In this document: piece after piece, positions 1-37,462 of the stretch
How the letters are laid out: each line of letters begins with the position of its first letter
Numbering within the stretch: position 1 is the stretch's first letter
Virus record (IMG/VR): IMGVR_UViG_2778261530_000007
Length of the DNA stretch: 37,462 nucleotides
Origin: a virus
Lineage: Duplodnaviria > Heunggongvirae > Uroviricota > Caudoviricetes
Strand: one strand, 5' to 3'
The notes under the pieces: model-generated
The model's input: the letters and a program-made list of their open reading frames with translations, nothing else
Told to the model about the DNA's origin: nothing
Databases searched by the model: none
Translations under genes and position numbers: made by a program

Positions 1-1008
1 CTAATCGATGGACAGTTTATGGACACTTTCAGCCAGCGGATTAAAGTTGATCGCGTCCTGTAAAAAGTCCGGCGAAAAATGAGCGTACGTCATTGTTTGC
101 TGAATCGTTGCGTGCCCCAGGATTCGTTGCAACGTAACAATATTTCCGCCATTCATCATAAAGTGTGTGGCAAATGTATGACGCATGACATGCGTAGCCT
201 GCCCCTTCGGCAAATCCGGTTTCACCTCCTGAAGAATCTCCCGGAACTTCAGATAATCAACCTGATACAATAACCCCGTTCGACGGGTTTTAATCAGAGG
301 CACGACCGAATCCGCCACAGGAACCGAACGGGATTTTCCGTTTTTGGTGTTAAAGAACGTCACCCGGTTGCCAACGATATGCTCTCCACGTAGTTCCGAT
401 GCTTCACTCCATCGGGCACCAGTAGAAAGACACAGAATGGCAACACGACGCGCATCACCCTCCAGTCGCTCAAGAAGCCGTTCAATCTCATCATCAGAAA
501 GAAAGGCCATCTCTGTGTTCTGAACTTTCAGTTTTCGTATACCGCGTACAGGGTTCGCGTTGTGAAAGACCTCAGCTTCAATCAGCACCGTGAACATGGT
601 AGACAGTACGCATAAGTCACGATTAATACTGGACGGCATTAATCCGGCCTGTAATTTCTCTGACCGATATTCAAGCATAAATTTTCGCGTCATCTGACTG
701 GCGCGAGGATCTCCCATTTCACGAACAACCTTCCCTAGCCTAACCCTGTAGCTATCCCCGTAAGCCTGATTACGCCCATCAAGCATCCACCACGCATCAA
801 GCAGCTCTGATAATCGCCGCTGATCAGCTGGCTTAGCCTGCCATGGCTTGTCATGAAAGTTCTGTAACACATACTTCTCAAACTCCTGAGCCTTTGATTT
901 CAGGGCAAAGATTTTTCGAATCCGCTTTCCTTCCGCCCCCTGCGGTCTGACATCGACCTGATAACGTCCGTCTTTGAGTTGCTTAATCGACATGATTAGC
1001 CCCTCCAA
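1..1008 (-). CDS. int: Phage tyrosine integrase (P2 Int family); true start may be the internal Met at 993
   Basis: Translation aligns along its length with P2 Int as recalled (MSIKQLKDGRY..., LSTGARW, RHTFATHF, TLQRILGH, TMTYAHF); stop codon is at window positions 1-3. Confidence 0.93.
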   Translation of the reverse strand: MEGLIMSIKQLKDGRYQVDVRPQGAEGKRIRKIFALKSKAQEFEKYVLQNFHDKPWQAKPADQRRLSELLDAWWMLDGRNQAYGDSYRVRLGKVVREMGDPRASQMTRKFMLEYRSEKLQAGLMPSSINRDLCVLSTMFTVLIEAEVFHNANPVRGIRKLKVQNTEMAFLSDDEIERLLERLEGDARRVAILCLSTGARWSEASELRGEHIVGNRVTFFNTKNGKSRSVPVADSVVPLIKTRRTGLLYQVDYLKFREILQEVKPDLPKGQATHVMRHTFATHFMMNGGNIVTLQRILGHATIQQTMTYAHFSPDFLQDAINFNPLAESVHKLSID

Positions 1009-1062
1009 CGGATAAATTAACTAAACACTCCTTGCGATATGTAATTCGCTCAATGTGTAGAG

Positions 1063-1404
1063 TCAGCCAACATTGCGGCCTGATCGGGGTGATTTTTGGG
1101 TAATACCGATTGAAACCTGATCGCCCTCCGACTGAATAGAGCCATCAAGAGAGAGAGCCGGGGCAACCTGCCCGGCAGCGGGAAATGTTTTGTCGTGAAG
1201 TATCCACATAGTGTATTTTTCGAATCGCTCGACTTGGATTACTTTTTCTACAACCTCAATTCGCGCAGGTTTATATCCAGACTCATAATTCCCTATAGTC
1301 CCTACAGAAACCCCCGTTACTTGCGAAAACTGAGATTGTGTAAGTTTTTCTGCATTTCTGATCGCCTTTAGTTTTTTGGCGTAATCTCTTGACATGTTCA
1401 CCAT
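1063..1404 (-). CDS. Immunity repressor, HTH XRE/Cro-CI type (P2 C / 186 CI functional analogue)
   Basis: HTH motif LTQSQFSQVTGVSVGTIGNYESG; sits between int and a divergently transcribed cox-like gene; GAGG ribosome-binding site upstream of ATG at 1404. Confidence 0.75.
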   Translation of the reverse strand: MVNMSRDYAKKLKAIRNAEKLTQSQFSQVTGVSVGTIGNYESGYKPARIEVVEKVIQVERFEKYTMWILHDKTFPAAGQVAPALSLDGSIQSEGDQVSIGITQKSPRSGRNVG

Positions 1405-1427
1405 ACGATGAGTATCCTCTTTTCACT

Positions 1428-1445
1428 CTTCACCACATGGTGAAG
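1428..1445. promoter_or_regulatory. Perfect palindrome CTTCACCA-CA-TGGTGAAG in the repressor/cox switch region; candidate operator
   Basis: 8-bp inverted repeat with 2-bp spacer read directly from the sequence, lying in the 103-bp divergent intergenic region. Confidence 0.4.
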
Positions 1446-1507
1446 AAGACAAACCAAAACAAACCATCACAAGGCGCAACAAGCGCACCAACGCAAGAGG
1501 ATAACAA

Positions 1508-2029
1508 ATGCGGGACTTCATTGCCGATAAAGAGTTATCTGAACACCAACCACTTCAGGAAAGTGACACACTCAGCGGATCCATTGATGCCGCCAACGAC
1601 GACGAACACGAAGAAAACAAGAAAAAGCGTTCCTACAAAAAAGGAGCGACTTTACGGCTGGATGGTCCGATCGCCGGGCTTTGCTCTCTGGAAAAAGGCG
1701 CGGCATATATTGGGATAACAAAATCTGCACTGCGCGTAGCCATTCATCGCGGTCAAATGCCGGGACACAAGACGCGCACAAACCCGGAAGATGAAAACTC
1801 AGACGGAGTATGGTGGTTTAACGCCAAAGAGTGGGACAAGTTGGCTGATGAGCTACCAGAGCACGAGCCCCCAGAATGGCACAACTGGAAAAATTACTGG
1901 ACGTATAACCGCCAGAAAAGGAAGTTCTCTCCAGCTAATAAAGAAGACTGCCAGACCATTAACGGTAAGCGAGTTTATACAGGCAGAAGCTCAAAACTGG
2001 ACCAACTCAGAAACAACAGAGGCAACTAA
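1508..2029 (+). CDS. Cox/Apl-like HTH early protein (putative excisionase / switch regulator) with extended termini
   Basis: Central segment GAAYIGITKSALRVAIHRGQMPG resembles the Cox/AlpA-type HTH; first gene of the rightward early operon; strong RBS AAGAGGA 7 nt upstream of ATG. Confidence 0.5.
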   Translation: MRDFIADKELSEHQPLQESDTLSGSIDAANDDEHEENKKKRSYKKGATLRLDGPIAGLCSLEKGAAYIGITKSALRVAIHRGQMPGHKTRTNPEDENSDGVWWFNAKEWDKLADELPEHEPPEWHNWKNYWTYNRQKRKFSPANKEDCQTINGKRVYTGRSSKLDQLRNNRGN

Positions 2030-2033
2030 TCGT

Positions 2034-2456
2034 ATGAAAACAAACACGTCAGATTTCACAATAACTATTTCAAAAAATGACCAAGCATTAATTGATAACC
2101 TGAAATACCTTGCGGAAAAACATAATAACGGACGAATTGCAATTAATTTACGACACATCACAGGAGTAACAATTGTAACCAGTTACTGGCATCTATATCT
2201 AATCGCTAAATCAGTACTGAAAAACAAAGATTCTGTTGTCAATGGAAGAGATGTAGATACTCTTCCTGCACAAATCAAACCGATAGCCTATCAATTGCGT
2301 AATCGTTTTAAAAATGAAGGTGGGATTATATTTGACTTTCCCGCAGCTGTAGCCGTGAGCTTCTCTCGGGAGGATATACTTCACTCATTTCGTTTTGCTC
2401 TATCAGGTGACGAGACATTATGGCAGCTAGAAGATGCCGGGAGCAGCCCGGCATAA
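2034..2456 (+). CDS. Hypothetical protein (141 aa) in an AT-rich moron; start taken at the internal ATG with a GAGG RBS rather than the long ORF-track start
   Basis: Uninterrupted ORF; AT-rich composition unlike flanking phage genes; no recognisable motif. Confidence 0.5.
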   Translation: MKTNTSDFTITISKNDQALIDNLKYLAEKHNNGRIAINLRHITGVTIVTSYWHLYLIAKSVLKNKDSVVNGRDVDTLPAQIKPIAYQLRNRFKNEGGIIFDFPAAVAVSFSREDILHSFRFALSGDETLWQLEDAGSSPA

Positions 2457-2462
2457 ATCAAA

Positions 2463-2654
2463 TTAAAAATCAACCAGTTGTGTGACAGGTGGGTATTTAC
2501 GCTGAATTTTGTCAGTTACTAACGCCAGTAATATATGAATCTCTGCGTTTAATGCGTCTTTATCACCCGTCGTTTTTACCCTAGGAGGGTTAATGTTATC
2601 CAGAGCAGCACTAAGGTCACTCAACAAATTAACAACTTTTTTATCTTCTGACAT
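2463..2654 (-). CDS. Hypothetical small protein (63 aa), convergent with the preceding moron gene
   Basis: ORF with AGAGG RBS 7 nt upstream of ATG on the minus strand; same AT-rich block. Confidence 0.45.
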   Translation of the reverse strand: MSEDKKVVNLLSDLSAALDNINPPRVKTTGDKDALNAEIHILLALVTDKIQRKYPPVTQLVDF

Positions 2655-2789
2655 GAAAACCTCTAAACAATTTAATTAAACATAAGCCAGGACCTGAACC
2701 GGCCAGTCCAAGTCCTAGACACACAAAAAATACCACAAATCAATACAAGGTGACACGAGTACACCTTACCGAAGGTACAGAGTTTTAAT

Positions 2790-3140
2790 ATGAAACTACA
2801 GCGCAATTCTTCACAGCCGCGCTTCCGCAACGGTGCGGAACGCCACGCTAACCGTTTCGCTACCAGTGCATCACGTAGCAACTCTCGCTACAGCCTGAGC
2901 GAAACACACGCAACGCCGGATGGCTACCCAGTAAAACAAATCGGCGAGCATACCTGGCTGATTGAGAAAGCTGGAATTGTGGTCCACAAATGCCCACGCA
3001 ATCCGTTTACCGGAAACCGCATTTTTGCATTGAGCAACGGCGACAATCAGTTCGGACAGGATTTTACATTGTACGAAGCGCTACGCACGGTTGACCGCTT
3101 AATTGCAGGACGTAGTTTTCAGCATCCACGGGGGAATTAA
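2790..3140 (+). CDS. Hypothetical early protein (116 aa)
   Basis: ORF in the rightward early operon; no recognisable motif. Confidence 0.5.
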   Translation: MKLQRNSSQPRFRNGAERHANRFATSASRSNSRYSLSETHATPDGYPVKQIGEHTWLIEKAGIVVHKCPRNPFTGNRIFALSNGDNQFGQDFTLYEALRTVDRLIAGRSFQHPRGN

Positions 3141-3143
3141 CCA

Positions 3144-3398
3144 ATGGCAACAACGACAAAAAACATGGTAGAGATAGCCTCGGCCTACACTCTTATCATA
3201 CACCGACTCATAGATAATAATGCCCGTGATGCATTAAATACGGTGAAACCTTTATCGGAAGCAAAAAGCGATACTATCAGCGGATTAAAGTCACTACAGG
3301 AATGCGCACGCTATGCAGGTGATCACGCCGCATACATGGCCATTAACGATGCAATTGAGCGCATTGAATCAGGTAAACCATTAAGAGATTTTGTTTAA
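3144..3398 (+). CDS. Hypothetical early protein (84 aa)
   Basis: Tightly packed ORF starting 4 nt after the previous stop. Confidence 0.55.
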   Translation: MATTTKNMVEIASAYTLIIHRLIDNNARDALNTVKPLSEAKSDTISGLKSLQECARYAGDHAAYMAINDAIERIESGKPLRDFV

Positions 3399-3418
3399 TT
3401 GTTTTCCGGGAAAATGCA

Positions 3419-3661
3419 ATGGGCAAAGAATATAAAACTCTCATTAACAAAGCACTTGAGCGTTTTTATTTTCGCTTAAGTGCATCAGGCGCTCATGCTG
3501 AACGCGCAGCCCGTGACTCATTGACCAGGGCAATCCGGAGTCTGTATGACGTGGCTTTTTACGCTGATGATCTGGATGCACTTAACGAACTTTCCGAACT
3601 CGTCTGCGCCGCAGAATGCGGAGAACATATTGAACCGTATAAGCTGGGGAATATCGCATGA
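3419..3661 (+). CDS. Hypothetical early protein (80 aa)
   Basis: ORF in operon context. Confidence 0.55.
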   Translation: MGKEYKTLINKALERFYFRLSASGAHAERAARDSLTRAIRSLYDVAFYADDLDALNELSELVCAAECGEHIEPYKLGNIA

Positions 3662-3771
3662 GTATATTTATGTCATGGATTGTTCTGATTATTTCGGTGG
3701 CCTGCGCCATTGGGATTATGCGAATTATTCATTCAGTGAAAAAGATTGAACGTTTTTTCTCTGACGAATAA
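3658..3771 (+). CDS. Small hydrophobic protein (37 aa, MSIFMSWIVLIISVACAIGIMRIIHSVKKIERFFSDE), single predicted TM helix
   Basis: Hand-translated; ATGA overlap with the upstream stop; below the ORF-track length cut-off. Confidence 0.35.
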   Translation: MSIFMSWIVLIISVACAIGIMRIIHSVKKIERFFSDE

Positions 3772-3864
3772 CAGCACAAACAAAACACCAGATTAAACAA
3801 GAAAACGTGAAAACCATCCGCATTAGCGGAGGTATTCGCACACGTAAATAACGGAGATACAAAA

Positions 3865-4275
3865 ATGAACGCAAAAGAAAAAGGCATTGTAACTGCGCTA
3901 AAAAATATATCAGAGACCGCAAACAGAGCCATTCAGGATGCAACAAATGCAGGAATGATTGGGCCTGCCACCACGGCCATGATGATAACAAGAGTAACCG
4001 CCGAAGCAGCCGAAATCATCGAAAAACAGGATGCTGAACTAACGGTTCTCAAAACACAACCAACCACCAGACTGAATTTATCTGACATTGGACACCTTAT
4101 TCATATTATTGGCTCGGAGCTACAGCAATACATCATTATCGCCGAATTGCAGGACAAATACCTGATTACCCCTTACCCCGTAAGAGAGTCAGAAGTTCTG
4201 ACAAATCTCCGCCTGATAGAACGCACTCAGGCCGCATTCATTGATGGCACGCAACGTGCCGTATTTAACGCATAG
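3865..4275 (+). CDS. Hypothetical early protein (136 aa)
   Basis: ORF in operon context. Confidence 0.55.
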   Translation: MNAKEKGIVTALKNISETANRAIQDATNAGMIGPATTAMMITRVTAEAAEIIEKQDAELTVLKTQPTTRLNLSDIGHLIHIIGSELQQYIIIAELQDKYLITPYPVRESEVLTNLRLIERTQAAFIDGTQRAVFNA

Positions 4276-4280
4276 GGCTA

Positions 4281-4502
4281 TTGGACAAAGAGAGCGTAAT
4301 GGCAATTAAGCATTTTCCCGTCGTTCGCTTTACCTCCAGAGGGCGCGAATACGAGGTCGACGAACGCCTGATTACCACTATCGACAAACACCGTTCAGAA
4401 AAAGATGCACATCACATCTATCTCACTGACGGCACTTACTTCTGCGCCACGAATGTGGCGCGGGTGAACCTTATCCGACAGGTACAGGAGTCACGCAGAT
4501 GA
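4281..4502 (+). CDS. Hypothetical early protein (73 aa)
   Basis: ORF; stop overlaps the next start. Confidence 0.45.
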   Translation: MDKESVMAIKHFPVVRFTSRGREYEVDERLITTIDKHRSEKDAHHIYLTDGTYFCATNVARVNLIRQVQESRR

Positions 4503-4744
4503 CCATTCTGGACTACATCGCCGCCAATCCGGGTTGTAGCGGTGGAGAAATCGCCGCAGCACTGAATACCCCAACCACAACCATTAATGCGGAGTTACGC
4601 CGACTCTGGCGCGACGGCTTAGTCATCAGAGAAGAACGCAAAACAGGCGGTCGGTTCTCTTACCAGGTAAACCCGATGCCGTTCGGGTGCAGCAACCCAC
4701 TCACCCGCATGTTTAACCAGCTACTGAAGGAAGCCAGAGCATGA
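4499..4744 (+). CDS. Small putative winged-helix DNA-binding protein (81 aa)
   Basis: Sequence pattern GGEIAAALNTPTTTINAELRRLWRDGLVIRE typical of a wHTH recognition helix plus wing; overlapping start/stop with neighbours. Confidence 0.5.
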   Translation: MTILDYIAANPGCSGGEIAAALNTPTTTINAELRRLWRDGLVIREERKTGGRFSYQVNPMPFGCSNPLTRMFNQLLKEARA

Positions 4745-5040
4745 GCACCATCAACCACCAGGAACTACGCGAACTGGCGACTGACCTGCAACGAATGGCA
4801 ACGCATCAAAAATTACTGGCGTTTCGCGCAATGCTCTCGCCATCTGCCGTGTTGGCACTACTGGATGAACTGGAGCACGCCAGAACCACAGCGCCAGCCA
4901 TTCGCCTGACGCTCCATCATGAAATCGCTGATTTCTGTGCACCACTGGGTTCACCTGGCGAACCGGAAACACCGGAAACAATGCAGCGAGAGCTGCTGCA
5001 ACGCATCGACAAGGTTTTTGATTTTTTCCTTAACCAGTAA
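4741..5040 (+). CDS. Hypothetical early protein (99 aa)
   Basis: ORF, translationally coupled to the upstream gene. Confidence 0.55.
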   Translation: MSTINHQELRELATDLQRMATHQKLLAFRAMLSPSAVLALLDELEHARTTAPAIRLTLHHEIADFCAPLGSPGEPETPETMQRELLQRIDKVFDFFLNQ

Positions 5041-5051
5041 GGGATCGCAGC

Positions 5052-5255
5052 ATGAACAAAAAGACCTGGTTTCGCGCATACATGTGGGCGCTGGTATGCG
5101 TCCTCGTTTCTCTCATTCTGTATGCAGGACTACTCCCCCGAATGATTTCATCAGACAGCTCCTTCCTGGTATTGCTGGGCATTTTCATTGCCATGCTGTA
5201 CCCGGCAGGCGTTGTTCGCCTTTTCAGTAAGTACATCAAGGAAATCAAACAATGA
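5052..5255 (+). CDS. Small membrane protein with two predicted TM helices (67 aa); possible partner of the downstream SPFH protein
   Basis: Two hydrophobic stretches (WALVCVLVSLILYAGLL and FLVLLGIFIAMLYPAGVV); stop overlaps the SPFH gene start (ATGA). Confidence 0.55.
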   Translation: MNKKTWFRAYMWALVCVLVSLILYAGLLPRMISSDSSFLVLLGIFIAMLYPAGVVRLFSKYIKEIKQ

Positions 5256-6082
5256 AGAAATTCAAACTCTTTCAGATTATCCCTCTTTTTGCCGCCATCC
5301 TGCTGGTTGGTTGCGATCGTGTTGAGCCAGGTAATGTGGGCATCAAAGTCAACAAACTGGGCGACGATAAAGGCGTCGGTGAAGTGGTTGGTGTTGGCCG
5401 CTACTGGACTGGCTGGAATACCGAGGTTTACATCTTCCCGACCTTCAAACAAATGAAGACCTACGATGAGCCGTTCAGCTTCCAGATGAGTGACGGCACA
5501 ACCATCGGCTATCACATCGGTGTGGCCTACAAGGTTGATCCATCCAAAGTTACTACAGTGTTTCAGACCTACCGCAAAGGCGTGGATGACATTACCGACA
5601 CTGACCTGCGCCAGAAGATAGCCGACGCACTCAACCGACTGGCCAGCAAAATGACCACCGACAAATTTATCGACGGCGGGAAATCTGAACTACTGGATGC
5701 AGCTCTTAAAGACATTCAGGAGGAAATGACACCCATCGGTATTCAGGTAATGAGCCTCTCATATGTGGGTAAGCCGGAGTACCCGTCAACCGTTATCGAC
5801 AGCATTAATGCCAAAGTCACGGCAAACCAGAAAACCCTGCAACGCGAACAGGAAGTCAAGCAACGTGAAGCAGAAGCCAACATGTTGCGCGCAGAAGCTG
5901 CCGGACAGGCTGATGCGATTCGCACAAAAGCCCAGGCTGAAGCCGACGCTATTCGTTTACGCGGTGAAGCTCTGCGCCAGAATCCCGGCGTTATGGAGCT
6001 GGAAGCAATCAACAAATGGAACGGCACGCTGCCGCAATACATGACCAGCAATACCGCTGTTCCGTTTGTTCCGGTGAAGTAA
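5252..6082 (+). CDS. SPFH/band-7 (prohibitin/flotillin-like) domain lipoprotein
   Basis: Lipobox signal peptide ending LLVGC; SPFH-like core followed by an Ala/Glu/Gln-rich coiled-coil (EQEVKQREAEANMLRAEAAGQADAIRTKAQAEADAIRLRGEA). Confidence 0.8.
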   Translation: MKKFKLFQIIPLFAAILLVGCDRVEPGNVGIKVNKLGDDKGVGEVVGVGRYWTGWNTEVYIFPTFKQMKTYDEPFSFQMSDGTTIGYHIGVAYKVDPSKVTTVFQTYRKGVDDITDTDLRQKIADALNRLASKMTTDKFIDGGKSELLDAALKDIQEEMTPIGIQVMSLSYVGKPEYPSTVIDSINAKVTANQKTLQREQEVKQREAEANMLRAEAAGQADAIRTKAQAEADAIRLRGEALRQNPGVMELEAINKWNGTLPQYMTSNTAVPFVPVK

Positions 6083-6088
6083 TTAAAC

Positions 6089-6113
6089 CCGGCCAGTGAA
6101 AATCACTGGCCGG
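6089..6113 (+). terminator. Strong stem-loop (11-bp stem CCGGCCAGTGA / TCACTGGCCGG) just after the SPFH gene
   Basis: Perfect inverted repeat read from the sequence; a T-run follows about 10 nt downstream. Confidence 0.5.
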
Positions 6114-6250
6114 AGCAGTATCAGGATTTTTTAGTATGCCGTTCTCACAAAAAAACCGCTTGCCATGCCGCAATCAGTCAGGTTACATTTCCGCTGCACC
6201 TCATAAAACGGGTGCCGGGATTGGAACCCCGCTGACAACCAAAGCGCACA

Positions 6251-6270
6251 ACCGCGCCAGCGGTTTTTTT
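6251..6270 (+). terminator. Rho-independent terminator (ACCGCGCCAGCGGT followed by T7)
   Basis: GC stem followed directly by TTTTTTT. Confidence 0.55.
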
Positions 6271-6449
6271 GTGCGTACCGTATCGCCACGTCGTTTTCGC
6301 ACACGAATTATGGTGGGGCGTATGGGGCCGACTTCGGTCGGGCCGGGTTCTTTGGTTGCCGGTAGTTCCAACCCTGTACGTCTCACCACCCCGAGCTTGG
6401 AACCTCTGGATGGTGAGTTTTCAAAACTTACAACCAAAGAGGCCACACC

Positions 6450-6680
6450 ATGGCAAACCGCAAACAACAGCGCACATACGCTGCGCGTCGTCACATCCAG
6501 ACTGAAATCAACCGCAGACTTTTCCGCGCATTCCGCGTCGCGCAAATCATGCACATCAATATGCTGCATGAGCGCAGCCACGCACTATCAAACATTTATT
6601 CCGCCTCTGTTTTCAGCTATCTGGCAGATGATCTGCGCGAGCTTCAGCAGCTCATCCAGCAGCAAAACAAACTCCATTAA
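6450..6680 (+). CDS. Hypothetical basic protein (76 aa)
   Basis: ORF with AAGAGG RBS about 8 nt upstream of ATG. Confidence 0.5.
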   Translation: MANRKQQRTYAARRHIQTEINRRLFRAFRVAQIMHINMLHERSHALSNIYSASVFSYLADDLRELQQLIQQQNKLH

Positions 6681-6752
6681 TTCCTGTTCCGGGCCTTTCC
6701 TGCACCTTGCGGCGGGAGGCCTTCGCACATCTGTAACAAGAGGATTGCCGCA

Positions 6753-7118
6753 ATGATTCTCGCCAACGACTTTCTTGAATACCTGCTCAACACAGAGCGT
6801 GATCTTGCCGCTCGCGTGCGTGATCGTTATGACATGTACCTGAAATCCCTGCCTGTACCGCAGCTCGCTGACGGAAAGATTGTTATTGATGGTCGCTACA
6901 TGATTGACAGCCACGAGGGAAATTACAGGCTTTACCGCATTGAAGGTGGCACCCCGTCCATTATTGGCATTTACCAGCGCCCATCCTCTGCAATCGTCGA
7001 TGTGATTGCCGACAGCATCCGCATCACACATCGCCATGCCGACACAGAAGACACCGTGCTGGAAATTCAGCGGCTGGCTACAGTCTGCCGCGACACCCTG
7101 TATGGCATGACGAAGTAA
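6753..7118 (+). CDS. Hypothetical protein immediately upstream of gene A (121 aa)
   Basis: ORF in operon context. Confidence 0.55.
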   Translation: MILANDFLEYLLNTERDLAARVRDRYDMYLKSLPVPQLADGKIVIDGRYMIDSHEGNYRLYRIEGGTPSIIGIYQRPSSAIVDVIADSIRITHRHADTEDTVLEIQRLATVCRDTLYGMTK

Positions 7119-7124
7119 ATCACT

Positions 7125-9947
7125 ATGACGGCAGAGTACATCAGGGACTGGCAACAACCGCGCCACGCAGTGGGGCGTGAAGGAACGGGGATCCCCGCTC
7201 CTGAATCCGCGCTTTCCTCCTGGCTGGATGCCTACCGGGCAGAGAACGAGCGCCGCCAGGAAATGGCTGATGCGGCGTTCTCCGCCACGCCGCTGGGCAA
7301 CCTGATTAATAAAAACCTGGACGCACAGGAAAAACAGGACAAAACCATCACACTGGCAGGAGACGCCAGAAAACAGGCACGCGGCGCGGTGGATGAAGCC
7401 ATGGCCTCGCTGCGCCTGCTGCCGTCCTATCTGCGCGATCCGCTTATTCGCCACCTCTCCTTCCTGCGCAAAAAACAGGAAGCCGATCGCCGGAAAGGCA
7501 AAAAGAGCTGGCAGGCGGAACGCTATGCACGCGGAACCCTGCGCAAAATATTCGAACGTCTGGATCGCACTGACGGACACTGGCTGACACCGGGTTATCG
7601 CTCCCTTGCCGGACGCGAACGCCTGGACGATTTGCTTTACCTGCCGCAGCTCAACAAACACCAGATACAGACGCTGGCCACCATGACGGCGGCGATGTTC
7701 AGCAGCACCTTCGAAAAACTCTGCGATGGCTTTGGCGCGACCGATGGCGAACTGACCATGGATGTAACGCTGAAGGCGTATCAGATGCTGGCCCGCATGG
7801 CGTTACACCTGCACATCATGCCTCCACATTATGACGCACTGACAACAGATAAAGACCGGAGGAACGAACCGGACACGGAGCTGCTGCCGGGCGCAATCCT
7901 TCGCCTGACCTGTGCGGAATGGTGGAAACGCAAACTGTGGCTGTTACGTTGCGAGTGGAGAGAAGAACAACTCCGCGCCGCCTGTCTGGTTTCCAGAAAA
8001 ACATCACCCTATCTGAGCCAGGACGCGTTAAGCGAGTTTCGCGCACAGCGCGAGAAAACACGCGATTTCCTGAAAAGTTTCATGCTGGAAAACGAAGACG
8101 GGTTCACGATTGATCTCGAGACAGTGTATTACGCGGGAGTAAGTAACCCGGTTCACCGTAAGGCAGAAATGATGGCCACCATGAAGGGGCTGGAACTTCT
8201 GGCCGAAGCCCGTGGCGACAAAGCGGTGTTTCTGACTGTCACCTGCCCGTCAAAATACCACGCCACAACAGAGAACGGTCATCCGAATCCCAGATGGAAC
8301 GGGGCCACCATGCGCGACTCCAGCGATTACCTGGTTAACACGTTTTTTGCAGCGGTCCGCAAGAAACTGAACCGCGATGGCCTGCGCTGGTATGGCATCC
8401 GCACGGTGGAGCCTCACCATGACGGCACCGTGCACTGGCATATGATGGTCTTTGCTCATCCGGAAGAAATCGACAGCATTGTGGCCATCACCCGCGATAT
8501 TGCCATTCAGGAAGACCGCCACGAGCTGGGCGATGACATAACTCCGCGTTTTAAGGCGGAGTACGTAGACGGCTCAAAAGGCACACCAACCAGCTATATC
8601 GCGACCTACATCGGAAAAAACCTGGACAGCCGCGCCGTGGATGGCATCGACCCGAAAACGGGCAAGCCACGCGTTGACCACGAAACCGGAAAATCAATGG
8701 CAGAGAGCGTGGAACGCGCCATCGGCTGGGCGCGCCTTCACCGGGTCCGCCAGTTCCAGTTCTTTGGTATCCCCTCCCGTCAGGTGTGGCGTGAACTGCG
8801 TCGCCTTGCCAGCCAGATGGCACGCAACCCGGAAGGCCCGCAACGGCTGAAGGATGACGCAATGGACTCGGTTCTTGCTGCCGCTGATGCCGGATGTTTT
8901 GCCACCTACATAGAGAAACAGGGCGGCGTACTTGTTCCACGCAAAGACTACCTGATTCGCACCGCCTACGACCTCGCAGATGAGCTGAACGATTACGGCG
9001 AACAGAGCGTACAGATTTACGGGATCTGGTCACCACTCATCGGGGAATCCTCCCGTGTGTGCACGCATCCGGATAACTGGAAGCTGGTAAGACGTAAACC
9101 AGAACCGGAAGACAACGCCCACGAAAATGGTTTTGACCTTCAGGGCGGCCCTGCCGCCCCTTGGACTCGTGGCAATAACTGTCCCCGTGTACAGGAAACG
9201 GACAACAACGGGACAGAACAGCCGGAAGAACGGCCAGCACCGTGGCCGCAGCTCCCTGACGGCGTTGAAGTGAACGAATGGATGCGCTCACTGAAACGGC
9301 ACGAACGCCGGGCGCTGATGCGTTCGCTTCGTGACAAACAGGCAAAAAACAGCAGTGATGAAATGCAGAGCTGGACACAGAGCCGCAAACAGCAGCGGCC
9401 TTTGCCTGATAACCACGAATTACTCGCTAAAGAATGGCGGGAGTCTGCTGAATCTCTCGGCCTGCATATCGGTGAACAACAGATGCAGCACCTGTTACGG
9501 GGCGGCAGTCTGTACGTTGACGGCAGCATCATTGCACCGCAGGGATTTGAAATTGTACGCAAACCGGATACCCGCCCGGACAGCCGAATCACGCAGCTCT
9601 GGCAGCGCCTGAGCCGTAATCATGGCGTAAGCAGCACGGAGATCCGCCATAACCCGGTCGCCAGCTATCTGGCACAGCTGGGGGCATCAGACCCTGAAGC
9701 CGCCGCACGCCTGGCATCCACACTTCAGCAGGACCAGAACACCATGAAAACACCCGTTACCGTGCTTTCTGACATGCTGCGCGCCATCCGCGACGCAGAG
9801 CACGCACAGAGAATCAGTGAAACCACTGAACGCGCCAGCCGCAAAGCAGACCTGCTGCGGGGTGGCCTGACCAGTGGAAACAAAAAACAGACAGAAACGG
9901 GACTCACGAATCCCGTAAATGAGCAAAAAACGTGCCGCGATATATGA
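7125..9947 (+). CDS. A: Replication initiation endonuclease (P2 gpA family, rolling-circle nickase); 940 aa with a long C-terminal extension
   Basis: HUH-type metal motif (TVHWHMMVF) and paired-tyrosine active-site motif (YIATYIGKN); position after the early genes. Confidence 0.9.
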   Translation: MTAEYIRDWQQPRHAVGREGTGIPAPESALSSWLDAYRAENERRQEMADAAFSATPLGNLINKNLDAQEKQDKTITLAGDARKQARGAVDEAMASLRLLPSYLRDPLIRHLSFLRKKQEADRRKGKKSWQAERYARGTLRKIFERLDRTDGHWLTPGYRSLAGRERLDDLLYLPQLNKHQIQTLATMTAAMFSSTFEKLCDGFGATDGELTMDVTLKAYQMLARMALHLHIMPPHYDALTTDKDRRNEPDTELLPGAILRLTCAEWWKRKLWLLRCEWREEQLRAACLVSRKTSPYLSQDALSEFRAQREKTRDFLKSFMLENEDGFTIDLETVYYAGVSNPVHRKAEMMATMKGLELLAEARGDKAVFLTVTCPSKYHATTENGHPNPRWNGATMRDSSDYLVNTFFAAVRKKLNRDGLRWYGIRTVEPHHDGTVHWHMMVFAHPEEIDSIVAITRDIAIQEDRHELGDDITPRFKAEYVDGSKGTPTSYIATYIGKNLDSRAVDGIDPKTGKPRVDHETGKSMAESVERAIGWARLHRVRQFQFFGIPSRQVWRELRRLASQMARNPEGPQRLKDDAMDSVLAAADAGCFATYIEKQGGVLVPRKDYLIRTAYDLADELNDYGEQSVQIYGIWSPLIGESSRVCTHPDNWKLVRRKPEPEDNAHENGFDLQGGPAAPWTRGNNCPRVQETDNNGTEQPEERPAPWPQLPDGVEVNEWMRSLKRHERRALMRSLRDKQAKNSSDEMQSWTQSRKQQRPLPDNHELLAKEWRESAESLGLHIGEQQMQHLLRGGSLYVDGSIIAPQGFEIVRKPDTRPDSRITQLWQRLSRNHGVSSTEIRHNPVASYLAQLGASDPEAAARLASTLQQDQNTMKTPVTVLSDMLRAIRDAEHAQRISETTERASRKADLLRGGLTSGNKKQTETGLTNPVNEQKTCRDI

Positions 9948-9995
9948 AGCGCGCACAAAACAGGCAAAAGCGGGATTTAAAAATCCTGTAAACGA
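9899..9995. promoter_or_regulatory. Two copies of a 25-bp site CGGGA-N7-ATCC(C/T)G-TAAA(T/C)GA (9899..9923 and 9972..9996), each with an internal inverted repeat; candidate ParR-binding (parC-like) site or promoter operator for parM
   Basis: Read directly: CGGGACTCACGAATCCCGTAAATGA and CGGGATTTAAAAATCCTGTAAACGA, about 73 bp apart, immediately upstream of parM. Confidence 0.4.
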
Positions 9996-10023
9996 TTAAT
10001 TAATCAACATAAGGAAAAGCGAC

Positions 10024-10983
10024 ATGAAAATTTGTATCGACGACGGCTCCACCAACATCAAGCTGGCATGGACTGAGAACGGCGAACGCCGCAACGCCAT
10101 CAGCCCGAACAGCTTCAAGTCGGAATGGTCTGCGCCGTTCGGTGGCACGCAGCCCGCGAACTACATGCTTGATGGCGTGCGCTATGGTTTTGATCCGGTC
10201 AGCGATCGCTTTGTCCAGACGACCGACACGCAATACCAGTACAGCGATGTGAATGTCATTGCCATTCATCACGCGCTGGTCAAATCAGGCATCACGCCAC
10301 AGGAGGTGGATGTGGTTGTCACCCTGCCACTGAGCGAGTATTTCGACACAAACGCACAGCCGGACATAGCCAACATCAACCGCAAAAAAGCGAACGTTAT
10401 GCGCCCGGTGGAGTACCAGAACGGCGAAGCATTCACTATCCGTAACGTGCGGGTTATGCCTGAATCCATTCCGGCTGGCTTTAAGGCACTGGCTGACATG
10501 AGTCCGTTTGAATCCCTGCTGATTGTGGATTTGGGCGGAACCACGCTGGATGTGGCAAAGGTTCAGGGGCAACTGGCAGGTATCAGCCAGGTGTTTTGCG
10601 ATCCACACGTAGGCGTTTCTATGATGGCCGATGCCGTACTGTCGGTGATGGCCACTAACGGTATGCGCACCAGTCACCACATCGCCAATACCATTATCGA
10701 ACATCGCCATGATGAAGCCTGGCTGCGCCAGCACATCCACAATGACGCGCATTACGCCAGCCTGATGGCGGTTATTCGTGAAAAGGAAGAAACACTGAAA
10801 CAACGCGTGATCCGCGCACTGGCGGGTTTTTCGGGTTACGGGCGGGTGATGGTTGTCGGTGGCGGGGCGGAGATTGTGGCACCCGCTATCCGCGAAGCCT
10901 GCGGAGTTAATGCGACTTTCATCGCGGACGGGGTGCCACAGTTTGCTCTGGTTAATGGGCTGTACGCAATGGACAAGGAGTAA
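10024..10983 (+). CDS. parM: ParM/StbA-family actin-like segregation ATPase
   Basis: Strong similarity to plasmid R1 ParM as recalled (ICIDDGSTNIKLAW, ISPNSFK, YQYSDVNV, VMPESIPAG, DLGGTTLDV, GGGAEI, LVNGLY). Confidence 0.88.
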   Translation: MKICIDDGSTNIKLAWTENGERRNAISPNSFKSEWSAPFGGTQPANYMLDGVRYGFDPVSDRFVQTTDTQYQYSDVNVIAIHHALVKSGITPQEVDVVVTLPLSEYFDTNAQPDIANINRKKANVMRPVEYQNGEAFTIRNVRVMPESIPAGFKALADMSPFESLLIVDLGGTTLDVAKVQGQLAGISQVFCDPHVGVSMMADAVLSVMATNGMRTSHHIANTIIEHRHDEAWLRQHIHNDAHYASLMAVIREKEETLKQRVIRALAGFSGYGRVMVVGGGAEIVAPAIREACGVNATFIADGVPQFALVNGLYAMDKE

Positions 10984-10987
10984 ACCA

Positions 10988-11299
10988 ATGACGACACCAA
11001 CCAGACGGATAAGTTTCTATCTGAAGCCCGCCGCCGTCAAGAACGAAGGTGAAGCATGCGCCTGGCTGGACAGCCTTACACCAGAAGCGCGCAAAAGCGG
11101 CCAACGCGTGGCTTTTCTGGCCGGGCTGGCACTTCTGAAAATGAATCCGGCAGAGGCTTACCGACTGGCTGCATGGGCTGATGATGAAGCGTTATCAGTG
11201 ACACAAACCAGGACAGAACGCCCCGCGTCACAGCCAGTATCAACCGCACAGATAACCAGTCAGATGGCCGGAAATATCCGGGCGTTATTTCCCGAATAA
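10988..11299 (+). CDS. parR: ParR-like partition adaptor protein
   Basis: Immediately downstream of parM with AAGGAG RBS; motifs shared with R1 ParR as recalled (RRISFYLKP vs RRTIAFKLNP; FLAGLALL vs LTAGLALY; IRALFPE vs ILRSLFPKE). Confidence 0.7.
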   Translation: MTTPTRRISFYLKPAAVKNEGEACAWLDSLTPEARKSGQRVAFLAGLALLKMNPAEAYRLAAWADDEALSVTQTRTERPASQPVSTAQITSQMAGNIRALFPE

Positions 11300-11304
11300 C
11301 ACAA

Positions 11305-11328
11305 CATCAGGGCGCATCCGCCCTGATG
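11305..11328 (+). terminator. Perfect hairpin (10-bp stem CATCAGGGCG / CGCCCTGATG, 4-nt loop) between parR and the ZBD gene; terminator, attenuator or protein-binding palindrome
   Basis: Inverted repeat read from the sequence. Confidence 0.4.
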
Positions 11329-11362
11329 ACTTTAACCCGGGAACATAAACAAGGGGGACACA

Positions 11363-11698
11363 ATGCAACGCATTGACAGAGAAAAAGCGCAGCGACTGAT
11401 TGAGCGGATGGAAGCGCTGGCGAAAGAAGAAAATGTCAACATCCAAAAAATAGCTGAATGTGGCCAGATAGTTCTTCGTCGTGAAAAAGACCTCAAACAA
11501 CTGATGTCTGGCGAAACCAGCAAAACATGGACTTCAGGTGAGGAGACGATTTATTGCAGCTTCTGCAATAAATCCCAGTACGAAGTCACAAAGGTGATTG
11601 CCGGACCGTCTGTTTACATCTGCAATGAGTGCGTTGATTTGTGCAATGAAGTTATCAGGAGAGAAGTGACAGACCATGAAGAAAAAACGCATGAATGA
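11363..11698 (+). CDS. Small protein with a C-terminal ClpX-type C4 zinc-binding domain (ZBD) and a novel N-terminal helical region; lacks the AAA+ module
   Basis: C-terminus [39 protein letters not shown] closely matches the ClpX N-terminal zinc finger as recalled ([39 protein letters not shown]). Confidence 0.8.
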
Positions 11699-11864
11699 CG
11701 AATTTGACGGCTTTTAATTTTATCGGGGCGCACTGTCGCCCTGCATGGAGAAAAACAATAAAAAAGATGAATAACTGCTCATGTCAGACGCGCTGCGGGC
11801 AAGTCTGGCACCCTGCCCTGTCTCCGCAAAGGCTGTTGTCTTAACACGACAGAGTATGCCAGCA

Positions 11865-12272
11865 TTAAATATAATCTTCTTCGTAGTCGCTGATTAATTC
11901 ATTGCCATAATCAGACAGCAATTTCAAAGCAAAGGTAACTTCCTCAAGGGTAGCTATCCCCATTGCTGAAAACACCGTTAATTTAACCAGCAGCAGGGAG
12001 TTTGAAAGTTCGGAAGAGTTCATCATTAAAAATATTGATGCAGCCTGAAAAGCTGTGCGTTTATTCCCATCATGAAAGGCATGAGCCTTGGCTATACCAA
12101 TCAAATACATAGCAGCCAGAGCATGAATATCATCAACCCCTTCATAGTAGTGTAGTGTCCTGACGCGATTTAAAGCACCTTCAAGTAGCCCGTCATTGGC
12201 ATTTCCGCTCTGGGGTAAAGTTTCAGCATGGATACGTTCTACTTGTTCTTTTGACAAAAACACTATGTCCAT
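11865..12272 (-). CDS. doc: Doc (death-on-curing) Fic-fold toxin
   Basis: Fic/Doc signature HAFHDGNKRTA; start overlaps the stop of the upstream antitoxin gene (TGATG). Confidence 0.85.
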   Translation of the reverse strand: MDIVFLSKEQVERIHAETLPQSGNANDGLLEGALNRVRTLHYYEGVDDIHALAAMYLIGIAKAHAFHDGNKRTAFQAASIFLMMNSSELSNSLLLVKLTVFSAMGIATLEEVTFALKLLSDYGNELISDYEEDYI

Positions 12273-12628
12273 CAGTTATCCTCAAGCTTTTTAATGATAT
12301 CCGCATGTTTTTCTCTTGTACGCTTCATTGCATCTTCAAAAGACAATCCTTTTTTTCTCTGTGCGACAAGAGCTGGATGACGTTTTTCCAGATCTCTCAC
12401 TGCATTTATTAAGAGTGGTTGCTTCATTTTGTTTATTTGATCCCGCAGTTTTTTGGTTTTGCCAAGGACAGCCCGTATTTCAGGACTAAGATCAGAACCA
12501 GCAAGAACAACATCCTTCCCTCCCTGCGCCGTGATAACGACACTGCCACCGGAAGAAAGGTAATCCAGAATTTCACTCAGGTTCTCACGAAATTCATCAT
12601 CAGTTACAGTTTTCATATTCATTTCCAT
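12272..12628 (-). CDS. phd: Putative Phd/YefM-type antitoxin with C-terminal extension, cognate to Doc
   Basis: Upstream of and translationally coupled to doc; N-terminal region resembles the Phd/YefM fold pattern (EFRENLSEILDYLSSGGSVVITAQGGKDVVL). Confidence 0.6.
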   Translation of the reverse strand: MEMNMKTVTDDEFRENLSEILDYLSSGGSVVITAQGGKDVVLAGSDLSPEIRAVLGKTKKLRDQINKMKQPLLINAVRDLEKRHPALVAQRKKGLSFEDAMKRTREKHADIIKKLEDN

Positions 12629-12702
12629 TATGCACGCCCATAACGTAAGTATAACGGCTTGTTGGGCAGTAATAACACCGCCATATTTTCATTTTATACA
12701 CC

Positions 12703-12799
12703 GCACAATAGTGCACAAATTTGCACAATTTTTTTGAACAACTTTTTACCCTTCCGGCCCGCGTGGCGACTGGATCCGTCAAGGATCCGTGCGTGCACA
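12703..12799. repeat. Direct repeats of TGCACAA at 10-bp phasing (12703..12728) with a further copy at 12793..12799, plus GGATCCGT-N3-GGATCCGT (12772..12790), in the non-coding region between phd and Q
   Basis: Read directly from the sequence; function unknown (operator, packaging or centromere-like site). Confidence 0.35.
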
Positions 12800-13103
12800 A
12801 AAAAACGCGCTTTTTCTGCGCGCAGGTGACGGGGGAACAGCCCGCGTTTCAGGGGGTAAATAGCATCCCCTGAACGATGTCGCAGCGACACAACAGAATG
12901 GCTGTATTTCTCACGCTGAGCGTGAAAAAGACGTGAGGGCTTTTGATTTGATGGGGTGAAAGGTAAGGCCGTCAAAATCGCACTGAGACGGCGAGAACAT
13001 GCAGTCAACGCGGTGGGATTGCGTAAGAGTCTGACTGTCGATGATGGCAATAAGCAGGAAAGCGTCGTGAAATTATCTGATTGATACAGGAGCTGGAGAG
13101 TCG

Positions 13104-13126
13104 GGGCATAAATTTTTTATGCCCCG
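13104..13126. other. Perfect 10-bp-stem hairpin GGGGCATAAA-TTT-TTTATGCCCC just downstream of Q on the minus strand
   Basis: Inverted repeat read from the sequence; may be the Q/P operon terminator or part of the packaging region. Confidence 0.35.
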
Positions 13127-13152
13127 GCGAAGCAGCAGACAAGCGAAGCGCG

Positions 13153-14199
13153 TCAGGATGTGGGCTGGGTGTCTAACAGTGCGTAAGGGTTAAAGCGGAT
13201 CACCTCTTCGCCAAGCCAGTCATTGATGTGCTTTATGGCCTCCATGACAGGCATCAGCTCGTTAATTGCGTAAACCCGCGCGGCCTTCTCCACATCGCCA
13301 AACGCACTTTTTTCGCCCGGCATCGCCCCCATCAGTTGCGGCGGAACGCGGTGCGCAGCCAGCACATCATCACGGGATGCCGCCTTAACATTCATGAACT
13401 CATCCTTTGCGGTGATCTGCTGGAACGGCAAAATTTGCACCCCCTCTTTGCCCCCGTTGGGCGCATGGATGAGCACGTTTTTAAACGCACCACCACCACG
13501 CGCACCCTGTAACGTTTCTTTCAGGGAGTCCATGCTTTCGCGGTTTACCTGCGCTGCACCGATGTAGATGATGCACCCGGCGTGGGATCCATTGTCGTAA
13601 TACAGTTTTCTGAACATGTCCGCCGAATGAGACAGGCTGGCCGAGAGTAATGCGCCAAGATATTCCGGCATGCCGTAAATTTCCTGGTTAATGTCCGGAT
13701 TCATCAGGTGGCACACTTTGCCAGGGCGAAACTGAAACGCGTCCTTGCCATCCTGCACATACCACCATGATTCAAGATCGCTTCCGCGTCGCATGTATTT
13801 CGCCAGTGCGTGCCGTAATTTAAGTGGTTCGCCGAGCATATTGCTCCGAAGCTCAAGGAATGCGTTACCGAACACAAACCAGTCCAGCGCCAGCGCCGAG
13901 AAATCCTGCCGGGAAAGCAGCGGGTGCGGGATGTAGCAACCGAGCAATACATTGCGCTTAAAGTAAAGCGCAGACTGATGCCAGGACGTTTGCCGGGCAG
14001 CTCTTGCCAGACCGTACCAGTCCACCGGGGTTTCATACCACCGCCCGTTATCAGCACAGTACATATTGTCCAGCAGGTCATGCCCGGTCAGGCGATAAGG
14101 ACCATCAAATGTGAATGCACTGAGCGATGATTCTTTCCTGAGCGCATCAGCGAGATCAATGCGTGAACTCATGCGCACTTTTTTATTTTTTCTGCTCAT
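13153..14199 (-). CDS. Q: Portal protein (P2 gpQ)
   Basis: Position and length match P2 Q; coupled to the terminase gene (stop/start overlap at 14199). Confidence 0.9.
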   Translation of the reverse strand: MSRKNKKVRMSSRIDLADALRKESSLSAFTFDGPYRLTGHDLLDNMYCADNGRWYETPVDWYGLARAARQTSWHQSALYFKRNVLLGCYIPHPLLSRQDFSALALDWFVFGNAFLELRSNMLGEPLKLRHALAKYMRRGSDLESWWYVQDGKDAFQFRPGKVCHLMNPDINQEIYGMPEYLGALLSASLSHSADMFRKLYYDNGSHAGCIIYIGAAQVNRESMDSLKETLQGARGGGAFKNVLIHAPNGGKEGVQILPFQQITAKDEFMNVKAASRDDVLAAHRVPPQLMGAMPGEKSAFGDVEKAARVYAINELMPVMEAIKHINDWLGEEVIRFNPYALLDTQPTS

Positions 14200-15950
14200 C
14201 AGAACTCCATAACCGTGAAACGCTCGTTTTCTCCTTCGCCGCCAATCGGTTCGTTAATGACAGCAAGCATGGTTGCCCACGCAAGGTCGCCGTGGCTGAT
14301 CCCCCTCGCACGGTCCGTTTCGTAAGTGATAAAGCCGCCCGGTGTTTTCACCTTACGCACGGCGTTAAAGGCCGCGACCAGCTCGCGTTCGGCGCGATCG
14401 TATTCCCACCGCCCGGCACGCATTATTTGCAGCATTTTCAGTACCAGCGACCGTTTTGATGACAGCGTGAAGGTGTACGGAATAGCAGCAGGGAAAAACC
14501 GTTTCACTATCTGATAAACAGCCTCCCCGTTCCCGCCCGTCACATCAATGCCGATGTGTTCCACGTTGTAGCGATACGTGAACTCTTCAATGACTCTGGC
14601 CTGTTCTTCAAACTCCAGCCCCTGAACGCGTCGCGTCTCCACCGTTCGAAAACGGCCACCAGGAACAGCCGGAGGAACCACCACGGACACAGCGCCGCTG
14701 TCGCCGTTTCCACTGCTGCCGTTTGCGTCATACCCAATCCATACCGGACGATTCCCCATCGGGCGGGGAGCAAAAGGTTTCCAGTCTTTCCAGTCGTCGT
14801 ATCCGTCAACACCGCAGCCAATCAGGATATTCAGGTTAAATGCCGATTCCCCTTCGCGGACAAATTCACACATATAGAGATTGCGGAACTCGTCTTCGGT
14901 GTTTTCATCACGAATTTCGTCGATATCGGTGTGTTTCCAGCCGTGATTAACCACATCTTCCAGCGTGACAATTTGCCGCCACGTCCGGTCAGGGCAGATA
15001 AGCCCGTTATGCAGCGTTTTCCAGTCCACAGAAAAACGCTGGCGTTTATGCGAGGCCTTTTTCTCGTTCCAGCGGTCACCGTTCCAGTAGGCGTATGCCT
15101 CGTGCGTTTCGGTGGATGGCGTGGAGAAGTAGGTGCGCCGCAGTCCGCTGAGGGTTGCCATAGCGCCAGCCACCTTGCGCAGTTCAGCAAAGCGACTGAC
15201 CCAGAAGAATTCATCAAAATAAAAATTGCCCGTATAGGACTGTGCCGACGCAGCAGAAGTGCCGAGAAAATGCAGCTCTGCGCCGTTGGAGAGGATGATT
15301 TTATCGCCCCCTTTCAGCTCCACATCAACTTCAGCCGCGGCCTTCTGAATAATGCTTTTAAACTGGAACGCCTGACGACGCGACGCAGACAAAAAAATCT
15401 GGTTACGCTGGTAAGGTTGCGCCACATCGTCACGCAGCGCCATCAGCAGTGCTTCCTGTGCAAAATACCAGGTCGCCCCAATCTGTCGGGATTTCAGGAT
15501 CATCCTGTTACGTATCCCGGCTTCCCTGCAAAGGGTCAGGGAGTCAAACCAGCCCCGCTGATGCCACTCCAGCCTGCTGATGATTTTTTCCCGCAGTGCG
15601 GCAATCTGTTCCGGCGTGAAATGATTTTTGAGTTTTTTCGCCCGGCCTTTCTTTCCTGTGGCCGTCGCATCCGGCTGGCCATCATGCAGTTTTTTAAGCT
15701 GCCGGGTCAGCAGGTCTATTTCCTTGAAGTCACCACCTGTTTTATTCTGTTTTTCAGTGAGCTGGATGAGGCGCGCATCGATGGACTGCGTGACACGCTG
15801 CACGGGTGGTGTTTCATCCCACTGGTCGCGTTTTTTCCACGCATAAATCGTGTTCGGGTTTATTCCCATCAGACGTGATATTTCTGCGGGCGGATAACCC
15901 TGCCAGTAAAGTTGTCGCGCACGCTGGCGCACAAAAGCGTCCTGAATCAT
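14199..15950 (-). CDS. P: Terminase large (ATPase) subunit (P2 gpP)
   Basis: 583 aa, divergent from the capsid operon as in P2; position upstream of Q. Confidence 0.92.
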   Translation of the reverse strand: MIQDAFVRQRARQLYWQGYPPAEISRLMGINPNTIYAWKKRDQWDETPPVQRVTQSIDARLIQLTEKQNKTGGDFKEIDLLTRQLKKLHDGQPDATATGKKGRAKKLKNHFTPEQIAALREKIISRLEWHQRGWFDSLTLCREAGIRNRMILKSRQIGATWYFAQEALLMALRDDVAQPYQRNQIFLSASRRQAFQFKSIIQKAAAEVDVELKGGDKIILSNGAELHFLGTSAASAQSYTGNFYFDEFFWVSRFAELRKVAGAMATLSGLRRTYFSTPSTETHEAYAYWNGDRWNEKKASHKRQRFSVDWKTLHNGLICPDRTWRQIVTLEDVVNHGWKHTDIDEIRDENTEDEFRNLYMCEFVREGESAFNLNILIGCGVDGYDDWKDWKPFAPRPMGNRPVWIGYDANGSSGNGDSGAVSVVVPPAVPGGRFRTVETRRVQGLEFEEQARVIEEFTYRYNVEHIGIDVTGGNGEAVYQIVKRFFPAAIPYTFTLSSKRSLVLKMLQIMRAGRWEYDRAERELVAAFNAVRKVKTPGGFITYETDRARGISHGDLAWATMLAVINEPIGGEGENERFTVMEF

Positions 15951-16104
15951 TGCTCCCCCTGAGTAATTACAGGAAGATTACCCGCGCGCGAAACTGTTCT
16001 CCTTAACCCCCTGTTCTGGCCGTTTTCTTACAACAAAAGCCCTTTGTATCAGCCTGTTACGCTTTGCCATCATGACTGAAGAACCAGTCAGAGGGGCAAA
16101 AACT

Positions 16105-16941
16105 ATGGCTAATGAAAAAAAGACATCCCGCAAAAAGTTTCGCGTGGCTGTCTCCGGATCAACTGTTGATGGCCGTGAAATCAGTCCGGTGCATCTGCGT
16201 GAAGCCGCCGAGAACTTCAACCCGGATGTTTACGCTGCCCGCGTGAACGTTGAGCACTATCTCTCGCCATGCCCATCAAGCGAATTTTCCGCAATGGGCG
16301 ATGTCACCGCACTGAGTACGGAAGACATTACGGAAGGTCCGCTGGCCGGACGTACTGCGCTGTATGCAGAAATCGAACCGACCGAGCGCATGAAGCAGCT
16401 TGTCGCGGACGGCAAGAAAATCTATTCCAGTATCGAACTGCACCCGCAGTTCTCCGTTAACGGGCGCGCCTATCTGGTCGGGCTGGCGATGACCGACACC
16501 CCGGCAAGCCTGGGCACTGAGCGCCTGAAATTCACGGCACAGCAGCGTCAGGCGGTGATGACGTTCAACAGTATCCAGGGTGAAGCACCGCTTATCTCCG
16601 AAGCCATCGAGTCTGAAATCATCGAAATGGCAGAACAACGCCAGGAAGAAGGCACCCAGTGGTTTAACCGCGTAATGGGGATTATTGGTCGTGGCCGCAA
16701 AGCGGATGACGCCAGTTTCTCCCGTATTCAGGAAGCGGTGGAAGGCGTCGCAACGTCACAGGCCGACATTATCGACCGTTTTAATGTGCTGGAAACCCGC
16801 CATCAGCAGGACCGCCAGAAAATCACGTCACTGACCACAGAGCTGACAGCACTGAAGGAAAAGCTGCGCACGCAGGACGGCGATCCGCAGAACCGGTTCA
16901 CCGCAACGGGCGCAGCCTCCGACCAGCTGGCTGACTTCTGA
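16105..16941 (+). CDS. O: Capsid scaffolding protein (P2 gpO); start placed at the ATG preceded by a GAGGGG RBS
   Basis: Similarity to P2 O as recalled (KKFRVAVSGSTVDGREISP, YLVGLAMTDTPASLGTE). Confidence 0.85.
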   Translation: MANEKKTSRKKFRVAVSGSTVDGREISPVHLREAAENFNPDVYAARVNVEHYLSPCPSSEFSAMGDVTALSTEDITEGPLAGRTALYAEIEPTERMKQLVADGKKIYSSIELHPQFSVNGRAYLVGLAMTDTPASLGTERLKFTAQQRQAVMTFNSIQGEAPLISEAIESEIIEMAEQRQEEGTQWFNRVMGIIGRGRKADDASFSRIQEAVEGVATSQADIIDRFNVLETRHQQDRQKITSLTTELTALKEKLRTQDGDPQNRFTATGAASDQLADF

Positions 16942-16964
16942 TAAGACAAAGGAGCAAATTTTTT

Positions 16965-18017
16965 ATGAATCTGGTGATGTCAGATAATGCCCGTAACAAG
17001 CTGGGCTGCTACATGACGCGACAGGCGTCGATTAACAATATCCCGGTTTCTGGACTGGTATCGCGATTTACCGTGGAACCCTCGGTGCAACAGCGTTTTG
17101 AAAACGCCTCAAAGGAAAGCACCGAATTTACAAAAAGAATTAACGTGATCGGCGTGACCGACCAGAAAGGCGAAAAAATCCTCCTGGATACCACCGGGCC
17201 GATTGCGCGCACGAATACCAGTTATGACGGCACAGATCGCCGCAACCCGATTAACGCTGTCGACCTAAAGTCCCGTCAGTACCAGTGTGAGCAGGTGAAC
17301 TACGACACGTTTATTTCGTATCCGCGGCTTGATGCCTGGGCGGCGCACAATGACTTCCAGACCCGCATCAGCGCACAGATTGCCCGACAGGTGGCGCTTG
17401 ACCGCATCATGATCGGCTTTAACGGCACGTTACACGCGGAAAAATCCAACTTCAGCACCAACAAGCTGCTTCAGGACGTTAACGTGGGGTGGCTGGAGCA
17501 CATCAGAACCAATGCCAGCGCGCGCGTAATGAATGGCGTGACGCTGACCTCCCGCAACATGGACAACACCGTGGCGCACGCGGGTAAGTATGCGAACGCT
17601 GATGCACTGGTACAGGACGCACGCTCATCCCTGCTGGATGAATGGCACAAGGAAGCTGACGACCTCGTGGTGATTATGGGGCGCAACATGTTTAACTCGC
17701 TGCGTCTGCCCGTGCTGAACAGCATCAGCGGCCAGAATCCCAATGCGGAATTACTTGCCGGGCAGCTCATCCTGTCATCGCGCACCATTGGCGGGCTGGG
17801 CGTGTTTCTTGCGCCGTTCTTCCCGGATGCAACGATGCTGATCACCTCGTTCAACAACCTGTCGATTTACTGGCAGAAAGGTTCAATGCGTCGTCTGATG
17901 AAAGACGAACCGGAATACAACCGCATCGCCACCTACCAGTCCATCAATGACGCTTATGTCGTTGAAGACTATGGCAAGTGCGCGATGGTCACTGGCCTGA
18001 AGTTCGCCGACAGCTAA
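16965..18017 (+). CDS. N: Major capsid protein (P2 gpN)
   Basis: Similarity to P2 N as recalled (FTVEPSV, IMIGFNG, VGWL, ARVM, LSIYW, YVVEDYG); AAGGAG RBS. Confidence 0.92.
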   Translation: MNLVMSDNARNKLGCYMTRQASINNIPVSGLVSRFTVEPSVQQRFENASKESTEFTKRINVIGVTDQKGEKILLDTTGPIARTNTSYDGTDRRNPINAVDLKSRQYQCEQVNYDTFISYPRLDAWAAHNDFQTRISAQIARQVALDRIMIGFNGTLHAEKSNFSTNKLLQDVNVGWLEHIRTNASARVMNGVTLTSRNMDNTVAHAGKYANADALVQDARSSLLDEWHKEADDLVVIMGRNMFNSLRLPVLNSISGQNPNAELLAGQLILSSRTIGGLGVFLAPFFPDATMLITSFNNLSIYWQKGSMRRLMKDEPEYNRIATYQSINDAYVVEDYGKCAMVTGLKFADS

Positions 18018-18062
18018 TCAACTCACGGCGGGCATCATGCCCGCCTGTAACGGAGAGAAAAA

Positions 18063-18863
18063 ATGATTACTCCTGCACAACAACACTGGCAGAACGTGAT
18101 GGCACAGCGCGCAGGTCGGGCGAATGAAGGCGTGGACCACGCCGCGCGTACCGCGCATGAAGAGGTGCTGTATCGTCTGCGTCTGGCACAGGCCCGGCTT
18201 AAGGGCGTACAGGCCAGAAGCGCGAAAGCCGCCATCAAAAAAGAGTTGTTGCCGGATTTTTCCGGCTGGATTGAGGGAACGCTGGAGGCTGACGGCGGGC
18301 AGCAGGATGAAGTGATTGCCACGCTGATGGTGTGGGCGATTGACTGCGGCGATCTTCCGCTTGCGTTGCGTATTGGTGCGTATGTGGTCCGTCATAACCT
18401 CATTATGCCGGATAACTTTGGCCGTACTGCTGCCACGGTACTGACCGAAGAAATCTGCAACCCGGTACTGACGCAGGCCGGGACGGATGCTGACGCGGAT
18501 TTGTCCGCCTTTATCGAACCACTGGACACCCTCCGGGAGATTGTCACAGACCAGGACATGCCGGACGAAGTGCGCGCCAAATTATGCAAGGCGTGCGCCT
18601 TTGCCCGTCGTGGTCTGACCGATGCGGACAGCATGGCCCTGTCACTGAAGCTGCTGCGCGAAGCGATGCACCTGAACCCGAACGCAGGTGTGAAACGCGA
18701 GATTGCAACCCTTTTCCGCACCCTGAAAAAAGCCGATTCCGCAGCCGCACCAGAAGACGCCAGCACACCGCAGGCGCAGGACGAAAGCAGCAAAAGTAAA
18801 AAGACAACGCGGAAGCCTGCAACACGAAAAACCACCGCGACGCAGAAGGCGAAGCGCGGTTAA
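18063..18863 (+). CDS. M: Terminase small / endonuclease subunit (P2 gpM)
   Basis: Similarity to P2 M as recalled (DMPDEVRAKL, basic C-terminal tail). Confidence 0.9.
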   Translation: MITPAQQHWQNVMAQRAGRANEGVDHAARTAHEEVLYRLRLAQARLKGVQARSAKAAIKKELLPDFSGWIEGTLEADGGQQDEVIATLMVWAIDCGDLPLALRIGAYVVRHNLIMPDNFGRTAATVLTEEICNPVLTQAGTDADADLSAFIEPLDTLREIVTDQDMPDEVRAKLCKACAFARRGLTDADSMALSLKLLREAMHLNPNAGVKREIATLFRTLKKADSAAAPEDASTPQAQDESSKSKKTTRKPATRKTTATQKAKRG

Positions 18864-18964
18864 CGACTGACCCCGTCAGCGGGCGGCGTGCGCGGTGTTC
18901 CGGTTTGACTCCGTGACCGTTTACACCGCGCACCCACCGCCCGATTTTTTCAGGAGTGAACCCC

Positions 18965-19459
18965 ATGAGTATGGTTGCCAGAACCAACCCCGGCCCCGCA
19001 GAGGACGACATCACCGATACCGATGATGGTGATACCCGTATTTCAGCGGGTGCATTCTGGCCGGATATTGTGCTGCGTGAGCTGCGTCTGGCGATACGAC
19101 TGCCGGGCCGTGTGACCACCTCCCGCCTGCTGCATACCGCCACCGGGGCCGTGGCACACGTTACCCGCGAGCTGGAAGCGTGGCAGCAGGAACAGCAGGC
19201 GGCTGGCCATCAGACGCTGGCCGATGTTCCGGCCCCCGTAATTAACGGAGAAAGCGTCAATCTCTGGCACTGGCGCAATGCTGTTTATACCGCCACACGC
19301 GCCCTGATTCTGGAGCGTTACCGCGATGCGGACACAACGGATAAGGGCGACCGCCGGGCGGACGCACTGGATATACAGACATCGGATTTGTGGCGCGATG
19401 TGAGCTGGGCCATCTCTGACATTCTGCGCCGCCCGCGAATTTTTGCGGAGTTGTGCTGA
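18965..19459 (+). CDS. L: Head completion / stabilisation protein (P2 gpL)
   Basis: Position after M; start placed at the ATG with an AGGAG RBS (the ORF track starts 9 nt earlier at a GTG). Confidence 0.8.
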   Translation: MSMVARTNPGPAEDDITDTDDGDTRISAGAFWPDIVLRELRLAIRLPGRVTTSRLLHTATGAVAHVTRELEAWQQEQQAAGHQTLADVPAPVINGESVNLWHWRNAVYTATRALILERYRDADTTDKGDRRADALDIQTSDLWRDVSWAISDILRRPRIFAELC

Positions 19460-19659
19460 TGAAAGTGAAGGCACTGGAAGGCGACACCGTAGATTCGCTC
19501 TGTTTCCGGTACTACGGCACGACGCAGGGCGTCACCGAAAAGGTGCTGGATGCCAACCCCGGACTCTGTCAGCAGGCATTTCTGGACGCCGGGCAGGAAG
19601 TGGAGATGCCGGAGCCGGAGAAGAAGAAACGAGAAATGATTCAGTTGTGGGGGGGGTAG
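19459..19659 (+). CDS. X: Tail protein X (P2 gpX)
   Basis: Similarity to P2 X as recalled (ALxGDTxDxxCxRYYG, ANPGL); start overlaps the L stop. Confidence 0.8.
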   Translation: MKVKALEGDTVDSLCFRYYGTTQGVTEKVLDANPGLCQQAFLDAGQEVEMPEPEKKKREMIQLWGG

Positions 19660-19661
19660 CA

Positions 19662-19985
19662 GTGAGCACCATTCAAACAGGGATCACAGAGCAGGTTATT
19701 GCGTGGCTCTTTGACCACCTGCCAACGGTGTATGCAGTAGGCGCGGCGGTCAGCATTTCCGCGCTGATGAGTCTTTATGACGGGCGGACACTGGTTCAGA
19801 CCGTAACGGGATCGCTGGCGTGCGGCGTTCTTGCCATGGCCGTGGCCGGGTCGTTGCGCTTCTTCGGGTTTCCTGAAGATGCCGTGACGTTTATCGGCGC
19901 ATCAATCGGTTTTATGGGCGCAGAGAAAGCACGCGACAAGGTTATTGCGGCCTTTAATCGCAGGGTGAAGGAGAAGGACGAATGA
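19662..19985 (+). CDS. Putative holin (three predicted TM segments), probable GTG start
   Basis: Three hydrophobic helices and a charged C-terminus; immediately upstream of the endolysin. Confidence 0.55.
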   Translation: MSTIQTGITEQVIAWLFDHLPTVYAVGAAVSISALMSLYDGRTLVQTVTGSLACGVLAMAVAGSLRFFGFPEDAVTFIGASIGFMGAEKARDKVIAAFNRRVKEKDE

Positions 19986-20374
19986 GCAACACATTTAAAT
20001 TCAGCAGCCGGAGCGAAAAGAATTTGCAGGGCGTAAATCCTGATCTGGTGAAAGTGACCCGACGGGCACTGGAAATCTCGGAAGTGGATTTTGGTATCAC
20101 CGAAGGGTTGCGCAGCCGTTACCGCCAGAAGCAACTTGTGGCCACAGGTAAGAGCCAGACCATGAACAGCCGCCACCTTACGGGGCATGCCGTGGATGTT
20201 GTGGCTTATATCGGCAGCCAGGTGTCATGGGAATGGCCGCTGTACGAAAAAATCGCAGCAGCATTCAGACAGGCCAGCCGGGAACTGAATATTCCGGTGG
20301 AATGGGGCGGCGACTGGAAGACCCTGAAAGACGGACCGCATTTTCAGTTACCACACGGAGCCTATCCGGCATGA
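19982..20374 (+). CDS. Endolysin, peptidase M15 (VanY-like L-alanyl-D-glutamate endopeptidase) type
   Basis: Zinc-site motif SRHLTGHAVDV; position in the lysis cassette. Confidence 0.8.
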   Translation: MSNTFKFSSRSEKNLQGVNPDLVKVTRRALEISEVDFGITEGLRSRYRQKQLVATGKSQTMNSRHLTGHAVDVVAYIGSQVSWEWPLYEKIAAAFRQASRELNIPVEWGGDWKTLKDGPHFQLPHGAYPA

Positions 20375-20778
20375 AGCTCTGGCCCACGCTGGGCGTCGCT
20401 TTCCTTCTGATTGCCGCATGGGGAACATCCATGCGTCTGTCGTGGTCGCTGGGCCGGGAGAACGCCAGAAACGAAGCGCAGGCCAGCGCCCTGAAAAGTA
20501 CCGTCGACACCCTGAATATCATCAGCACCGGGGTACAGGATATGCAGCAGGTGCTGGCGCAACTCCGCGTGGAAAATCAACAGCGAAATCAGGACGGAGA
20601 GGCCAGACGTGAACAGCTACGCAACGATATTGCAAAAGATGAATGCGCCCACGCTTTGCCTGACGCTCGTTTTACTGACAGGTTGCGCAGGCACGCAGAA
20701 CGCGCCACGGCCAGCGCCGTCAGTCCGGCTTATACCGCAGACGCTGACCATACCGGTAACGCCTCCCCCCTTCCCTGA
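20371..20778 (+). CDS. lysB: Inner-membrane spanin (LysB / Rz-like)
   Basis: N-terminal TM helix then coiled-coil; contains an embedded out-of-frame lipoprotein ORF. Confidence 0.7.
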   Translation: MKLWPTLGVAFLLIAAWGTSMRLSWSLGRENARNEAQASALKSTVDTLNIISTGVQDMQQVLAQLRVENQQRNQDGEARREQLRNDIAKDECAHALPDARFTDRLRRHAERATASAVSPAYTADADHTGNASPLP

Positions 20779-20929
20779 TACTCCCACATGGGGAAATCTC
20801 GGTATATGGGGCGACCGCCTTCTGGATGCACTGGAAACCTGTAACGCGGATAAACGGGCCATTGAATTACTGGAACAGCGCAGGCTGCAACGACTGAACA
20901 ACGAGGATAACAACCATGCTGAAAACTGA
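20609..20929 (+). CDS. lysC: Outer-membrane lipoprotein spanin (LysC / Rz1-like), embedded in and extending beyond lysB; start may be 20639
   Basis: Lipobox LLTGC, proline-rich mature region, +1 frame overlap with lysB. Confidence 0.65.
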   Translation: MNSYATILQKMNAPTLCLTLVLLTGCAGTQNAPRPAPSVRLIPQTLTIPVTPPPFPDTPTWGNLGIWGDRLLDALETCNADKRAIELLEQRRLQRLNNEDNNHAEN

Positions 20930-21383
20930 TTCCCTGCGTGAAGCCATGACCCGTTCATGCCGATGGTGTCAGGCCAACCCGGAAAAATTCACCATTTTCG
21001 TGGAGAGCGGCAACATTGAAACGACCGGAGAAACTCCCTCGTTTGTTTACCGCTATCAGATGGTGATGTTTGTCATGGATTACGCCGGAGAGCTGGACGA
21101 CCTCACGCTGCCGCTGCTGGCGTGGTTATCCGAAAATCAGCCACAGTTGTTGCTCAATCCGGAGCGTAATCAGGACATCAAATTTTCCGCCGTTATCAAT
21201 GACGATGACAGCGCCGATCTCCTGTTTACGCTTCCCCTGCGGGAACGCGTTCGCATTACGCGCAGCAGTCAGGGGACACCGCAGGCAGAACACCTGCCGG
21301 AGCCAAAACCCCGCCTGCCATCTTCCGAAGGCGACTGGTCGCATGTATTCCAGGATGTGACGTGGGGTGAAAGCGATGGATAA
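20916..21383 (+). CDS. R: Tail completion protein R (P2 gpR)
   Basis: Similarity to P2 R as recalled (MLKxDSLR, LAWLxENQP). Confidence 0.85.
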   Translation: MLKTDSLREAMTRSCRWCQANPEKFTIFVESGNIETTGETPSFVYRYQMVMFVMDYAGELDDLTLPLLAWLSENQPQLLLNPERNQDIKFSAVINDDDSADLLFTLPLRERVRITRSSQGTPQAEHLPEPKPRLPSSEGDWSHVFQDVTWGESDG

Positions 21384-22011
21384 GGCATTCACCCGCGTGG
21401 ATGAAACCTTTGAGGCCATCCGCGACAGCCTGAATCAGCAGGCCATCAATAACATCGCCAGAAAGCTGGCACAGGATTTACGCCGCGCCCAGCAGGCGCG
21501 CATCCGGTCACAGAAAGCGCCGGACGGGACCGCGTGGACACCACGCAGACGCCGCGTAACCCGGATACAGGAGCGCATTCGCTTTATCTGGAATAACGAA
21601 GCACGCACGCTGAAAAACTGGCATCACGACACGGGGAAATACGGGCGAACCATCACCGGGTGGGATGAGGATAAAAACACCATCCGCACGTTTTACCGGG
21701 ATGACATCGACCGCTTTCTGGAAATACGCACCCGGCGCATCAACCAGGACAGCACAAAGCGCGTCCCCATGTTCGTAAAACTGCGCACCGCCCGCTACCT
21801 GAAAGCCCGTGCAGATGCTTCCGGTGTGACGGTGGGTTACAGCGGCGTGGCCGCACGTATTGCACGCGTTCATCAGTTCGGTGAGCGCGATCAGGTTGCG
21901 CCGGGCATTTTCACCGATTACCCGGTACGTGAGCTGCTGGGTATCAGCCAGGCAGATGAGCGCCTGATTTATAACACGGTGCTGGGCCGGATTGCGGAGG
22001 CTGTACGGTGA
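21376..22011 (+). CDS. S: Tail completion / virion morphogenesis protein (gpS position)
   Basis: Position between R and V; ATG overlaps the R stop. Confidence 0.7.
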   Translation: MDKAFTRVDETFEAIRDSLNQQAINNIARKLAQDLRRAQQARIRSQKAPDGTAWTPRRRRVTRIQERIRFIWNNEARTLKNWHHDTGKYGRTITGWDEDKNTIRTFYRDDIDRFLEIRTRRINQDSTKRVPMFVKLRTARYLKARADASGVTVGYSGVAARIARVHQFGERDQVAPGIFTDYPVRELLGISQADERLIYNTVLGRIAEAVR

Positions 22012-22589
22012 GCGCAGAACTCATGCGACTGCTGAGCAACATCATTCGCACCGGGATCATCTCTGAAGTTGATGAGAAGTCCTGGCGCGTGCGCGTTCGC
22101 AGCGGCGAACTGGAAACAGGCTGGTTGCGCTGGAACACCACGCGCGCGGGAGCCTTCAATGTGTGGCTGCCGCCATCACCCGGCGAACAGGTGGTAATTG
22201 CCTGCATTGGCGGCAACCCGGAAACCGCCATGATAATTGGCAGCCTGTGGAGTGATGCCAGTCCGGCCCCCGGCAAAAGCCTGAAAGAAATCGTGGTCAG
22301 CGCGCCGGATGGCGCGGTGTTCCGCTACGACGCGGACGCTGGCGCACTGAGCGCCAGCGGCATGAAAACAGCCACCCTGCAGGCATCCGTCAGCGTGACA
22401 CTGGATACGCCCGTCGTGGAATGCACAGACCTTCTGAGAACAGCGACGCTTGACGTCACAAAAGGGGGAAAGATGAGCGGCAATATCACGCACAGCGGCG
22501 GCGATTTCACCTCAAACGGCATCACAGTGCATACGCATAAGCACGGTGGCGTTAAAGGTGGCAGCGATTCGACAGGAGGCCCGCAGTGA
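22008..22589 (+). CDS. V: Baseplate spike protein V (P2 gpV)
   Basis: Similarity to P2 V as recalled (IRTGII, HTHKHGG near the C-terminus); GTG start overlapping the S stop. Confidence 0.88.
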   Translation: MSAELMRLLSNIIRTGIISEVDEKSWRVRVRSGELETGWLRWNTTRAGAFNVWLPPSPGEQVVIACIGGNPETAMIIGSLWSDASPAPGKSLKEIVVSAPDGAVFRYDADAGALSASGMKTATLQASVSVTLDTPVVECTDLLRTATLDVTKGGKMSGNITHSGGDFTSNGITVHTHKHGGVKGGSDSTGGPQ

Positions 22590-22936
22590 CAACCCGCTAC
22601 ACAGGAATGAATCCGGACGGGACGGGAAACCTGAACGATACGGAGCACCTGAAACAGTCAGTCAGGGACATCCTGACCACCCCGCTGGCAAGCCGGGTTA
22701 TGCGACGGGAATATGGCAGCCTTGTGCCTGATTTAATTGACGAACCCATGAATAACACCACGCGTCTGCAATGCATGAGTGCTGCCGTGATTGCGCTGAC
22801 ACGATGGGAACCCCGCATTGCCCTGGACGCCATCGACGTTGTCTGGAAGGCAGGAGGCCGCGCCGGGGTGACGCTGTCGGGCACTGTCATGCAGACCATG
22901 CAGAATGTTGAATTAACCATCACGCTAAGGGAGTAA
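22586..22936 (+). CDS. W: Baseplate protein W (P2 gpW)
   Basis: Similarity to P2 W as recalled (RYxGMN, RVMRRxYGSL, WEPR). Confidence 0.88.
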   Translation: MTTRYTGMNPDGTGNLNDTEHLKQSVRDILTTPLASRVMRREYGSLVPDLIDEPMNNTTRLQCMSAAVIALTRWEPRIALDAIDVVWKAGGRAGVTLSGTVMQTMQNVELTITLRE

Positions 22937-22939
22937 ATC

Positions 22940-23836
22940 ATGCCTGCTGTTGACCTTTCCCAGTTACCGGAAACCGCCATCATCGCGGAGCCTGATTTTG
23001 AGGCAATTCTGGCTGACACAAAGGCCATGATGATTGCGTCCTATCCTGCCGAACAGCGTGAAGCCGTCTCCGCCGCGCTGGAGCTGGAATCGGAACCCCT
23101 GAACGTTATCGCTCAAACCATGTCTTTTCGTGAAATGCTGTTACGCCAGCGGGTCAATGAGGGTGCACGCGCCTGCATGCTAAGCCACAGCGCCGGGACA
23201 GACCTGGACAACCTCGCGGGCAATATGAACACAAAGCGCCTGGTTATCACTCCGGCAACGGATACCACCGACGCAGTGATGGAAAGTGACACCTCGCTGA
23301 GACTACGGGCGCAACGGGCATATGACGGTCTGAGTGTTGCTGGCCCGTCAGGTGCATACGAGTATTTTGCACGCAGCGCCAGCGGTCTGGTGCGCGATGC
23401 GCGGGCTATCAGTCCGTCTCCGGCCTGTGTGACGGTTTCCATCCTGTCCACTGAAGGCGACGGCACAGCAACGGAGGCGTTGCTTAATACCGTTCGCGCC
23501 GTTCTGAATGCAGAGGATACCCGCCCGGTGGCCGACCGCCTGACCGTACAGAGCGCCAGAATCGTGACATGGCGGCTGAATGCAAAACTGTACTTTTACC
23601 CCGGCCCGGAATCCGAACCTATTCTGGCCGCGGCTGAATCGTCGTTCAGGAAGTGGCTGGCTGAGCAGGGGCTTATCGGTCAGGACGTGGCGTTGTCCGC
23701 CATTGCTGCCGCACTGCATGTGCACGGTGTGCAACGCGTGGAGATAATCGAACCCACACAGAATATGTCCATCAGCGACATACAGGCGGCGCGCTGTGAG
23801 TCATTCACCATCAGCGAAGGTGGACGCAATGAGTAA
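22940..23836 (+). CDS. J: Baseplate protein J (P2 gpJ)
   Basis: Size and position between W and I. Confidence 0.85.
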   Translation: MPAVDLSQLPETAIIAEPDFEAILADTKAMMIASYPAEQREAVSAALELESEPLNVIAQTMSFREMLLRQRVNEGARACMLSHSAGTDLDNLAGNMNTKRLVITPATDTTDAVMESDTSLRLRAQRAYDGLSVAGPSGAYEYFARSASGLVRDARAISPSPACVTVSILSTEGDGTATEALLNTVRAVLNAEDTRPVADRLTVQSARIVTWRLNAKLYFYPGPESEPILAAAESSFRKWLAEQGLIGQDVALSAIAAALHVHGVQRVEIIEPTQNMSISDIQAARCESFTISEGGRNE

Positions 23837-24356
23837 TTCGTTATTACCACCATCAGCCAGCAATTTCATGCGTTGTGCCGAAGCCGTCGGAACACGCATT
23901 ACAGACATTCCGGTAGACCTCAACACGCTGTGGTCGCCGGACACCTGCCCGGTGCATCTGCTGCCTTATCTCGCCTGGGCATTTTCCGTTGACCGCTGGG
24001 ATCGCAACTGGCCGGAAGAGACAAAGCGACAGGTGATTCGTGATGCATGGCTGATACACCGACACAAGGGAACCATCAGCGCACTGCGCCGGGCCATTGA
24101 GCCGCTGGGATACCTCATTCGTGTGTCTGAGTGGTGGGAGTTCGGCGGAGAACCTGGAACATTCAAGGTTGATGTTGGCACGCTGGACAGTGGTGTGACC
24201 GAGGAAATGTATCTGGAAATGGAACGGCTGATTGCCGACGCCAAACCCGCAAGTCGCCACCTTATCGGCCTGAACATTATCCAGGACATTCCTGGCTATC
24301 TGTATACAGGCGGTGTGGTCTGTGATGGTGATGTTATTACTGTTTATCCCGGATAA
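23829..24356 (+). CDS. I: Baseplate / tail protein I (P2 gpI)
   Basis: Strong similarity to P2 I as recalled (LWSPDTCP, LLPYLAWAFSVDRWD, ERLIADAKPASRHLIGLNI, GDVITVYPG). Confidence 0.9.
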   Translation: MSNSLLPPSASNFMRCAEAVGTRITDIPVDLNTLWSPDTCPVHLLPYLAWAFSVDRWDRNWPEETKRQVIRDAWLIHRHKGTISALRRAIEPLGYLIRVSEWWEFGGEPGTFKVDVGTLDSGVTEEMYLEMERLIADAKPASRHLIGLNIIQDIPGYLYTGGVVCDGDVITVYPG

Positions 24357-24366
24357 GTGAGAAACA

Positions 24367-27141
24367 ATGAGCACGAAATTTAAAACCGTTATCACTACTG
24401 CCGGAGCCGCAAAGCTGGCAGCTGCCACTGCCCCCGGCGGGAAAAAAGTAACCCTGTCTGCAATGGCCGTGGGTGACGGTAATGGCAAATTGCCGGTGCC
24501 GGATGCCGGTCAGACGAAACTGGTGCATGAGGTCTGGCGTCACGCTCTGAATAAAGTCAGCGTGGATAACAAGAATAAAAACTATATCGTGGCTGAACTG
24601 GTTGTACCGCCCGAAGTGGGCGGCTTCTGGATGCGTGAGCTTGGTCTGTATGACGATGCCGGAACACTGATTGCGGTATCCAACATGGCAGAAAGCTATA
24701 AACCAGAACTGGCTGAAGGCTCCGGACGTGCGCAGACCTGCCGCATGGTTATTATTGTCAGTAACGTGGCGTCTGTTGAGCTGACTATTGATGCCAGCAC
24801 AGTGATGGCGACGCAGGATTACGTCGATGACAAAATCGCAGAGCATGAGCAGTCCCGCCGCCATCCTGACGCCACGCTGACAGAAAAAGGTTTTACTCAG
24901 TTAAGCAGTGCAACAAACAGCACCAGTGAAAAGCTGGCGGCAACGCCAAAAGCGGTCAAGGCAGCAAATGACAACGCAAATTCACGTCTGGCGAAAAATC
25001 AGAACGGTGCAGATATCCAGGATAAATCAGCTTTTCTGGACAATATTAGTGTTACCAGCCTGACGTTTATGAAAAACAACGGCGAAATGCCGGTTGATGC
25101 TGATCTGAATACATTTGGTCCTGTTAAGGCTTATTCAGGTATCTGGTCTAAAGCAACGTCCACCAACGCAACACTGGAGAAAAATTTCCCGGAAGATAAT
25201 GCTGTCGGTGTGCTTGAGGTTTTTACTGGCGGCAATTTTGCAGGCACGCAACGCTATACCACACGTGACGGAAATTTGTATATCCGCAAACTCATTGGAA
25301 CATGGAATGGTAATGATGGACCATGGGGAGCATGGCGCCATGTTCAGGCTGTAACGCGTGCTCTAAGTACGACCATTGACCTTAACTCTCTCGGTGGCGC
25401 AGAACATTTAGGTCTATGGAGAAACAGCAGTTCAGCAATAGCTTCTTTTGAACGACATTACCCTGAGCAGGGAGGAAACGCGCAGGGCATTCTGGAAATT
25501 TTCGAAGGTGGGCTATATGGACGCACGCAGCGTTATACAACCCGTAACGGGACTATGTATATTCGCGGCCTGACAGCCAAATGGGATGCAGAAAATCCAC
25601 AGTGGGAAGACTGGATCCAAATTGGTTATCAGACCAGTAGTACCTTCTATGAGGATGACCTGGATGATTTGATGTCTCCGGGTATTTACAGTGTGACAGG
25701 CAAAGCGACCCACACCCCAATCCAGGGGCAGTCTGGTTTTCTGGAAGTCATCAGGCGCAAGGATGGTGTCTATGTTTTGCAACGTTACACGACCACAGGA
25801 ACCAGCGCAGCTACAAAAGACCGTTTATATGAGCGAGTGTTTCTTGGTGGCTCATTTAACGCGTGGGGGGAGTGGCGACAGATTTATAACTCAAACTCTT
25901 TGCCGTTAGAGTTGGGCATCGGTGGCGCTGTGGCAAAACTCTCCAGCCTGGACTGGCAGACCTACGACTTTGTGCCGGGCAGTCTGATAACCGTTCGGCT
26001 TGATAACATGACCAACATTCCCGACGGTATGGACTGGGGCGTCATTGATGGCAACCTGATAAACATCGCAGTTGGTCCGAGTGATGATTCCGGTACGGGG
26101 CGCTCAATGCATGTATGGCGCAGCACTGTAAGTAAAGCCAACTACCGCTTTTTTATGGTGCGTATTTCAGGAAATCCGGGAAGCCGCACGATCACGACAA
26201 GACGTGTGCCAATTATCGACGAAGCTCAGACATGGGCGGCGAAACAAACCTTCAGCGCCGGTCTTTCAGGCGAACTGTCCGGCAATGCGGCTACAGCTAC
26301 AAAGCTGAAAACGGCAAGGACAATTAACGGCGTGAAATTTGATGGTTCTGGCAATATCAATATTAATACGCTGGTATCCAGGAATCGCGTTGCTGCATTA
26401 AGCGGGAGTGAGAAGGGGGTGCCTGGTATTCAGATGTATGAGGCATATAACAATGGCTACCCTTATGCCTATGGCAATGTGCTTCATCTTACGGGGGTAT
26501 CCGCAACCGGAGAAGGTGAGTTACTTATCGGCTGGAGTGGAACCAGCGGTGCTTATGCACCAGCATATATTCGTTCAAGGCGGGATACAGATGGCGCTCA
26601 ATGGTCTGGATGGGCACAGCTTTATACGACAGCACATAAACCATCCGCTGGTGATGTTGGTGCTTTACCGATATCCGGTGGCACTATTACAGGCGGTTTA
26701 ACTGTTGATGGGGAAGTTGTTTCAAGGTCAGCAAACGGTTATCGCATCGTATGTGGGAACTATGGATTCTTTATCCGAAATGATGGTAATTTCACCCATT
26801 TCATGTTGACCAACTCCGGTGACAGTATGGGGGGATGGAGTAGTTTAAGCCCATTCTATATTCAGAATTCCACTGGTGGAGTCACTATTGGCCATGGATT
26901 AACTGTTGCCGGACAAGTTGTGCCAAGTAACTACGGTAATTTCGACGGGCGTTATGTGATGGATGTTCGCCTGGGAACACGTGTTGTTCAATTGATGGCG
27001 CGTGGCGGGCGTTATGAGATGGCCGGACACACAATTACCGGATTAAGAATTATTGGTGAAGTTGATGGCGATGATGAAGCCATCTTCAGACCGATACAAA
27101 AATACATCAATGGCACATGGTATAACGTCGCACAGGTGTAA
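24367..27141 (+). CDS. H: Tail fibre protein H, mosaic: P2-like N- and C-termini with a divergent repeat-containing central region
   Basis: N-terminus ([25 protein letters not shown]) and C-terminus ([63 protein letters not shown]) match P2 H as recalled. Confidence 0.9.
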
Positions 27142-27144
27142 GTT

Positions 27145-27672
27145 ATGCAGCATTTAAAAAATATAAGGTCAGGAAATCCGAAAACCATTGAACAATATCA
27201 ACTAACAAAAAAATTCGACGTTATCTGGTTATTTTCAGAGGATGGAAAAAACTGGTATGAAGAGGTAAAGCATTTTCAGGAAGACACAATAAAGATTGTT
27301 TACGATGAGAATAATATTATTGTCGCCATTACCAAAGATGCATCAACGCTTAATCCAGAGGGGTTCAGCGTCGTTGAAGTCCCTGATATTACCGCCAACC
27401 GACGAGCTGATGACTCAGGTAAATGGATGTTTAAGGACGGTGCCGTGATTAAGCGGATTTATACGGCAGACGAACAGCAGCAACAGGCGGAGTCAAAAAA
27501 GGCAGCTTTGCTTTCCGAAGCTGAATCCGTGATTTTGCCGCTGGAGCGCGCTGTCAGGCTGAATATGGCAACAGATGAGGAGCGCACACGACTGGAAGCC
27601 TGGGAACGCTACAGCGTTCTGGTCAGCCGTGTGGATACAGCAAAGCCCGAATGGCCACAAAAGCCTGAGTAA
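27145..27672 (+). CDS. G: Tail fibre assembly chaperone (P2 gpG family)
   Basis: Position directly after H; typical length (175 aa). Confidence 0.8.
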
Positions 27673-27890
27673 AAATTAAGCTCCGATATCGGGCCTTCTC
27701 TCATTCTGGTTGTTCGGGAAACGTTACTGGCAGGCCGGAGGTGTCTGTGGATTCGACTTTCTACGCGTAGAGCATCCATTCGGTTAATTTTTGTTTATTC
27801 TCGTCGGAAATGATGCCCAGCCGTAGCTGTGAGCCCCATAGGCGATATACAGACTGAAGAAACAACCAGGCAGATCCAGGAAAAAGAAAA

Positions 27891-27918
27891 CCGCTAATCT
27901 GAACATTAGCGGTTTTTT
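27891..27918. terminator. Bidirectional rho-independent terminator (CCGCTAATCTGAACATTAGCGG flanked by an A-run and a T-run) between convergent G and U
   Basis: Perfect hairpin with TTTTTT on the plus strand and TTTTCTTTTT on the minus strand. Confidence 0.65.
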
Positions 27919-27926
27919 GCGTTAAT

Positions 27927-28421
27927 TCAGAACAGCCCTTTAACTGAACTGGTTGCGCTGTTAAGAGATGATGTCACCTTATCTTTGAAGCCGGACAGCA
28001 TATCGCTGAACGATGAGGATTGCAGGCGCTCCCGCAAATCCTCATCACAGCGTTCAAGGGTCAGTGAAAATTCTATCTTTTTCGCCTTACCGTAGCGATC
28101 AAACTCGGAACGGGTCGTATTCGTTTCGGTCAGAACATACATGCCGTAAATCTGCCCGACGCCATCAATAAGAGGCCAGGGGCGTCCTGTATACGCCTGC
28201 GTGGTCAGCAGCGACAGCGACACTTCACCACCTGTAATTTCAGGATAAAGCACACCAGAAAGAACAATACGATCATCGCCTGCCCCGATATACTGCCAGC
28301 TTGCTGAACGGTTAACGCGTTCATTTTTCACATGTCGCCAGCTTTTATTTTGCTGTAACTGCTGATGCGGCAATGTGCGCAGCTCAAAAACAAACATGCC
28401 GTAGATCATCATCATGGCCAT
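27927..28421 (-). CDS. U: Tail protein U (P2 gpU)
   Basis: Similarity to P2 U as recalled (FVF..P, GAGDDRIVLSGVLYPE, WPLI). Confidence 0.88.
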   Translation of the reverse strand: MAMMMIYGMFVFELRTLPHQQLQQNKSWRHVKNERVNRSASWQYIGAGDDRIVLSGVLYPEITGGEVSLSLLTTQAYTGRPWPLIDGVGQIYGMYVLTETNTTRSEFDRYGKAKKIEFSLTLERCDEDLRERLQSSSFSDMLSGFKDKVTSSLNSATSSVKGLF

Positions 28422-28427
28422 GACTCC

Positions 28428-31277
28428 TCAATCTTTATCGTAAAAACTGCCACGTCCGGCACGGGCGCGCCGTTCCACCTCTGCCCTGACCATTTCACCG
28501 ACCAGTTTCGCCAGTTCGCGGGGATTCTGCGTAACAACGTTATGCAGATGAACATGAATTTCACCACCAAATCCGGAGGCAACAGGCTCCCGGTTACGGG
28601 AAGTTACAGGAACTGATGCCACTGGCGATCGTATGGCCTCCGCCACCGGGCGGGAGCTGGCCGCAACAACAGGGACCAGCGCCGGAGGCAGCGGAGCCGG
28701 GACCACGGGTGTGATATTAATTGCGGGGGCAGGCTTACTGACATGCGCAATCTTCCGCTCCTGCCACTCCCCACGAACAGCAAGTGCGCGGGGCAGGTTC
28801 TTAAAGACAATATCGCCGGGGCCAATGCGTTTTTTCGTCTCATCAACCAGCTTACCTGTGTTATCAGCAATTTTGCTGAGCCTGCGTAGCGTACCGGTAT
28901 TGTTGTCTGTGAGCGGTTTGTTGTCTTTGGGTTTATCGCCTTTTTTGTCGTCGACCTTATCTGACGGGGCCGGGCCGGGAGTCCATGGTTTCTGAACCAT
29001 TTTCTTGAGAACCGGATCCCATTCCCACATTACAGGAGCCTTTGAAGCGTTCTCTATTTTCTTTCTCGCCCGTTCCGCTTCATCCGGAAGCACTCCGAGC
29101 TTTTCAAGTATCCACGCCAGTGAATCCATCAATGCTTTTGTTGGCGTCAGGACAAGCTCTATCGCTCCACCGAGTACCCTGCCGAATACCTCGCCAGCAC
29201 TGGTACATTTATCCAGCGTTTCCTTGCTGGACTCCATCGGTGACAGCAGCGATTTAAACCAGTTAAACACCTGGCTGATCCCGCTTCCGATTGTGTCAAA
29301 AACAGGACCAAACCGTTCAAAGGTTTCGCGCAACGGGGTCAGCCTTTCCATAATCCCGCTGAACACCCCGGCAAAAAATGCCCTGATGGGATCCCAGTAT
29401 TTCCAGATAAGAACGGCAGCTCCGGCAAGCGCAGCCACAATAAGACCAACCGGACTGAACAACGCCCCGATGGCGCCTCCCAGTAAAGAAACGGAACCCG
29501 TCACCATTCCCCACAGCGCAGGCAACACCCTGACGACATTCATTGACCGGGTAAGAATGTCAAAACCAAGACGCAGGGTGGCCAGCTTCCCGTAAAGCAC
29601 CCCAATAACCAGCGACAACGAGCCAATCGTTGCAGTCATTGCCAGCAACGCACCGCCTGCTATCAGTAGCTGGCGCGTCAGTACCGGATGGGCCTGCGCC
29701 AGCGAGGTGATTTTTTCAAGCACCCGCGTGAGCCACTGCGTGACAGAACGCAGCGGACCGTCAACCAGATCACTGATGCGAATACGAAGACCTTCCCATG
29801 CGCTGTCGAGATTTTTCAGGTCCCCATCAAGATTATCGGCCATTACTTTTGCGACGCGATCGGCCTCTCCCCTTGCCCCCTGCAATTCTCTGGTCAGTTT
29901 TTGCAGCTCTCCTGAACCAGCCGCCGCAACAAGCGTCTGCAAACCAACGAACGCCTCTTCTCCGGCGATGCCCTTGAAGAAGGAAACCTGGTCCACCTGT
30001 CCGTATTTTTGTGTCGCCTTATAGAGATCAAGCAGCACATCCTCCATCGGGCGCATTTTGCCTCTGGCGTCAGCAACTGACACCCCCAGCTCTTTCAGTG
30101 CATCAGCCGCAGCTTTTGGCGGTGATGCAAGGCGGGACAGACTTGCGCGCATGGCCGTACCAGCATCGCTTCCGCGAAGACCATTATTGGCAAGCATCCC
30201 GGCCATGGCCGCCGCTTCTTCAAGACTGATACCAAGTTTTGCGGCAACCGGACCGGTATACTTCATGGTTTCGCCCAGCGCGCGTAAATCAGTATTGGTC
30301 CGGGTGAATGCTGCTGTCAGCGTATCGCCAACACGGTCCATTTGATCGGCTGTCAGGTTGAACTGTGTGAGGATATTGGAGCCTATATCAGCCGTCTCGC
30401 CGAGTTCGACGCCACCTGCCAGCGCCATATTAAGAACACCGGGCAATGCGGCCTGAATGGCCTGCGGAGTAAAACCAGCCATTGCCAGAAAGCTCTGCCC
30501 ACTGGCGGCATCACTCGCAGTAAACTGTGTTTCAGAGCCAAGTTTTAACGCCTGCTCACGCAGCGCCTTAAACTGCGGGCTGTTTTTGTCGATTCGCGTC
30601 AGTGCCTGAACGCGGGACATCTCTTTGCCGAACCCGATCGCAGGCTGCAAAAAACGCCCGGCAGCATAGCCGCCCGCCGTTGCCGCACCAATTGCCAGCG
30701 CACCACCTGTTTTCAGTTTTCCCGCTGTTTCCTGCGCGCGCGAATACCGCTCACGCGCCCGTGTTACACGCGCAAGCGCCTGCCGTTCGCGTTCAAGCTG
30801 GTTGTTGTACTGTTCGGTGCGTCTGATGGCCTGCTGGATGGTGTTATCGCTGCCTGTCAGGGAAATGCCGTGGCGTTTCAGCTCTCCGCCAAGCTCCCGC
30901 ATTTTCTGAATTTCCCGTGTGCGCGATTCATTCAGGCGTTCAAGCCGGGTGCTTAACTGCTGCATCAGCTTTTGTTGTTTTTCGCTGAGCACTGTACCCG
31001 TGCGTTGTAACTGATTAAGGGCGTTAAGCTGGCGTCGTGCTTTCAATATGCCAGCATCCGCTTTACTGACAGCGTCACGGGCGCGCTCAAATGAACGCGC
31101 CTGACGCTCGAGATTTTTGATCGCCCCCTGCGTTCGCTGGATGGAGTCACCAAACTGCCCCATCAGGCGGCGGGCGTTTTCGGCAGGCCGGGTCAGCCTG
31201 TCAACGGCGCTGAAAGCGACCCGGATGTCAAGAGTCTTCATTGTCTGCATTCCCGCTGCGAAGTGCCGCCCGCTCAC
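28428..31277 (-). CDS. T: Tail tape measure protein (P2 gpT)
   Basis: 949 aa, coiled-coil N-terminus, Gly/Ala-rich hydrophobic core; position between E and U. Confidence 0.9.
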   Translation of the reverse strand: MSGRHFAAGMQTMKTLDIRVAFSAVDRLTRPAENARRLMGQFGDSIQRTQGAIKNLERQARSFERARDAVSKADAGILKARRQLNALNQLQRTGTVLSEKQQKLMQQLSTRLERLNESRTREIQKMRELGGELKRHGISLTGSDNTIQQAIRRTEQYNNQLERERQALARVTRARERYSRAQETAGKLKTGGALAIGAATAGGYAAGRFLQPAIGFGKEMSRVQALTRIDKNSPQFKALREQALKLGSETQFTASDAASGQSFLAMAGFTPQAIQAALPGVLNMALAGGVELGETADIGSNILTQFNLTADQMDRVGDTLTAAFTRTNTDLRALGETMKYTGPVAAKLGISLEEAAAMAGMLANNGLRGSDAGTAMRASLSRLASPPKAAADALKELGVSVADARGKMRPMEDVLLDLYKATQKYGQVDQVSFFKGIAGEEAFVGLQTLVAAAGSGELQKLTRELQGARGEADRVAKVMADNLDGDLKNLDSAWEGLRIRISDLVDGPLRSVTQWLTRVLEKITSLAQAHPVLTRQLLIAGGALLAMTATIGSLSLVIGVLYGKLATLRLGFDILTRSMNVVRVLPALWGMVTGSVSLLGGAIGALFSPVGLIVAALAGAAVLIWKYWDPIRAFFAGVFSGIMERLTPLRETFERFGPVFDTIGSGISQVFNWFKSLLSPMESSKETLDKCTSAGEVFGRVLGGAIELVLTPTKALMDSLAWILEKLGVLPDEAERARKKIENASKAPVMWEWDPVLKKMVQKPWTPGPAPSDKVDDKKGDKPKDNKPLTDNNTGTLRRLSKIADNTGKLVDETKKRIGPGDIVFKNLPRALAVRGEWQERKIAHVSKPAPAINITPVVPAPLPPALVPVVAASSRPVAEAIRSPVASVPVTSRNREPVASGFGGEIHVHLHNVVTQNPRELAKLVGEMVRAEVERRARAGRGSFYDKD

Positions 31278-31766
31278 GCCAGCTAACCACTTCGCCGGGC
31301 GTCATCATGAAGATTTCGGCGGGCGACCAGTTAAAAATGGCGGCGATATCTGCCACCAGATCTTCGATGTGCTCAAAGCACACCAGGGTGATTACGCTGC
31401 CGTCTCCTGCACGCTCTTCGCGCCAGAGTCTGGCTCGCTCATAAAATTTACAGCCACAGCGCACAACTGAATAAAATCGCGTGACGACATTTTTTTAATC
31501 ATCACTTCATCCAGTCGTGGCGAGGTCACGCGAGGCAACAGCGTAAACATGGTATCCGCTTTCAGATTCAGCACATCAGACAGCGACAGACCACGCAGGG
31601 ATCCAGCCTGCTCAATAGCCCCGGTGATCTCCACATACGTGATTTTTTCGCCACCACGCTCAATTGGTCGGGTCAGTTTTACGCCACGTTCGACAGCCAT
31701 ATCCTCACCTGCCGTCACATCATCCGCCACGGTGTTATTCCGGGTTTCAGTATCGATGTCTTTCAT
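31228..31766 (-). CDS. E': E+E' programmed -1 frameshift product (E body fused to the E' extension); predicted slippery site A7 at plus-strand 31490..31496
   Basis: The E' frame is -1 relative to E and opens at a TAA inside ATT-AAA-AAA-ATG (hand-checked); P2 is known to make E+E' by frameshifting. Confidence 0.6.
31392..31766 (-). CDS. E: Tail assembly chaperone E (P2 gpE)
   Basis: Position between FII and T; overlapping -1 frame ORF downstream. Confidence 0.85.
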   Translation of the reverse strand: MKDIDTETRNNTVADDVTAGEDMAVERGVKLTRPIERGGEKITYVEITGAIEQAGSLRGLSLSDVLNLKADTMFTLLPRVTSPRLDEVMIKKMSSRDFIQLCAVAVNFMSEPDSGAKSVQETAA

Positions 31767-31821
31767 CAGTTGTCTCCTTTTCAGTCAGAGGCGACGCACT
31801 GCGCCGCCTGCATATTACTTA

Positions 31822-32334
31822 TCAGCCAAGCCCGAGCGCGGAACGGATGCGATCGGGCACAATGTCCTTGCCGTCCTTCCGGTAAATGAAGTTCAGCAGG
31901 TCAATCTCCCACAACGGGCGATCGTTAACACTCAGCTTGTAGTAGGTGTTTTTAATGGCGTAAGTGTGTGATGTGGCTTCGCCCTGTTTGGCTTCCCCCA
32001 TATCAATTTCCGTCACACGTCCGCGCATTTCGACTTCATACAGGTCGCTTTCTGCATCGGTGTAGTATTCACCCGCAAAACGCAGCAGCGTGCCGTCAAT
32101 CGTGCCGCCATACTTAAGGAACAGCGCACGAACAGCTCCCCCCATAACAAAGCTCGCATCAAGCGCGGAGTCGTCCAGACCGAGATCAATACTTACCGCA
32201 CCCATCATGCCACCACCCCGGTAGCTGTCGGTTTTGCGCGTCAGCTTAGGCAGAGTGACGGACGTCACCTTACCCACTTCGTTTTCACCATCCACAAACA
32301 GCGTAAAAAAGCGAAGATGTTTTGGTACAGCCAT
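31822..32334 (-). CDS. FII: Tail tube protein FII (P2 gpFII)
   Basis: 170 aa, position directly after the sheath gene. Confidence 0.88.
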   Translation of the reverse strand: MAVPKHLRFFTLFVDGENEVGKVTSVTLPKLTRKTDSYRGGGMMGAVSIDLGLDDSALDASFVMGGAVRALFLKYGGTIDGTLLRFAGEYYTDAESDLYEVEMRGRVTEIDMGEAKQGEATSHTYAIKNTYYKLSVNDRPLWEIDLLNFIYRKDGKDIVPDRIRSALGLG

Positions 32335-33518
32335 CAGGCACCTCCCAGCACCGCAAATGCGGGACCAAAGAATTCATCAGTAAACGACTGGTAAAGCTCC
32401 ATGTCTTCCAGCGGGGGAACAGGCGTATATTTGTAGCGAATACGCACGCGCCCCTGACGTAAATTCGTGGTGCCGTTATCCACCACGTCATACCAGCACT
32501 CCGCACCAATCAGTTTCCCGGCAGTAACCAGCGAATCCAGTTTTGCCCTGATGGCACTGATAACATCCTTCACGTTCGCAGGCGTCAGTGGACTGTCGAT
32601 GGTTTCAAACTGCGCTTCCGCAATTGAATCAGCCAGCACCTGTGCGGTTCGGGTATACACCTCAAAGATGTAGGCGTTCGTTTCCGGTGTGCGGTTGCCC
32701 CAGAAGCGGAACCCGTTGCGACGAATAATGGTCGTGATTTCTTTGTTATTGAGGCTGTTGGCATCACTGTCTTCGGCCTGCAACGACCAGAACACATGCC
32801 TGGACATTCCCAGCACATTTTTAACCGGAACGTTGGACAGCGATTTGTGCCAGCCCTGCTCATGGTCAATGTACGCACGAAGGCCGCACGCATAAGCAGG
32901 CGCGGGGAACGTTTCGTTTTTGCCACTTTTCGGGTTGTAGGCGATGAAGTCAGGCCATAAGAGCATCACCTCACGTTCGTTGAATTTCTGGCGGTAGGTA
33001 ATCGCCTCAGCCATCGTGTTACAACCATGACATGTGGCATACACAAACGCGCGCAGTTTACCCGCAATCACGCACAGGGATTTTGTCACCGCCTCCGTGT
33101 CCAGCTCCGGCGCGGCCAGAATACGCGGACGGTATCCGATGCTTTCATCCTGCTCTGCAACAAGCAGCGCATACATCCCCGTATAGCTGCCGTCAGATTC
33201 AGAACCACCGATAACCAGTTGATCCTGCGTCTTTCCGTTTTCTTCTTTGTGTTCAGCCACGCGAACGACGATCACCTTTGTGCTCACCTGGTCTGCGATG
33301 GCCTTAAGCGCACGATAAAGCGTCCCCGTTGTTCCGCATTTTCCCAGCACGTCATTGACGCGGGTCAGCAGTGTGGGCTTGTTCAGCGGGAACAGCTCCG
33401 CATCCGCATCATCCGCCGTTGCCACGATACCGATAACGCTGGAATCAACATCGTTAATCGCTGTTACCAGGTCGGTATTTTCCGTAACACGGGCACCATG
33501 AAAACGAGTTTCACTCAT
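32334..33518 (-). CDS. FI: Tail sheath protein FI (P2 gpFI)
   Basis: Similarity to P2 FI as recalled (FPLNKP, LQAIADQ, KLRAF, YRQ, WPDF, LRAxIDxEQGWHK, LIRRxGFRFWGNRT, YTRTAQV, YxYTPVPPLE). Confidence 0.92.
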   Translation of the reverse strand: MSETRFHGARVTENTDLVTAINDVDSSVIGIVATADDADAELFPLNKPTLLTRVNDVLGKCGTTGTLYRALKAIADQVSTKVIVVRVAEHKEENGKTQDQLVIGGSESDGSYTGMYALLVAEQDESIGYRPRILAAPELDTEAVTKSLCVIAGKLRAFVYATCHGCNTMAEAITYRQKFNEREVMLLWPDFIAYNPKSGKNETFPAPAYACGLRAYIDHEQGWHKSLSNVPVKNVLGMSRHVFWSLQAEDSDANSLNNKEITTIIRRNGFRFWGNRTPETNAYIFEVYTRTAQVLADSIAEAQFETIDSPLTPANVKDVISAIRAKLDSLVTAGKLIGAECWYDVVDNGTTNLRQGRVRIRYKYTPVPPLEDMELYQSFTDEFFGPAFAVLGGA

Positions 33519-33675
33519 AGCTTCAGCCCCTTGTATCCGTTAAATGATTCGGCAACAATCATCACCCACCACGCGCGTAATCTCACCCCTGCGCCGTTCT
33601 CCCGACCCAGCGACAACAAAAAGCAGTAACCCCCTCCGCACGCACATGCGACCATGCCGCACAGGGAGGGAACAG

Positions 33676-34785
33676 ATGACCGACACCACCATGCAATTGC
33701 TCAGTCAGGGCACAGACCCCGTGAAAATGCCGGATTTTGATATTCTCGCGGAGGGTAAAACGCTGTCAGGCGTGGCAGAGCGCCTGATGAGCCTGTCACT
33801 GACCGACAACCGGGGATTTGAGGCGGACCAGCTCACCATCACGCTGGATGATGCGGATGGTCAGTTGCAGCTACCGCCACGGGGCGCGCGTCTGACGGTT
33901 CTCATTGGCTGGAAAGGGGAACCGCTGACAGAAAAAGGCACTTACATTGTTGATGAAATCGCTCACGAAGGACCGCCGGACAGGCTGACTGTTTCAGCCA
34001 GAAGCGCAGATTTTCGGGATGAATTTAACGTTAAACGTGAGGTGTCCTGGCATGATGTGACCCTTGAGCGTGTGGTATCCGCCATCGCTCATCGGTATAG
34101 TCTGAAACCACAAATCAGCGAAATGCTGATGGATATCGAAATCGACCACGCCGACCAGACCGAAGAAAGCGACATGTCCTTCCTTACGCGCATGGCGGAA
34201 ATGCTGGGCGCAATCACCACGGTAAAAAGCGGCAATCTGTTATTCATCATGCCAGGTGGTGGCGTGAACGCACAGGGCCAGCCGTTGCCCTCGTTCGCCA
34301 TTACACGCAGCAGCGGCGATCGCCATCAGTTCCGTATTGCTGACCGCGAGGCGTATACGGGGGTACGCGCCTACTGGCTTGATCTTAATTACGGGAAGAA
34401 GAAAAAAGTCAGCGTGAAACGCCGCAAACCGCCAAAACCCAAAAAGGAGAAAAGCAGCAGCCGTGAAGGTGATTATATGGAAGGCGCGGAAGGCAATGTG
34501 TTTGTGTTACGCAAGACTTATCAGAACGAGCAGGCAGCAAGACGCGCAGCGGCGGCAAAGTGGCAGCAGCTACAACGCGGAGCCGCATCATTCTCCATCA
34601 CGCTGGCGCGTGGACGTGCAGAACTCTACCCCGAAATGCATGGCACAGTAACAGGCTTTAAAAGCGAGATTAATAATCAGGACTGGATTATTGCAAAAGC
34701 CGAGCACACCATTGATAACAGCGGCTTTACCACACAGCTTGAGCTTGAAGCAAAAATCCCGGAATGGATAGCAGAAACAGAATGA
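33676..34785 (+). CDS. D: Tail / late control protein D (P2 gpD); start chosen at the ATG with a GGGAGGG RBS
   Basis: Similarity to P2 D as recalled (SLTDNRGFEADQL, ITRS.GDRH, WxxLQRG, SGFTTxLELE). Confidence 0.85.
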   Translation: MTDTTMQLLSQGTDPVKMPDFDILAEGKTLSGVAERLMSLSLTDNRGFEADQLTITLDDADGQLQLPPRGARLTVLIGWKGEPLTEKGTYIVDEIAHEGPPDRLTVSARSADFRDEFNVKREVSWHDVTLERVVSAIAHRYSLKPQISEMLMDIEIDHADQTEESDMSFLTRMAEMLGAITTVKSGNLLFIMPGGGVNAQGQPLPSFAITRSSGDRHQFRIADREAYTGVRAYWLDLNYGKKKKVSVKRRKPPKPKKEKSSSREGDYMEGAEGNVFVLRKTYQNEQAARRAAAAKWQQLQRGAASFSITLARGRAELYPEMHGTVTGFKSEINNQDWIIAKAEHTIDNSGFTTQLELEAKIPEWIAETE

Positions 34786-35219
34786 CCCGAATTAATTCAA
34801 TACGACAGTTGACTCTGACATCAGATATTCCGGACAGGGTCGTATTTTTGCCTCTGGACAAAGCAACTGATTATCTGAATCAGCTCAATAGCGCGCAGCG
34901 AATACTTCTGGAATCTGCTATCAGTGACCGACAGGCCATAGGCAAAGGAACGCTTTTTGCAATCAACGAAGGAAGAATAAAAAAAATTTGCAAGGAAGTC
35001 ATAAAACACAATATGCGAGTCAAGGAAGCAATAAACATTGCTATGCAACCGGACAATCTTGCTCGCTTGTTCCCAGACAATCCTGAACAAAGAGCCCGTT
35101 ACAGGAGTTTATTAATTTGTTTTGGTCGGGCTATTGCCCAAAGTGAATTTATTGCCCGCGATATAATTAATGCGATGGAGCAATGCACTGCCTCATTCAC
35201 CGAACATCTGGACCAATAG
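34782..35219 (+). CDS. Hypothetical protein (145 aa) in an AT-rich moron between D and ogr
   Basis: ORF with ATGA overlap to the D stop; AT-rich composition; no recognisable motif. Confidence 0.5.
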   Translation: MTRINSIRQLTLTSDIPDRVVFLPLDKATDYLNQLNSAQRILLESAISDRQAIGKGTLFAINEGRIKKICKEVIKHNMRVKEAINIAMQPDNLARLFPDNPEQRARYRSLLICFGRAIAQSEFIARDIINAMEQCTASFTEHLDQ

Positions 35220-35275
35220 CAAAAACAGAGTGAGCAACCTAGAATAGCGGCAGCACCACGTTAAGGGAGGTCGCT

Positions 35276-35536
35276 ATGTTCCGTTGTCCGCTTTGTGGCG
35301 CATCTGCCCGTATCCGCACCAGTCGTCCGGAAAATGATTCAAACACCGTGCGGCAAAAGTATTACCAGTGTAACAACCTGGAATGCGGCGTATGCTTCTC
35401 AACACTGGAAGCTTTCCATAAATTCACATCGAAACACGCCTCCGGCGTTCACTCTTCAGAAGGTATCCCGTGGCATGAGCTGCCAGCTTCGCACAGGGGA
35501 AACAATCAGATGAGCTTGCCTTTACCTCAGAATTAA
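35276..35536 (+). CDS. ogr: Ogr/Delta-family zinc-finger late-gene transcriptional activator
   Basis: MFRCPLCGASARIRTSR ... YYQCNNLECGVCF matches the Ogr C4 zinc-finger pattern. Confidence 0.85.
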   Translation: MFRCPLCGASARIRTSRPENDSNTVRQKYYQCNNLECGVCFSTLEAFHKFTSKHASGVHSSEGIPWHELPASHRGNNQMSLPLPQN

Positions 35537-35596
35537 CGGGCAGAATTGCCGGATTAACAAAAAAGCGATAGATTACACGCGGGTGCCTTTCGGCTG

Positions 35597-35809
35597 ATGG
35601 TCGGAGGGAATACCCGAAGGCCGGATGTGGAAAGGCCCCGGAAAACATTTCTGTTTAACCGAGGCCCTGACCATACAACCTTCGCAAGTCGTAGGTTAGC
35701 GCCTCTCCAACAAAGGAGCAAGCGCTATGTCGCAAAAATCGCTTACGGCCATCACGTTCTGCGTGACGGCAATCCTCATCATCTGGATGCTGCACGGTTC
35801 GCTGTGTGA
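35597..35809 (+). CDS. mok: Mok-like overlapping reading frame of a hok/mok/sok-type locus
   Basis: 70-aa ORF overlapping hok in another frame, as in characterised hok/sok loci. Confidence 0.45.
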   Translation: MVGGNTRRPDVERPRKTFLFNRGPDHTTFASRRLAPLQQRSKRYVAKIAYGHHVLRDGNPHHLDAARFAV

Positions 35810-35867
35810 AATACGGATGAGCTTCTGGGGAGCGGAGTTTGCGGCGTTCTTACAGTGTAAGCAGTAA
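35727..35867 (+). CDS. hok: Hok/Gef-family type I toxin (46 aa membrane peptide)
   Basis: Hand-translated MSQKSLTAITFCVTAILIIWMLHGSLCEIRMSFWGAEFAAFLQCKQ: N-terminal TM helix then the family-typical LCEIR and AAF motifs; GGAG RBS. Confidence 0.75.
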   Translation: MSQKSLTAITFCVTAILIIWMLHGSLCEIRMSFWGAEFAAFLQCKQ

Positions 35868-35959
35868 GGAAACCGCGACGGGGGAGCAATCCCCCGTCAA
35901 TCGGTTGCCAGGGTAAAGGTCGAAAAGGCACCCTATTTCCAGTTGACGTGAACAACAAG

Positions 35960-35991
35960 CCCGCAGCGTAAAAACTGCGGGTTTTCTTTTT
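35960..35991 (+). terminator. Rho-independent terminator (CCCGCAG-loop-CTGCGGG followed by a T-run) after the hok locus
   Basis: Hairpin plus TTTTCTTTTT. Confidence 0.55.
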
Positions 35992-36022
35992 GGTTCCCTC
36001 ACTCATGAGGACACCAAAAACA

Positions 36023-36053
36023 AAGCCCATAGCATAGAAGCTGTGGGCTTTTT
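36023..36053 (+). terminator. Second terminator-like hairpin (AGCCCATAGC...GCTGTGGGCT followed by TTTTT)
   Basis: Near-perfect inverted repeat with a T-run. Confidence 0.45.
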
Positions 36054-36127
36054 GCATTCAAAGATGGACGTTATATGGACACTTAAAAATAAAATCCATT
36101 TATTTTCAAATGATTAAACCTTTACTT

Positions 36128-36150
36128 AAAGCGCCCGCAGGCGCTTTTTA
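36128..36150. terminator. Bidirectional terminator downstream of serS (AAAGCGCC-CGCA-GGCGCTTTTT)
   Basis: GC stem flanked by an A-run and a T-run, 20 bp past the serS stop. Confidence 0.55.
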
Positions 36151-36169
36151 GATTCAGAAAAATTGGGTA

Positions 36170-37462
<1,293 letters not shown>

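Follow-up and report, generated by a model that had tools for sequence, protein, structure and literature searches.

A convergent gene pair behind cox in a P88-like prophage: an early-operon gene and a predicted moron

What is a stretch of unusually AT-rich DNA doing between cox and the early genes of a P2-like phage? The question is raised by positions 2030 to 2790 of IMG/VR record IMGVR_UViG_2778261530_000007, a stretch of 37,462 nucleotides that is referred to here as the window and is a P88-like (Peduoviridae), P2-like E. coli prophage. The original prediction, made from the DNA alone, described a moron of two facing genes inserted next to the immunity switch.

The block between cox and the early genes

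The following features define the block and its neighbours.

1389 to 1418, plus strand: predicted early promoter Pe (TTGACA, 18 nt, TATCCT; 10 of 12 matches in a consensus scan)
1508 to 2029, plus strand: long Cox-family gene, 173 aa (Pfam Phage_Cox, E 1.5e-7; phrog_23196, E 6e-114)
2027 to 2713, no strand: indel block of 687 bp, absent from the related prophage L010 (BLAST and junction alignment)
2790 to 3140, plus strand: DUF4761 gene (Pfam DUF4761, E 9e-65), the right neighbour and next early gene

Pe would drive cox, the first gene of the block (ORF-A) and the downstream early genes. The C/cox switch region also contains TTCACCA repeats at 1397 and 1429 and an inverted copy at 1438, which look like operators.

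The AT-richness of the block relative to its neighbours was borne out by a sliding-window GC run. With 200-nt windows, the GC content of 2001-2800 is 0.34-0.44, compared with 0.47-0.51 in cox and 0.50-0.56 in 2701-3000. At 600-nt resolution, 2101-2700 (GC 0.388) is the minimum of the entire 37.5-kb window, and the runners-up are 12001-12600 (0.415) and 26701-27300 (0.417). The individual genes have GC contents of 39% (ORF-A) and 38% (ORF-B). A base composition unlike the surroundings, here 0.38-0.39, is one of the properties by which morons are recognised.

Another such property is presence or absence at the same site among close relatives, and this has also been observed. L010, a prophage in E. 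coli PRO_A-1504-6M-A_ESBL, lacks exactly 2027-2713, with flanks that are 97-99% identical to the window; BLAST aligns window 1449-2026 with L010 1924-2501 and window 2714-3094 with L010 2501-2881. The C repressor proteins of the two are identical (same accession), and their cox regions are 98.8% identical. The reference phage P88 has no A/B block, and in both P88 and L010 the DUF4761 gene immediately follows cox. In L029 and P88_4B11 the slot is filled by different cargo. On this comparison, the block is accessory and dispensable.

The left edge of the indel is the cox stop codon (2027-2029), and a CTA microhomology is found at both junctions (2026-2028 and 2715-2717). The cox gene of L010 is 185 aa long and extends 12 codons into the region that is the predicted ORF-B promoter in the window. 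This extension and the microhomologies make the L010 junction look like a deletion, which is the most likely origin of the absence of 2027-2713. A search for transposon-like ends found no inverted repeats at the insert ends, and the 3-nt CTA repeat was the only repeat. Since the L010 junction is deletion-like and the A/B pair also follows cox in eight divergent P2-like lineages, the word "inserted" in the original prediction is doubtful. The cassette is probably an old resident of the cox slot and not a recent insertion.

Two conserved genes that recombine separately

The block contains two open reading frames.

2034 to 2456, plus strand: ORF-A, 140 aa (ORF list; homologues after cox; dN/dS 0.18-0.30)
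2463 to 2654, minus strand: ORF-B, 63 aa (ORF list; homologues; dN/dS 0.14-0.21)

Both are real, conserved protein genes, as judged from their divergent homologues in the same arrangement and from purifying selection (dN/dS 0.14-0.30). The predicted 63-aa minus-strand ORF holds as described, with its ATG at 2654 and its stop codon at 2465-2463, and the convergent layout is confirmed by stop codons only 6 nt apart. The plus-strand ORF is also real, with a length of 140 aa and not the 141 aa given originally. Of the two ribosome-binding sites that had been called plausible, that of ORF-B (AGAGG, 5 nt from the ATG) is good, and the candidate Shine-Dalgarno sequence of ORF-A (AGAGG, 2018-2022) is rather far from its start (11 nt).

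The ATG of ORF-A at 2034 lies 4 nt past the cox stop, making it the first gene after cox. No promoter of its own was found, and no plus-strand terminator-like site was detected in 1183-3500. Because of this spacing and the missing terminator, ORF-A reads as a member of the early (Pe) operon. Its homologues, in Salmonella and E. coli P2-like prophages, share 16-37% identity and lie directly after cox or one or two small ORFs downstream; those of the Salmonella lineages are preceded by a good Shine-Dalgarno sequence. The cross-lineage dN/dS of 0.18-0.30 indicates purifying selection. AlphaFold2 with an alignment gave a model of two alpha-beta-beta-alpha halves (pLDDT 58.7, pTM 0.52), which hhalign relates to each other at E 3.7e-4, and from the single sequence the model was poor (pLDDT 35). 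No recognisable fold was found for ORF-A, and Pfam gave no helix-turn-helix or other DNA-binding match for it or its relatives. The protein is soluble and fast-diverging, and probably non-enzymatic.

The ORF-B protein is weakly acidic (pI 5.6), lacks a hydrophobic segment and is read by eye as a helical hairpin. Its homologues are 25-45% identical; the convergent 62-aa ORF of Salmonella L004, for example, matches at 43% identity (E 3e-17). Alignment of six to seven lineages shows a conserved N-terminal M-x-[ED]-D-x-K-x-x-x-LL-x-D and a C-terminal KYP, and the cross-lineage dN/dS is 0.14-0.21. Both proteins are small, and their alignments contain no catalytic-looking invariant residues. The positions that are invariant are D16, T49, Y51 and R120 in A, and D4, K6, LL10-11, D13 and KYP in B.

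At least eight lineages of E. coli and Salmonella prophages (L004, L008, L011, L012/L013, L014, L027, L028 and the window) have the convergent pair after cox, with homologues at 20-45% identity. The common gene order is int, C, cox, A forward, B reverse, early genes and gpA, with the 3' ends of A and B overlapping by 4 nt or lying a few nt apart. L027 carries a homologous long Cox beside the pair, and the Salmonella module adjoins unrelated short Cox and repressor types. The block is present in 272 of the 5426 complete E. coli genomes (~5%), including UTI89 and JJ1886 (ST131), and in 272 of the 310 that have this cox type. DUF4761 occurs in 1314 E. coli genomes, as against the 310 with this cox, and by these counts the E. 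coli module goes with a single cox/immunity type. The E. coli alleles are >97% identical, with 19 variable columns and several non-synonymous changes; these columns are too few, and selection was therefore judged from the cross-lineage comparisons. Wider searches of the genome-contig and metagenome-contig collections found nothing, and the viral-contig search added only L008 and L027. The phage collection gave three near-identical E. coli records alone, and tblastn against it returned just near-identical copies annotated as "hypothetical protein". Both of the two plasmid matches carry A and B together. The records vB_EcoM-569R5/705R2 were considered as viable virions and set aside, since in the part of the source available they appear to be prophages in clinical-isolate genomes.

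The two genes do not share one history. Between L008 and L012, the segment from the terminator to the promoter of B is 93-100% identical (dS 0.02), and the B proteins are 97% identical. The A genes of the same two lineages are 57-77% identical in DNA (dS 1.8), with proteins ~52% identical, and the downstream gene is 25-50% identical. B recombines independently of A, as far as these comparisons tell. A is found without B in L006 and L015, which are two independent arrangements, and in L028 B appears frameshifted beside an intact A. B without A was never seen in the eight lineages or the 272 E. coli genomes. The description of the pair as one unit thus gives way to a gene in the early operon and a separate cassette on the opposite strand that recombines alone.

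The absence of any recognised motif, remarked on in the original prediction, was upheld by searches of Pfam, PHROGs, NCBIfam and PADLOC, which gave no significant match, either for the two proteins of the window or for their relatives (11 of A, 7 of B). Matches of the window's A to DUF1408 (E 0.007) and phrog_5450 (E 0.013) were below threshold and confined to a single member, and were treated as noise, as were a few scattered others of this kind. A 1073-aa protein, P0015, was rejected as a relative because it is a repeat protein with ~34 residues aligned. Profile searches of the PDB with the A and B families were empty, Rfam found nothing in 1000-4000, and PADLOC-DB 2.0 gave zero matches to either protein at E values up to 1. 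Neither protein accession is present in the DefensePredictor supplements, and no mention of the two accessions was found in the literature searched. A and B match no known family in these searches, and the B family seems previously undescribed. A Doc/Phd-like toxin-antitoxin pair of the conventional type is located at 11865-12628 of the same prophage.

ORF-B as a predicted transcription unit

Four elements, all on the minus strand, surround ORF-B.

2727 to 2735, minus strand: extended -10 promoter-like element TGgTATTTT (motif conservation; prediction)
2687 to 2718, minus strand: 5' leader hairpin of the predicted ORF-B mRNA (folding)
2660 to 2664, minus strand: Shine-Dalgarno sequence AGAGG of ORF-B, 5 nt before the ATG (read from the DNA)
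2434 to 2454, minus strand: terminator-like hairpin of the ORF-B transcript, AUGCCGGG-CUGCU-CCCGGCAU, inside the last ORF-A codons

The motif TGnTAnnnT begins 78-84 nt before the ATG of B in all seven lineages measured, and its chance expectation in the 136-nt spacer of the window is 0.05. An eighth lineage, L028, has it just 43 nt before the ATG. No good -35 hexamer accompanies the element in the window; extended -10 promoters function without one. The element lies outside the 2027-2713 indel, in sequence common to the window and L010. Repeats like the C operators (TTCACCA) were looked for near the B promoter and none was found.

The leader hairpin, which would be a stabilising element of the 5' end, has a predicted energy of -20.5 kcal/mol on the minus strand (z -3.6), compared with -7.8 kcal/mol on the plus strand (z -0.65). 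This strand specificity arises because the fold depends on G-U pairs. Seven lineages have a hairpin at the equivalent position, and some of the changes between them are compensatory; in L028 the hairpin is upstream of the -10 element and not downstream. A good Shine-Dalgarno sequence precedes B in every lineage.

In each of the seven lineages folded, an equivalent of the terminator-like hairpin (-13.7 kcal/mol, z -3.0 in the window) follows the B stop. The residues of the C-terminal tail of ORF-A vary between lineages, and the hairpin is always encoded there. The T-runs that follow it are clean in Salmonella L008, L011 and L012, short in L014, and weak in L004, L027 and the window; in L028, reading by eye gave GCCGGGTTACTCCGGC followed by ATTTTTCTTTTG. 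The weak U-tract of the window (CUUCUA) means that transcription of B may continue into A and cox.

A terminator of its own is a further hallmark of a moron, and the predicted hairpin after the B stop provides one at the sequence level. ORF-B seems to be an autonomous unit with its own predicted promoter and terminator. The term "moron" suits one half of the block: ORF-B has the sequence hallmarks of a transcription unit of this kind (promoter-like and terminator-like elements, low GC, and mosaic boundaries at the ends of the predicted unit), and ORF-A reads as an early-operon gene.

What the pair may do

The explanation that we favour, with a confidence a little above even, is that A is an early-operon gene and B a lysogen-expressed moron that is silenced by read-through from the early operon. 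The block would then hold two different things travelling together, the early gene A and a self-contained moron B that faces the early operon. With no C-operator-like repeat near its promoter, B would be constitutive in the lysogen, where Pe is repressed. Once Pe becomes active, upon infection or induction, cox-A transcription would cross B in antisense on its way to DUF4761 and the replication genes. This would silence B, both through occlusion of its promoter and through pairing with its mRNA, and A and B would be expressed reciprocally. The weakest step is the role of the B protein, which would bind something in the lysogen, leading for example to the exclusion of other phages, host modulation or stabilised lysogeny. 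A would function early, either against B or independently of it on a variable target. Mutual interference between convergent promoters is a topic of PMC5001618, judging from the part of that article available, and the available part of PMC7067206 describes accessory moron loci as often strongly expressed in lysogens.

The B promoter, its transcription start, the terminator and the reciprocity of expression are predictions from the DNA, and several observations speak against the explanation: the -10 element is outside the indel and has no convincing -35, the U-tract is weak, L028 has a different order of elements and an apparent frameshift, and the Shine-Dalgarno sequence of A is distant. Any partnership between A and B is weakened by the B proteins being 97% identical beside A proteins that are 52% identical, and by the A-only loci L006 and L015.

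As a moron, B would resemble those of Hendrix and Juhala and the P2 genes tin, old and fun(Z), which are also accessory AT-rich units in P2-like prophages, patchy among close relatives, and have a promoter and terminator (predicted, for B) that allow expression while the surrounding operon is silent. Two positions are recognised for morons of the P2 family, one between A and Q, the other between G and FI (PMC3573123), whereas this cassette is between cox and the early genes. B also differs in that its product is only 63 aa long and has no detectable similarity to annotated phage genes, and in that a conserved partner gene contains the predicted B terminator within its 3' coding sequence.

Among the alternatives, the one that survives best, although we consider it rather unlikely, is a self-immunity arrangement in which B is a lysogen exclusion or abortive-infection factor that also blocks the phage's own lytic growth and the early protein A neutralises it. 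The distribution has the asymmetry expected if B alone harms the phage, with B never seen without A (eight lineages, 272 E. coli genomes) and L006 and L015 having A alone; expression is predicted to be reciprocal, and both proteins are small and have no catalytic-looking invariant residues. However, B cassettes 97% identical beside A proteins only 52% identical would not be expected of a specific binder, unless it is the conserved core that forms the interface, and a B-only arrangement would be hard to form structurally in any case, with the B terminator inside A. PADLOC also gave no matches. P22 sieB/esc and Salmonella BTP1 BstA/aba are exclusion genes with built-in self-immunity. The possible logic would be alike, a lysogen factor near the immunity region with a phage-borne sparing element, but there is no sequence similarity, and the putative antidote would be an early protein encoded separately, not an internal product or DNA site.

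A two-state module is somewhat less probable still. In the lysogen, B would act on phages or satellites that enter or compete, blocking one of their early steps, or its convergent transcription would act as a brake on a leaky early operon; upon induction, Pe read-through would silence B, and A would neutralise the remainder.

We give a low probability to the view of the pair as an accessory of the lysis-lysogeny switch, in which A would be CII-like or a Cox accessory and B, or the leftward promoter, would feed back on the switch. Phage 186 has apl-cII with a leftward pE, and lambda has cro-cII with pRE. Here too a gene lies close behind a Cox/Apl-type gene in a rightward early operon (directly in the window, with one or two small ORFs in between in several relatives), at a position that we take to be roughly that of cII after apl in 186. 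A predicted leftward promoter downstream of A opposes early transcription, the E. coli module is tied to one cox/immunity type (272/310), and the weak U-tract of the window could permit read-through to cox and C. On the other hand, the terminator-like hairpin right after B in every lineage should stop the leftward transcript before cox, and the leftward unit, unlike those of 186 and lambda, encodes its own small protein. A has neither a helix-turn-helix match nor similarity to CII, and is instead predicted to be alpha-beta-beta-alpha twice. The module is dispensable in this phage group and is not a core switch component, since P88 and the L010 prophage lack it, and in Salmonella it is found beside unrelated short Cox and repressor types.

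The suggestion that such cargo might be anti-defence, exclusion or toxin-antitoxin-like found no support: no homology was detected, A occurs without B, and a Doc/Phd pair lies elsewhere in the prophage. A toxin-antitoxin or addiction-like reading, in which one protein is toxic (e.g. A as a host-shutoff early protein) and B made in the lysogen neutralises leaky expression, is very unlikely. Like type II systems such as the prophage's own Doc/Phd-like pair, A and B are small, adjacent and co-inherited (in eight lineages) in accessory AT-rich prophage DNA; the antisense layout would add control at the RNA level, and the original prediction regarded cargo beside an immunity switch as typical for such genes. 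But the genes are convergent and not bicistronic, and so are not co-transcribed, and neither has a toxin or antitoxin family match (Pfam, NCBIfam, PADLOC, PHROGs; PDB profile searches empty). Strict co-occurrence is also not observed, with A lacking B in two independent arrangements and an apparently frameshifted B in L028 adjoining an A that is intact; B recombines separately from A, and the prophage already has a conventional pair at 11865-12628. Hardly any weight is left for chance ORFs in an AT-rich spacer or an RNA-only region (antisense or small RNA), because the near-identical E. coli alleles with several non-synonymous changes among few polymorphisms, the lack of a database family and the poor single-sequence model of A are set against two frames of similar lengths kept where the DNA is no longer alignable, conserved residues and low dN/dS, good Shine-Dalgarno sequences before B everywhere and before A in Salmonella, and a negative Rfam search.

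Under the favoured explanation of an early gene A and a lysogen-expressed moron B, the predicted promoter, leader hairpin, small ORF and embedded terminator give exact predicted transcript ends for a cassette whose copies are annotated everywhere as "hypothetical protein" alone. The cox-proximal end of the early operon is a variable cargo slot in P2-like phages, a third beside the two classical moron positions. If B is not lysogen-specific, the pair would be ordinary phage "dark matter". If it is, B would be a candidate factor for lysogenic conversion or exclusion in lineages of clinical importance such as the uropathogenic UTI89 and JJ1886. Should the two-state reading be true, the pair would represent a new and very small exclusion system with self-immunity in ~5% of complete E. 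coli genomes.

The AT-rich block and its two convergent genes

The prophage that makes up the window is P2-like and falls in the P88 group (Xuanwuvirus, Peduoviridae). The features around the block are as follows.

1-1008, minus: integrase, the first gene of the window
1063-1404, minus: C, the HTH immunity repressor
1389-1418: predicted early promoter Pe (TTGACA, 18 nt, TATCCT), upstream of ORF-A
1508-2029, plus: long Cox-family protein, 173 aa (Pfam Phage_Cox, E 1.5e-7; phrog_23196, E 6e-114)
2034-2456, plus: ORF-A, 140 aa, starting 4 nt past the cox stop
2654-2463, minus: ORF-B, 63 aa, with AGAGG 5 nt ahead of its ATG
2790-3140: DUF4761 early gene, with DUF4754 and the remaining early-operon genes after it

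The original prediction of an AT-rich block is borne out. The GC content is 0.34-0.44 in 200-nt windows across 2001-2800 versus 0.47-0.56 on both flanks, and at 600-nt resolution the minimum of the entire 37-kb window lies at 2101-2700 (0.388). The two ORFs face each other as proposed, with 6 nt between their stop codons, and B has the expected 63 aa; A has 140 aa rather than 141.

Word-indexed searches of 5.8 billion proteins matched A and B to near-identical E. coli copies only, every one named 'hypothetical'. An exhaustive phmmer search of 1.8 billion cluster representatives identified two Salmonella proteins ~31% identical to A, and the A family reached 19 members after a profile search. 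All contexts fetched for the A homologues are P2-like prophages with the order int-C-cox-A and 0, 1 or 2 small ORFs between cox and A. A 60-62-aa ORF faces A on the opposite strand in most of these related loci (L004, L008, L011, L012/L013, L014 and L027), and in most relatives the 3' ends overlap by 4 nt. These ORFs are B homologues; the L004 copy is 43% identical to B (pairwise E 3e-17), and all share an N-terminal M-x-[ED]-D-x-K-x-x-x-LL-x-D and a KYP near the C terminus. The dN/dS ratios (Nei-Gojobori, unsaturated pairs) are 0.18-0.30 for A and 0.14-0.21 for B. Together, the conserved context, the shared B motifs and these ratios indicate that A and B are protein-coding genes under purifying selection and that their convergent pairing goes far back. 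The family has a narrow distribution, in Enterobacteriaceae prophages; none was found outside them in phage, viral, genome and metagenome contig collections.

In two Salmonella prophages, L014 (4001-4678, P0016) and L007 (6001-6705, P0019), B is deleted and A is fused in frame to the product of the downstream gene, here called the 'C' protein (not the repressor). The fusions comprise the first ~125 residues of an A-type protein followed by the C-terminal part of the 'C' protein. L014 also retains, immediately upstream, an A/B pair that is complete and more divergent. The ribosome-binding stretch TTAACGAGGTACAAAATGAAA is common to A and the plus-strand gene that follows it in L004 and could provide a substrate for recombination.

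The B cassette and the predicted early gene A

An extended -10 motif, TGgTATTTT (2735-2727, minus), lies upstream of B as a putative promoter. In all seven lineages measured, the pattern TGnTAnnnT begins 78-84 nt upstream of the B start codon, and this position is kept though the window DNA is otherwise unalignable with the Salmonella lineages. Its 28 occurrences on both strands of the window correspond to 0.05 expected in the spacer upstream of B. A leader hairpin begins 5-8 nt past the motif (2718-2687 in the window) and has a stability of -20.5 kcal/mol (z -3.6) on the minus strand versus -7.8 (z -0.65) on the plus strand. This asymmetry is due to its dependence on G-U pairs and marks the hairpin as a feature of a minus-strand RNA. 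Across seven aligned leaders a hairpin is kept at this position, with a few compensatory changes.

A second stable hairpin is found 3' of the B stop codon in every lineage. It is followed by a clean T-run in the Salmonella lineages L008, L011 and L012 (for example, GGCGGACTGATTCATTTAGTCCGCC then TTTTTCTTT); the run is short in L014 and weak in L004 and L027, and the window has only AUGCCGGG-CUGCU-CCCGGCAU, then CUUCUA. This terminator-like hairpin sits within the last codons of A, whose C-terminal tail is disordered in the AlphaFold2 (AF2) model and varies in amino acids between clades, with the hairpin always encoded. Since the plus-strand sequence after these hairpins is A-rich and a scan of the region found no plus-strand terminator, early transcripts should pass through them.

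A 6-9-6 inverted repeat, AAGGTG...CACCTT (2747-2767), is located just upstream of the B -10 element. Some alleles, including the JJ1886 type, have two more A residues in the plus-strand A-run at 2724, which is the minus-strand T-run between the -10 element and the leader hairpin; this is the sole indel across 14 E. coli copies of the block.

The Salmonella-type loci L008 and L012 are 57-77% identical in DNA across A. Identity rises to 93-100% in a stretch that begins ~60 nt short of the A stop, at the terminator-like hairpin, and takes in B with its leader and putative promoter; in the gene beyond that promoter it is 25-50%. The dS values of this pair are 0.02 (B) and 1.8 (A). The pattern points to a recent exchange of the promoter-to-terminator B unit, and exchange of exactly such a unit is a textbook moron signature. 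The same identity contrast shows that B can do without a closely matching A.

A is best read as an early gene, because it starts 4 nt after cox, lacks its own promoter-like site and has the predicted Pe upstream of it. A and B do not form a single unit; A would belong to the early operon and B to a separate cassette exchanged apart from it. Transcription from Pe can reach DUF4761 and the replication gene only by crossing B in antisense. In the C/cox switch region (1381-1520), TTCACCA occurs twice, at 1397 and 1429, and once inverted, at 1438; together these copies form the palindrome TCTTCACCACATGGTGAAGA, and they probably act as operators for the immunity repressor.

A variable slot next to cox

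Three E. coli phage or prophage records share the region at 97.5% identity (megablast), and 272 of 5426 complete E. coli genomes carry it with 95-99.9% identity. The UTI89 copy (99.7%) lies in a prophage already catalogued as PhiECO5, where the A/B genes were not remarked on (PMC3448106); the ST131 strain JJ1886 copy is 98.7% identical. This cox type is present in 310 E. coli genomes, 272 of which have the block, and the DUF4761 gene in 1314. A and B are also found together, with 95-98% identity, in two E. coli records filed as plasmids, NZ_MK439959.1 (228 kb) and CP054248.1 (542 kb).

The empty-site genome L010 (E. coli PRO_A-1504-6M-A_ESBL) shares the integrase site with the window, and its C repressor is the identical protein, down to the accession. 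It matches the window at 1449-2026 (98.8%) and 2714-3094 (96.9%) and lacks exactly 2027-2713. The trinucleotide CTA is present at both junctions, and no terminal inverted repeats were found at the block ends. The L010 Cox has 185 aa, its 12 extra codons reading through the B promoter region of the window. In the distant relative L027, the long Cox stops where that of the window stops and is also followed by an A/B pair. These two observations suggest that this cox type originally carried the module and that L010 lost it by deletion. The block is accessory, moron-type cargo as predicted, and not a simple recent insertion.

The slot is empty in P88, holds three small ORFs in P88_4B11 and encodes a 68-aa two-transmembrane protein in ETEC1749. 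Just two moron positions, A-Q and G-FI, are named for P2-like phages in the literature (PMC3573123), and the cox-proximal slot is a third variable one.

A second AT-rich island (11363-12628, GC ~0.42) lies between the replication and portal genes, at the classical P2 moron position, and the P88 'lipoprotein' gene, of equal length (831 bp), occupies the early-region place corresponding to the SPFH/Band 7 gene. Salmonella relatives have further convergent pairs of an early-strand and a counter-transcribed gene, and such counter-oriented cargo seems to recur inside the early operon.

Window 5052-5255: 67-aa hydrophobic ORF ahead of the SPFH/Band 7 gene
Window 5252-6082, plus: SPFH/Band 7 protein, 276 aa, inside the early operon (PF01145, E 1.8e-30)
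Window 11363-11698, plus: 111-aa protein with a ClpX-type C4 zinc finger (E 3e-17)
Window 11865-12272, minus: Fic/Doc-family protein (PF02661, E 3.5e-11)
Window 12272-12628, minus: Phd/YefM-like antitoxin directly preceding Fic/Doc (E 7.8e-7, just under the Pfam cutoff)
L004 6766-7804: 259-aa gene versus 103-aa gene, 3' overlap 53 nt
L012 5389-6006: 102-aa gene versus 108-aa gene
L007 6001-7237: A-C fusion versus 168-aa gene

Possible roles of A and B

Neither protein matches Pfam, PHROGs, NCBIfam, PADLOC or PDB sequences, and 11 A and 7 B relatives scanned singly likewise gave no family match, in agreement with the earlier remark that no motif could be recognised. Both are soluble with negative GRAVY, and the pI is 5-8 for A and 4.6-5.6 for B. 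The AF2 model of A is poor from a single sequence (pLDDT 35) and mediocre with a 15-sequence alignment (pLDDT 58.7, pTM 0.52), showing two alpha-beta-beta-alpha halves. The halves align in register (hhalign E 3.7e-4, probability 36%), which is suggestive of an internal duplication. The invariant residues of both proteins are mostly hydrophobic with a few charged ones, and on this basis A and B may act by binding rather than as enzymes.

No TTCACCA repeat was found near the putative B promoter, so B would be transcribed constitutively in the lysogen. Firing of Pe would then shut B down through convergent transcription and antisense pairing, and A would be made only once Pe fires. One asymmetry mildly favours a reading in which B needs A, with A an early antidote to the lysogen-expressed factor B: two independent arrangements (L006 and L015) have A and no B, and B never occurs without A. 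But the location of the predicted B terminator within A could by itself account for this asymmetry, and the contrast between 97% (B) and 52% (A) identity speaks against tight pairing. A toxin-antitoxin pair is disfavoured, as three of its defining features are missing: co-transcription, kinship of either gene to a toxin or antitoxin family, and strict co-occurrence. Nothing points to a toxin-antitoxin, defence or anti-defence role. A CII-like lysogeny regulator is disfavoured by the lack of an HTH in A, the terminator-like hairpin after B and the dispensability of the module.

The A/B block is an undescribed example of a familiar type of phage element, and the predicted architecture of the B transcript is unusually well defined and directly testable. 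Its significance would rise if B turned out to be an exclusion factor specific to the lysogen, with A providing the self-immunity.

Follow-up and report, generated by a model that had tools for sequence, protein, structure and literature searches.

Few membrane scaffolds are as widespread as the SPFH proteins, and in recent cryo-EM work they were seen to form cages. To our knowledge, all SPFH proteins whose structures have been solved assemble into oligomeric rings or domes, and in bacteria HflK/C is the only one with a known client. FtsH-type proteases are the known clients of two such cages, HflK/C and the mitochondrial prohibitins. HflK and HflC of E. coli are two SPFH paralogues with one membrane helix per subunit; they are anchored N-terminally, their bulk is periplasmic, and they have a historical phage link through lambda CII. 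A different arrangement is found in the SPFH-NfeD operons (QmcA-YbbJ, YqiK-YqiJ and the archaeal PH1511-PH1510), where an adjacent small membrane protein, sometimes fused to its neighbour, carries an OB-fold domain and the system faces the cytoplasm. For the prokaryotic prohibitin-like SPFH4 proteins a periplasmic orientation is presumed; they lack an NfeD partner and are seldom found together with HflK/C (PMC2636767).

Phages also encode SPFH proteins. One such family of lipoproteins is explicitly described in papers from 2021 and 2026 as having no assigned function. Full-text literature searches returned no functional study of it, and a survey of jumbo phages (PMC7824862) does not mention phage SPFH lipoproteins. 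A prophage-encoded, HflK/C-like protein of 25–35 kDa from Pasteurella multocida, PM0222, occurs in lysogen cultures and in outer-membrane vesicles, and its deletion attenuated virulence in mice (PMC9872710).

The subject of the work presented here is a gene pair within the window, that is, the whole stretch of 37,462 nucleotides of prophage DNA that was analysed. The pair differs in no way of kind from the N4 gp19/gp20 family and from gp11/gp12 of Escherichia phage P88: the two genes and their order are the same, and the reading frames overlap or abut. Its larger product resembles HflK/HflC over the full length of the structural alignment (SPFH domain, long helix and C-terminal segment) and, like them, is predicted from its lipoprotein signal peptide and from the topology of fused relatives to have an N-terminal anchor and a periplasmic bulk. 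In contrast to HflK/HflC, the cassette includes a single SPFH gene together with a 67-aa membrane hairpin, and a predicted lipid anchor, together with a two-helix partner encoded separately, takes the place of the one membrane helix per subunit. Prohibitins (PHB1/PHB2 and prokaryotic SPFH4) share with the pair its predicted orientation towards a periplasm-equivalent compartment and the lack of an NfeD partner (PMC2636767), but identity in structural alignments is only 14–16%, and the phage protein differs in its predicted lipid anchor and in having a small partner of its own. The likeness to SPFH-NfeD operons lies in the adjacent, co-transcribed and sometimes fused small membrane protein, in a likely 1:1 stoichiometry and in partner helices that would sit in the membrane under the SPFH ring; however, the pair described here is predicted to face the periplasm and its small member has no OB fold.

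A first-pass annotation had proposed an SPFH lipoprotein with a long Ala/Glu-rich coiled coil, a translationally coupled two-helix membrane protein of 67 aa in front of it and a strong hairpin behind it, all within an early operon and foreign to the canonical P2 early region. Each of these features was recovered between positions 5052 and 6113 (Table 1), while two of its interpretations, an NfeD-like partner and control of lysogeny via FtsH, did not hold up as well and are discussed below.

Architecture of the cassette

Table 1. Features of the SPFH cassette, with positions in the window
Feature	Position	Strand	Basis
AAGGGA ribosome-binding site of the small ORF	5039..5044	+	sequence
Two-helix inner-membrane protein gene	5052..5255	+	ORF, 67 aa; PHROG 1130 E = 1.3e-22
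SPFH lipoprotein gene	5252..6082	+	ORF, 276 aa
Lipoprotein signal peptide, residues 1–21	5252..5314	+	sequence
SPFH/Band 7 domain, residues 23–209	5318..5878	+	Pfam PF01145; PHROG 200; AlphaFold + Foldseek
Long helix, residues 179–243 (65 residues)	5786..5980	+	AlphaFold secondary structure, composition
Conserved C-terminal segment …INKWNGTLPQYMTS…PFVPVK and stop codon	5984..6082	+	alignments A1, A2
GC-rich hairpin, 11-bp stem, 3-nt AAA loop	6089..6113	+	folding, z-score; separate scan also flags hairpin

The 276-aa protein matches Pfam PF01145 (Band_7) with E = 1.8e-30 (106.7 bits versus a cut-off of 23.6) and the profile of PHROG 200 ('lipoprotein') with E = 8.5e-112. Its AlphaFold model, a monomer with a pLDDT of 72.7 and a poorly predicted C-terminus, gave full-length Foldseek matches to HflK/HflC, erlin, prohibitin and stomatin. 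The best of these was HflK/HflC 7vhq (E = 8e-14, probability 1.00), and the alignments to cage-forming members extend over 260–300 columns (E = 1e-11 to 8e-14). At the sequence level the best PDB matches are prohibitin-2 and HflK/HflC. The NCBIfam equivalog models of HflK/HflC, TIGR01933 and TIGR01932, reach 24.3 and 23.5 bits versus cut-offs of 134.4 and 159.4; this similarity is weak, and conservation of the surface that contacts FtsH would not follow from it.

In the model, residues 179–243 form a long helix (Ala makes up 22%, and Glu, Gln and Arg 11% each) which corresponds to the coiled-coil wall of SPFH cages, and the match to the prohibitin-2 coiled coil takes in a GEAL-x-x-NP motif. 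Beyond the helix, alignments A1 and A2 show no variation at W256, G258, P261, P271, F272 and K276. By analogy with the HflK/C and prohibitin structures, this C-terminal segment is a candidate for the cap-forming strand of an oligomer; the low confidence of the model in this region would be expected if the segment folds only in the oligomer.

At its N-terminus the protein carries the signal peptide MKKFKLFQIIPLFAAILLVG, followed by Cys21 (codon 5312–5314). The lipobox, L-V-G-C, fits the pattern [LVI][ASTVI][GAS]C. The lipobox Cys is kept in most relatives and is invariant in 19 fusion proteins; the SSU5-like versions of E. coli have Tyr in its place, and relatives without the Cys have a single N-terminal hydrophobic anchor. 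Asp22 occupies position +2, and Asp at +2 is an inner-membrane retention signal in E. coli (Lol avoidance). The protein is predicted to be lipid-modified and, from the Lol-avoidance rule, to be retained at the inner membrane. An Arg at +3 may weaken this retention, and sorting of the enterobacterial versions to the outer membrane may then be possible.

The start codon of the SPFH gene (5252–5254) overlaps the TGA of the small upstream gene (5253–5255) as ATGA, the basis of the translational coupling. The 67-aa product includes two hydrophobic segments (at about residues 8–28 and 37–57) and has basic residues at both termini (MNKKTWFR at the N-terminus and RLFSKYIKEIKQ at the C-terminus). From the positive-inside rule and from the fusion proteins it is predicted to adopt an N-in/C-in topology with a short periplasmic loop between the helices. 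The loop carries a conserved P-x-[LM]-[IV]-S-x-x-[SD] motif, here within LLPRMISSDSS, and in alignment A5 Ser33 is invariant while Pro29 and Gly43 are almost invariant. Independent lineages have a counterpart of this ORF that touches or overlaps the start of the SPFH gene in spite of only 13–45% identity, and 23 of the 24 diverse versions compared fall into PHROG 1130 (best E = 8.7e-31), which identifies the small ORF as a real gene. A chance ORF was ruled out by this conservation across lineages and by the fusions.

The partner had been compared with NfeD, a reading that was ruled out. Two helices fill its 67 aa and leave no room for an OB fold; it has no Pfam match at E ≤ 0.01, and the 24 diverse partners searched against Pfam at E ≤ 1 gave only scattered chance matches. 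It belongs instead to a separate phage family, PHROG 1130, whose category is 'moron, auxiliary metabolic gene and host takeover'. Within the reach of these searches the family is phage-specific. Its extent is visible only through inspection of gene neighbourhoods and PHROG 1130, a word-based homologue search with the 67-aa protein returning only close E. coli relatives. The sequence also suggests a class II holin or pinholin-like topology, which is common to many small membrane proteins. A holin was rejected on position and on missing family matches: the holin, endolysin and spanin genes of this prophage lie at 19.4–20.8 kb, 14 kb from the pair, and just one of the 24 partners had a weak match to a holin family.

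The cassette lies between an Ead/Ea22-like gene and gpA, in the Pe early operon; in phage P2 there are no such genes between cox and A. Its left edge lies just past the TAA (5038–5040) of the Ead/Ea22-like gene, and in alignments with the pair-less Shae_phiSM and PhiR44_2 identity stops a few bases after the stop codon of this gene. Other genes fill the same slot in these two elements. On the right, the hairpin is part of the cassette, because DNA identity with a pair-less relative does not return before about 6143. The hairpin region (6076–6140) has a minimum free energy of -22.8 kcal/mol (z = -4.2; matched by 0 of 200 shuffles), and a T-run (6127–6132) is located 13 nt beyond the hairpin. 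This is a terminator-like cassette end which probably acts as a partial terminator or as an mRNA-stabilising element. Its exact sequence was absent from all 107 loci searched because of a G-to-A change in the window; a relaxed comparison shows that the structure is conserved, as an 8–9 bp version in pair-carrying relatives, and other lineages have a hairpin of their own directly after the stop codon. GC content does not mark the cassette as foreign. Promoter scans upstream of the pair in the window, in phiP27 and in P1-like loci performed no better than shuffles. Immunity-type elements (isrK, a C4 RNA and a derepression protein) are found in the neighbourhood.

Occurrence and conservation of the pair

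Both proteins match the profiles of a known and annotated module (PHROG 1130 'membrane protein' and PHROG 200 'lipoprotein'), with the small gene immediately 5′ of the SPFH gene on the same strand, and on these matches the pair is a conserved phage module. Members of the two families are annotated as homologues of coliphage N4 gp19/gp20, and the kinship with N4 is drawn from the annotations of relatives such as the N4-like Moo19. In this phage gp30 ('similar to phage N4 gp19') is 30% identical to the partner of the window and gp31 ('similar to phage N4 gp20') is 64% identical to the SPFH protein. P88 gp11/gp12 is the same pair, with 94% DNA identity over the whole cassette and its flanks. The first-pass annotation had missed that the pair was already present in published genomes and that its family carried an N4-derived annotation.

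A homologue of the SPFH protein was recovered from 410 of 50,697 phage records. Most are from virulent phages, including N4-like, rV5-like, FelixO1-like, LUZ24-like, phiCbK-like, crAss-like and jumbo phages, and Bacteroidota phages are also among the carriers of the module. In addition, 716 of 5,426 complete E. coli genomes (13%) encode a homologue; these carriers include Stx-converting phages and P1-like and SSU5-like phage-plasmids, and the gene is frequent in pathogenic E. coli. It is also carried by a 108-kb Yersinia pestis contig, probably pMT1-like. P1 and the Bruynogheviruses each include versions with and without the cassette. Some of the relatives are named 'prohibitin family protein' in databases. 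Two narrower scans contributed less: the viral-contig scan returned only relatives with at least 93% identity, and the genome-contig scan, which used narrow back-translated patterns, gave 11 loci.

The partner was present in 12 of the 15 lineages examined. It abuts or overlaps the SPFH start in P88-, P1-, phiP27- and SSU5/pMT1-like elements, in Pantoea and Lelliottia prophages, in a Cohaesibacter prophage, in Moo19, in the crAss-like cr85_1, in Burkholderia phiBt-TXDOH and in jumbo-phage contigs of about 300 kb, and in the rV5-like GAP31 it is located one small gene upstream. The small gene is unannotated in the records of phiP27, the P1-like elements and the jumbo-phage contigs. Bruynoghevirus U47, the Ounavirinae member Pistou and the phiCbK-like Magneto have an SPFH lipoprotein without this partner, which is therefore not obligatory for function. 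In many metagenomic relatives the two are fused, and about 20 of the 150 best representative clusters are such fusions. These start with a pair of membrane helices and a basic linker, continue with a third hydrophobic stretch that runs into a lipobox, and end with the SPFH domain.

The SPFH gene sits in early, middle or replication regions. It adjoins RNAP II in Moo19 and DNA polymerase in Pistou and in the Cohaesibacter prophage, and in a P1-like element it lies downstream of the C1-controlled ban promoter. The Moo19 pair also has a neighbour whose annotation likens it to gp17, a superinfection-exclusion gene of P22.

Comparison of P2-like, lambdoid and P1-like carriers gives 96.5–98% identity for the mature SPFH domain, with dS of 0.4–1.0 and dN/dS of 0.009–0.051, and this domain is under extreme purifying selection. 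In the same carriers identity of the partner is just 22–38%, which argues against an extensive specific interface between the two proteins. The conservation of the SPFH domain fits either a conserved target or tight self-assembly.

Models for the function of the pair

We consider it probable that the SPFH protein forms a periplasmic ring or cage which acts during the lytic cycle; this judgement covers the structure, topology and timing of the assembly, the identity of its client being a separate matter. The topology of the fusions, together with a basic N-terminus on the inside, would place the SPFH domain outside, in the periplasm, where Asp at +2 would keep it lipid-anchored to the outer face of the inner membrane. 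The protein would oligomerise into a ring or dome, and the partner, in a 1:1 ratio, would provide membrane-spanning helices beneath the rim. The module would be transcribed with early or replication genes and would act in lytic growth in virulent and temperate phages alike, a timing that we take solely from gene position. The assembly may fence off a patch of inner membrane together with a host protein inside it.

The most likely client would be a conserved host inner-membrane machine. FtsH would be the first candidate, since FtsH-type proteases are the clients of both characterised cages of this orientation, but this is an analogy and we propose FtsH only tentatively. A broader version, also on the improbable side, is that a general host-takeover cage, prohibitin-like, facing the periplasm and equipped with a two-helix membrane picket, encloses a conserved host inner-membrane machine (such as FtsH or a transport or DNA-entry complex) and is shared by very different phages.

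A scaffold without any specific client is a rather unlikely alternative. It would stabilise the envelope and thus prolong the proton-motive force and biosynthesis, and might buffer the stress caused by DNA entry, by holin accumulation or by host effectors of membrane-targeting abortive infection; lysis would come later and the burst would be larger. N4 is known to lyse late and with very large bursts. The presence of the module in very different phages and hosts, Bacteroidota phages included, points to a target as universal as the membrane, and a homo-oligomer with tight packing could account for the strong conservation. SPFH proteins have also been described as scaffolds of membrane microdomains in general, with a link to the tolerance of membrane stress in bacteria (PMC8581546, PMC10434171). 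However, the pair is neither in nor near the lysis cassette and shows no link to holins, and the explanation is so unspecific that it is hard to tell apart from a cage with a client.

Superinfection exclusion and membrane remodelling, two suggestions of the first-pass annotation, are possible roles, but exclusion is unlikely. In this role the periplasmic assembly and its partner, made early and perhaps at a low level in lysogens, would block entry of a second phage's genome at the inner membrane, either by covering or immobilising host entry proteins or by stopping ejected tape-measure or pilot proteins. The accessory nature of the cassette, present or absent among close relatives, is consistent with such a role, as are its envelope location, its place in early regions, the P22 gp17-like neighbour of the Moo19 pair and the PHROG category of the partner. 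T4 Imm and Sp, T5 Llp, P22 SieA and HK97 gp15 are likewise small inner-membrane proteins or lipoproteins that are early, accessory and patchy in distribution, but they share no sequence or profile similarity with the pair and their conservation pattern differs. We know of no SPFH fold in any of these five proteins. More generally, PADLOC, Pfam and PHROG revealed no similarity to known exclusion or defence families. With the defence models of PADLOC-DB v2 the SPFH protein had no match and the partner a single sub-threshold one (E = 0.0078, with no stretch passing alone), and given this outcome the pair was not filed as a defence system. Extreme purifying selection and near-identical proteins in unrelated phages are unlike arms-race genes, so exclusion would fit only if the target is a host protein, and a cage would in any case cover just patches of membrane. 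Protection of lysogens is doubtful because the early operon is under repressor control and the pair has no recognisable promoter of its own.

The first-pass annotation also envisaged control of lysogeny via FtsH, in which the protein would mimic or antagonise HflK/C and so alter how FtsH degrades a factor of the CII type in temperate phages. The pair has the fold class and the predicted orientation of HflK/C and is located in the early operon of a temperate phage, beside the immunity-type elements mentioned above. This idea is nevertheless weakened to the point of being very unlikely, and it is improbable as a general role since most of the SPFH-carrying phages are strictly virulent and have no lysogeny decision to make, a point also found in the literature (PMC8540360). 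In addition, a 96–98% identical protein serves P2-like, P1-like and lambdoid phages with unrelated immunity circuits, and no CII-like substrate was identified in the window. The least probable proposal, and a highly improbable one, is a surface or vesicle lipoprotein which benefits the bacterial host by lysogenic conversion (for example in virulence or immune modulation): such a role was claimed for PM0222, compared here by description only (PMC9872710), and the frequency of the gene in pathogenic E. coli including Stx phages is in its favour, but stimulation of TLR2 is a property of every lipoprotein, the presence of the gene in virulent phages is left unexplained, and Asp at +2 as well as the helix-anchored and fused relatives point to the inner membrane and not to the surface.

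Significance for phage biology

The analysis contributes three points on this module: the SPFH protein usually has a two-helix partner, often missed by annotation; partner and SPFH protein are fused in many relatives; and the assembly would, from its predicted topology, face the periplasm. The frequency of the SPFH gene suggests that phages often need such a cage. If the proposal of a host-takeover cage is true, this structure would be common to N4-like, rV5-like, jumbo, crAss-like, P1-, P2- and lambda-like phages and would, early in infection, redirect proteolysis at the membrane or seal the membrane against rivals. Together, the three points make a vague annotation accessible to experiment in tractable phages (N4, P1 variants and P88). 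Knowing the client would reveal what virulent phages require of the inner membrane in the early phase of infection, and its identification might uncover a natural inhibitor or re-director of FtsH.

An SPFH lipoprotein and its small partner in the early operon

The window, a P88-type member of the P2-like prophages (genus Xuanwuvirus), encodes the pair in its repressor-controlled early operon (see table). No counterpart exists between cox and A in phage P2, in agreement with the first-pass annotation, which had described the pair as foreign to the canonical early region. At its N-terminus the SPFH protein has a lipoprotein signal peptide, MKKFKLFQIIPLFAAILLVG-C21, with Asp as the next residue. 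It matches Pfam Band_7/SPFH (E = 1.8e-30) and PHROG 200 'lipoprotein' (E = 8.5e-112), and its relatives are named 'prohibitin family protein' in the databases. The AlphaFold model (pLDDT 72.7) has an N-terminal part rich in beta structure, a part of mixed alpha/beta structure and a single long helix spanning residues 179-243, of which 22% are Ala and 11% each are Glu, Gln and Arg; its C-terminus is poorly predicted. Foldseek aligned the full length of the model with the cage subunits HflK/HflC, erlin, prohibitin and stomatin (best E = 8e-14, probability 1.00); by sequence, the solved structures closest to the protein are the prohibitin-2 coiled coil and HflK/HflC. The SPFH domain and lipoprotein signal proposed earlier are thus borne out, as is a translationally coupled two-helix membrane partner, whose stop codon overlaps the SPFH start. 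The partner belongs to PHROG 1130 'membrane protein' (E = 1.3e-22).

Features of the prophage relevant to the pair (window positions)
Feature	Position	Strand	Remarks
Integrase fragment, HTH repressor, Cox-like gene			before the run of small early genes
Small early genes			run following the Cox-like gene
Ead/Ea22-like gene	stop at 5040		inside early operon, directly 5' of the pair
AAGGGA ribosome-binding site			between Ead/Ea22-like gene and 67-aa ORF
Partner ORF, 67 aa	5052-5255		two hydrophobic segments, basic ends
SPFH lipoprotein ORF, 276 aa	5252-6082		ATG 5252-5254 overlaps partner TGA 5253-5255
GC-rich hairpin	6089-6113		11-bp stem, seven bases past SPFH stop codon
T-run	6127-6132		inside cassette
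isrK, Hfq-binding sRNA	6196-6270		Rfam match, 69.5 bits; 3' of cassette
C4 antisense RNA	6306-6393		Rfam match, 84.4 bits; outside cassette
'Derepression' family protein, 76 aa	6450-6680		PF25738, E = 3e-7
Replication gene A	7125-9947
ParM-like actin	10024-10983		StbA_N, E = 3.6e-82
ClpX-type zinc-finger protein	11363-11698
Doc/Fic toxin	11865-12272	minus
Phd antitoxin	12272-12628	minus
Late genes	from about 13.1 kb

The same pair is present in phage P88 as gp11/gp12 (94% DNA identity), and other genes occupy its slot in the close relatives Citrobacter phage Shae_phiSM and Escherichia phage PhiR44_2; by sequence comparison the pair is a cassette in a variable slot. Alignment with the pair-less Shae_phiSM places the left edge just past the stop codon of the Ead-like gene and the right edge at ~6143, and the hairpin and T-run therefore move together with the two genes. 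The strength attributed to this hairpin at first reading was confirmed (-22.8 kcal/mol, z = -4.2, with none of 200 shuffles folding as well). Pair-bearing relatives keep a hairpin of 8-9 bp, the stem of which is extended in the window by a G-to-A change, and phiP27, Pantoea and Lelliottia have their own GC hairpin directly past the SPFH stop codon. A partial terminator at the end of the pair would not be unusual, since the P2 early operon also has an internal putative terminator.

Two neighbouring regions are also of note. The isrK and C4 RNAs and the derepression protein (6196-6680), a stretch kept in P88 and Shae_phiSM, together resemble an antirepressor module under RNA control, placed between the early genes and gpA. 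The slot 3' of gpA (10024-12628) contains genes other than the tin and old of P2, among them phd-doc, with a GC content of 40.6% compared to 52.6% for the window.

Timing of expression was read from gene position only. No recognisable promoter belonging to the pair was found in the window. In the P1-like element, a perfect C1 operator lies upstream of the pair, at the ban promoter position, and in virulent phages and a Cohaesibacter prophage the SPFH gene has early, middle or replication genes as neighbours. The pair of the P1-like element fills a stretch which, in reference P1, begins with a dicF-like region, two tRNA genes and plp/upl; a putative tRNA gene (3800-3880 of that locus) and then the ban (dnaB) helicase gene follow the SPFH gene.

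Distribution of the family and conservation of the partner

A translated search identified an SPFH homologue in 410 of 50,697 phage records. Virulent carriers include N4-like Schitoviridae, rV5-like Vequintavirinae, FelixO1-like Ounavirinae, LUZ24-like Bruynogheviruses, phiCbK-like Caulobacter phages, one crAss-like phage, Lak megaphages and Myxococcus Mx1, and temperate carriers include P2-like, P1-like, phiP27/Stx2, SSU5-like and Burkholderia phiE125-like phages. By these searches the family is large and virulent phages are the majority of its carriers. Homologues also occur in 716 of 5,426 complete E. coli genomes, almost equally on chromosomes and plasmids. When 1.84 billion representative proteins were searched exhaustively and without a profile, 2,889 clusters were recovered (E <= 1e-3); the long metagenomic contigs inspected are phage-like and include ~300-kb jumbo phages. 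A 108-kb contig of Yersinia pestis NCTC5923, which we take to be probably a pMT1-type plasmid related to the SSU5-like phage-plasmids, encodes a partner of 66 aa together with an SPFH protein that shares 77% identity with that of the window. An endosymbiont carries an SPFH pseudogene.

A two-helix ORF of 49-78 aa ends -3 to +20 nt from the SPFH start in phiP27, the P1-like element, Pantoea, Yersinia, Kluyvera and Lelliottia loci, N4-like Moo19, the Cohaesibacter prophage, crAss-like cr85_1, Burkholderia phiBt-TXDOH and jumbo-phage contigs. In rV5-like GAP31, the partner is one small gene upstream of the SPFH gene. The SPFH lipoprotein occurs without this partner in three lineages inspected (U47, Pistou and Magneto). 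The partner gene is unannotated in the phiP27 RefSeq record (L002, 2762-2950) and in P1-like records (L003, 2730-2966), and no gene had been called in the jumbo-phage contigs (L109, 6801-7001); because of this gap in small-ORF annotation the pairing is easily overlooked. Shigella phage Moo19 has the pair annotated as 'similar to' coliphage N4 gp19 and gp20.

The partners are only 13-45% identical to one another. Their alignment includes one invariant Ser and a nearly invariant Pro and Gly, within a motif, G-x-x-x-P-x-[LM]-[IV]-S-x-x-[SD], at the end of the first helix, and 23 of 24 match PHROG 1130. The idea that the partner is NfeD-like was not upheld: scanned against Pfam, the partners matched no family and none has an NfeD domain; there is no OB fold, and the partner is a PHROG 1130 protein.

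About 20 of the best 150 representative clusters are SPFH-partner fusions, in which a two-helix domain with the same motif precedes a basic linker, and the SPFH domain comes after a third hydrophobic segment with a lipobox at its end. The lipobox Cys does not vary among 19 fusions, suggesting that lipoprotein processing is kept even there. On this comparative evidence the partner is a real gene that belongs with the SPFH protein. One metagenomic protein (P0148, 344 aa) has a two-helix domain with VVPTLISSS at the C-terminus of the SPFH protein rather than the N-terminus, and is either a fusion in permuted order or the product of read-through into a partner gene lying downstream. In S. flexneri SFBU1023 and E. 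coli ECMA0423 (L087 and L088), IS-like sequence, recognized from minus-strand ORFs, occupies the partner's place (~3450-3980) and the SPFH ORF is intact; these chromosomes may represent natural partner knock-outs.

Sequence constraint and predicted topology

The window proteins were compared with their phiP27 and P1-like counterparts. For phiP27, identity is 22% in the partner, 43% in the signal peptide and 96.5% in the mature SPFH protein (dS 0.40, dN/dS 0.051); for the P1-like element, the values are 38%, 33% and 98% (dS 0.99, dN/dS 0.009). Judged from these values, constraint on the mature domain is extreme for an accessory phage gene, and is compatible with dense packing in an oligomer, with contact to a conserved component of the host, or with both. 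The partner seems to require little beyond two hydrophobic helices and a short motif. DNA similarity to both copies begins abruptly at ~5309, the codon after the lipobox; 5' of this point, signal peptide and partner are unalignable as DNA. The boundary would reflect either a recombination joint at the conserved GCDRVEPGNVG or very unequal constraint, which alone could explain it because dS is close to 1.

Since both its termini are basic, the partner is predicted to be an N-in/C-in hairpin. The next hydrophobic segment of the fusions would then cross outward, placing the SPFH domain in the periplasm, in line with the split forms and their signal peptide and lipobox. In E. coli, Asp at +2 serves as the inner-membrane retention signal. 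Some relatives are anchored by a plain helix or by fused helices, and by their predicted anchors can only be located in the inner membrane. In the E. coli SSU5-like phage-plasmids (P0110, P0115 and P0118; P0115 alone is recorded on 175 contigs), Tyr replaces the lipobox Cys (…IGYDRVEPG…), which is kept in the Yersinia, Kluyvera and Buttiauxella versions; the Tyr-bearing proteins would be anchored by an uncleaved signal helix and not by lipid. HflK/C and the mitochondrial prohibitins share the orientation predicted for the phage protein, whereas that of the NfeD-associated QmcA and YqiK is opposite. According to Hinderhofer et al., the prokaryotic prohibitins (SPFH4) are uncharacterised and probably periplasm-facing, have no NfeD partners and seldom occur alongside HflK/C (PMC2636767).

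Possible roles of the pair

The pair belongs to the SPFH superfamily and to the PHROG 200/1130 phage module. Assignment to HflK/HflC was rejected (a score far under the cut-off and a single subunit), as were an SPFH-NfeD operon (no OB fold in the partner), a PADLOC defence system and, for the small partner, a holin.

We consider it rather probable that, during early lytic growth, the pair would form an SPFH ring or cage that sits on the inner membrane and faces the periplasm, with the partner as a 1:1 membrane-spanning component. By analogy, it probably works like the HflK/C or prohibitin cage, the partner taking the architectural role that NfeD has in cytoplasmic systems. As to the client of such a cage, a conserved inner-membrane machine of the host, most obviously FtsH, is a tentative proposal which we rank first because both known cages of this orientation serve as analogy. 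Generic membrane stabilisation or lysis timing, in keeping with the general scaffold role of SPFH proteins, is somewhat doubtful; the pair lies 14 kb from the holin-endolysin-spanin cassette of the window. Superinfection exclusion would suit an accessory, early pair located at the envelope and is unlikely, the constraint being unlike the fast evolution typical of arms-race genes. Control of lysogeny, which the first-pass annotation had suggested to act via FtsH, is improbable given that the carriers are mostly virulent phages. Least credible of all is a surface lipoprotein of benefit to the host, for which the description of an HflK/C-like prophage protein of Pasteurella (PM0222) as a virulence factor (PMC9872710) could be cited.

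The role of phage SPFH genes has been called unclear (PMC8540360; PMC13239085), and no functional study of phage SPFH lipoproteins was found in the literature searched. The sequence of the pair is not new: public genomes hold and annotate it. What appear to be undescribed in that literature are the conserved and often unannotated partner, the SPFH-partner fusions, and the predicted periplasmic topology together with the strong selection. A specialist will not be surprised that the gene is there; what these observations provide is a widespread phage function that is now sharply testable.

Follow-up and report, generated by a model that had tools for sequence, protein, structure and literature searches.

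The question addressed here is what is encoded by the DNA that separates an SPFH/Band-7 gene from a 76-codon reading frame in a tailed-phage sequence of 37,462 nucleotides (IMG/VR record IMGVR_UViG_2778261530_000007; the whole stretch is referred to below as the window). In the RefSeq/GenBank records that we inspected, the corresponding stretch either lacks any annotation or is labelled as a pseudogene for an "ash family protein", as a "transcriptional regulator" or as a hypothetical protein on the minus strand. An earlier note, made from the letters of the window alone, had described about 330 bp of non-coding DNA (the actual length is 367 bp) with a candidate small RNA, a separate hairpin with a UUCG loop, and long open reading frames on both strands regarded as composition artefacts. 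The small RNA, the non-coding character of the stretch and the artefactual nature of both frames withstood the analysis reported here; the two RNA features, however, turned out to be parts of one known module. With a probability of roughly 80%, we read positions 6160-6449 as the RNA-based immunity module carried by a P2-like prophage of the P88 type (Xuanwuvirus), with a mechanism inferred from P1, P4 and Gifsy-1. The features on which this reading is built are collected in Table 1.

Table 1. Predicted features of the locus, with positions in the window
Feature	Position	Strand	Details
SPFH/Band-7 gene	5252-6082		PF01145, 1.8e-30
Non-coding stretch	6083-6449		From SPFH stop codon to ATG of the 76-codon ORF
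Hairpin 3' of SPFH gene	6088-6114		12 bp, strong, terminator-like; upstream boundary of the module
Plus-strand ORF, 206 codons	6136-6756	+	Match to Pfam Phage_ASH (PF10554)
Sigma-70-type promoter	6160-6189	+	TTGCCA, 18 nt, TACATT; predicted start about 6196; equivalent of PisrK and P4 PLE
IsrK/seqA-type leader small RNA	6196-6270	+	Rfam RF01394
IsrK hairpin 1	6196-6215	+
IsrK b1, in loop of hairpin 2	6221-6227	+	Target of b'
IsrK a1, single-stranded	6236-6244	+	Target of a'
Intrinsic terminator of IsrK	6250-6270	+	Stem AACCGC/GCGGTT (6250-6265, 6 bp), then T7 run ending at 6270
C4/CI-type antisense RNA, 88 nt	6306-6393	+	Rfam RF01695; long closing stem
C4 UUCG hairpin	6328-6341	+	CCGAC-UUCG-GUCGG
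C4 a' (UCUUUGGUUG)	6349-6358	+	Pairing core of the loop (6347-6358) of the second hairpin; targets a1 in IsrK and a2 (6431-6440) downstream
C4 b' (GUUCCAA), single-stranded	6365-6371	+	Targets b1 in IsrK and b2 downstream
ACCACC motif	6385-6390	+	3' strand of C4 closing stem
b2 target site (UUGGAAC)	6397-6403	+	Complementary to b'
a2 target site (CAACCAAAGA, 6431-6440)	6431-6443	+	10-nt perfect complement to a'
Epsilon-like "derepression" protein gene, 76 aa	6450-6680	+	Putative anti-repressor; proposed first controlled gene of the module
orf121	6753-7118	+	Function unknown; phrog_3237, 4.6e-54
P2-type replication initiator gene A (HUH nickase)	7125-9947	+	PF05840, 3e-131

Results

An IsrK-type leader RNA and a C4-type antisense RNA

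A scan of the whole window against Rfam returned exactly two matches above the gathering score, and both fall between the SPFH gene and the 76-codon frame. The first is isrK (69.5 bits against a gathering score of 50, E 4.9e-13, model positions 1-77), which has the same ends as the 75-nt transcript predicted from promoter and terminator, so that the small-RNA gene proposed in the earlier note is borne out at the sequence level, together with the features that characterize isrK, namely its own promoter, an intrinsic terminator and a transcript of about 75 nt. The second is C4 (84.4 bits against a gathering score of 45, E 2.2e-15), a full-length match covering model positions 1-87. Since a score of only 19 bits (gathering score 46.7) was obtained with the alternative model for the leader, RF03163 (c4-a1b1), the leader was assigned to isrK as the better model. 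The hairpin that lies directly behind the SPFH gene, previously taken for the terminator of that gene, is indeed strong, but on the plus strand the T-run (6127-6132) begins 12 nt past its stem and a terminator score was obtained on the minus strand only.

The four sequence features described earlier all lie at the stated positions or within 2 nt of them. The promoter-like element is present, with a -35 box TTGCCA at 6160-6165 and a -10 box that can be read either as TTACAT (6183-6188, 17-nt spacer) or as TACATT (6184-6189, 18-nt spacer). A consensus scan picked the TACATT reading (9 of 12 matches) as one site per 3 kb, compared with a mean of 1.3 in shuffled sequence; the match is thus at chance level and needs support from outside. 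Such support comes from the relatives: in most of 80 distinct related loci a TTGnnn/TAnnnT pair lies upstream of hairpin 1 at a near-constant distance, and the spacer sequences around the pair diverge among these loci. For the predicted promoter this comparative position is far better support than the single-sequence scan. No LexA box was seen by eye around the promoter (6120-6200). The rho-independent terminator, placed at 6251-6270 in the earlier note, was recovered as a stem followed by a run of seven T, and among 85 distinct relatives 60 have five or more T directly behind this hairpin.

The UUCG hairpin, which the earlier note had placed at about 6324-6342 and treated as an element in its own right, does exist, but as the first inner hairpin of the C4/CI RNA, and the outer G-C pairs that had been assigned to it belong to other C4 helices. 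What had escaped notice is that this hairpin sits inside an 88-nt RNA complementary to sites on both sides of it. Folded alone, the C4 segment adopts the consensus fold as its minimum-free-energy structure (-43.6 kcal/mol, z = -3.8, with none of 200 shuffles as stable). Covariation in related loci, suggested previously as a check, was found in the helices of both RNAs as well as between the recognition segments and their targets. For IsrK it involves hairpins 1 and 2 in the 85 distinct relatives. For C4, 77 distinct sequences show compensatory changes: 3-5 standard pair types occur at 10 of 12 pairs in the closing stem and, in the UUCG hairpin, at 4 of 5 pairs. At most helix positions 95-100% of the sequences are paired; pairs fixed by the search pattern are uninformative in this respect. 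The C4 family characteristics seen here are the score above threshold, the fold with its compensatory changes and the matching of a' and b' to complementary sites in the leader and downstream.

Recognition elements and their coordinated change

Both recognition segments of C4 have one target in the leader and another downstream. The perfect complements between segments and targets are 10, 9, 7 and 7 nt long, and the computed duplex energies are -18.2 kcal/mol for a'/a2, -14.2 for a'/a1, -10.4 for b'/b2 and -16.6 for b'/b1. Located 9 nt before the ATG of the epsilon-like gene (6450), the a2 site overlaps with the Shine-Dalgarno sequence of that gene, AAGAGG (6437-6442).

Relatives were collected with a pattern for the invariant C4 core, which retrieved 120 stretches of viral contigs; with the window itself and phage P88 this makes 122 instances. 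Counting perfect complements only, and the 60 distinct a'/b' combinations with full flanks, we found that complements of 7 nt or more occur in the flanks of the same locus for 70% (a, upstream), 75% (a, downstream), 98% (b, upstream) and 87% (b, downstream) of the combinations, against 3-5% for the same 60 combinations in the flanks of other loci. Within each lineage the complements occur at closely similar offsets. Moreover, of the 72 distinct loci in which a2 is clear, 71 have an ATG 2-12 nt behind this site (most often 9-10 nt), which opens a reading frame with a median length of 76 codons.

Close relatives (the window, P88, P88_4B11 and UTI89) were compared in an alignment. Between the window and P88, 18 of the 21 differences are inside the six recognition elements, which occupy 63 of the 311 nt compared. 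Across the four sequences the promoter, hairpin 1, the terminator, the C4 stems, the Shine-Dalgarno sequence and the ATG are almost invariant, and the six elements change coordinately: b2 changes jointly with b' and b1 in P88 and P88_4B11, and UTI89 shares the b elements of the window and differs in its a elements. Six sites changing in step in this way can only be understood as RNA-RNA pairing. The a and b elements are, in addition, mosaic, as the 10 a'/b' combinations of the P2-context loci arise from only 7 a' and 6 b' variants. Cross-immunity between helper and satellite was considered as well; no a'/b' combination is common to P2-context and P4-context loci in the sample of 122 instances, which is weak negative evidence.

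The downstream context of these 122 instances is diverse. Gene A is present in 26, of which 25 also have the epsilon-like gene; three further instances have the epsilon-like gene and no gene A within the available sequence; and 17 are followed by the alpha gene of P4. In the remaining 76 none of the queried genes of the window or of P4 was found within 6 kb downstream, three of these being located on contigs of about 90 kb.

Downstream genes and the host element

The gene order at the locus is SPFH, IsrK, C4, epsilon-like gene, orf121 and gene A. The 76-aa product of the first gene behind the RNAs matches the Pfam family PF25738 (Derepression; 3.2e-7, 30.4 bits with a cut-off of 27) and phrog_3688 (2.9e-45), and it is 30% identical to the epsilon protein of P4 (E 7e-9). 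Among 23 P2-context loci the variable sites over 6450-6680 are distributed as 37/30/60 (of 77) over the three codon positions of the epsilon frame, a coding signature. The assignment of an epsilon-like function is putative, given the 30% identity to P4 epsilon and the Pfam score just above the cut-off. In related loci orf121 is found together with the epsilon-like gene and gpA. Gene A is probably the distal, polar target of the module, the polarity being something that we purely infer.

In DNA sequence the region shares 94% identity with Escherichia phage P88, a member of the genus Xuanwuvirus in the Peduoviridae, and about 90% with other members of the genus. Because an integrase, an HTH C-type repressor encoded at 1063-1404 on the minus strand, Cox, the P2-type replication gene A and a portal gene are all present in the window, we regard the host element as a complete P2-like prophage. 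With its head and tail genes it is a helper-type phage, and it differs from a P4-like satellite, which is recognized by an alpha primase, sid/delta/psu and the absence of structural genes; here the replication gene is a PF05840 member and a portal gene is present. In Escherichia coli a matching stretch was found in 1462 of 5426 complete genomes, with at least 80% of the 661-nt query present in 1092 of these 1462; UTI89 is included and has a copy of 95.7% identity. Neither the isrK nor the C4 RNA was found in the early regions of the prototype phages P2 and 186.

Proposed mechanism and the direction of regulation

The mechanism known for P1 and P4 (RNase P processing, a translational block in trans, polarity, and competition by the leader) reportedly goes back to the work of Citron and Schuster and of Deho and Ghisotti. 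Besides this work, our model relies on published accounts of P1 (PMC12197685), Gifsy-1 (PMC4825925) and the IsrK-C4 pair (PMC3632133). By analogy, transcription would start near 6196 from the predicted promoter, and most transcripts would stop at the IsrK terminator, yielding the 75-nt IsrK-like RNA with its b1 and a1 elements. Transcripts reading through would contain the 88-nt C4 fold, from which, on the model of P1, P4 and Gifsy-1, C4 would be excised by RNase P; of such a release the sequence shows the ACCACC motif on the 3' strand of the closing stem. By the same three precedents, C4 would then act in trans to block translation of the epsilon-like anti-repressor, and the loss of translation combined with Rho-dependent polarity would silence orf121 and gene A in the lysogen and also in any homoimmune phage that superinfects it. 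A decoy for a' and b' would be provided by IsrK, or in cis by the a1/b1 leader, and with this competition for C4 the switch would depend on the IsrK:C4 ratio and hence on terminator read-through. The a and b elements would define the specificity of immunity, and since the window and P88 differ in both, the two are predicted to be heteroimmune at this module. A translational block of the epsilon-like gene by processed C4, with polar effects on gene A and with IsrK as leader and decoy, is by these analogies the most likely mode of action.

The direction of regulation, on the other hand, may follow either of two precedents: in Gifsy-1 the short IsrK activates downstream translation, and in P1 and P4 the C4/CI RNA represses. 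If the Gifsy-1 mode prevailed here, the mRNA would be silent until opened by IsrK in trans, translation from an AUG at 6310 would drive the downstream genes by coupling, and free C4 would be a secondary repressor. The predicted fold of 6196-6475 pairs IsrK (6217-6244) with C4 (6350-6374), as in structure A of Gifsy-1, and this makes the activator model a live variant. Furthermore, two AUGs (6310 and 6322) are 12 nt apart, like the two AUGs of orf45 in Gifsy-1, although no Shine-Dalgarno sequence is evident before 6310. The frame opened there, on the 5' strand of the C4 stem, comprises 148 codons and, in most P2-context loci, reaches its stop within the ATGA at the start of orf121. Of 24 distinct epsilon-context loci, 20 keep it open over 147-150 codons, but it is broken in two divergent loci (L089 and L014) and, unlike orf45, it has no stop near the first downstream gene and would thus bypass the epsilon-like gene. 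The codon-position variation over 6450-6680 fits the epsilon frame only, and the overlap of a2 with the Shine-Dalgarno sequence is kept in 71 of 72 loci, which argues that repression at a2 is the conserved function. We consider activation by IsrK an unlikely main mode for this module.

The openness of the 6310 frame nevertheless deserves a comment. When the epsilon-like gene was synonymously recoded, this frame stayed open in only 11% of the trials, and on account of such statistically unusual openness we keep the 148-codon frame as a side hypothesis of low probability. Its translation, coupling expression to orf121 and gene A and bypassing the epsilon-like gene, is speculative, and the open frame is probably incidental.

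Returning to the repressor reading, one may ask what an RNA module would contribute to an element of this type, in which a P2-type C/Cox switch is already present. We tentatively entertain, as a doubtful extension of the main reading, that the P4-type RNA cassette gates an epsilon-type anti-repressor together with the replication initiator, and so forms a second, RNA-based layer of immunity and induction over the C/Cox switch. If so, many specificity types would arise by mosaic exchange of a and b elements, and the module could decide prophage induction and the cross-talk of co-resident P2-like helpers and P4-like satellites.

Long open reading frames over the RNA locus

The plus-strand frame of 206 codons might alternatively be a real "Ash family" transcriptional regulator, the label given to it by RefSeq/PGAP, Pfam and PHROGs. 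Its translation matches Phage_ASH above the cut-off (8e-8, 33.1 bits with a cut-off of 26) and PHROG "transcriptional regulator" families at about 1e-20. The Phage_ASH match, however, extends over residues 17-111, that is nucleotides 6184-6468, which is exactly the span of both RNAs plus a2, and the same model matches the translated seqA-CI region of P4 (3.2e-19). Phage_ASH and several PHROGs thus appear to be built on translations of a conserved RNA locus, which would be the reason for their matching this frame. PGAP itself, while naming an "ash family protein" at the locus, flags it as an incomplete pseudogene.

The variation among relatives likewise speaks against a protein. In 23 P2-context loci no 3-nt periodicity is seen among the variable sites, whether of IsrK (8/7/6), of C4 (8/9/8) or of the spacer with a2 and b2 (9/10/9), and with no codon periodicity the RNA region is non-coding, as had been claimed. 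The length of the C4 core varies among relatives (40, 41, 42 or 43 nt). Some plus-strand frame is open across the RNA region in 62 of 97 distinct segments, and the stretch 6136-6449 stays open in only 1.9% of shuffles; yet 35 of the 97 segments have no open plus frame at all. The initiating ATG at 6136 lies upstream of the promoter, and the frame continues across the intrinsic terminator and then covers the epsilon-like gene over its entire length in another reading frame. The minus-strand frame (6201-6581) has no Pfam or PHROG match, and any minus frame is open across the region in only 17 of the 97 relatives.

Given the missing periodicity, the length variation, the ATG upstream of the promoter, the crossing of the terminator and the pseudogene flag, we take both frames to be artefacts. 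The earlier note had anticipated this and had blamed composition; for the plus strand the cause is the conserved RNA rather than base composition, as the Phage_ASH and PHROG matches illustrate. With the coordinated changes at the six recognition sites fitting only RNA-RNA pairing, a translated Phage_ASH domain under selection is not what this locus contains, and we judge a genuine Ash protein very improbable. Finally, the notion that chance hairpins and a chance promoter-like site make up the stretch, with no RNA function beyond termination of the SPFH transcript, could appeal to the shuffle-level promoter scan and to the modest stability of IsrK folded alone (z = -1.8), but it is already refuted by Rfam E-values of 1e-13 and 1e-15, by covariation within helices and between segments and targets, and by the recurrence of the stretch in more than a thousand E. 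coli genomes.

Discussion

Consequences for annotation

The identification of IsrK and C4 corrects the public annotation of this stretch, and it points to an RNA gene, conceptually translated, as the origin of Pfam Phage_ASH and of some PHROG "regulator" families. We found no mention of an antisense RNA, of IsrK or of epsilon in the P88 paper and in papers on the genomics of P2-like phages, nor any prior description of the module in P88-type phages in the papers searched. The kind of system is well known, and the general understanding of it is therefore unchanged. What the analysis adds is that a cassette of the P4 type, combining RNA immunity with epsilon, resides in a helper-type phage; P2 and 186 are without it. 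It further offers a testable route to the control of an anti-repressor and a replication gene in P88-type prophages, and it predicts RNA-determined heteroimmunity groups among otherwise near-identical prophages.

Comparison with known systems

The immunity factor of P4 was reportedly established as an RNA in the Ghisotti/Deho laboratory. In P4, the target covers the start of small nested ORFs. That the P4 immunity factor is an RNA is summarized in PMC4825925 and PMC3632133; in the existing literature IsrK is equated with seqA and C4 with the CI RNA (PMC3632133; PMC4825925), and P4 is said to owe its immunity to the IsrK-C4 pair, which has relatives in phages P1, P7 and N15 as well as in lambdoid prophages (PMC3632133). 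In the P4 genome the isrK (8692-8615) and C4 (8507-8420) families match in the same order as in the window, within a region annotated as "cI gene product" upstream of epsilon, orf151, orf106 and alpha; that region, too, was historically misread as a "cI/Ash" protein ORF. In both systems each of the two recognition segments of the antisense RNA has target copies on either side of that RNA, and the order of the P4 left operon is that of the window: the RNA module, an epsilon homologue, one or more small ORFs and a distal replication gene. By this arrangement the window has a P4-type immunity operon, but its replication gene belongs to another family (gpA, not alpha): P4 is a satellite with an alpha primase, and the window is from a complete P2-like phage with a P2-type nickase A. 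The spacing differs as well. The IsrK-to-C4 spacer is 35 nt in the window and 108 nt in P4, and the distance from the C4 end to the epsilon ATG is 57 nt in the window and about 245 nt in P4. It is because C4 ends only 57 nt before the ATG that a2 falls on the Shine-Dalgarno sequence of the epsilon-like gene, which in the window directly follows a2.

The isrK - orf45/STnc1160 - anrP locus of Gifsy-1 in Salmonella resembles the window in having a short terminated IsrK and a read-through mRNA, in the complementarity of the middle of IsrK to a downstream C4-like segment ("structure A"), in the AUGs at the 5' strand of the C4 stem and in an anti-repressor-type gene downstream (PMC4825925). In Gifsy-1 structure A was demonstrated experimentally, orf45 is translated, and the IsrK:C4 ratio, via terminator read-through, sets the switch (PMC4825925). 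The downstream protein is AnrP in Gifsy-1, however, and an epsilon-like protein of 76 aa in the window; the window frame that starts within C4, unlike its Gifsy-1 counterpart, continues past the start of the next gene; near the window module no AntQ-type antiterminator is known; and the Gifsy-1 element is lambdoid whereas that of the window is P2-like.

With the immI region of P1 and P7 (c4 - icd - ant) the window shares the C4 fold, the pairing of a' and b' with a2 and b2 at the ribosome-binding site of the first small ORF, the upstream a1/b1 copies and specificity differences of the kind that lead to heteroimmunity (Rfam RF01695, RF03163; PMC12197685). It departs from immI in two respects: the downstream genes match PF25738, phrog_3237 and Phage_GPA only, with no homologues of icd and ant among them, and the a1/b1 leader is a terminated RNA of the IsrK type, in line with its low RF03163 score. 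The module of the window is homologous to seqA-CI-seqC of P4, to IsrK-STnc1160 of Gifsy-1 and to the c4 region of P1/P7 immI.

Recognition elements and alternative pairing of the C4 RNA

The comparison of near-identical P88-type phages (P88 itself, L001, 5028-5225; a related locus, L002, 4051-4248; and UTI89, L125) showed that the a and b recognition elements are almost the only positions at which they differ. Mosaic combinations of the C4 recognition segments a' and b' number 10 in the sampled P2-context loci (those with gene A, rather than P4 alpha, downstream), a diversity that leads us to predict several heteroimmunity groups determined by RNA. None of these combinations was found in the sampled P4-like satellites. 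The b' segment of the window, GUUCCAA, recurs in the C4 RNAs of three related loci on contigs of ~90 kb, similar in size to P1 (L008, L038 and L068), with a' loops unlike that of the window.

In the closing stem of C4, the 3' strand CUCACCA (6382-6388) has a second possible partner, UGGUGAG (6411-6417), which repeats the sequence of the 5' strand further downstream, between b2 and a2. This copy is unchanged across four aligned close relatives, and the alternative helix forms part of the structure predicted for the read-through transcript.

Protein families assigned to the RNA locus

The conceptual translation of the IsrK-C4 locus is matched by the Pfam family PF10554 (Phage_ASH) in the window (6184-6468) and likewise in phage P4 (L003, 8390-8704), and several PHROG families labeled "transcriptional regulator" also match the translated locus in both. 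In RefSeq, this stretch is labeled as an "ash family protein" pseudogene. The source of the Phage_ASH and PHROG families is probably the RNA gene, or anti-repressor ORFs over-extended N-terminally into it.

Neighboring genes and an overlapping reading frame

Genes and an overlapping open frame in the neighborhood of the RNA module
Feature	Position	Strand	Remarks
SPFH/Band-7 gene	5252-6082	+	immediately 5' of the RNA module
148-codon frame	6310-6756	+	AUG in 5' strand of C4 stem
ParM/StbA-type actin-like segregation ATPase	10024-10983	+	PF06406 3.6e-82; PF21523 1.8e-68

The SPFH/Band-7 gene, whose best PHROG match carries the label lipoprotein, occurs in P88, UTI89 and strain E423 and is missing upstream of the RNA module in P88_4B11; it therefore resembles a moron insertion, with the strong hairpin at 6088-6114 as its boundary. 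In this P2-like prophage, the ATPase gene, named "recombinase" or "plasmid partition protein" in phage records, directly follows replication gene A and hints at a plasmid-like maintenance stage.

The 148-codon frame covers the entire epsilon-like gene in the +1 register and ends within the ATGA at which orf121 starts. Of 24 distinct related loci, 20 keep this frame open over 147-150 codons; it is interrupted in L089 and L014, and the chance of an open frame across the epsilon part is ~0.11. The position of its start is equivalent to that of orf45 in Gifsy-1.

Follow-up and report, generated by a model that had tools for sequence, protein, structure and literature searches.

Two palindromic sites located immediately upstream of parM in a prophage of E. 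coli probably serve in cis as the centromere (parC) of a type II ParMRC partition cassette carried by the phage; in the same best explanation, the cassette and its sites form a mobile module that was inserted directly behind the phage replication gene. The sites were analyzed in a stretch of 37,462 nucleotides (hereinafter, the window) that belongs to a P88-like (Xuanwuvirus, P2-like) E. coli prophage. Among actin-like machines for DNA segregation, the textbook case is ParMRC of plasmid R1, the centromere of which is depicted as an array of ten iterons wrapping a ParR ring; judging from sequence, a two-site palindromic parC is probably an unusually small architectural variant of this well-known system. 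Literature searches yielded no paper describing the parC of P88-like phages.

The two proteins encoded downstream of the sites had been labeled ParMR in the initial annotation, and this assignment is confirmed by matches to Pfam families and to known structures. The parM gene (10024..10983, plus strand) encodes an actin-like segregation ATPase of 319 aa (PF06406, 3.6e-82; PF21523, 1.8e-68) that is matched over residues 2-316 by the R1 ParM structure 1MWK (E=1.7e-92). The parR gene (10988..11299, plus strand), which starts 4 nt past the parM stop, encodes a ribbon-helix-helix (RHH) centromere-binding adaptor of 103 aa (PF10784, 1.6e-24) with the N-terminal beta-strand TRRISFYLKP. A phmmer search of the PDB with the single ParR query produced no match and a family profile was required: the profile built from six ParRs matched the pB171 ParR structure 2JD3 (E=3.7e-13). 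The window ParR is alignable with R1 ParR, and its C-terminal tail, LFPE, is kept and aligns with the equivalent C-terminal region of the R1 protein. By sequence comparison, ParM and ParR are clear and unambiguous homologues of the R1/pB171 proteins. The parM leader (9996..10023, plus strand) has AAGGAA as its Shine-Dalgarno sequence, along with a conserved ATTAATCAA box, and the arrangement ATTAATCAA...ATAAGGA is common to the P88, Hafnia and Plesiomonas lineages. Upstream of parM lies gene A (7125..9947, plus strand; stop codon at 9945-9947), which encodes the P2-type replication endonuclease of 940 aa (PF05840, 3e-131).

Each of the two 25-mers described in the initial annotation is present exactly once in the window and with the sequence given there, at 9898-9922 and 9971-9995, that is, one base to the left of the original coordinates (9899..9923 and 9972..9996). 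A degenerate pattern for both 25-mers, with up to two mismatches, has no third match in the 37,462 bases and matches none of 100 dinucleotide shuffles. The term 'near-identical' applied to these copies was generous, given that 19 of the 25 positions agree in the window, but the similarity extends over an enclosing direct repeat of 42 nt (9881-9922 and 9954-9995), the two units of which are 76% identical and start 73 bp apart. Each copy contains an imperfect palindrome of 20 bp, with 8-bp arms and a 4-bp centre: ACGGGACT-CACG-AATCCCGT at 9897-9916, followed by TAAATGA, in site 1, and GCGGGATT-TAAA-AATCCTGT at 9970-9989, followed by TAAACGA, in site 2. Repeat unit 1 belongs to the final codons of gene A, with site 1 falling within the last 17 codons, as had been proposed; repeat unit 2 is intergenic, with site 2 in the 76-nt gap ahead of parM. 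The 53-bp stretch between the palindromes (9917..9969) includes the stop codon of A and A-tracts phased at approximately 10.5 bp. A search for the motif in related prophages, already envisaged in the initial annotation, recovered the pair in approximately 80 P88-like relatives, and the consensus built from 83 distinct P88-like sequences shows a perfect palindrome, ACGGGATT-N4-AATCCCGT, at each site. In this particular window, site 2 has CCT where CCC is expected, a deviation that we counted against the centromere reading. Within the P88 lineage, diversity is 0.047-0.060 in the palindrome arms vs 0.055 in the spacer, so the arms are no better conserved than the spacer and purifying selection on them is visible only between lineages.

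Such a comparison is afforded by a Hafnia phage (L089) and a Plesiomonas phage (L091), whose ParMs are 62% and 63% identical to that of the window, respectively. The DNA upstream of parM in these phages is not alignable with the window, yet both still have two yGGG-N10-CCCr sites with start spacings of 73 and 72 bp, respectively. Relative to the parM ATG, the GGG cores are located at -128/-55 in Hafnia, -131/-59 in Plesiomonas and -125/-52 in the window, with the equivalents of the proximal site at position 3945 of the Hafnia locus and 3941 of the Plesiomonas locus; such a site pair was obtained in none of 200,000 Markov simulations per upstream region. Given that the Hafnia sites fall in another codon frame, inside an unrelated ORF of 167 aa, what has been conserved is the DNA. 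The spacing of 72-73 bp in three divergent lineages, along with the iteron-like right halves of the sites, lends support to the expectation of the initial annotation that parC lies upstream of parM.

When IMG/VR was searched genome-wide for this site pair, a P88-type parM was found immediately 3' of the pair in 75 of the 77 newly fetched loci. The scan for pairs starting with CGGG was dominated by P88-like loci, plus one unrelated locus (L110), and the scan for those starting with TGGG returned a single P88-like locus plus a false positive in a GC-rich tandem repeat. A ParM scan of genome contigs gave only 3 close loci, and viral scans with the Hafnia and Plesiomonas ParMs gave no useful further lineages. 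Among ParM relatives more broadly, the upstream layout goes with the ParR beta-strand: paired palindromes with TRR[IV]SFYL, a large inverted repeat with NRKISFYL, TCTC iterons with RRKI[QL]FY[LI], and ACCC iterons with RRTIAFKL (R1). The two-palindrome layout is not universal, as Serratia and Enterobacter relatives have a different one, which was also counted against the centromere reading. A ParR allele with 52% identity, found in two otherwise P88-like loci (L083 and L085), is accompanied by the same upstream sites; however, the first 18 residues of this ParR, including the DNA-reading beta-strand, are identical, so the allele comparison does not discriminate.

The initial annotation also suggested that the partition locus was grafted onto the end of A, and a mosaic boundary located at 9883 supports this suggestion. 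At this position, near the start of repeat unit 1, the homology between the window and an alternative A allele (L028) resumes, and the last ~21 codons of A are encoded by DNA of the par module. This recombination boundary shows that the sites move together with parMR, the reading frame of A merely extending into them. The A protein of the Plesiomonas phage is homologous only up to residue 696, yet likewise ends inside site 1, and in some lineages other genes part A from parM and the sites are still found beside parM, which is a further indication of grafting. In one variant in which parMR is replaced (L103), site 2 is gone together with parMR and site 1 is retained with A. In P2, which lacks parMR, the GGG-N10-CCC site is absent after A. 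It is extremely improbable that the sites belong to the replication origin of the phage recognized by the A protein. The P2 ori nick is annotated inside gene A in its record, and site 1 also lies inside A, but a clear homologue of the P2 nick region is found ~730 bp upstream (GCGGCCCTGCCGCCCCTTGGACTCGTGGCAATAACTGT at ~9150-9185, compared with GCGGCATCGCCGCGCCTCGGAGTCCTGTCAATAACTGT in P2), and the sites follow parMR, not A. A P2-type ori at the sites was therefore rejected, the homologue of the nick site being elsewhere inside A.

It is also improbable, although less so, that the palindromes are bound by some other protein, such as the C-terminal domain of A, a host factor or a phage regulator, and that the adjacency of parMR is incidental. 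A 20-bp palindrome with a variable centre fits any dimeric DNA-binding protein, and the presence of site 1 in gene A, including the variant without parMR, is compatible with such a partner. However, the C-terminal regions of A in the P88, Plesiomonas and Hafnia phages are non-homologous and the sites persist; the only neighbors of the sites common to all three lineages are parM and parR; the half-site resembles the iterons recognized by the homologous R1 ParR; and there are no further copies of the site in the window.

Two additional explanations concern the transcribed or translated form of the repeat, and both appear very unlikely. The first is that the repeat is protein-coding, representing a duplicated C-terminal peptide, TGLTNPVNE in A and AGFKNPVND in a 26-codon ORF, MSKKRAAIYEARTKQAKAGFKNPVND (9918..9998, plus strand), that is in the +1 frame and could be joined to A via frameshifting at the A6 run 9924-9929. 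Site 2 indeed occupies in this ORF the same codon register, in an open frame, as site 1 in A, the ORF remains open in 64 of the 69 distinct relatives, and in one relative (L010), with A5 in place of A6, the frames are fused. Against coding, variable sites are distributed 10/13/13 by codon position, with no third-position bias, compared with 3/2/15 in parM, and there are 15 synonymous and 25 non-synonymous changes, compared with 16 and 5 in parM. Moreover, no Shine-Dalgarno sequence precedes the ORF ATG, no equivalent ORF is present in the Plesiomonas or Hafnia phages (the Hafnia sites being in another frame and another gene), and a palindrome read in the same phase automatically yields peptides of the G-x-x-N-P type. 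The ORF was judged non-coding and, together with the frameshift fusion and the peptide repeat, was rejected for want of a codon-position signature, a ribosome-binding site and a cross-lineage equivalent.

The second explanation is that the sites act as RNA or DNA hairpins, for example as tandem minus-strand Rho-independent terminators that keep antisense transcription out of gene A, or as stem-loops within the mRNA of A and parM. The minus strand of site 1 was flagged as terminator-like, with an 8-bp stem and the tail TTCTGTCTGT, and three of the four strands in the window fold at -9 to -10 kcal/mol (z -2.1 to -3.3). The minus-strand fold of site 2, however, does not surpass shuffles (z = 0.01), the Hafnia and Plesiomonas sites keep only 4-bp GGG/CCC stems with 10-nt loops and no T-tract, and there is no minus-strand gene with its end in the vicinity; conservation extends to the GGG-N10-CCC spacing and the AAA flank but not to the pairing. 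Terminators and hairpins were accordingly rejected, the folds being modest and the hairpin with its tail not being conserved in the two divergent lineages.

The expectation of an autoregulated promoter in this region fared less well. A consensus scan of 9850-10023 detected no sigma-70-like promoter, in or between the sites, at the scan threshold, and the weak candidates picked by eye, TTTAAA-17-ATTAAT and GATATAT, are not conserved among variants or lineages. Given that no promoter was found, autoregulation is unsupported, and parMR may be transcribed by read-through from the early operon. The lack of a promoter was among the observations counted against the centromere reading, but it also bears on an unlikely alternative, namely, that ParR, or another small regulator of the phage, uses the sites as operators that only tune parMR expression, with no centromere function. 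The sites might, for example, form a roadblock or translational barrier on gene A read-through transcripts, with ParMR having a non-partition role in the integrated prophage. Such a function would suit an element found on the chromosome in 1544 of 1546 places, with two sites only, the second of which ends 28 nt ahead of the parM ATG, and ParR-iteron contacts in R1 also repress (PMC2241845). Conversely, in every type II system studied, the upstream repeats are both operator and centromere (PMC5016525, PMC2241845), ParM and ParR are full length, with the C-terminal tail of ParR kept, and no promoter that the sites could control was detected.

Comparison with experimentally studied systems is consistent with the centromere reading and delineates its unusual features. 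In type II systems, repeats lying upstream of parM form the centromere (PMC5016525, PMC2241845), and that of R1 comprises ten 11-bp direct repeats (5+5) flanking a 39-bp promoter region, 159 bp in total, where identical ParR-iteron contacts also mediate repression (PMC2241845). The P88-type locus shares with R1 homologous ParM and ParR, cis sites immediately upstream of parM, and a bipartite layout in which two blocks (ParR-bound in R1, putatively so here) surround an unbound stretch. The core of the sites is also similar to an iteron (A-A/C-CCC ... AAAC): the right half-sites, AAAyCCCrnAAAyG, resemble the R1 parC iterons, and site 1 of the Hafnia phage contains AAACCCAAAAAC, identical to one R1 iteron, both being similarities of short motifs. 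Phased A-tracts are present in the window as well, and its DNA may be curved; the 10.5-bp A-tract periodicity was matched by 1 of 1000 shuffles for the window and by 34 of 1000 for R1, and is absent in the Hafnia and Plesiomonas upstream regions. The R1-like ten direct iterons implied by the initial annotation are replaced here by two 20-bp palindromes (four inverted half-sites) 73 bp apart: the window contains no 11-bp tandem array, whereas the R1 control locus (L093) does show one. The stretch between the sites contains the stop codon of the replication gene and no recognizable promoter. The small number of sites, two (four half-sites) compared with the ten iterons of R1, was counted against the centromere reading as well.

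A closer parallel in size is srpC of the SrpMRC system in SXT/R391 ICEs, a type II partition locus on a normally integrated element, with only four short repeats, direct and inverted, upstream of the actin-like gene, which acts on the excised replicating form of the element (PMC4489591). SrpR, however, has no detectable similarity to ParR, the srpC repeats are 13 bp long and of other sequence, and binding and stabilization have been demonstrated there (PMC4489591), whereas both are putative for the P88-type sites. In the Corynebacterium prophage CGP3, AlpAC/alpS similarly combines a prophage actin-like filament with a DNA-binding adaptor that recognizes sites upstream of its own operon, and functions in transport and replication of induced phage DNA rather than in plasmid inheritance (PMC5539076, PMC4446434); given that the proteins, host and phage type are unrelated, the analogy is one of role only. 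The parC of pSK41 is a tandem-repeat array in which one ParR RHH dimer binds each iteron (PMC5016525). By analogy, it may serve as a model for cooperative binding of multiple dimers on each 20-bp palindrome, although the pSK41 repeats are contiguous and direct and its ParR shows no detectable sequence similarity.

Each 20-bp palindrome is made up of two inverted AATCCCGT boxes, with the GGG and CCC cores 10 bp apart, and under the proposed mechanism each would be occupied by ParR RHH dimers, most likely a pair of them. With ParR loaded on both sites, which are separated by 73 bp, or seven helical turns, of phased A-tract DNA, the resulting bipartite ParR-DNA complex could capture the growing end of ParM filaments, such that extrachromosomal copies of the phage genome would be pushed apart or positioned. 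The A reading frame enters the first site and stops between the two, and the sites might also affect parMR expression. More tentatively, we suggest that P88-type phages may have a minimal type II centromere in which two palindromic ParR sites (four AATCCCGT boxes) seven turns apart are sufficient to couple excised or replicating genomes to ParM filaments.

The prophage is widespread, being carried by 1375 of 5426 complete E. coli genomes (approximately one quarter). Its places in these genomes are chromosomal in 1544 cases and on plasmids in 2, and one circular 34.5-kb 'plasmid' record is also P88-like. As the prophage is nearly always integrated, an observation that we counted against the centromere reading, any role in partition would be restricted to genomes that are excised or replicating.

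As a centromere, the sites would delimit a compact parC of 93 bp (9897-9989) that is easily tested, given that site mutants would spare the A, ParM and ParR proteins, except for the tail of A; should ParR not bind, the finding would shrink to a conserved operator of an unnamed partner. The locus is also an example of a par cassette whose cis sites provide the final codons and the stop codon of the adjacent replication gene. A functional two-site centromere would reveal the extent to which the ParR-DNA scaffold can be pared down, as the R1 ParR family would then be able to assemble a working segrosome on inverted sites much less numerous than in the ten-iteron paradigm. For the phage, the sites would offer a handle on why a chromosomally integrated element retains a plasmid partition system: with such a centromere, an integrating prophage would use a plasmid actin machine in its extrachromosomal phase, either for genome positioning or segregation after induction or in a transient plasmid-like carrier state.

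The two 25-mers that the initial annotation reported upstream of parM are exact in sequence, whereas their coordinates were off by one, the true positions being 9898-9922 and 9971-9995. The copies share 19 of 25 bases, and a degenerate pattern spanning both has no further match in the 37.5-kb window and none in 100 dinucleotide shuffles. They form the core of a 42-nt direct repeat (9881-9922 and 9954-9995; 76% identity, 73 bp start to start), each unit of which holds an imperfect palindrome whose 8-bp arms flank a 4-bp centre (site 1, 9897-9916; site 2, 9970-9989). Because gene A, the P2-type replication endonuclease gene (7125-9947; PF05840, 3e-131), terminates between the two sites, site 1 lies within its final 17 codons; site 2 is followed by the genes for the actin-like ATPase, parM (10024-10983; PF06406/PF21523), and the adaptor, parR (10988-11299; PF10784). 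Directly after the parR stop codon, there is a strong palindrome with a 10-bp stem (CATCAGGGCG-GATG-CGCCCTGATG, 11305-11328), whose terminator-like flag is confined to the minus strand and which may be an end marker of the par module.

Escherichia phage P88, a P2-like temperate phage (Peduoviridae, Xuanwuvirus), matches the region at 98.5% identity, and its record labels the genes replication endonuclease, ParM and partition protein and leaves the sites without annotation; our literature searches found no paper describing the P88-type cis site. The A-parM-parR stretch is present in 1375 of 5426 complete E. coli genomes, at 1544 chromosomal and 2 plasmid places. A circular E. coli 'plasmid' in PLSDB (NZ_CP148288.1, 34,461 bp) is a P88-like phage genome, and a P88-like locus with 97% identity in a 'Vagococcus sp.' assembly is probably contamination. 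Among the neighboring genes, a 111-aa ORF directly after parR (11363-11698, plus strand), annotated in P88 as 'carboxylate-amine ligase', has the ClpX C4 zinc finger (PF06689, 3.1e-17) as its sole recognizable domain, and this stand-alone ClpX N-domain could work as an adaptor or decoy for ClpX. The interval from the par cassette to the portal gene encodes, on the minus strand (11865-12628), a Fic/Doc-family toxin (135 aa; PF02661, 3.5e-11) with a Phd/YefM-like antitoxin (118 aa) upstream, and the early prophage region encodes an SPFH/Band-7 lipoprotein (5252-6082, plus strand; PF01145, 1.8e-30).

Two variant loci delimit the module. In a P88-like contig (L028) with a different 3' part of A, homology to the window ends at 9361 and restarts at 9883, in the first bases of repeat unit 1. 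In the E. coli CUVET19-1704 chromosome (L103, 2620-2860), parMR is swapped for a frameshifted ead/Ea22-like gene with a junction at ~9952, just past the A stop codon, so that site 2 was lost together with parMR and an orphan site 1 stays as the tail of A. Both boundaries thus bear out the earlier proposal of a partition locus grafted onto A at its end: it is par-module DNA that supplies the final ~21 codons of the gene together with its stop codon. The location of site 1 within A also invites its interpretation as a replication origin, the annotated P2 nick site being likewise inside A; however, P2 has no GGG-N10-CCC site after A, and a clear homologue of the annotated P2 ori nick region (GCGGCCCTGCCGCCCCTTGGACTCGTGGCAATAACTGT) is found instead within A at ~9150-9185 (plus strand), ~730 bp upstream of the palindromes, and is the probable origin of the prophage.

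Across 83 distinct P88-like upstream sequences drawn from IMG/VR and elsewhere, the consensus of both sites is a perfect 8+4+8 palindrome, ACGGGATT-N4-AATCCCGT, with the central four bases being the most variable positions (diversity 0.09 and 0.25). Within this lineage, the arms (0.047-0.060) show no stronger conservation than the 53-bp spacer (0.055), so selection on the arms is unreadable from close relatives alone. Distant P2-like prophages with parM-parR after A were collected by a ParM protein search followed by contig look-ups, yielding loci from Hafnia (62% ParM identity), Plesiomonas (63%), Serratia (58%) and an Enterobacter type (54%; L094, L100). Although the parM-upstream DNA of Hafnia and Plesiomonas is unalignable with the window, the search of these related prophages for the motif recovered two sites before parM in each, every one reading yGGG-N10-CCCr with nAAAyG-like bases after it: TGGGATTGAGGAAACCCA (3872) and CGGGTTCATTAAATCCCA (3945) in Hafnia, spaced by 73, and CGGGACAACAAAAACCCG (3869) and CGGGACAACACTAACCCA (3941) in Plesiomonas, spaced by 72. 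The GGG cores lie at -125/-52 from the parM ATG in the window, -128/-55 in Hafnia and -131/-59 in Plesiomonas, and none of 200,000 first-order Markov simulations per 200-nt upstream region gave such a pair.

A and parM are separated in Hafnia by a 167-aa ORF without relation to A; this ORF contains site 1 in another codon phase (YGIEETQ, vs TGLTNPV in the window and, for the family consensus, TGFTNPV) and has a stop codon that site 2 overlaps. The Plesiomonas A shows homology to P88 A up to residue 696 only, yet ends inside site 1. Together, these observations argue that the conserved unit is a DNA motif traveling with parMR, and neither a peptide nor a part of A. A coding role was considered for a 26-codon ORF (9918-9998, +1 frame), which is open in most relatives and holds site 2 in the register of site 1 in A (...TGLTNPVNE, ...AGFKNPVND), but similar peptides are inevitable when a palindrome is read in one phase. 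This ORF has no Shine-Dalgarno sequence, is missing in other lineages, and shows 10/13/13 variable sites by codon position and 15 synonymous against 25 non-synonymous changes, compared to 3/2/15 and 16/5 in parM. Nor are hairpins or terminators a likely account of the sites. On the minus strand, site 1 does carry a terminator-like flag, and folding energies of -9 to -10 kcal/mol are reached by three of the four window strands, but shuffles fold as well as site 2 does on the minus strand, only 4-bp stems with loops of 10 nt are left in Hafnia and Plesiomonas, and there is no conserved T-tract.

When IMG/VR was scanned for the paired pattern, the TGGG start matched a single P88-like contig plus a GC-rich tandem-repeat artefact and nothing else, and with the CGGG start, among the matches listed, 75 of 77 newly fetched loci have a P88-type parM immediately downstream, the other two being one truncated and one unrelated locus. 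The association of the paired pattern with parM is tight, though one lineage dominates. The unrelated locus, on an 81.5-kb phage contig (IMGVR_UViG_3300033121_001080, L110 3180-3360, minus strand), has six GGGCAA-N6-rTCCC sites of the same GGG-N10-CCC geometry, arranged in three pairs adjoining tRNA-like sequence, upstream of a 274-aa ORF (2302-3126, minus strand) without a Pfam hit; it may be another centromere- or operator-like array.

Matches of the ParR family profile to the pB171 ParR structure (2JD3, E=3.7e-13) and of ParM to R1 ParM (1MWK, E=1.7e-92) identify the two proteins as members of the R1 ParR and ParM families. In ribbon-helix-helix proteins, bases are read by the N-terminal beta-strand, and the upstream architecture varies in step with this strand of ParR: TRR[IV]SFYL in P88, Hafnia and Plesiomonas goes with paired palindromes; NRKISFYL in Serratia and Enterobacter with one large inverted repeat (GGGAAC..ATAGAAAAAT-N26-30-ATTTTTCT..GTTCCC); RRKI[QL]FY[LI] in L101 and a Pantoea plasmid (L097) with TCTC iterons; and RRTIAFKL in R1 with ACCC iterons. 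In their right halves (AAAyCCCrnAAAyG), the phage sites resemble the 11-bp iterons of an R1-type parC control locus (AAACCCAAAAAC, AACCCATACCC, AAAACCCAAAAC and others), one of which, AAACCCAAAAAC, is identical to the right half of Hafnia site 1. The phage cis site departs from the architecture that defines R1 parC (ten direct 11-bp iterons) but shares its position and bipartite layout and may share an iteron-like core, the resembling motif being short. The A-tracts upstream in the window are phased at ~10.5 bp (reached by 1 in 1000 shuffles), a possible parallel to the curved R1 parC, and such phasing is absent from the Hafnia and Plesiomonas upstream regions.

A second ParR allele in P88-like phages (L083 and L085, 3501-3815 in both) is only ~52% identical overall to that of the window (10988-11299), with unchanged sites, which agrees with a link between sites and ParR but is non-discriminating. 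Identity is complete over the N-terminal 18 residues, beta-strand included, and over the last four (LFPE), and phages bearing either allele are otherwise 97-99% identical, which indicates recombination inside parR that kept the DNA-reading and ParM-binding ends. It is improbable that a protein other than ParR binds the palindromes and that adjacency to parMR is incidental, the sole neighbors common to the three lineages being parM and parR. Judging from these sequence comparisons, the sites are likely to be ParR-bound parC sites.

The autoregulated parM promoter proposed in the initial annotation found no support, with no sigma-70-like promoter detected in 9850-10023. In R1, the promoter sits between two iteron blocks (PMC2241845), whereas the phage has the end of A there. 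Transcription of parMR may be read-through from the early operon, and induction would then lead to its expression alongside A. In the stretch from site 2 to the parM start, where they are otherwise unalignable, the three lineages conserve a ATTAATCAA box and, downstream of it, the ribosome-binding site ATAAGGA (window 9996-10012; Hafnia 3975-3990; Plesiomonas 3970-3990); as a -10 element, the box has no fit at a workable distance.

ParR binding, its stoichiometry and the biological role of the phage sites can be inferred as follows. Modeled on pSK41, where ParR dimers bind adjacent repeats cooperatively (PMC5016525), and on R1, with one dimer per iteron (PMC5016525, PMC2241845), two ribbon-helix-helix ParR dimers would load each 20-bp site, one per inverted AATCCCGT box. 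Both loaded sites would lie on one helix face (73 bp, ~7 turns) and together build a bipartite assembly, comparable with the U-shaped ParR-parC complex of R1 (PMC2241845), in which the C-terminal tails of ParR are offered to the ends of ParM filaments. As integration is the normal state of the prophage, the substrate would be phage DNA that has been excised or is replicating, by analogy with the srpMRC system of SXT/R391 elements, which has a centromere of only four repeats, direct and inverted (PMC4489591), and with AlpAC of prophage CGP3 (PMC5539076, PMC4446434).

Follow-up and report, generated by a model that had tools for sequence, protein, structure and literature searches.

Does the interval between replication gene A and the portal gene of a P2-like Escherichia coli prophage form one plasmid-style maintenance system, or an assembly of independent modules? 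A preliminary description of this locus (10024-12628) had favored the former: a partition pair, a free-standing copy of the ClpX zinc-binding domain (ZBD), and a toxin-antitoxin pair were seen as a single maintenance island, which would either maintain the phage as an episome or act as a new multi-gene exclusion or abortive-infection system. We analyzed the identity of these genes, their neighborhoods, and their distribution. We find it likely that three modules, each independent of the others, make up the interval, which lies in an integrated and inducible P88-like prophage, and that they are not one system.

The prophage and the layout of the interval

The window, i.e. the whole stretch of 37,462 nucleotides that was analyzed, contains an integrated P88-like prophage of E. 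coli (Xuanwuvirus, Peduoviridae; P2 family), whose segment from gene A through parM and parR to the ZBD gene is 97.8% identical in nucleotide sequence to phage P88. The P2-type module set is complete (Cox, GPA, portal, terminase, GPO scaffold, P2-family capsid, and Ogr). The coordinates of gene A, the portal gene, the integrase gene (1-1008), and serS (36170-37462), which flanks the prophage, confirm the earlier reading of the element as a P2-like prophage with an integrase, located beside serS and carrying these genes in its A-Q interval. The backbone gene on the upstream side is A (7125..9947, plus strand), encoding a rolling-circle initiator of 940 residues (PF05840, E 3e-131; "replication endonuclease" in PGAP) and ending 76 nt before the start of parM. 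The backbone gene on the right-hand side is the portal gene Q (13153..14199, minus strand), next to a conserved portal-proximal flank (12700..13152), presumably the cos region, that forms the right-hand edge of the variable interval. In this flank, a terminator scan placed a hairpin (12805-12823, minus strand) that resembles a terminator of the portal/terminase transcript, and a search with one P2 cos core sequence gave no match.

All five genes of the earlier account, parM, parR, the ZBD gene, and a convergent Phd-like/Doc pair, are present at the stated positions. The variable interval comprises only ~11300-12700 (~1.4 kb), and homology to most other P88-like loci restarts at ~12700. It starts with a G+C-rich hairpin just 3' of parR (11305..11328), which the terminator scan found terminator-like on the minus strand only; the allele comparison revealed a different hairpin 3' of parR in loci with other cargo. 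The stop codon of the ZBD gene is overlapped by a junction remnant, an ORF of 49 codons (11690..11844, plus strand) without a match in a Pfam search, and the segment 11690-11830 is also found in 7 other loci. P88 and UTI89 have at this position a gp20-like gene (~104-112 aa), coupled in translation to the ZBD gene; the present locus has no such gene. Elsewhere in the same prophage lies a hok-like toxin gene (35727-35867), which brings its total to two addiction-type modules (Phd/Doc and hok-like) and a partition system.

A ParMRC-like cassette directly after gene A

The gene parM (10024-10983, plus strand) encodes a 319-residue member of the StbA/ParM family of actin-like segregation ATPases (StbA_N, E 3.6e-82; ParM_N, E 1.8e-68). 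Its residues 2-316 align with ParM of plasmid R1 (PDB 1mwk) at 46% identity (E 1.7e-92). The preliminary description had named defective ATPase motifs as a finding that would count against it; on this alignment, the phosphate-1 (DDGSTNIK), phosphate-2 (DLGGTTLD), and adenosine (GGGAE) motifs are intact. After a gap of 4 nt follows parR (10988-11299, plus strand), encoding a 103-residue adaptor of the Plasmid_stab_B/StbB family (PF10784, E 1.7e-24, profile positions 1-71 of 72). Comparison of ParR alleles showed a constant N-terminal RRISFYLKP and C-terminal NIRALFPE around a variable middle, and the C-terminal motif N(I/V)xxLFP(D/E) is common to the ParR of IncL/M plasmids. The dN/dS of parM among P88-like alleles is 0.06-0.22, which indicates purifying selection, and that of parR is 0.08-0.28.

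Upstream of parM, two 42-nt direct repeats (9881-9922 and 9954-9995) delimit a candidate ParR operator or minimal centromere (parC; 9881..9995). Each repeat holds one 20-bp palindromic box, ACGGGACTCACGAATCCCGT at 9897-9916 and GCGGGATTTAAAAATCCTGT at 9970-9989, with the consensus ACGGGATT-N4-AATCCCGT and a spacing of 73 nt; gene A includes the first of them at its 3' end. The paired sites noticed earlier are thus real, with two occurrences in the window against 0.09 expected. Both boxes are present in 78/78 P88-like loci of IMG/VR, and within the P88 lineage they are conserved no better than their flanks. P2-like prophages of Plesiomonas and Hafnia have GGG..CCC boxes upstream of parM at a spacing of 72-73 nt, within diverged flanks, and the Serratia and Enterobacter lineages have another ParR N-terminus together with another inverted repeat. 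Across diverged lineages, the upstream repeat changes where the ParR N-terminus changes. We regard 9897-9916 and 9970-9989 as candidate ParR sites. They number two and no more, whereas both plasmid relatives examined, the IncL/M plasmid pKPN-068 and the phage-plasmid D6, show short direct iterons in arrays; the two boxes may thus serve as an operator only. On the minus strand, they also resemble terminators in the terminator scan.

Judged by these sequence features, parM, parR, and the upstream boxes are predicted to form a type II (ParMRC-like) segregation cassette. As in ParMRC of R1 and NR1 (StbA/StbB), an actin-fold ATPase with all nucleotide-binding motifs is accompanied by a small Plasmid_stab_B adaptor encoded directly downstream and by repeated candidate cis sites just upstream of parM, over the likely promoter region. 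Unlike that of R1, with which ParM shares 46% of its residues, the present cassette resides in an integrating rolling-circle myovirus, directly after gene A.

Its relatives suggest a long association with such phages. The four ParM homologues checked at 53-63% identity were all encoded 3' of gene A in P2-like prophages (Plesiomonas, Hafnia, Serratia, and Enterobacter), and the four checked at 52% identity or less were all on plasmids or a conjugative element. The ParMs in phage context form a single clade in a neighbor-joining tree (bootstrap 53/100), a branch so far known only from P2-like prophages. One could still view parMR as a selfish or competitive relic, i.e. a captured plasmid cassette that either has no role in the phage or destabilizes resident ParMRC plasmids by incompatibility, and the family is indeed typical of plasmids (46-52% identity to the ParMs of R1, IncL/M, and other plasmids). 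However, parM evolves under purifying selection, the same position after A is occupied in five genera by ParMs that have diverged to 53-63% identity, and only two truncated copies were seen. Since the boxes are unlike the plasmid iterons that we examined, cross-incompatibility is also unlikely. We therefore give very little credence to the relic view.

A free-standing ClpX zinc-binding domain

The first gene of the variable interval (11363-11698, plus strand) encodes an accessory protein of 111 residues that matches zf-C4_ClpX (PF06689, E 3.1e-17; 62.6 bits for a cut-off of 27). It consists of a helical hairpin (residues 6-48), a flexible linker, and a C4 zinc-binding domain (~60-104). Residues 57-104 are ~77-80% identical to the ZBD of E. 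coli ClpX (1ovx, 2ds5; E 2e-19), and the zinc ligands C65, C68, C87, and C90 are invariant. In the AlphaFold model (pLDDT 78.9), the ZBD superposes onto 2ds5 at 0.7 Å rmsd, and it fits the solved ClpX ZBD structures (2ds5-2ds8), including the ZBD-XB peptide complex 2ds8, at 0.6-0.8 Å. The protein is thus like the N-terminal domain of E. coli ClpX over ~45 residues, with all four Cys ligands in both, but it lacks the AAA+ module and has a phage-specific N-terminal helical hairpin of ~50 residues. It belongs to PHROG 6797, listed there as of unknown function, and the full-length family is narrow, being found in prophages of E. coli, E. albertii, and Salmonella. We found no study of this free-standing copy of the ClpX substrate-recognition domain, which is a plausible phage tool to manipulate host proteolysis.

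A Phd-like/Doc pair next to the portal gene

The toxin gene doc (11865-12272, minus strand) encodes a Fic-fold death-on-curing protein of 135 residues (TIGR01550, 53.6 for a cut-off of 38.65) with an intact HxFxDGNKR motif (HAFHDGNKRTA, compared with HIFNDANKRTA in P1 Doc). The phd-like antitoxin gene (12272-12628, minus strand; 118 aa) lies upstream, and its stop codon overlaps the start of doc by 1 nt. Its product has weak similarity to the N-terminus of Phd, with scores just below the cut-offs (29.2 vs 29.8 bits in Pfam; 16.6 vs 20.8 for TIGR01552), and found no match among solved structures; PGAP gives it a Phd/YefM name and starts it at 12616 (114 aa). The pair resembles Phd/Doc of P1 in the Fic fold and HxFx(D/N)(A/G)NKR motif of the toxin (E 6e-13 to PDB 3k33; above the cut-off of NCBIfam DOC_P1), and in the overlap of the toxin gene by the upstream antitoxin gene. 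It differs from it in the antitoxin, which is 118 residues long and Phd-like only in its N-terminus and below thresholds, and in its location, since it adjoins the portal gene of integrated P2-like prophages, recurrently across genera.

Homologues of Doc are widespread in Enterobacterales. Prophages of Citrobacter and Serratia keep the same 118-aa partner upstream of Doc, and the pair (81-88% identity) sits at the same place beside the portal gene in P2-like prophages without parMR or the ZBD gene, which have Dam methyltransferase, DUF7415, or HicAB genes in their stead.

The modules are distributed independently

To know whether the five genes travel together, we searched 5426 complete E. coli genomes. 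The gene A allele was found in 1319 of them (at least 80% coverage) and parMR in 1307, a near-exact match, whereas the ZBD gene was present in 112 and Phd/Doc in 20, i.e. in ~1.5% of the genomes bearing parMR. The whole cassette occurs in 18 genomes, with at least 98.3% identity in all of them. These represent one near-identical (clonal) prophage variant and hence do not count as independent co-occurrences. In two E. coli deletion variants, Phd/Doc is kept, parR and the ZBD gene are gone, and parM is truncated (the only such copies mentioned above). The 80 IMG/VR loci with this ParM give a similar picture: 77 have ParR, 74 have A, 15 have the ZBD gene, 2 have Phd/Doc, and 55 have none of the tested cargo genes. 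The distance from parR to the portal gene takes many distinct values in these loci (993-4174 bp), and the genes after parR in the sampled E. coli loci are HTH and PIN genes, IS elements, and XF1762 or hypothetical genes.

Hence, parMR is a fixed part of the backbone of the P88-like lineage and of a wider P2-like set, tied to the gene A allele. This splits the earlier assignment of all five genes to the A-Q accessory hotspot, which holds for the ZBD gene and Phd/Doc but not for parMR, located outside the variable ~11300-12700. The possibility that these are just ordinary conserved P2 core genes, which the preliminary description itself had raised against its proposal, comes close to the truth for parMR, core to the P88 lineage although not to P2 itself. 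The notion of a maintenance island moving as a unit does not survive these counts and the partial combinations.

The same data bear on the proposal that the five genes were co-opted as one multi-gene exclusion or abortive-infection system. The locus between A and the portal gene is a documented anti-phage hotspot (PMC9122126), Doc is a toxin, and its Fic domain weakly matches two candidate families of PADLOC-DB v2 (PDC-S23 and PDC-M59B). However, ParM, ParR, the ZBD protein, and Phd have no match in that database, the modules are found independently and in every partial combination, parMR tracks the phage backbone and not the cargo, and the 18 complete cassettes are a single prophage variant. 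The distribution thus already contradicts this proposal, which we consider extremely improbable.

A narrower coupling would involve the cargo only: the ClpX mimic might slow or redirect ClpXP degradation of the Phd-like antitoxin, so that the early operon controls the release of Doc. Lehnherr and Yarmolinsky reportedly found in 1995 that Phd of P1 is degraded as a substrate of ClpXP, and a ZBD protein beside Phd/Doc could for this reason be functional and not incidental. The close identity of the domain to the host ZBD and its matching predicted fold fit this idea, as does the ZBD gene directly upstream in 18 of the 20 E. coli genomes with Phd/Doc. Yet these 18 are the clonal variant again, 94 of the 112 genomes with the ZBD gene lack Phd/Doc and usually pair the ZBD gene with a gp20-like one, and Phd/Doc occurs without the ZBD gene in the E. 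coli deletion variants and in the prophages of Citrobacter and Serratia. Such a coupling is therefore very unlikely.

Is the prophage a phage-plasmid?

A partition system and an addiction module had suggested the signature of a plasmid prophage. Both components are present; extrachromosomal upkeep and a plasmid-type replicon are not borne out by the searches below. In a facultative phage-plasmid, ParMRC, Phd/Doc, and hok would keep the excised genome as a low-copy episome, for example when no free attB is available, and P88-like phages would switch back and forth between an integrated and a plasmid prophage. In favor of this are a complete partition system that evolves under purifying selection, two addiction-type modules, and a circular "plasmid" record of 34,461 bp (pZ1323PEC0009-2) that comprises an entire P88-like genome, integrase included. 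The same idea was put forward by Rousset et al. 2022 (PMC9122126), who ascribe a partition system, with possible upkeep as a plasmid, to around a quarter of P2-like phages.

However, 1453 of the 1455 occurrences in E. coli are on chromosomes, P88 itself is an integrated prophage that mitomycin induces (PMC5285337), and pZ1323PEC0009-2 is the only phage-sized circular record among 72,556 PLSDB plasmids. Many genes are missing from the gene table of this record, and its int/C module is integrated in ~300 other genomes, with pdxB as the neighbor wherever the flank can be seen. No plasmid-type (Rep/iteron) replicon emerged from Pfam scans covering the left arm or from the PGAP annotation; they show only gene A, part of the early operon, which the immunity repressor is expected to silence. 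The rarity of Phd/Doc among parMR-bearing genomes implies that it is not part of a general maintenance strategy. An episomal lifestyle is thus at best rare, and we consider the facultative phage-plasmid unlikely.

Relation to known systems

Neither the gene combination nor the phage-plasmid idea is new to the family, although the preliminary description knew of no account of either. Table S5 of Rousset et al. 2022 (PMC9122126) shows precisely these five genes in this arrangement, four of them under identical protein accessions, and the record of phage P88 has carried the same gene annotations since its deposition. The genes are routinely annotated and, as the layout was already catalogued, this is not a new system. 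That study concerns the same locus (the tin/old hotspot) and also noted a putative partition system there; it counts the whole gpA-gpQ span as the hotspot, whereas our comparisons make parMR backbone and leave ~1.4 kb variable.

The closest precedent for ParMR, and the best functional analogy, is AlpA/AlpC/alpS of the CGP3 prophage of Corynebacterium glutamicum. There too, the genes for an actin-like protein and its adaptor belong to an integrated prophage. In CGP3 the adaptor is co-transcribed with the actin-like gene and binds sites upstream of its own operon, AlpAC is induced early with circular phage DNA connected to the filaments, and both AlpA and AlpC are needed for efficient replication of the excised prophage (PMC4446434). 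The systems differ in that AlpC is a distant actin-like protein outside the StbA/ParM family, in a host of another phylum and another type of phage.

Possible roles of the three modules

The composite that we favor would work as follows. The terminator scan found no plus-strand terminator between gene A and parM, and no consensus promoter was found there. Lying after A on the same strand without a strong promoter of its own, parMR is probably expressed with the early/replication operon. It would act on the extrachromosomal circular phage genome, either in an induced lysogen or in a newly infected cell ahead of integration: with ParR bound to the boxes, the circles that arise from A-dependent rolling-circle replication would be moved or separated by filaments of ParM. 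Occasional plasmid-like carriage would be a by-product and not the normal state. The ZBD protein, which closely copies the N-terminal domain of host ClpX and adds a helical hairpin to it, is accessory cargo in the first slot of the hotspot; it may compete or pair with the ClpX N-domain and so alter the handling of ZBD-dependent substrates by ClpXP. The Phd-like/Doc pair would be a type II toxin-antitoxin module of the ordinary kind, in the slot next to the portal gene. Its low G+C (~42-44% for doc, compared with ~55% for the phage backbone), opposite strand, and probable promoter of its own suggest expression in the lysogen, where it may serve in prophage addiction and/or abortive infection.

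Several points weigh against this three-module view. A cell about to lyse has no obvious use for a segregation machine whose role is strictly lytic, and the combination of Phd/Doc, a hok-like gene, and a partition system would suit an episome. The boxes, just two in number and conserved no better than their flanks, the circular 34.5-kb record, and the chance that a ZBD protein beside Phd/Doc is functional there count against it as well. It is conceivable, if improbable, that P2-like phages with a phage-specific ParMRC are facultative phage-plasmids, in which filaments segregate A-replicated circles and permit persistence or establishment without integration, and that in the present prophage the ClpX mimic tunes the turnover of the Phd-like protein. 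If this were true, an integrating myovirus would have gained a regulated, plasmid-style maintenance program.

As a discovery, the arrangement matters little. Since P88 lysogens are amenable to recombineering (PMC5285337), the questions on ParMR and on the ZBD protein are directly addressable. The biology at stake is that of an actin-like segregation system long kept in an integrating, rolling-circle phage lineage and present in roughly one in four complete E. coli genomes, for which the CGP3 precedent suggests a role in organizing phage DNA replication.

Gene content of the locus

The window is a P2-family prophage from E. coli, P88-type and in the genus Xuanwuvirus. Between 9900 and 12700 it is 97.8% identical to phage P88 across gene A, parM, parR, and the gene for a free-standing ClpX zinc-binding-domain (ZBD) protein, and it matches the E. 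coli BCE049 chromosome at 100% identity. The five genes of the preliminary description were borne out by profile scans and by the PGAP names of the BCE049 copy, which run from replication endonuclease, ParM, plasmid partitioning/stability protein, and ClpX C4-type zinc finger protein to Doc-family toxin, Phd/YefM antitoxin, portal, and terminase. The plus strand carries parM at 10024-10983 (StbA_N, E = 3.6e-82; ParM_N, E = 1.8e-68), parR at 10988-11299 (PF10784, E = 1.7e-24), and the ZBD gene of 111 aa at 11363-11698 (ClpX zinc finger, E = 3.1e-17). The minus strand carries doc at 11865-12272 (TIGR01550, over its cut-off) and a Phd-like gene of 118 aa at 12272-12628, which overlaps doc by one base and has family scores just below the curated cut-offs. 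The two palindromes described upstream of parM were also found (9897-9916 and 9970-9989).

The identical cassette of BCE049 lies in a prophage between pdxB and flk, whereas the prophage of the window adjoins serS (1-1008 and 36170-37462 were compared), and the immunity repressor genes differ (196 aa against 113 aa). Since one cassette is found with different attachment sites and repressors, it occurs in mosaic phages. What we take to be the core sequence of P2 cos was not found in the window, and cos is therefore placed only by the conserved flank from around 12700.

Three modules with separate distributions

We searched each module separately in 5426 complete E. coli genomes. parMR was identified in 1307 of them, the ZBD gene in 112, and Phd/Doc in 20. 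The complete cassette is present in 18 genomes and every copy is at least 98.3% identical, which indicates a single prophage variant. The gene A allele of the window (at least 80% coverage) occurs in 1319 genomes, so that parMR goes with this gene A almost without exception. In the sampled E. coli loci, A-parM-parR is constant and the content from there to the portal gene varies, including an HTH and PIN pair, IS elements, hypothetical genes, or the ZBD gene with a gp20-like gene and XF1762. Among 80 IMG/VR contigs with this ParM, 77 have ParR, 74 gene A, 15 the ZBD gene, and 2 Phd/Doc, and the portal gene lies 993 to 4174 bp away from parR. Homology to most other P88-like loci ends with parR and is back at around 12700; hence, the true variable interval in the window is only about 11300-12700. 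A deletion variant in UPEC132 and strain 300444 (locus positions 4816-5752) has parM cut to 54 codons, with the stub 20 nt from the doc stop codon; it lacks parR and the ZBD gene and keeps Phd/Doc intact.

This nested distribution and the partial variants rule out a single co-travelling island. When compared across prophages, the interval between gene A and the portal gene does not travel as a unit: parMR, ZBD, and Phd/Doc are three independent modules. Mobile hotspot cargo is also ruled out for parMR, which tracks the gene A allele (1307 vs 1319 genomes) and deeper P2-like lineages. The suggestion that these might be ordinary P2 core genes comes close for parMR, which is backbone of the P88 lineage with its one gene A type rather than of P2 itself, but not for the variable ZBD and Phd/Doc.

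Relatives and age of ParM and ParR

Over its full length ParM can be aligned with R1 ParM (46% identity), and the nucleotide-binding motifs are intact in this alignment, as the ATPase reading of the gene had supposed. In the list of its homologues, the P88-type proteins of E. coli (91-99% identity) are set off by a gap from the relatives that come next. We examined the genomic context of eight more distant relatives. The four with 53-63% identity, from Plesiomonas, Hafnia, Serratia, and Enterobacter, all lie between gene A and the portal gene in P2-like prophages, where an integrase or other P2 modules are also present. The four with at most 52% identity are all on plasmids or a conjugative element. 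In a neighbor-joining tree, the phage-context ParMs form one clade (bootstrap only 53/100) with no verified plasmid protein inside. In the P88 lineage, parM and parR have dN/dS values of 0.06-0.22 and 0.08-0.28, respectively. There are at least three parR alleles (window 10988-11299 compared with loci L009, L010, and L011). They have in common the first 14-17 residues (MTTPTRRISFYLKP) and a C-terminal NIxxLFPE, the middle being strongly divergent, and megablast homology is lost at window position 11042 in around half of the E. coli copies. parMR is an old phage backbone, lineage-linked to one gene A type, and this ParM branch has so far been seen only in P2-like prophages, in several genera.

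Candidate ParR sites upstream of parM

The two palindromic boxes (9897-9916 and 9970-9989) are each within a 42-nt direct repeat and are 73 nt apart. Palindrome matches within the window number 2, against 0.09 expected by chance. Within the P88 lineage the flanks are equally conserved, which makes box conservation uninformative there, and the diverged lineages are the informative ones. In the Plesiomonas and Hafnia prophages the flanks have diverged, yet two GGG...CCC palindromes are retained just 5' of parM at a spacing of 72-73 nt, as is an ATTAAT element after the second box. The Serratia and Enterobacter lineages have another ParR N-terminus (RKISFYLKPAHSRAD) together with another 20-nt inverted repeat. 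This pattern across lineages supports the boxes as candidate ParR sites. They are unchanged across the parR alleles of the P88 lineage. Relatives on an IncL/M plasmid and the phage-plasmid D6 have arrays of short iterons, whereas the window has only two boxes, which may be an operator or a working centromere. Box 1 falls in the last codons of gene A, whose product has 940 aa; the GPA domain covers only residues 179-503, and the C-terminal extension of about 440 residues is without a Pfam match.

ZBD protein and Phd/Doc

The ZBD gene is on the same strand as parMR, 3' of a hairpin without a T-run. In the protein model, a helical hairpin at the N-terminus is joined by a flexible linker to a domain which fits solved structures of the ClpX ZBD with an rmsd of 0.6-0.8 A. 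All four cysteines are present and identity with the host ClpX domain is around 77-80%. Foldseek matched only the ZBD part of this model and found nothing for the N-terminal hairpin. The protein might compete with the ClpX N-domain or pair with it; literature searches gave nothing relevant on phage-encoded free ClpX ZBD proteins. In P88 and UTI89, the ZBD gene overlaps by 4 nt with, and is translationally coupled to, a gp20-like gene (about 104-112 aa) that is found in 10 of the 15 ZBD-bearing IMG/VR loci. The gp20-like gene is absent from the window, where a 49-codon ORF is left at 11695-11844 (compared with L002 6793-7131 and L012 4830-5144), and present without the ZBD gene in pZ1323PEC0009-2, a record deposited as a plasmid. 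The two genes may form a two-gene unit.

The Doc catalytic loop HAFHDGNKRTA matches that of P1 Doc, and G+C is lower over the Phd/Doc region (about 42-44% vs 55%). Citrobacter and Serratia have P2-like prophages in which homologues of Doc with 81-88% identity and the same 118-aa partner lie directly beside the portal gene; these prophages have Dam methyltransferase, DUF7415, or HicAB genes where parMR and ZBD would be. Phd/Doc, on the opposite strand, looks like an ordinary toxin-antitoxin moron, and P2-like phages carry it recurrently close to the portal gene.

Rfam matches to isrK (6196-6270, plus strand, 69.5 bits) and C4 antisense RNA (6306-6393, plus strand, 84.4 bits) are inside or beside an Ash-family ORF (6136-6756), where related prophages have an ash pseudogene along with a gene for a "derepression protein". 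The arrangement resembles antisense control of the P1/P7 immI type within a P2-like phage. The early region encodes an SPFH/Band 7 domain protein (5252-6082, plus strand; PF01145, E = 1.8e-30), the P88 counterpart of which is annotated "lipoprotein/serine protease".

Integrated or episomal maintenance

The prophage has a second addiction-type gene, a hok homologue of 46 aa at 35727-35867 on the plus strand (Hok/Gef family, PF01848, 29.9 bits vs a cut-off of 22), near ogr (35276-35536) at the attR end. BCE049 and pZ1323PEC0009-2 both have a PGAP annotation of Hok/Gef at this position. It is a type I toxin-antitoxin-like module, in which Rfam found no Sok RNA at the gathering threshold. While such a gene would fit a P88-like genome maintained as an episome, we consider this phage-plasmid reading improbable: parMR is found at 1453 chromosomal places and at 2 on plasmids, P88 itself is an integrated prophage, with attL and attR, that mitomycin induces (PMC5285337), the window has no plasmid-type replicon, and the 72,556 plasmids of PLSDB include a single phage-sized circular record of a P88-like genome. 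The latter, pZ1323PEC0009-2 (NZ_CP148288.1), is a circular E. coli record of 34,461 bp with a complete P88-like genome including integrase, parMR, and hok. Its gene table has gaps and several structural genes are missing, which suggests many pseudogenes. The record may represent an episome, or else an excised genome in replication that the assembler picked up. P88-type parMR (95-99% identity) also occurs inside very large PLSDB "plasmid" records (H96-H100), e.g., NZ_CP110658.1 (Salmonella, 272 kb) and NZ_MK439959.1 (E. coli, 228 kb), which points to megaplasmids with an integrated P88-like prophage, or to contigs assigned wrongly.

Expression and proposed role of parMR

parM is on the strand of gene A and starts 76 nt beyond the stop codon of that gene, and scans found neither a plus-strand terminator nor a consensus promoter between them. 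By the consensus scan, none of parM, ZBD, and phd has a promoter; the sole strong hit (11846-11875, plus strand) is antisense to doc, in a region with fewer hits than shuffled sequence. parMR would thus be transcribed together with the early/replication operon. What we say of function, for parMR, the ZBD protein, and Phd/Doc alike, is what we infer.

Defence-system membership was considered and rejected: PADLOC gave no useful result, with no match for ParM, ParR, ZBD, or Phd. The same locus was already analyzed by Rousset et al. 2022 (PMC9122126). Literature searches on ParMR in P2-like phages, Xuanwuvirus, ParM with P2-like, and Peduoviridae with phage-plasmid found no functional work. The earlier observation is correct, but reading it as an island that is coherent and undescribed, whether for maintenance or exclusion, is not supported.

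An experimentally studied parallel to P88-like parMR is AlpAC of CGP3, an integrated Corynebacterium prophage, where an early-induced actin-like protein and its adaptor attach the circular phage genome to filaments and are required if the phage is to replicate efficiently (PMC4446434). parMR may likewise act on a circular extrachromosomal phage genome, either the products that A-dependent rolling-circle replication yields once the prophage is induced, or the genome of an infecting phage that has yet to integrate. Our addition to the published catalogue is modest, namely the parMR lineage backbone, a ParM branch so far found only in P2-like prophages, the conserved paired boxes, and the recurrent Phd/Doc cargo.

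Follow-up and report, generated by a model that had tools for sequence, protein, structure and literature searches.

ClpXP controls lambda O, MuA, RpoS (via RssB), UmuD/D', LexA fragments and several antitoxins. Some phages are known to encode modulators of host AAA+ proteases: T4 PinA and T7 Gp4.5 act on Lon, and lambda CIII acts on FtsH. Another protein of this kind, SPO1 Gp53, acts on ClpCP (PMC6873191). In the zinc-binding domain (ZBD) dimer of ClpX, the residues F16 and I46 line a hydrophobic pocket, as described by the Houry laboratory (PMC7804408). The region of this pocket overlaps the lambda O site, TF, SspB and RssB bind there, and the degradation of lambda O requires the ClpX ZBD (PMC7804408). 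CmdTAC, a defence system from the gpA-gpQ hotspot of P2, needs the degradation of its antitoxin by ClpXP (bioRxiv 10.1101/2024.02.24.581848). Phages therefore have a motive to tamper with ClpX, because it is antitoxin turnover by ClpXP that drives CmdTAC.

Here we analysed a gene for a small protein with a ClpX-like ZBD, which is located in a 37,462-nucleotide stretch of viral DNA, hereafter referred to as the window. A P88-like prophage (genus Xuanwuvirus, Peduoviridae, P2-related) is contained in the window essentially in full. The existence of the gene is not new and its domain is a textbook domain. It is labelled 'ClpX C4-type zinc finger protein' by PGAP, it corresponds to phrog_6797, and the same gene is present in P88 as gp19 (97.7% nucleotide identity), where it was mis-named 'carboxylate-amine ligase'. 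It was also listed in a supplementary table of an earlier study, as detailed below. Our literature searches found neither work on a phage protein with a stand-alone ZBD or on its function, nor a ClpX-directed phage protein that copies a ClpX domain, nor any described precedent for the deployment of free ClpX docking-domain copies by phages.

A genuine stand-alone ClpX-type ZBD protein

The 111-aa product of the ORF, which starts with an ATG codon, is a genuine stand-alone ClpX-type ZBD protein. Its features and those of the neighbouring genes are listed in Table 1. The original prediction regarded the C-terminal 40 residues as an almost perfect ClpX C4 zinc finger. Indeed, the Pfam family zf-C4_ClpX (PF06689) matches aa 64-99 with an E-value of 3.1e-17 and 62.6 bits (cut-off 27), covering profile positions 2-38 of 39. 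In a phmmer search against all PDB chains ClpX alone was returned, the best matches being the E. coli ClpX ZBD structures 1OVX and 2DS5 (E ~1e-19). Across the ZBD, 30 of the 39 residues (77%) are shared with E. coli ClpX, which is the measure of 'almost perfect'. The spacing of the zinc ligands, C65-x2-C68-x18-C87-x2-C90, is identical to that of C14/C17/C36/C39 in ClpX, and all four cysteines are invariant in the family alignment (11 sequences including E. coli ClpX). The expected alignment of the four ligands with the ClpX ZBD structures was thus confirmed.

Table 1. Positions of the ZBD gene, its parts and its neighbours in the window.
Feature	Position	Strand	Basis or remark
Stand-alone ClpX-ZBD family protein, complete ORF, 111 aa	11363..11698	+	ORF, Pfam, PHROGs
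Shine-Dalgarno sequence AAGGGGGA, strong, 4 nt 5' of ATG	11351..11358	+	read from sequence
N-terminal orphan domain, aa 1-50, predicted helical hairpin H6-22/H27-48	11363..11512	+	AF2 model
Flexible linker, aa 51-62, low pLDDT	11513..11548	+	AF2 model
ClpX-type C4 zinc-binding domain, aa 63-101	11549..11665	+	Pfam, PDB search, alignment, model
Variable C-terminal tail	11666..11695	+	comparison with P88
Hairpin with 10-bp stem between parR and ZBD gene	11305..11328	.	terminator-like for leftward transcription only
GC hairpin, 29 nt 3' of ZBD stop	11727..11742	.	kept with ZBD 3' flank in lineage L100
Replication endonuclease gpA	7125-9947		
parM	10024-10983	+	directly upstream block
parR/StbB	10988-11299	+	gene just before ZBD gene
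Doc toxin, Fic/Doc fold, HxFxDGNKR motif	11865..12272	-	convergent neighbour
Long Phd-like antitoxin, 118 aa, near-invariant C-terminal tail ALSFEDAMKRTREKHA.IIK.LEDN	12272..12628	-	
Portal gpQ, then terminase	13153-14199		

A structural model was built with AF2 on nine family members (mean pLDDT of 79; ZBD pLDDT of 84-90). The predicted ZBD superposes on 2DS5/6/7/8 with rmsd values of 0.6-0.7 A and TM scores (target) of 0.87-0.91. In the same model, helices at positions 6-22 and 27-48 precede a disordered stretch (52-59) that leads to the ZBD. The N-terminal region had been described as helical and about 60 aa long. The model agrees with its helical nature but not with its extent, as it predicts a hairpin of about 50 aa that is followed by a 12-aa tether. 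Foldseek searches with the whole model gave matches to the ZBD only, the hairpin being too simple to be informative. The linker varies among lineages both in length (~12-35 aa) and in sequence, and the C-terminal tail reads …TDHEEKTHE in the window and …TDKKGKNA in P88. A perfect 12-bp inverted repeat lies within the ORF. It was considered as a DNA-level signal and rejected, because synonymous changes break it in close alleles and it is missing in distant lineages. It is probably a codon coincidence.

The view that the protein lacks an AAA+ module proved correct, since full-length ClpX matches the whole window solely via its residues 1-61, and the NCBIfam ClpX models (TIGR00382 / NF003745) gave 49 bits against a cut-off of 371. 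We also considered whether the ORF might be spurious, or a leftover of a decayed clpX copy. Domain similarity would be the one argument for this. However, the window contains no trace of an AAA+ module, which is why the gene cannot be regarded as decayed clpX. Moreover, the gene has its own Shine-Dalgarno sequence and ATG and a distinct, conserved N-terminus, it belongs to a conserved full-length family of two-domain proteins that occurs in three phage types with omega values below 0.5, and host clpX shows no nucleotide similarity to it. We therefore assign a negligible probability to this explanation, in agreement with the original prediction. Likewise, a recent capture from host clpX or gene conversion with it was rejected. 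By blastn (E 0.01) the ZBD gene was found in 222 genomes and was linked to host clpX in none of them, and the synonymous sites relative to clpX are saturated (pS 0.75-1.0). The likeness to ClpX is therefore old and maintained by selection.

The N-domain is known solely as a fusion to a C-terminal ZBD. This follows from family searches that were word-indexed over 5.8 billion proteins and from an exhaustive HMMER search with the N-domain alone over 1.8 billion representatives. The latter yielded just 17 relatives, and each intact one has a C-terminal ZBD; the others are short, truncated or frameshifted fragments and low-complexity matches. The protein matches phrog_6797, a family of unknown function, with an E-value of 1.6e-57 (residues 1-105 on profile positions 5-106 of 107). 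Against Pfam, the best E-value of the N-domain was no lower than 0.02. A relationship of the N-domain with IraP (hhalign probability 1.5%), with the neighbouring ead/Ea22-like proteins, with P88 gp20 or with any Pfam family was rejected on the basis of the respective comparisons. The same is true for the known ClpX adaptors and anti-adaptors of the SspB, RssB and IraP class, to which the non-ZBD part shows no sequence or profile similarity.

Distribution and genomic neighbourhood

The ZBD family is confined to temperate phages. Among the P2-like prophages of Escherichia, Salmonella and their relatives, several lineages carry it, and it is always followed there by the convergent late genes, as the last gene to point rightward. 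It is also found in P1/D6-like phage-plasmids, in the accessory block downstream of ref, and in SSU5-like phage-plasmids such as pECOH89; the hosts of these phage-plasmids are Enterobacteriaceae. In addition, dozens of unrelated viral contigs encode proteins of 60-180 aa that combine a strongly ClpX-like ZBD with other small regions, so that phages have acquired this domain repeatedly. About 4% of the 5,426 complete E. coli genomes searched carry the family, with 129 chromosomal and 105 plasmid places. For comparison, the P88-type portal was found at 1,247 places in these genomes, parMR at 1,455 places and the window-type Phd/Doc pair at 23 places. Of the P88-like prophages, only about 10% have the ZBD gene, which is thus dispensable, optional cargo.

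The ZBD gene is accessory cargo in the variable gpA-gpQ hotspot. In P2-like phages this interval is the cos-proximal hotspot (Rousset et al. 2022, PMC9122126), and much of its cargo is anti-phage. The ZBD gene is entered in the supplementary table of that study by its Pfam label only; ClpX is unmentioned in the main text, and there is no sign that the gene was tested there (PMC9122126). In the window it is the first gene after parR, and parM-parR and the ZBD gene are probably co-transcribed. Homology to P88 stops at the ZBD stop codon, where the cargo changes, and this stop codon can thus be regarded as a recombination junction with the downstream cargo.

The location of the gene raises the possibility that the ZBD is merely a compact zinc-ribbon dimerisation scaffold with a function unrelated to ClpX, for example in phage exclusion or defence together with a translationally coupled downstream gene, or as an accessory of ParR. 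This is a credible, albeit rather unlikely, explanation. Apart from the location in a hotspot for anti-phage cargo, it is in line with the overlap between the ZBD stop codon and the start of the downstream gene (ATGA) in P88, P1-like and SSU5-like elements, and with the exchange of ParR and the ZBD protein as a single block in lineage L061 (ParM 99%, ParR 56%, ZBD 35%). Furthermore, the Pfam ZBD domain is also found in non-ClpX cellular proteins, such as actinobacterial proteins with a ZBD and an HTH and cyanobacterial sigma factors. However, the gene downstream of the ZBD gene is a different one in every lineage, and no such partner is present in the window. Most ZBD lineages lack ParR, and an obligate partnership with ParR was therefore rejected. 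A search of PADLOC-DB 2.0 with the ZBD protein returned 0 defence families at E <= 0.01. In lineage L100 a MarR-like gene takes the place of parR. The MarR-like neighbours of L100 and L060 were examined as a common partner and dismissed, as they are not homologous to each other.

On its other side, the ZBD gene is adjoined by a Phd/Doc module, as had been noted in the original prediction; Doc lies 167 nt downstream and is convergent. P1 Phd is a ClpXP substrate, and a regulatory link between the two had for this reason been thought plausible. In its fullest form this idea would make the ZBD protein a third component of the toxin-antitoxin (TA) system that governs the timing of Doc release (addiction or abortive infection), either by binding to the antitoxin or by protecting it from ClpX. 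We consider this quite improbable. It is true that the adjacency recurs in 3-4 diverged lineages. L100 has the same families side by side (ZBD 92%, Phd 64%, Doc 86% identity) next to an unrelated early region, and L060/L007 have them in a divergent arrangement (ZBD 35%, Doc 58%, Phd 29%). In L008, the product of the gene that directly follows the family member combines a degenerate zinc ribbon of the ClpX type with the C-terminal tail of the antitoxin (64% over 25 residues). This tail is the most conserved part of 16 antitoxin homologues and, by analogy with P1 Phd, it probably represents the Doc-binding helix. In E. coli, at least 18 of the 23 TA copies abut a ZBD gene, compared to the roughly one in ten P88-like prophages that have the ZBD gene at all.

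However, co-occurrence of the two modules is not conserved: most family members have no TA pair nearby, and TA pairs exist without the ZBD gene. No Doc or Phd is encoded within 5 kb of the ZBD gene in P88, D6/P1-like and SSU5-like elements, or in L009-011, L045/46 and L061, which together make up most ZBD lineages. Conversely, the TA pair occupies the same place in seven other P2-like prophages that lack a ZBD gene, and two E. coli genomes, one of them that of strain UPEC132, have lost parM'-parR-ZBD but kept an intact Phd/Doc pair. These two natural deletions indicate that the TA pair is viable alone. Accordingly, neither the conserved co-occurrence nor the dependence of the TA pair that would be expected of a third component was found. 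It should also be noted that the E. coli TA copies are at least 99% identical and thus reflect one acquisition event, and that some adjacency is expected by position alone, since both genes end convergent units within a cargo hotspot. With 3-4 of 10-11 TA lineages having the ZBD gene and a base rate of about 10%, a rough binomial test that is uncorrected for shared ancestry gives p-values of ~0.02-0.07, and this enrichment is suggestive at best. Altogether, a functional link to Phd/Doc is weakly supported.

Selection pattern and proposed function

A codon alignment of 43 distinct alleles was used to compare the evolution of the two domains. Between lineages, the N-domain shows 20-58% identity and the ZBD 54-74%. 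Relative to E. coli ClpX, ZBD identity is 67-87% in each lineage, and the host protein is central in the family. Where dS was measurable, the N-domain had omega values of 0.17-0.37 and the ZBD of 0.13-0.48, which indicates that both domains are functional and under purifying selection. Few positions are free to vary in a zinc ribbon of 40 residues, and part of the ZBD conservation is therefore structural. Nonetheless, a mere dimerisation scaffold would have no need to stay this close to ClpX at its surface and pocket while its partner domain drifts to 20% identity. The conservation pattern, with a ZBD near ClpX, a drifting N-domain and a retained pocket, favours an imitation of the ClpX N-domain that may act in trans.

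The pocket is retained in the sense that F67 and V97 correspond to the ClpX pocket residues F16 and I46; F67 is invariant in the family alignment, and the position of I46 is occupied by I or V throughout. In ClpX numbering, the invariant set includes Y13, F16, K19, V24, I28, A29, G30, V33, I35, E38, V40, C43, N44 and I47, while L27, Y34, L42 and I46 are replaced conservatively. Consistent surface differences from ClpX are G18N and D37N in the P2-type proteins and P31D/S32N in the P1-type proteins. All hydrophobic positions of the core and of the interface type are retained (Y13, F16, V24, I28, A29, V33, I35, V40 and I47 as invariant residues), which would also be compatible with a poison or adaptor subunit. 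In this case, the phage ZBD would heterodimerise with the N-domains of ClpX in the hexamer and split the native dimers, and the hairpin would serve as a new recruiting module that redirects ClpXP to a target chosen by the phage. The conservative nature of the four replacements, the near-ClpX sequence kept despite saturated synonymous divergence, and the flexible tether with a separate small domain, which resembles adaptor designs, are all consistent with this. However, the ClpX ZBD dimer is very stable, which makes an exchange with pre-formed ClpX doubtful, and the hairpin has neither detectable relatives nor any recognised target. A subunit of this type is therefore unlikely in our view.

In the reading that we tentatively favour, temperate enterobacterial phages carry the ZBD gene as an accessory ('moron-type') gene, and its product would imitate the ClpX docking domain and serve as a competitive trap in trans. 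Judged from sequence comparisons, this is a serious possibility rather than a probability. The C-terminal ZBD is expected to fold, and probably to dimerise, like the ClpX N-domain and would then present a ClpX-type hydrophobic ligand pocket. Without an AAA+ motor, it might act in trans by trapping proteins that must dock on the ClpX N-domain. Candidate clients include adaptors, for example SspB and RssB, UmuD as a delivery factor, and lambda O / MuA-type substrates, and these clients might be stabilised or the substrate choice of ClpXP might shift. Isolated ClpX ZBD binds adaptor tails weakly, in the range of tens of micromolar. For this reason simple titration would need high expression, and for the same reason the hairpin presumably matters. 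Placed on a flexible tether, it could add avidity through higher-order oligomerisation, or provide a second specific contact. Either way, what would otherwise be a weak, generic decoy could become a trap that binds one client tightly, in the manner of an anti-adaptor. On the other hand, the ZBD is C-terminal in the phage protein and the domain order thus the reverse of that in ClpX, which counts against a mimic, as do the consistent surface differences and the dispensability of the gene.

A broader version of this proposal would be that temperate phages of many hosts use free ClpX docking domains, combined with lineage-specific modules, to reprogram ClpXP, either by trapping adaptors and substrates or by invading the N-domain dimers of ClpX. 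In the present prophage the target could possibly include the antitoxin of the adjacent Doc, and thereby the timing of the toxin. We regard this wider scenario as conceivable, albeit somewhat doubtful. Similar stand-alone ZBD genes are scattered in phages of many hosts, and a result obtained with the present protein would thus generalise. The family lends itself to such work, given a protein of just 111 aa, E. coli as host and the established in vitro assays for ClpXP. If the competitive trap proves real, it would provide a compact natural tool to switch off only the adaptor- and N-domain-dependent branch of ClpXP. If the protein turns out to have no effect on ClpX, the ZBD fold would have been reused as a neutral dimerisation module.

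Comparison with known systems

With the cargo of the P2 hotspot, which comprises old, tin and the catalogue of Rousset et al. 2022, the ZBD gene shares the gpA-gpQ locus, and its product has no similarity to known defence proteins. The SecB-like TAC chaperones, exemplified by CmdTAC, resemble it in being small third proteins beside a type II TA system with a C-terminally extended antitoxin, which in CmdTAC is degraded by ClpXP. However, the fold of the ZBD protein is not SecB-like, the local TA pair is viable without the ZBD gene, and the tail of the local antitoxin is more likely a Doc-binding helix.

A functional parallel to the proposed trap may be found in the anti-adaptors IraP, IraM and IraD of E. 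coli. These small proteins interfere with substrate delivery and not with the protease active site, and in this way they protect a ClpXP substrate from degradation, as the ZBD protein is proposed to do. IraP is a small helical protein, like the hairpin of the ZBD protein, but the two are unrelated in sequence (hhalign 1.5%). The Ira proteins also differ in that they bind RssB and lack a ZBD.

The closest structural relative is the ZBD of E. coli ClpX itself (1OVX, 2DS5-2DS8; PF06689), which has the same fold, the same C-x2-C-x18-C-x2-C site, 77% identity over 39 residues and equivalents of F16 and I46. In contrast to ClpX, the phage protein lacks the AAA+ unfoldase and carries the ZBD at its C-terminus, behind an unrelated hairpin and a linker. 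Moreover, its gene is phage-encoded and unrelated to host clpX at the DNA level.

By class, the ZBD protein would be a phage modulator of a host AAA+ protease that is built from a known domain, an assignment that depends on its inferred function. It resembles T4 PinA, T7 Gp4.5, lambda CIII and SPO1 Gp53 in being a small phage accessory protein that is plausibly aimed at a host ATP-dependent protease, whereas none of these four proteins copies a domain of the protease. If the proposed function is correct, the ZBD family would add a ClpX-directed member to this group. In the broader version of the proposal, such proteins would represent the first class of ClpX-directed phage effectors, and the first to be built by mimicking a protease's own domain.

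Block exchange, a possible cargo remnant and deletions

In the otherwise P88-like phage at locus L061, gpA and ParM show 97% and 99% identity, respectively, to their window counterparts, but ParR is only 56% and the zinc-binding-domain (ZBD) protein 35% identical. This indicates that parR and the ZBD gene were swapped jointly as a single block whose breakpoint lies between parM and parR. The product of a short ORF in the window matches the N-terminal part of a hypothetical protein of 174 aa, the gene for which occupies the place of the ZBD gene in a P88-like element on the Salmonella plasmid pS2122_1. The ORF looks like the scar of an older cargo gene that was truncated upon arrival of Phd/Doc. 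Furthermore, natural deletion variants of the window-type prophage are found in Escherichia coli UPEC132 (L012) and strain 300444 (L013). In both, 55 codons of parM are left, parR and the ZBD gene are missing, and the deletion, which comes to within about 20 nt of the Doc stop codon, leaves Phd/Doc intact. These variants are natural controls for testing whether the toxin-antitoxin pair depends on the ZBD gene.

Coordinates of features in the window and in the compared loci (L-numbers).
Feature	Location	Strand	Remarks
Perfect 12-bp inverted repeat, 3-nt spacer	window 11548-11574		GATTTATTGCAG CTT CTGCAATAAATC; within the ZBD ORF
Short ORF	window 11781-11850		MSDALRASLAPCPVSAKAVV…
Phd-like antitoxin	window 12272-12628	-	homologues P0134-P0149
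P88 gp19, ZBD family	L001 4564-4896		named 'carboxylate--amine ligase'
P1-like ZBD-family member	L002 4776-5138		pEc1079_2
S24 family peptidase (HumD/UmuD'-like)	L003 9660-10052		
S24 family peptidase (HumD/UmuD'-like)	L107 6630-7019		
174-aa hypothetical protein	L004 4561-5085		
D6 orf93, ZBD family	L005 3480-3800		named 'carboxylate--amine ligase'
73-aa ORF, divergent ClpX-like zinc ribbon	L006 3501-3722		Klebsiella phage ST846-OXA48phi9.2; unannotated
111-aa protein	L008 628-963	+	directly 3' of a ZBD-family gene
Stretch containing the exchanged parR and ZBD genes	L061 3651-5372		

Variation within the ZBD gene

Exchange has also occurred inside the ZBD itself. In the P1-like family member on pEc1079_2, the first half of the ZBD is of the P88 type, identical at the protein level and 86% identical over 118 nt, while the N-domain and the second half of the ZBD are of the P1 type. 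This mosaic reflects recombination between phage types within the ZBD. Several P88-like alleles, namely the Y85C allele at L020, L035, L038 and L040, carry a fifth or sixth cysteine beside the second zinc knuckle (SVCICNEC). The L019 allele (C94F) has lost a conserved non-ligand cysteine equivalent to C43 of ClpX.

The inverted repeat spans codons I63-S71, which encode the first CxxC, and is partly common to P88-like and some P1-like alleles. As it is disrupted by synonymous changes in other alleles and is absent from distant lineages, it is probably a codon coincidence.

The long Phd-like antitoxins

The window antitoxin exceeds P1 Phd in length by about 45 residues. The last 25 or so residues (ALSFEDAMKRTREKHAEIIKRLEDN) are nearly invariant among the antitoxin and its homologues, and the middle diverges to about 50%. 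The Doc/long-Phd family seems to occur only in P2-like prophages, at their gpA-gpQ hotspot, with hosts in Escherichia, Salmonella, Serratia, Edwardsiella and Klebsiella. The 111-aa protein of L008 combines a degenerate ClpX-like zinc ribbon (CLFCGASRHETKQLIGKGPWFCDEC) with the conserved C-terminal tail of these antitoxins, and may represent an antitoxin that has acquired a ZBD-like domain in place of its Phd DNA-binding domain. Only 12 nt of the contig follow this gene, so that any Doc gene after it would fall outside the contig.

ClpX-like domains in other viruses and a candidate client

Many GenBank and nr entries for the ZBD family bear the wrong name 'carboxylate--amine ligase'; current PGAP uses 'ClpX C4-type zinc finger protein'. 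The 73-aa ORF of the Klebsiella phage, which is lambdoid, lies between cII and the replication-initiator gene, where the deposited record annotates an opposite-strand gene instead. Around 20 unrelated viral contigs from IMG/VR (L070-L090) encode proteins of 60-180 aa with strongly ClpX-like ZBDs, placed either N-terminally with a tail or C-terminally behind unrelated helical regions. Some of these ZBDs share the 'PTVFICDECVELCMDII' signature with two full-length ClpX genes of the same set (L068, L069), which hints at a possible likeness of the small ZBDs to particular ClpX variants.

Lastly, P1-like and SSU5-like phage-plasmids carry an S24 peptidase gene 3-4.5 kb downstream, in an accessory block shared with the ZBD gene. 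Since UmuD/UmuD' is an N-domain-dependent ClpXP client, this HumD/UmuD'-like peptidase is a candidate client for the proposed ZBD decoy.

Follow-up and report, generated by a model that had tools for sequence, protein, structure and literature searches.

A Phd/Doc toxin-antitoxin cassette in the cos-proximal hotspot of a P88-like Escherichia coli prophage

In the window analysed here, a stretch of 37,462 nucleotides of viral DNA (IMG/VR record IMGVR_UViG_2778261530_000007), two overlapping genes resemble the Phd/Doc pair of phage P1 and lie beside genes for a ParMR partition pair and for a stand-alone ClpX-type zinc-binding domain (ZBD) protein. This neighbourhood raises the question of whether the pair forms a single maintenance unit with the partition and ZBD genes, as a first-pass annotation made from the sequence had proposed, or is a separate piece of phage cargo with a role of its own. 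We addressed this question through the identity of the two proteins, the borders of the DNA segment that carries them, and the distribution of their relatives.

Identity of the toxin gene and its overlap with the antitoxin gene

The gene pair comprises the following features.

11865..12272, minus strand: doc, Doc-family (Fic-fold) toxin of 135 aa, predicted EF-Tu kinase
12272..12616, minus strand: antitoxin gene, 114 aa from the conserved start (the open reading frame runs to 12628 and gives 118 aa from its first ATG)
12270..12274, minus strand: TGATG stop/start overlap (antitoxin TGA at 12274-12272, doc ATG at 12272-12270, one base shared)

The catalytic motif HAFHDGNKRTA occupies Doc residues 64-74, and its residues H64, D68, N70, K71 and R72 are invariant among 37 homologues. 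Doc scored above the curated thresholds of both Pfam Fic (PF02661; 44.2 bits against a cut-off of 24, E = 3.5e-11) and NCBIfam TIGR01550 DOC_P1 (53.6 bits against 38.65, E = 2.3e-14), and it matched the P1 Doc chains at E = 6e-13. An AlphaFold (AF2) model of Doc (pLDDT 86, pTM 0.80), a predicted model and not a solved structure, superimposed on P1 Doc (3dd7_C) with TM-scores of 0.81/0.89 and an rmsd of 1.6 Å over 120 columns. The assignment to Doc that had been made from the motif is thus confirmed, with the reading frame coordinates, the motif itself, the Pfam and NCBIfam thresholds and the P1 Doc match all in agreement.

The motif is of the Doc type (H-x-F-x-[DN]-[AG]-N-K-R), with a lysine, here K71, in place of the second glycine of AMPylating Fic proteins. 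Together with the conserved motif, the approximately 30% identity to P1 Doc suggests that the protein is an EF-Tu kinase. Doc shares its fold and the kinase-type motif H-x-F-x-D-[AG]-N-K-R with the toxins of the P1 and Salmonella Typhimurium Phd/Doc modules, but it differs from P1 Doc in a conserved acidic, Tyr-rich tail of approximately 11 extra residues. In longer Doc homologues the surplus length consists of a C-terminal duplication or extension, and no natural antitoxin-Doc fusion was found among them.

As in the P1 and Salmonella modules, the antitoxin gene lies upstream of the toxin gene and overlaps it. The TGATG overlap bears out the earlier description of a Phd/Doc-type pair of overlapping genes, and this arrangement probably couples the translation of doc to that of the antitoxin. 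The one-base overlap, a Doc of 135 aa and an antitoxin of 111-114 aa recur in each of the 11 further intact homologous loci, and both genes are under purifying selection across genera (12 loci), far beyond what chance would give. We regard the molecular identity of the pair as Phd/Doc as almost certain.

An antitoxin with two conserved ends and a loose spacer

The antitoxin and its translation start can be divided as follows.

12626-12622, minus strand: Shine-Dalgarno sequence GGAAA ahead of the antitoxin start
Antitoxin residues 1-42: Phd/YefM-type DNA-binding N-domain
Antitoxin residues ~45-90: helical spacer of approximately 45 residues, poorly conserved
Antitoxin residues 91-114 (LSFEDAMKRTREKHADIIKKLEDN): near-invariant C-terminal helix

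The first-pass annotation had described an unusually long antitoxin of 118 aa that might carry an extra domain. The protein does exceed P1 Phd, which has 73 aa, but its length is 114 and not 118 aa. All homologues share a start at the third ATG (MKTVTD, 12616), with GGAAA ahead of it, and conservation does not extend to the two ATGs further upstream; the RefSeq entry (WP_001561011, named Phd/YefM family) also has 114 aa.

The N-terminal part lies at the edge of detection by family models. Pfam PhdYeFM (PF02604) gave 29.2 bits, under its cut-off of 29.8 and for residues 5-42 only, and TIGR01552 gave 16.6 bits, under its cut-off of 20.8, while a precomputed PF02604 match exists for some close homologues of the antitoxin. 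A sequence search of the PDB returned marginal N-terminal Phd matches alone (E about 1). The AF2 model of the antitoxin, based on an alignment of 15 homologues (pLDDT 70 overall, approximately 82 in the N-domain), contains the elements E2-5, H6-21, E25-29, E35-39, H45-63, H66-79, H81-84 and H93-113, with a beta-alpha-beta-beta fold in the N-domain and an unstructured stretch between the short helix 81-84 and the C-terminal helix 93-113. The top Foldseek matches of this model were all Phd/YefM proteins, and the DNA-binding domain of P1 Phd (4zlx_A) aligned with the N-domain at an rmsd of 1.0 Å over 39 columns (probability 1.00). The Phd/YefM N-terminal fold is a further likeness to the P1 and Salmonella modules.

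Conservation along the antitoxin is uneven. Across the 12 loci, mean pairwise identity was 69% for residues 1-44, 48% for residues 45-90 and 91% for residues 91-114, compared with 87% for Doc. The corresponding dN/dS values, which are rough with dS near saturation, were 0.16, 0.27 and approximately 0.05 for the three parts, approximately 0.15 for the whole antitoxin and approximately 0.035 for Doc. The C-terminal helix is conserved on a par with Doc, and the spacer far more loosely. Among 1.84 billion representative proteins, a profile search recovered only 60 antitoxin relatives (90-214 aa), which have the same two ends and spacers of widely differing length and composition. Doc proteins of another and larger clade (54-66% identity) occur in a siphovirus-type prophage of Klebsiella and in an Enterobacter chromosome; the antitoxins paired with them are Phd-like, have 109-129 aa (the gene calls differ) and keep the C-terminal motif SF[EN]DA[LM]K.T..KHA.IIK.LED[NK], and their middle regions are unrelated.

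Because its identity is low, its length is variable and it matches no model of Pfam, NCBIfam or PADLOC, the spacer is not a conserved domain; judged from these comparisons, the extra length of the antitoxin is loosely constrained spacer. The suggestion of an extra domain is not upheld, the spacer being 48% identical in the close family and unrelated in the wider one, and the profile searches that had been proposed as a check on it found no model beyond the N-domain and relatives that share only the two ends.

It is likely that helix 91-114 is the part of the antitoxin that neutralizes Doc, by a predicted contact with the toxin. Experiments on P1, Salmonella and PanA-type antitoxins have established the C-terminal Phd helix as a sufficient and modular neutralizer (PMC9207808; PMC10440598), and in the NetFlax 'Phd-C' antitoxins this helix alone neutralizes Doc (Ernits et al., 2023; PMC10440598). 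The antitoxin studied here is built like those of NetFlax, in which a linker joins a DNA-binding or accessory domain to a short helix at the C-terminus (PMC10440598), and its C-terminal motif is likewise joined to spacers of very different length; however, its N-domain is Phd/YefM and not Panacea, and neutralization by residues 91-114 is a prediction. By our own pattern matching, an aromatic 'gatekeeper', F93, and L111 near the end follow the same helix spacing logic as F56 and L70 in the Salmonella Phd peptide (PMC9207808). In contrast, the C-terminal motif is not recognizably similar to residues 52-73 of P1 Phd and is about four residues longer.

An exchangeable cassette between gpA and gpQ

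The pair lies in the following surroundings.

7125..9947, plus strand: replication gene A (Pfam Phage_GPA, 3e-131), left boundary of the hotspot
10024-10983, plus strand: ParM gene (Pfam StbA_N/ParM), neighbour outside the module
10988-11299, plus strand: ParR/StbB gene (Pfam Plasmid_stab_B), neighbour outside the module
11363..11698, plus strand: ClpX-ZBD gene for a stand-alone zinc-binding-domain protein (Pfam zf-C4_ClpX, 3.1e-17), backbone neighbour
11696..12702, strand not applicable: swapped cassette of approximately 1 kb, delimited by blastn junctions against P88
12617..12702, minus strand: cassette-borne 5' region upstream of the antitoxin gene, assigned from conservation
12675-12670 and 12653-12648, minus strand: candidate promoter (-35 TTATTA, 16 nt, -10 TATACT), from conservation only
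12703..12732, minus strand: TTGTGC(A) triple repeat, approximately 10 bp apart, backbone element that abuts the cassette
13153..14199, minus strand: portal gene Q, right boundary of the hotspot

The window is a P88-like (P2-family) E. coli prophage. Its stretch 11300-13150 is 100% identical to E. coli BCE049, and the gene layout differs elsewhere. On both sides the cassette has the flanks found in phage P88 (Xuanwuvirus, Peduoviridae), where the order is gpA, ParM, ParR, ClpX-ZBD, small open reading frames different from those here, and then portal and terminase. Around the cassette, blastn homology to P88 is limited to 11300-11695 and 12703-13150, and the cassette is AT-rich (GC 0.39-0.46 versus 0.52-0.59 in the flanks). 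In other genomes the same slot is filled by ead/Ea22-like, DUF7446 or XF1762 genes, and the cos region lies between the cassette and portal gene Q. The hotspot between gpA and gpQ has been described as variable, cos-proximal and rich in validated anti-phage systems (PMC9122126; PMC9519451), and such hotspots also hold non-defence cargo, including partition systems and cytolethal distending toxin (PMC9122126). Table S5A of Rousset et al. (2022) already includes the exact arrangement with WP_001561011 (PMC9122126). The Phd/Doc pair is very probably an independent, exchangeable item of this cargo.

Since comparison with P88 puts the cassette borders at 11696 and 12702, the ParM, ParR and ZBD genes belong to the flanking backbone, and all three are present in P88 without the cassette. 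The convergence of doc on the ClpX-ZBD gene was correctly described in the first-pass annotation, the two genes lying on opposite strands 166 bp apart; the spacer between them contained no terminator or significant structure (z-score 0.04). P1 Phd is a ClpXP substrate by established knowledge, and adjacent, convergent genes of this kind could be read as one co-regulated maintenance or abortive-infection unit of Phd/Doc, ParMR and ClpX-ZBD, in which the ZBD protein would tune ClpXP turnover of the antitoxin. The ZBD gene adjoins 18 of the 20 E. coli copies of the cassette, and in two other loci (L019 and L024) it adjoins Phd/Doc without ParMR. However, of the 112 complete E. coli genomes that carry the ZBD gene, 94 lack the cassette and 18 have it; two E. 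coli genomes keep an identical Phd/Doc with a truncated ParM, no ParR and no ZBD; and related pairs stand without both ParMR and ZBD in 9 of the 12 distinct intact loci, a further locus (L021) having ParMR only, with the cassette inverted. By their antitoxins (86% and 64-71% identity), the three types with an adjacent ZBD gene fall into a single sub-clade and therefore represent one historical association. Because this association is confined to a single sub-clade, and because the Phd/Doc and ZBD genes lie on opposite strands and do not share an upstream region, a co-regulated unit is unsupported. Our literature search found nothing relevant on stand-alone phage ClpX-ZBD proteins. We consider the proposed unit highly improbable, and it is improbable at best that the ZBD protein, where present, additionally modulates ClpXP substrates or the module.

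The regulatory sequences of the pair appear to travel with it. Conservation across genera extends to two blocks upstream of the antitoxin gene, GTGTTATTAyTGC and CGTTATACTTACGyTATGG. A consensus scan of this region on the minus strand called no promoter, the candidate being missed because its -35 element is weak. Three GTTAT repeats that are in phase with one another may be operator half-sites, and the antitoxin may regulate its own expression. The TTGTGC triple repeat was also considered as a Phd operator and was rejected, as it is backbone sequence common to P88 and, in diverged form, to P2, where it precedes the start of the old-tin transcript.

The cassette was found in 20 of 5426 complete E. 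coli genomes, in near-clonal copies (≥99.9% identity), and at least the portal-proximal flank in 1142 of them. The gpA-gpQ interval of a P2-like prophage is the site of all 12 distinct Phd/Doc loci, which come from Escherichia, Enterobacter, Klebsiella, Citrobacter, Serratia, Edwardsiella and metagenomes; the gpA proteins of the relatives' prophages are only 30-36% identical to the one here. A locus in Symbiopectobacterium is also in the gpA-gpQ hotspot but is decayed. A tblastn search with the antitoxin gave no match in 50,697 deposited phage genomes and one distant match (34.5% identity) in 72,556 plasmids (PLSDB). One clade of the antitoxin family appears to be confined to the P2-family hotspot in several genera.

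This distribution bears on a role in stabilization or addiction, by which cells would be killed or arrested upon loss of the prophage, of the hotspot segment or of a transient plasmid form of the phage genome supported by ParMR. Such a role has its precedent in P1 phd-doc, and it would suit the presence of ParMR in the same hotspot, the very good conservation of the cassette and the speculation of Rousset et al. that perhaps a quarter of P2-like phages are maintained as plasmids (PMC9122126). However, every one of the 23 E. coli copies lies on a chromosome, the carrier being an integrated P2-like prophage and not a plasmid prophage as in P1; the antitoxin family is nearly absent from plasmids; ParMR is missing in 9 of the 12 lineages; and the cassette does not block its own replacement, because the hotspot swaps cargo readily. 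The analogy with P1 plasmid addiction is therefore a poor fit, and we regard stabilization or addiction as an unlikely main role.

A different reading of the same distribution is that the cassette is a purely selfish hitch-hiker that benefits neither phage nor host, is hard to lose and has been spread by recombination among P2-like phages. Its rarity and near-clonality in E. coli speak for this reading, and no phenotype is known for it. On the other hand, both genes are under strong purifying selection across genera, confinement to one hotspot across at least 12 lineages suggests selection there, and decay is seen in Symbiopectobacterium, where selection is presumably relaxed. A hitch-hiker without benefit is improbable on this evidence.

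Proposed mechanism and role in phage exclusion

Taking these results together, we favour, as a moderately probable reading, a functional Phd/Doc type II cassette carried as hotspot cargo of a P88-like prophage and serving most likely in phage exclusion. The cassette would probably be transcribed from its own promoter beside cos, toward the early operon. The antitoxin would dimerize and bind its operator through the Phd/YefM N-domain, and the near-invariant helix 91-114, linked to the N-domain by the helical spacer, would block Doc. Once the labile antitoxin was no longer replenished, free Doc would phosphorylate EF-Tu (at Thr382/383) and translation would stop.

An exclusion or lysogenic-conversion role is favoured because of the location and orientation of the cassette in the hotspot. 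The cassette shares its slot, its orientation (promoter beside cos, toward gene A) and the upstream triple-repeat backbone element with the lysogenic-conversion operon old-tin of P2, the transcript of which starts approximately 150 bp from cos. The encoded proteins are unrelated, however: OLD is a nuclease and Tin a poison of ssDNA-binding protein, whereas a toxin-antitoxin kinase is predicted here. Other cargo of the P2 hotspots with which the cassette can be compared has been described by Rousset et al. (2022; PMC9122126) and Vassallo et al. (2022). For a Fic-fold toxin that mediates abortive infection there is a precedent in SoFic, which acts against phages and, like Doc, is curbed by a small partner (PMC12249575). 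SoFic is AMPylating, whereas the Doc-type lysine in the motif here marks a kinase, and the pair did not match the PADLOC SoFic model.

Defence databases and the literature gave little that bears directly on the pair. In PADLOC, Doc had weak Fic-domain matches only, to the candidate families PDC-S23, PDC-M59B and PDC-S05 (best E = 7e-6), with no named defence system matched by Doc and no match at all for the antitoxin. The supplementary tables that Rousset et al. give for the systems they tested do not contain the term 'Fic' (PMC9122126), and Doc, Phd, ClpX and ParM are not mentioned in the main text of a 2026 NAR article about the defence hotspots of P2 and P4. The literature searched yielded no experimental work on this module or on close relatives of it, phage restriction included. 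Considering all of this, we give a little less than an even chance to the specific proposal that the prophage confers exclusion or abortive infection of competing phages through the pair, possibly along with stabilization of the locus. A narrower version, in which the cassette is dedicated to the P2-family hotspot, Doc kinase causes the abortive infection by phosphorylating EF-Tu and the fast-evolving spacer (residues 45-90) senses phages or is targeted by them, as a degron or a trigger-binding site, is tentative and rather doubtful.

In summary, the pair is a genuine but ordinary Phd/Doc module that is already annotated in RefSeq and listed in a published catalogue of the hotspot, and the attractive story that linked it to the partition genes and the ClpX zinc-finger protein has been corrected. 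Its antitoxin is somewhat unusual in architecture, but explicably so. Our analysis delineates, within the enterobacteria, a small sub-family of Phd-like antitoxins that consist of a DNA-binding domain, a hypervariable spacer and a conserved, putative Doc-binding helix. Because this antitoxin clade is apparently confined to the P2-family hotspot, the cassette is a cheap and well-defined candidate for phage exclusion by a Doc kinase. If abortive infection by Doc proved true here, it would be, to our knowledge and as far as the literature searched indicates, the first anti-phage role demonstrated for a Phd/Doc module.

Tail of the Doc toxin and the neighbouring backbone genes

Three features of the Phd/Doc cassette and its flank in the P88-like prophage are considered here:

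11865–11915, minus strand: acidic and tyrosine-rich tail of Doc, residues 120–135 (LSDYGNELISDYEEDYI)
10024–11299, plus strand: ParM/ParR (StbA/StbB) partition pair, carried in a P2-like prophage
11363–11698, plus strand: stand-alone ClpX zinc-binding-domain (ZBD) protein of 111 aa

The Doc encoded in the window ends in an acidic, tyrosine-rich tail, whereas the Doc of P1 has no such extension. Within the wider Doc clade, residues S120, Y122, and Y134 of the tail are nearly invariant, and its dN/dS is about 0.05; in the structure model it forms a low-confidence helix (pLDDT 50–65).

Rousset et al. (PMC9122126) record partition systems for roughly one in four P2-like phages and speculate that such phages may be maintained as plasmids. 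Chromosomal integration was observed in all 23 places where the neighbouring cassette was seen, and in 1319 of 1320 places for the flank.

The ClpX-ZBD protein consists of an N-terminal region of approximately 60 aa followed by the ZBD at residues 64–99 and belongs to PHROG 6797, which is labelled as of unknown function. Its gene is conserved in P88 and is present in 112 of 5426 E. coli genomes. A literature search for stand-alone phage ClpX-ZBD proteins found nothing. Conceivably, the protein serves as a decoy or competes for those ClpX substrates or adaptors that depend on the ZBD.

Decay, inversion, and pairing of the cassette in other genera

The cassette is breaking down in Symbiopectobacterium, a lineage of insect symbionts. 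The antitoxin is frameshifted in one locus (L007, 8001–8341) and reduced to its last 27 codons in two others (L008 and L009, both 8001–8081), in which no Doc was detectable and the remnant still occupies the interval between the portal gene and the replication gene gpA. In a Serratia locus (L017, 8875–9515), a HicA/HicB pair immediately follows the Phd/Doc cassette in the same hotspot, placing two toxin–antitoxin modules side by side. In a metagenomic P2-like locus (L021, 5972–8743), the cassette is inverted, so that it is co-directional with gpA-ParM-ParR, and its upstream region differs from the usual one and includes an ATTACGT...ACGTAAT palindrome. This arrangement shows that the cassette moves without its usual upstream region.

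Repeats at the cos-side junction

Two repeats lie on the cos side of the cassette:

12703–12732: TTGTGC(A) repeated three times at a spacing of about 10 bp, in the backbone, immediately adjoining the cos-side end of the cassette (counterparts at 5773–5802 in P88, L001, and at about 6953–6978 in locus L031)
12772–12790: direct repeat GGATCCGT, two copies 11 bp apart, in the GC-rich sequence that separates the portal gene from the cassette

The direct repeat GGATCCGT probably belongs to the cos region. The triple repeat is present in P88 and in every other-genus locus except the inverted L021. In P88, it is directly followed by a GC-rich hairpin with a T run (GCCCTGGAAGAGGGCGTTTT; L001, about 5735–5770, minus strand), which looks like a terminator at the site that holds minus-strand cargo in other phages. 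P2 has a diverged version (ATGCA, three copies) upstream of the annotated transcript starts of old-tin, the lysogenic-conversion operon, and by our own reading the third copy overlaps a −35-like TTGAAT. The triple repeat might serve any inserted cargo as a conserved promoter or regulatory element, or it might mark the recombination boundary.
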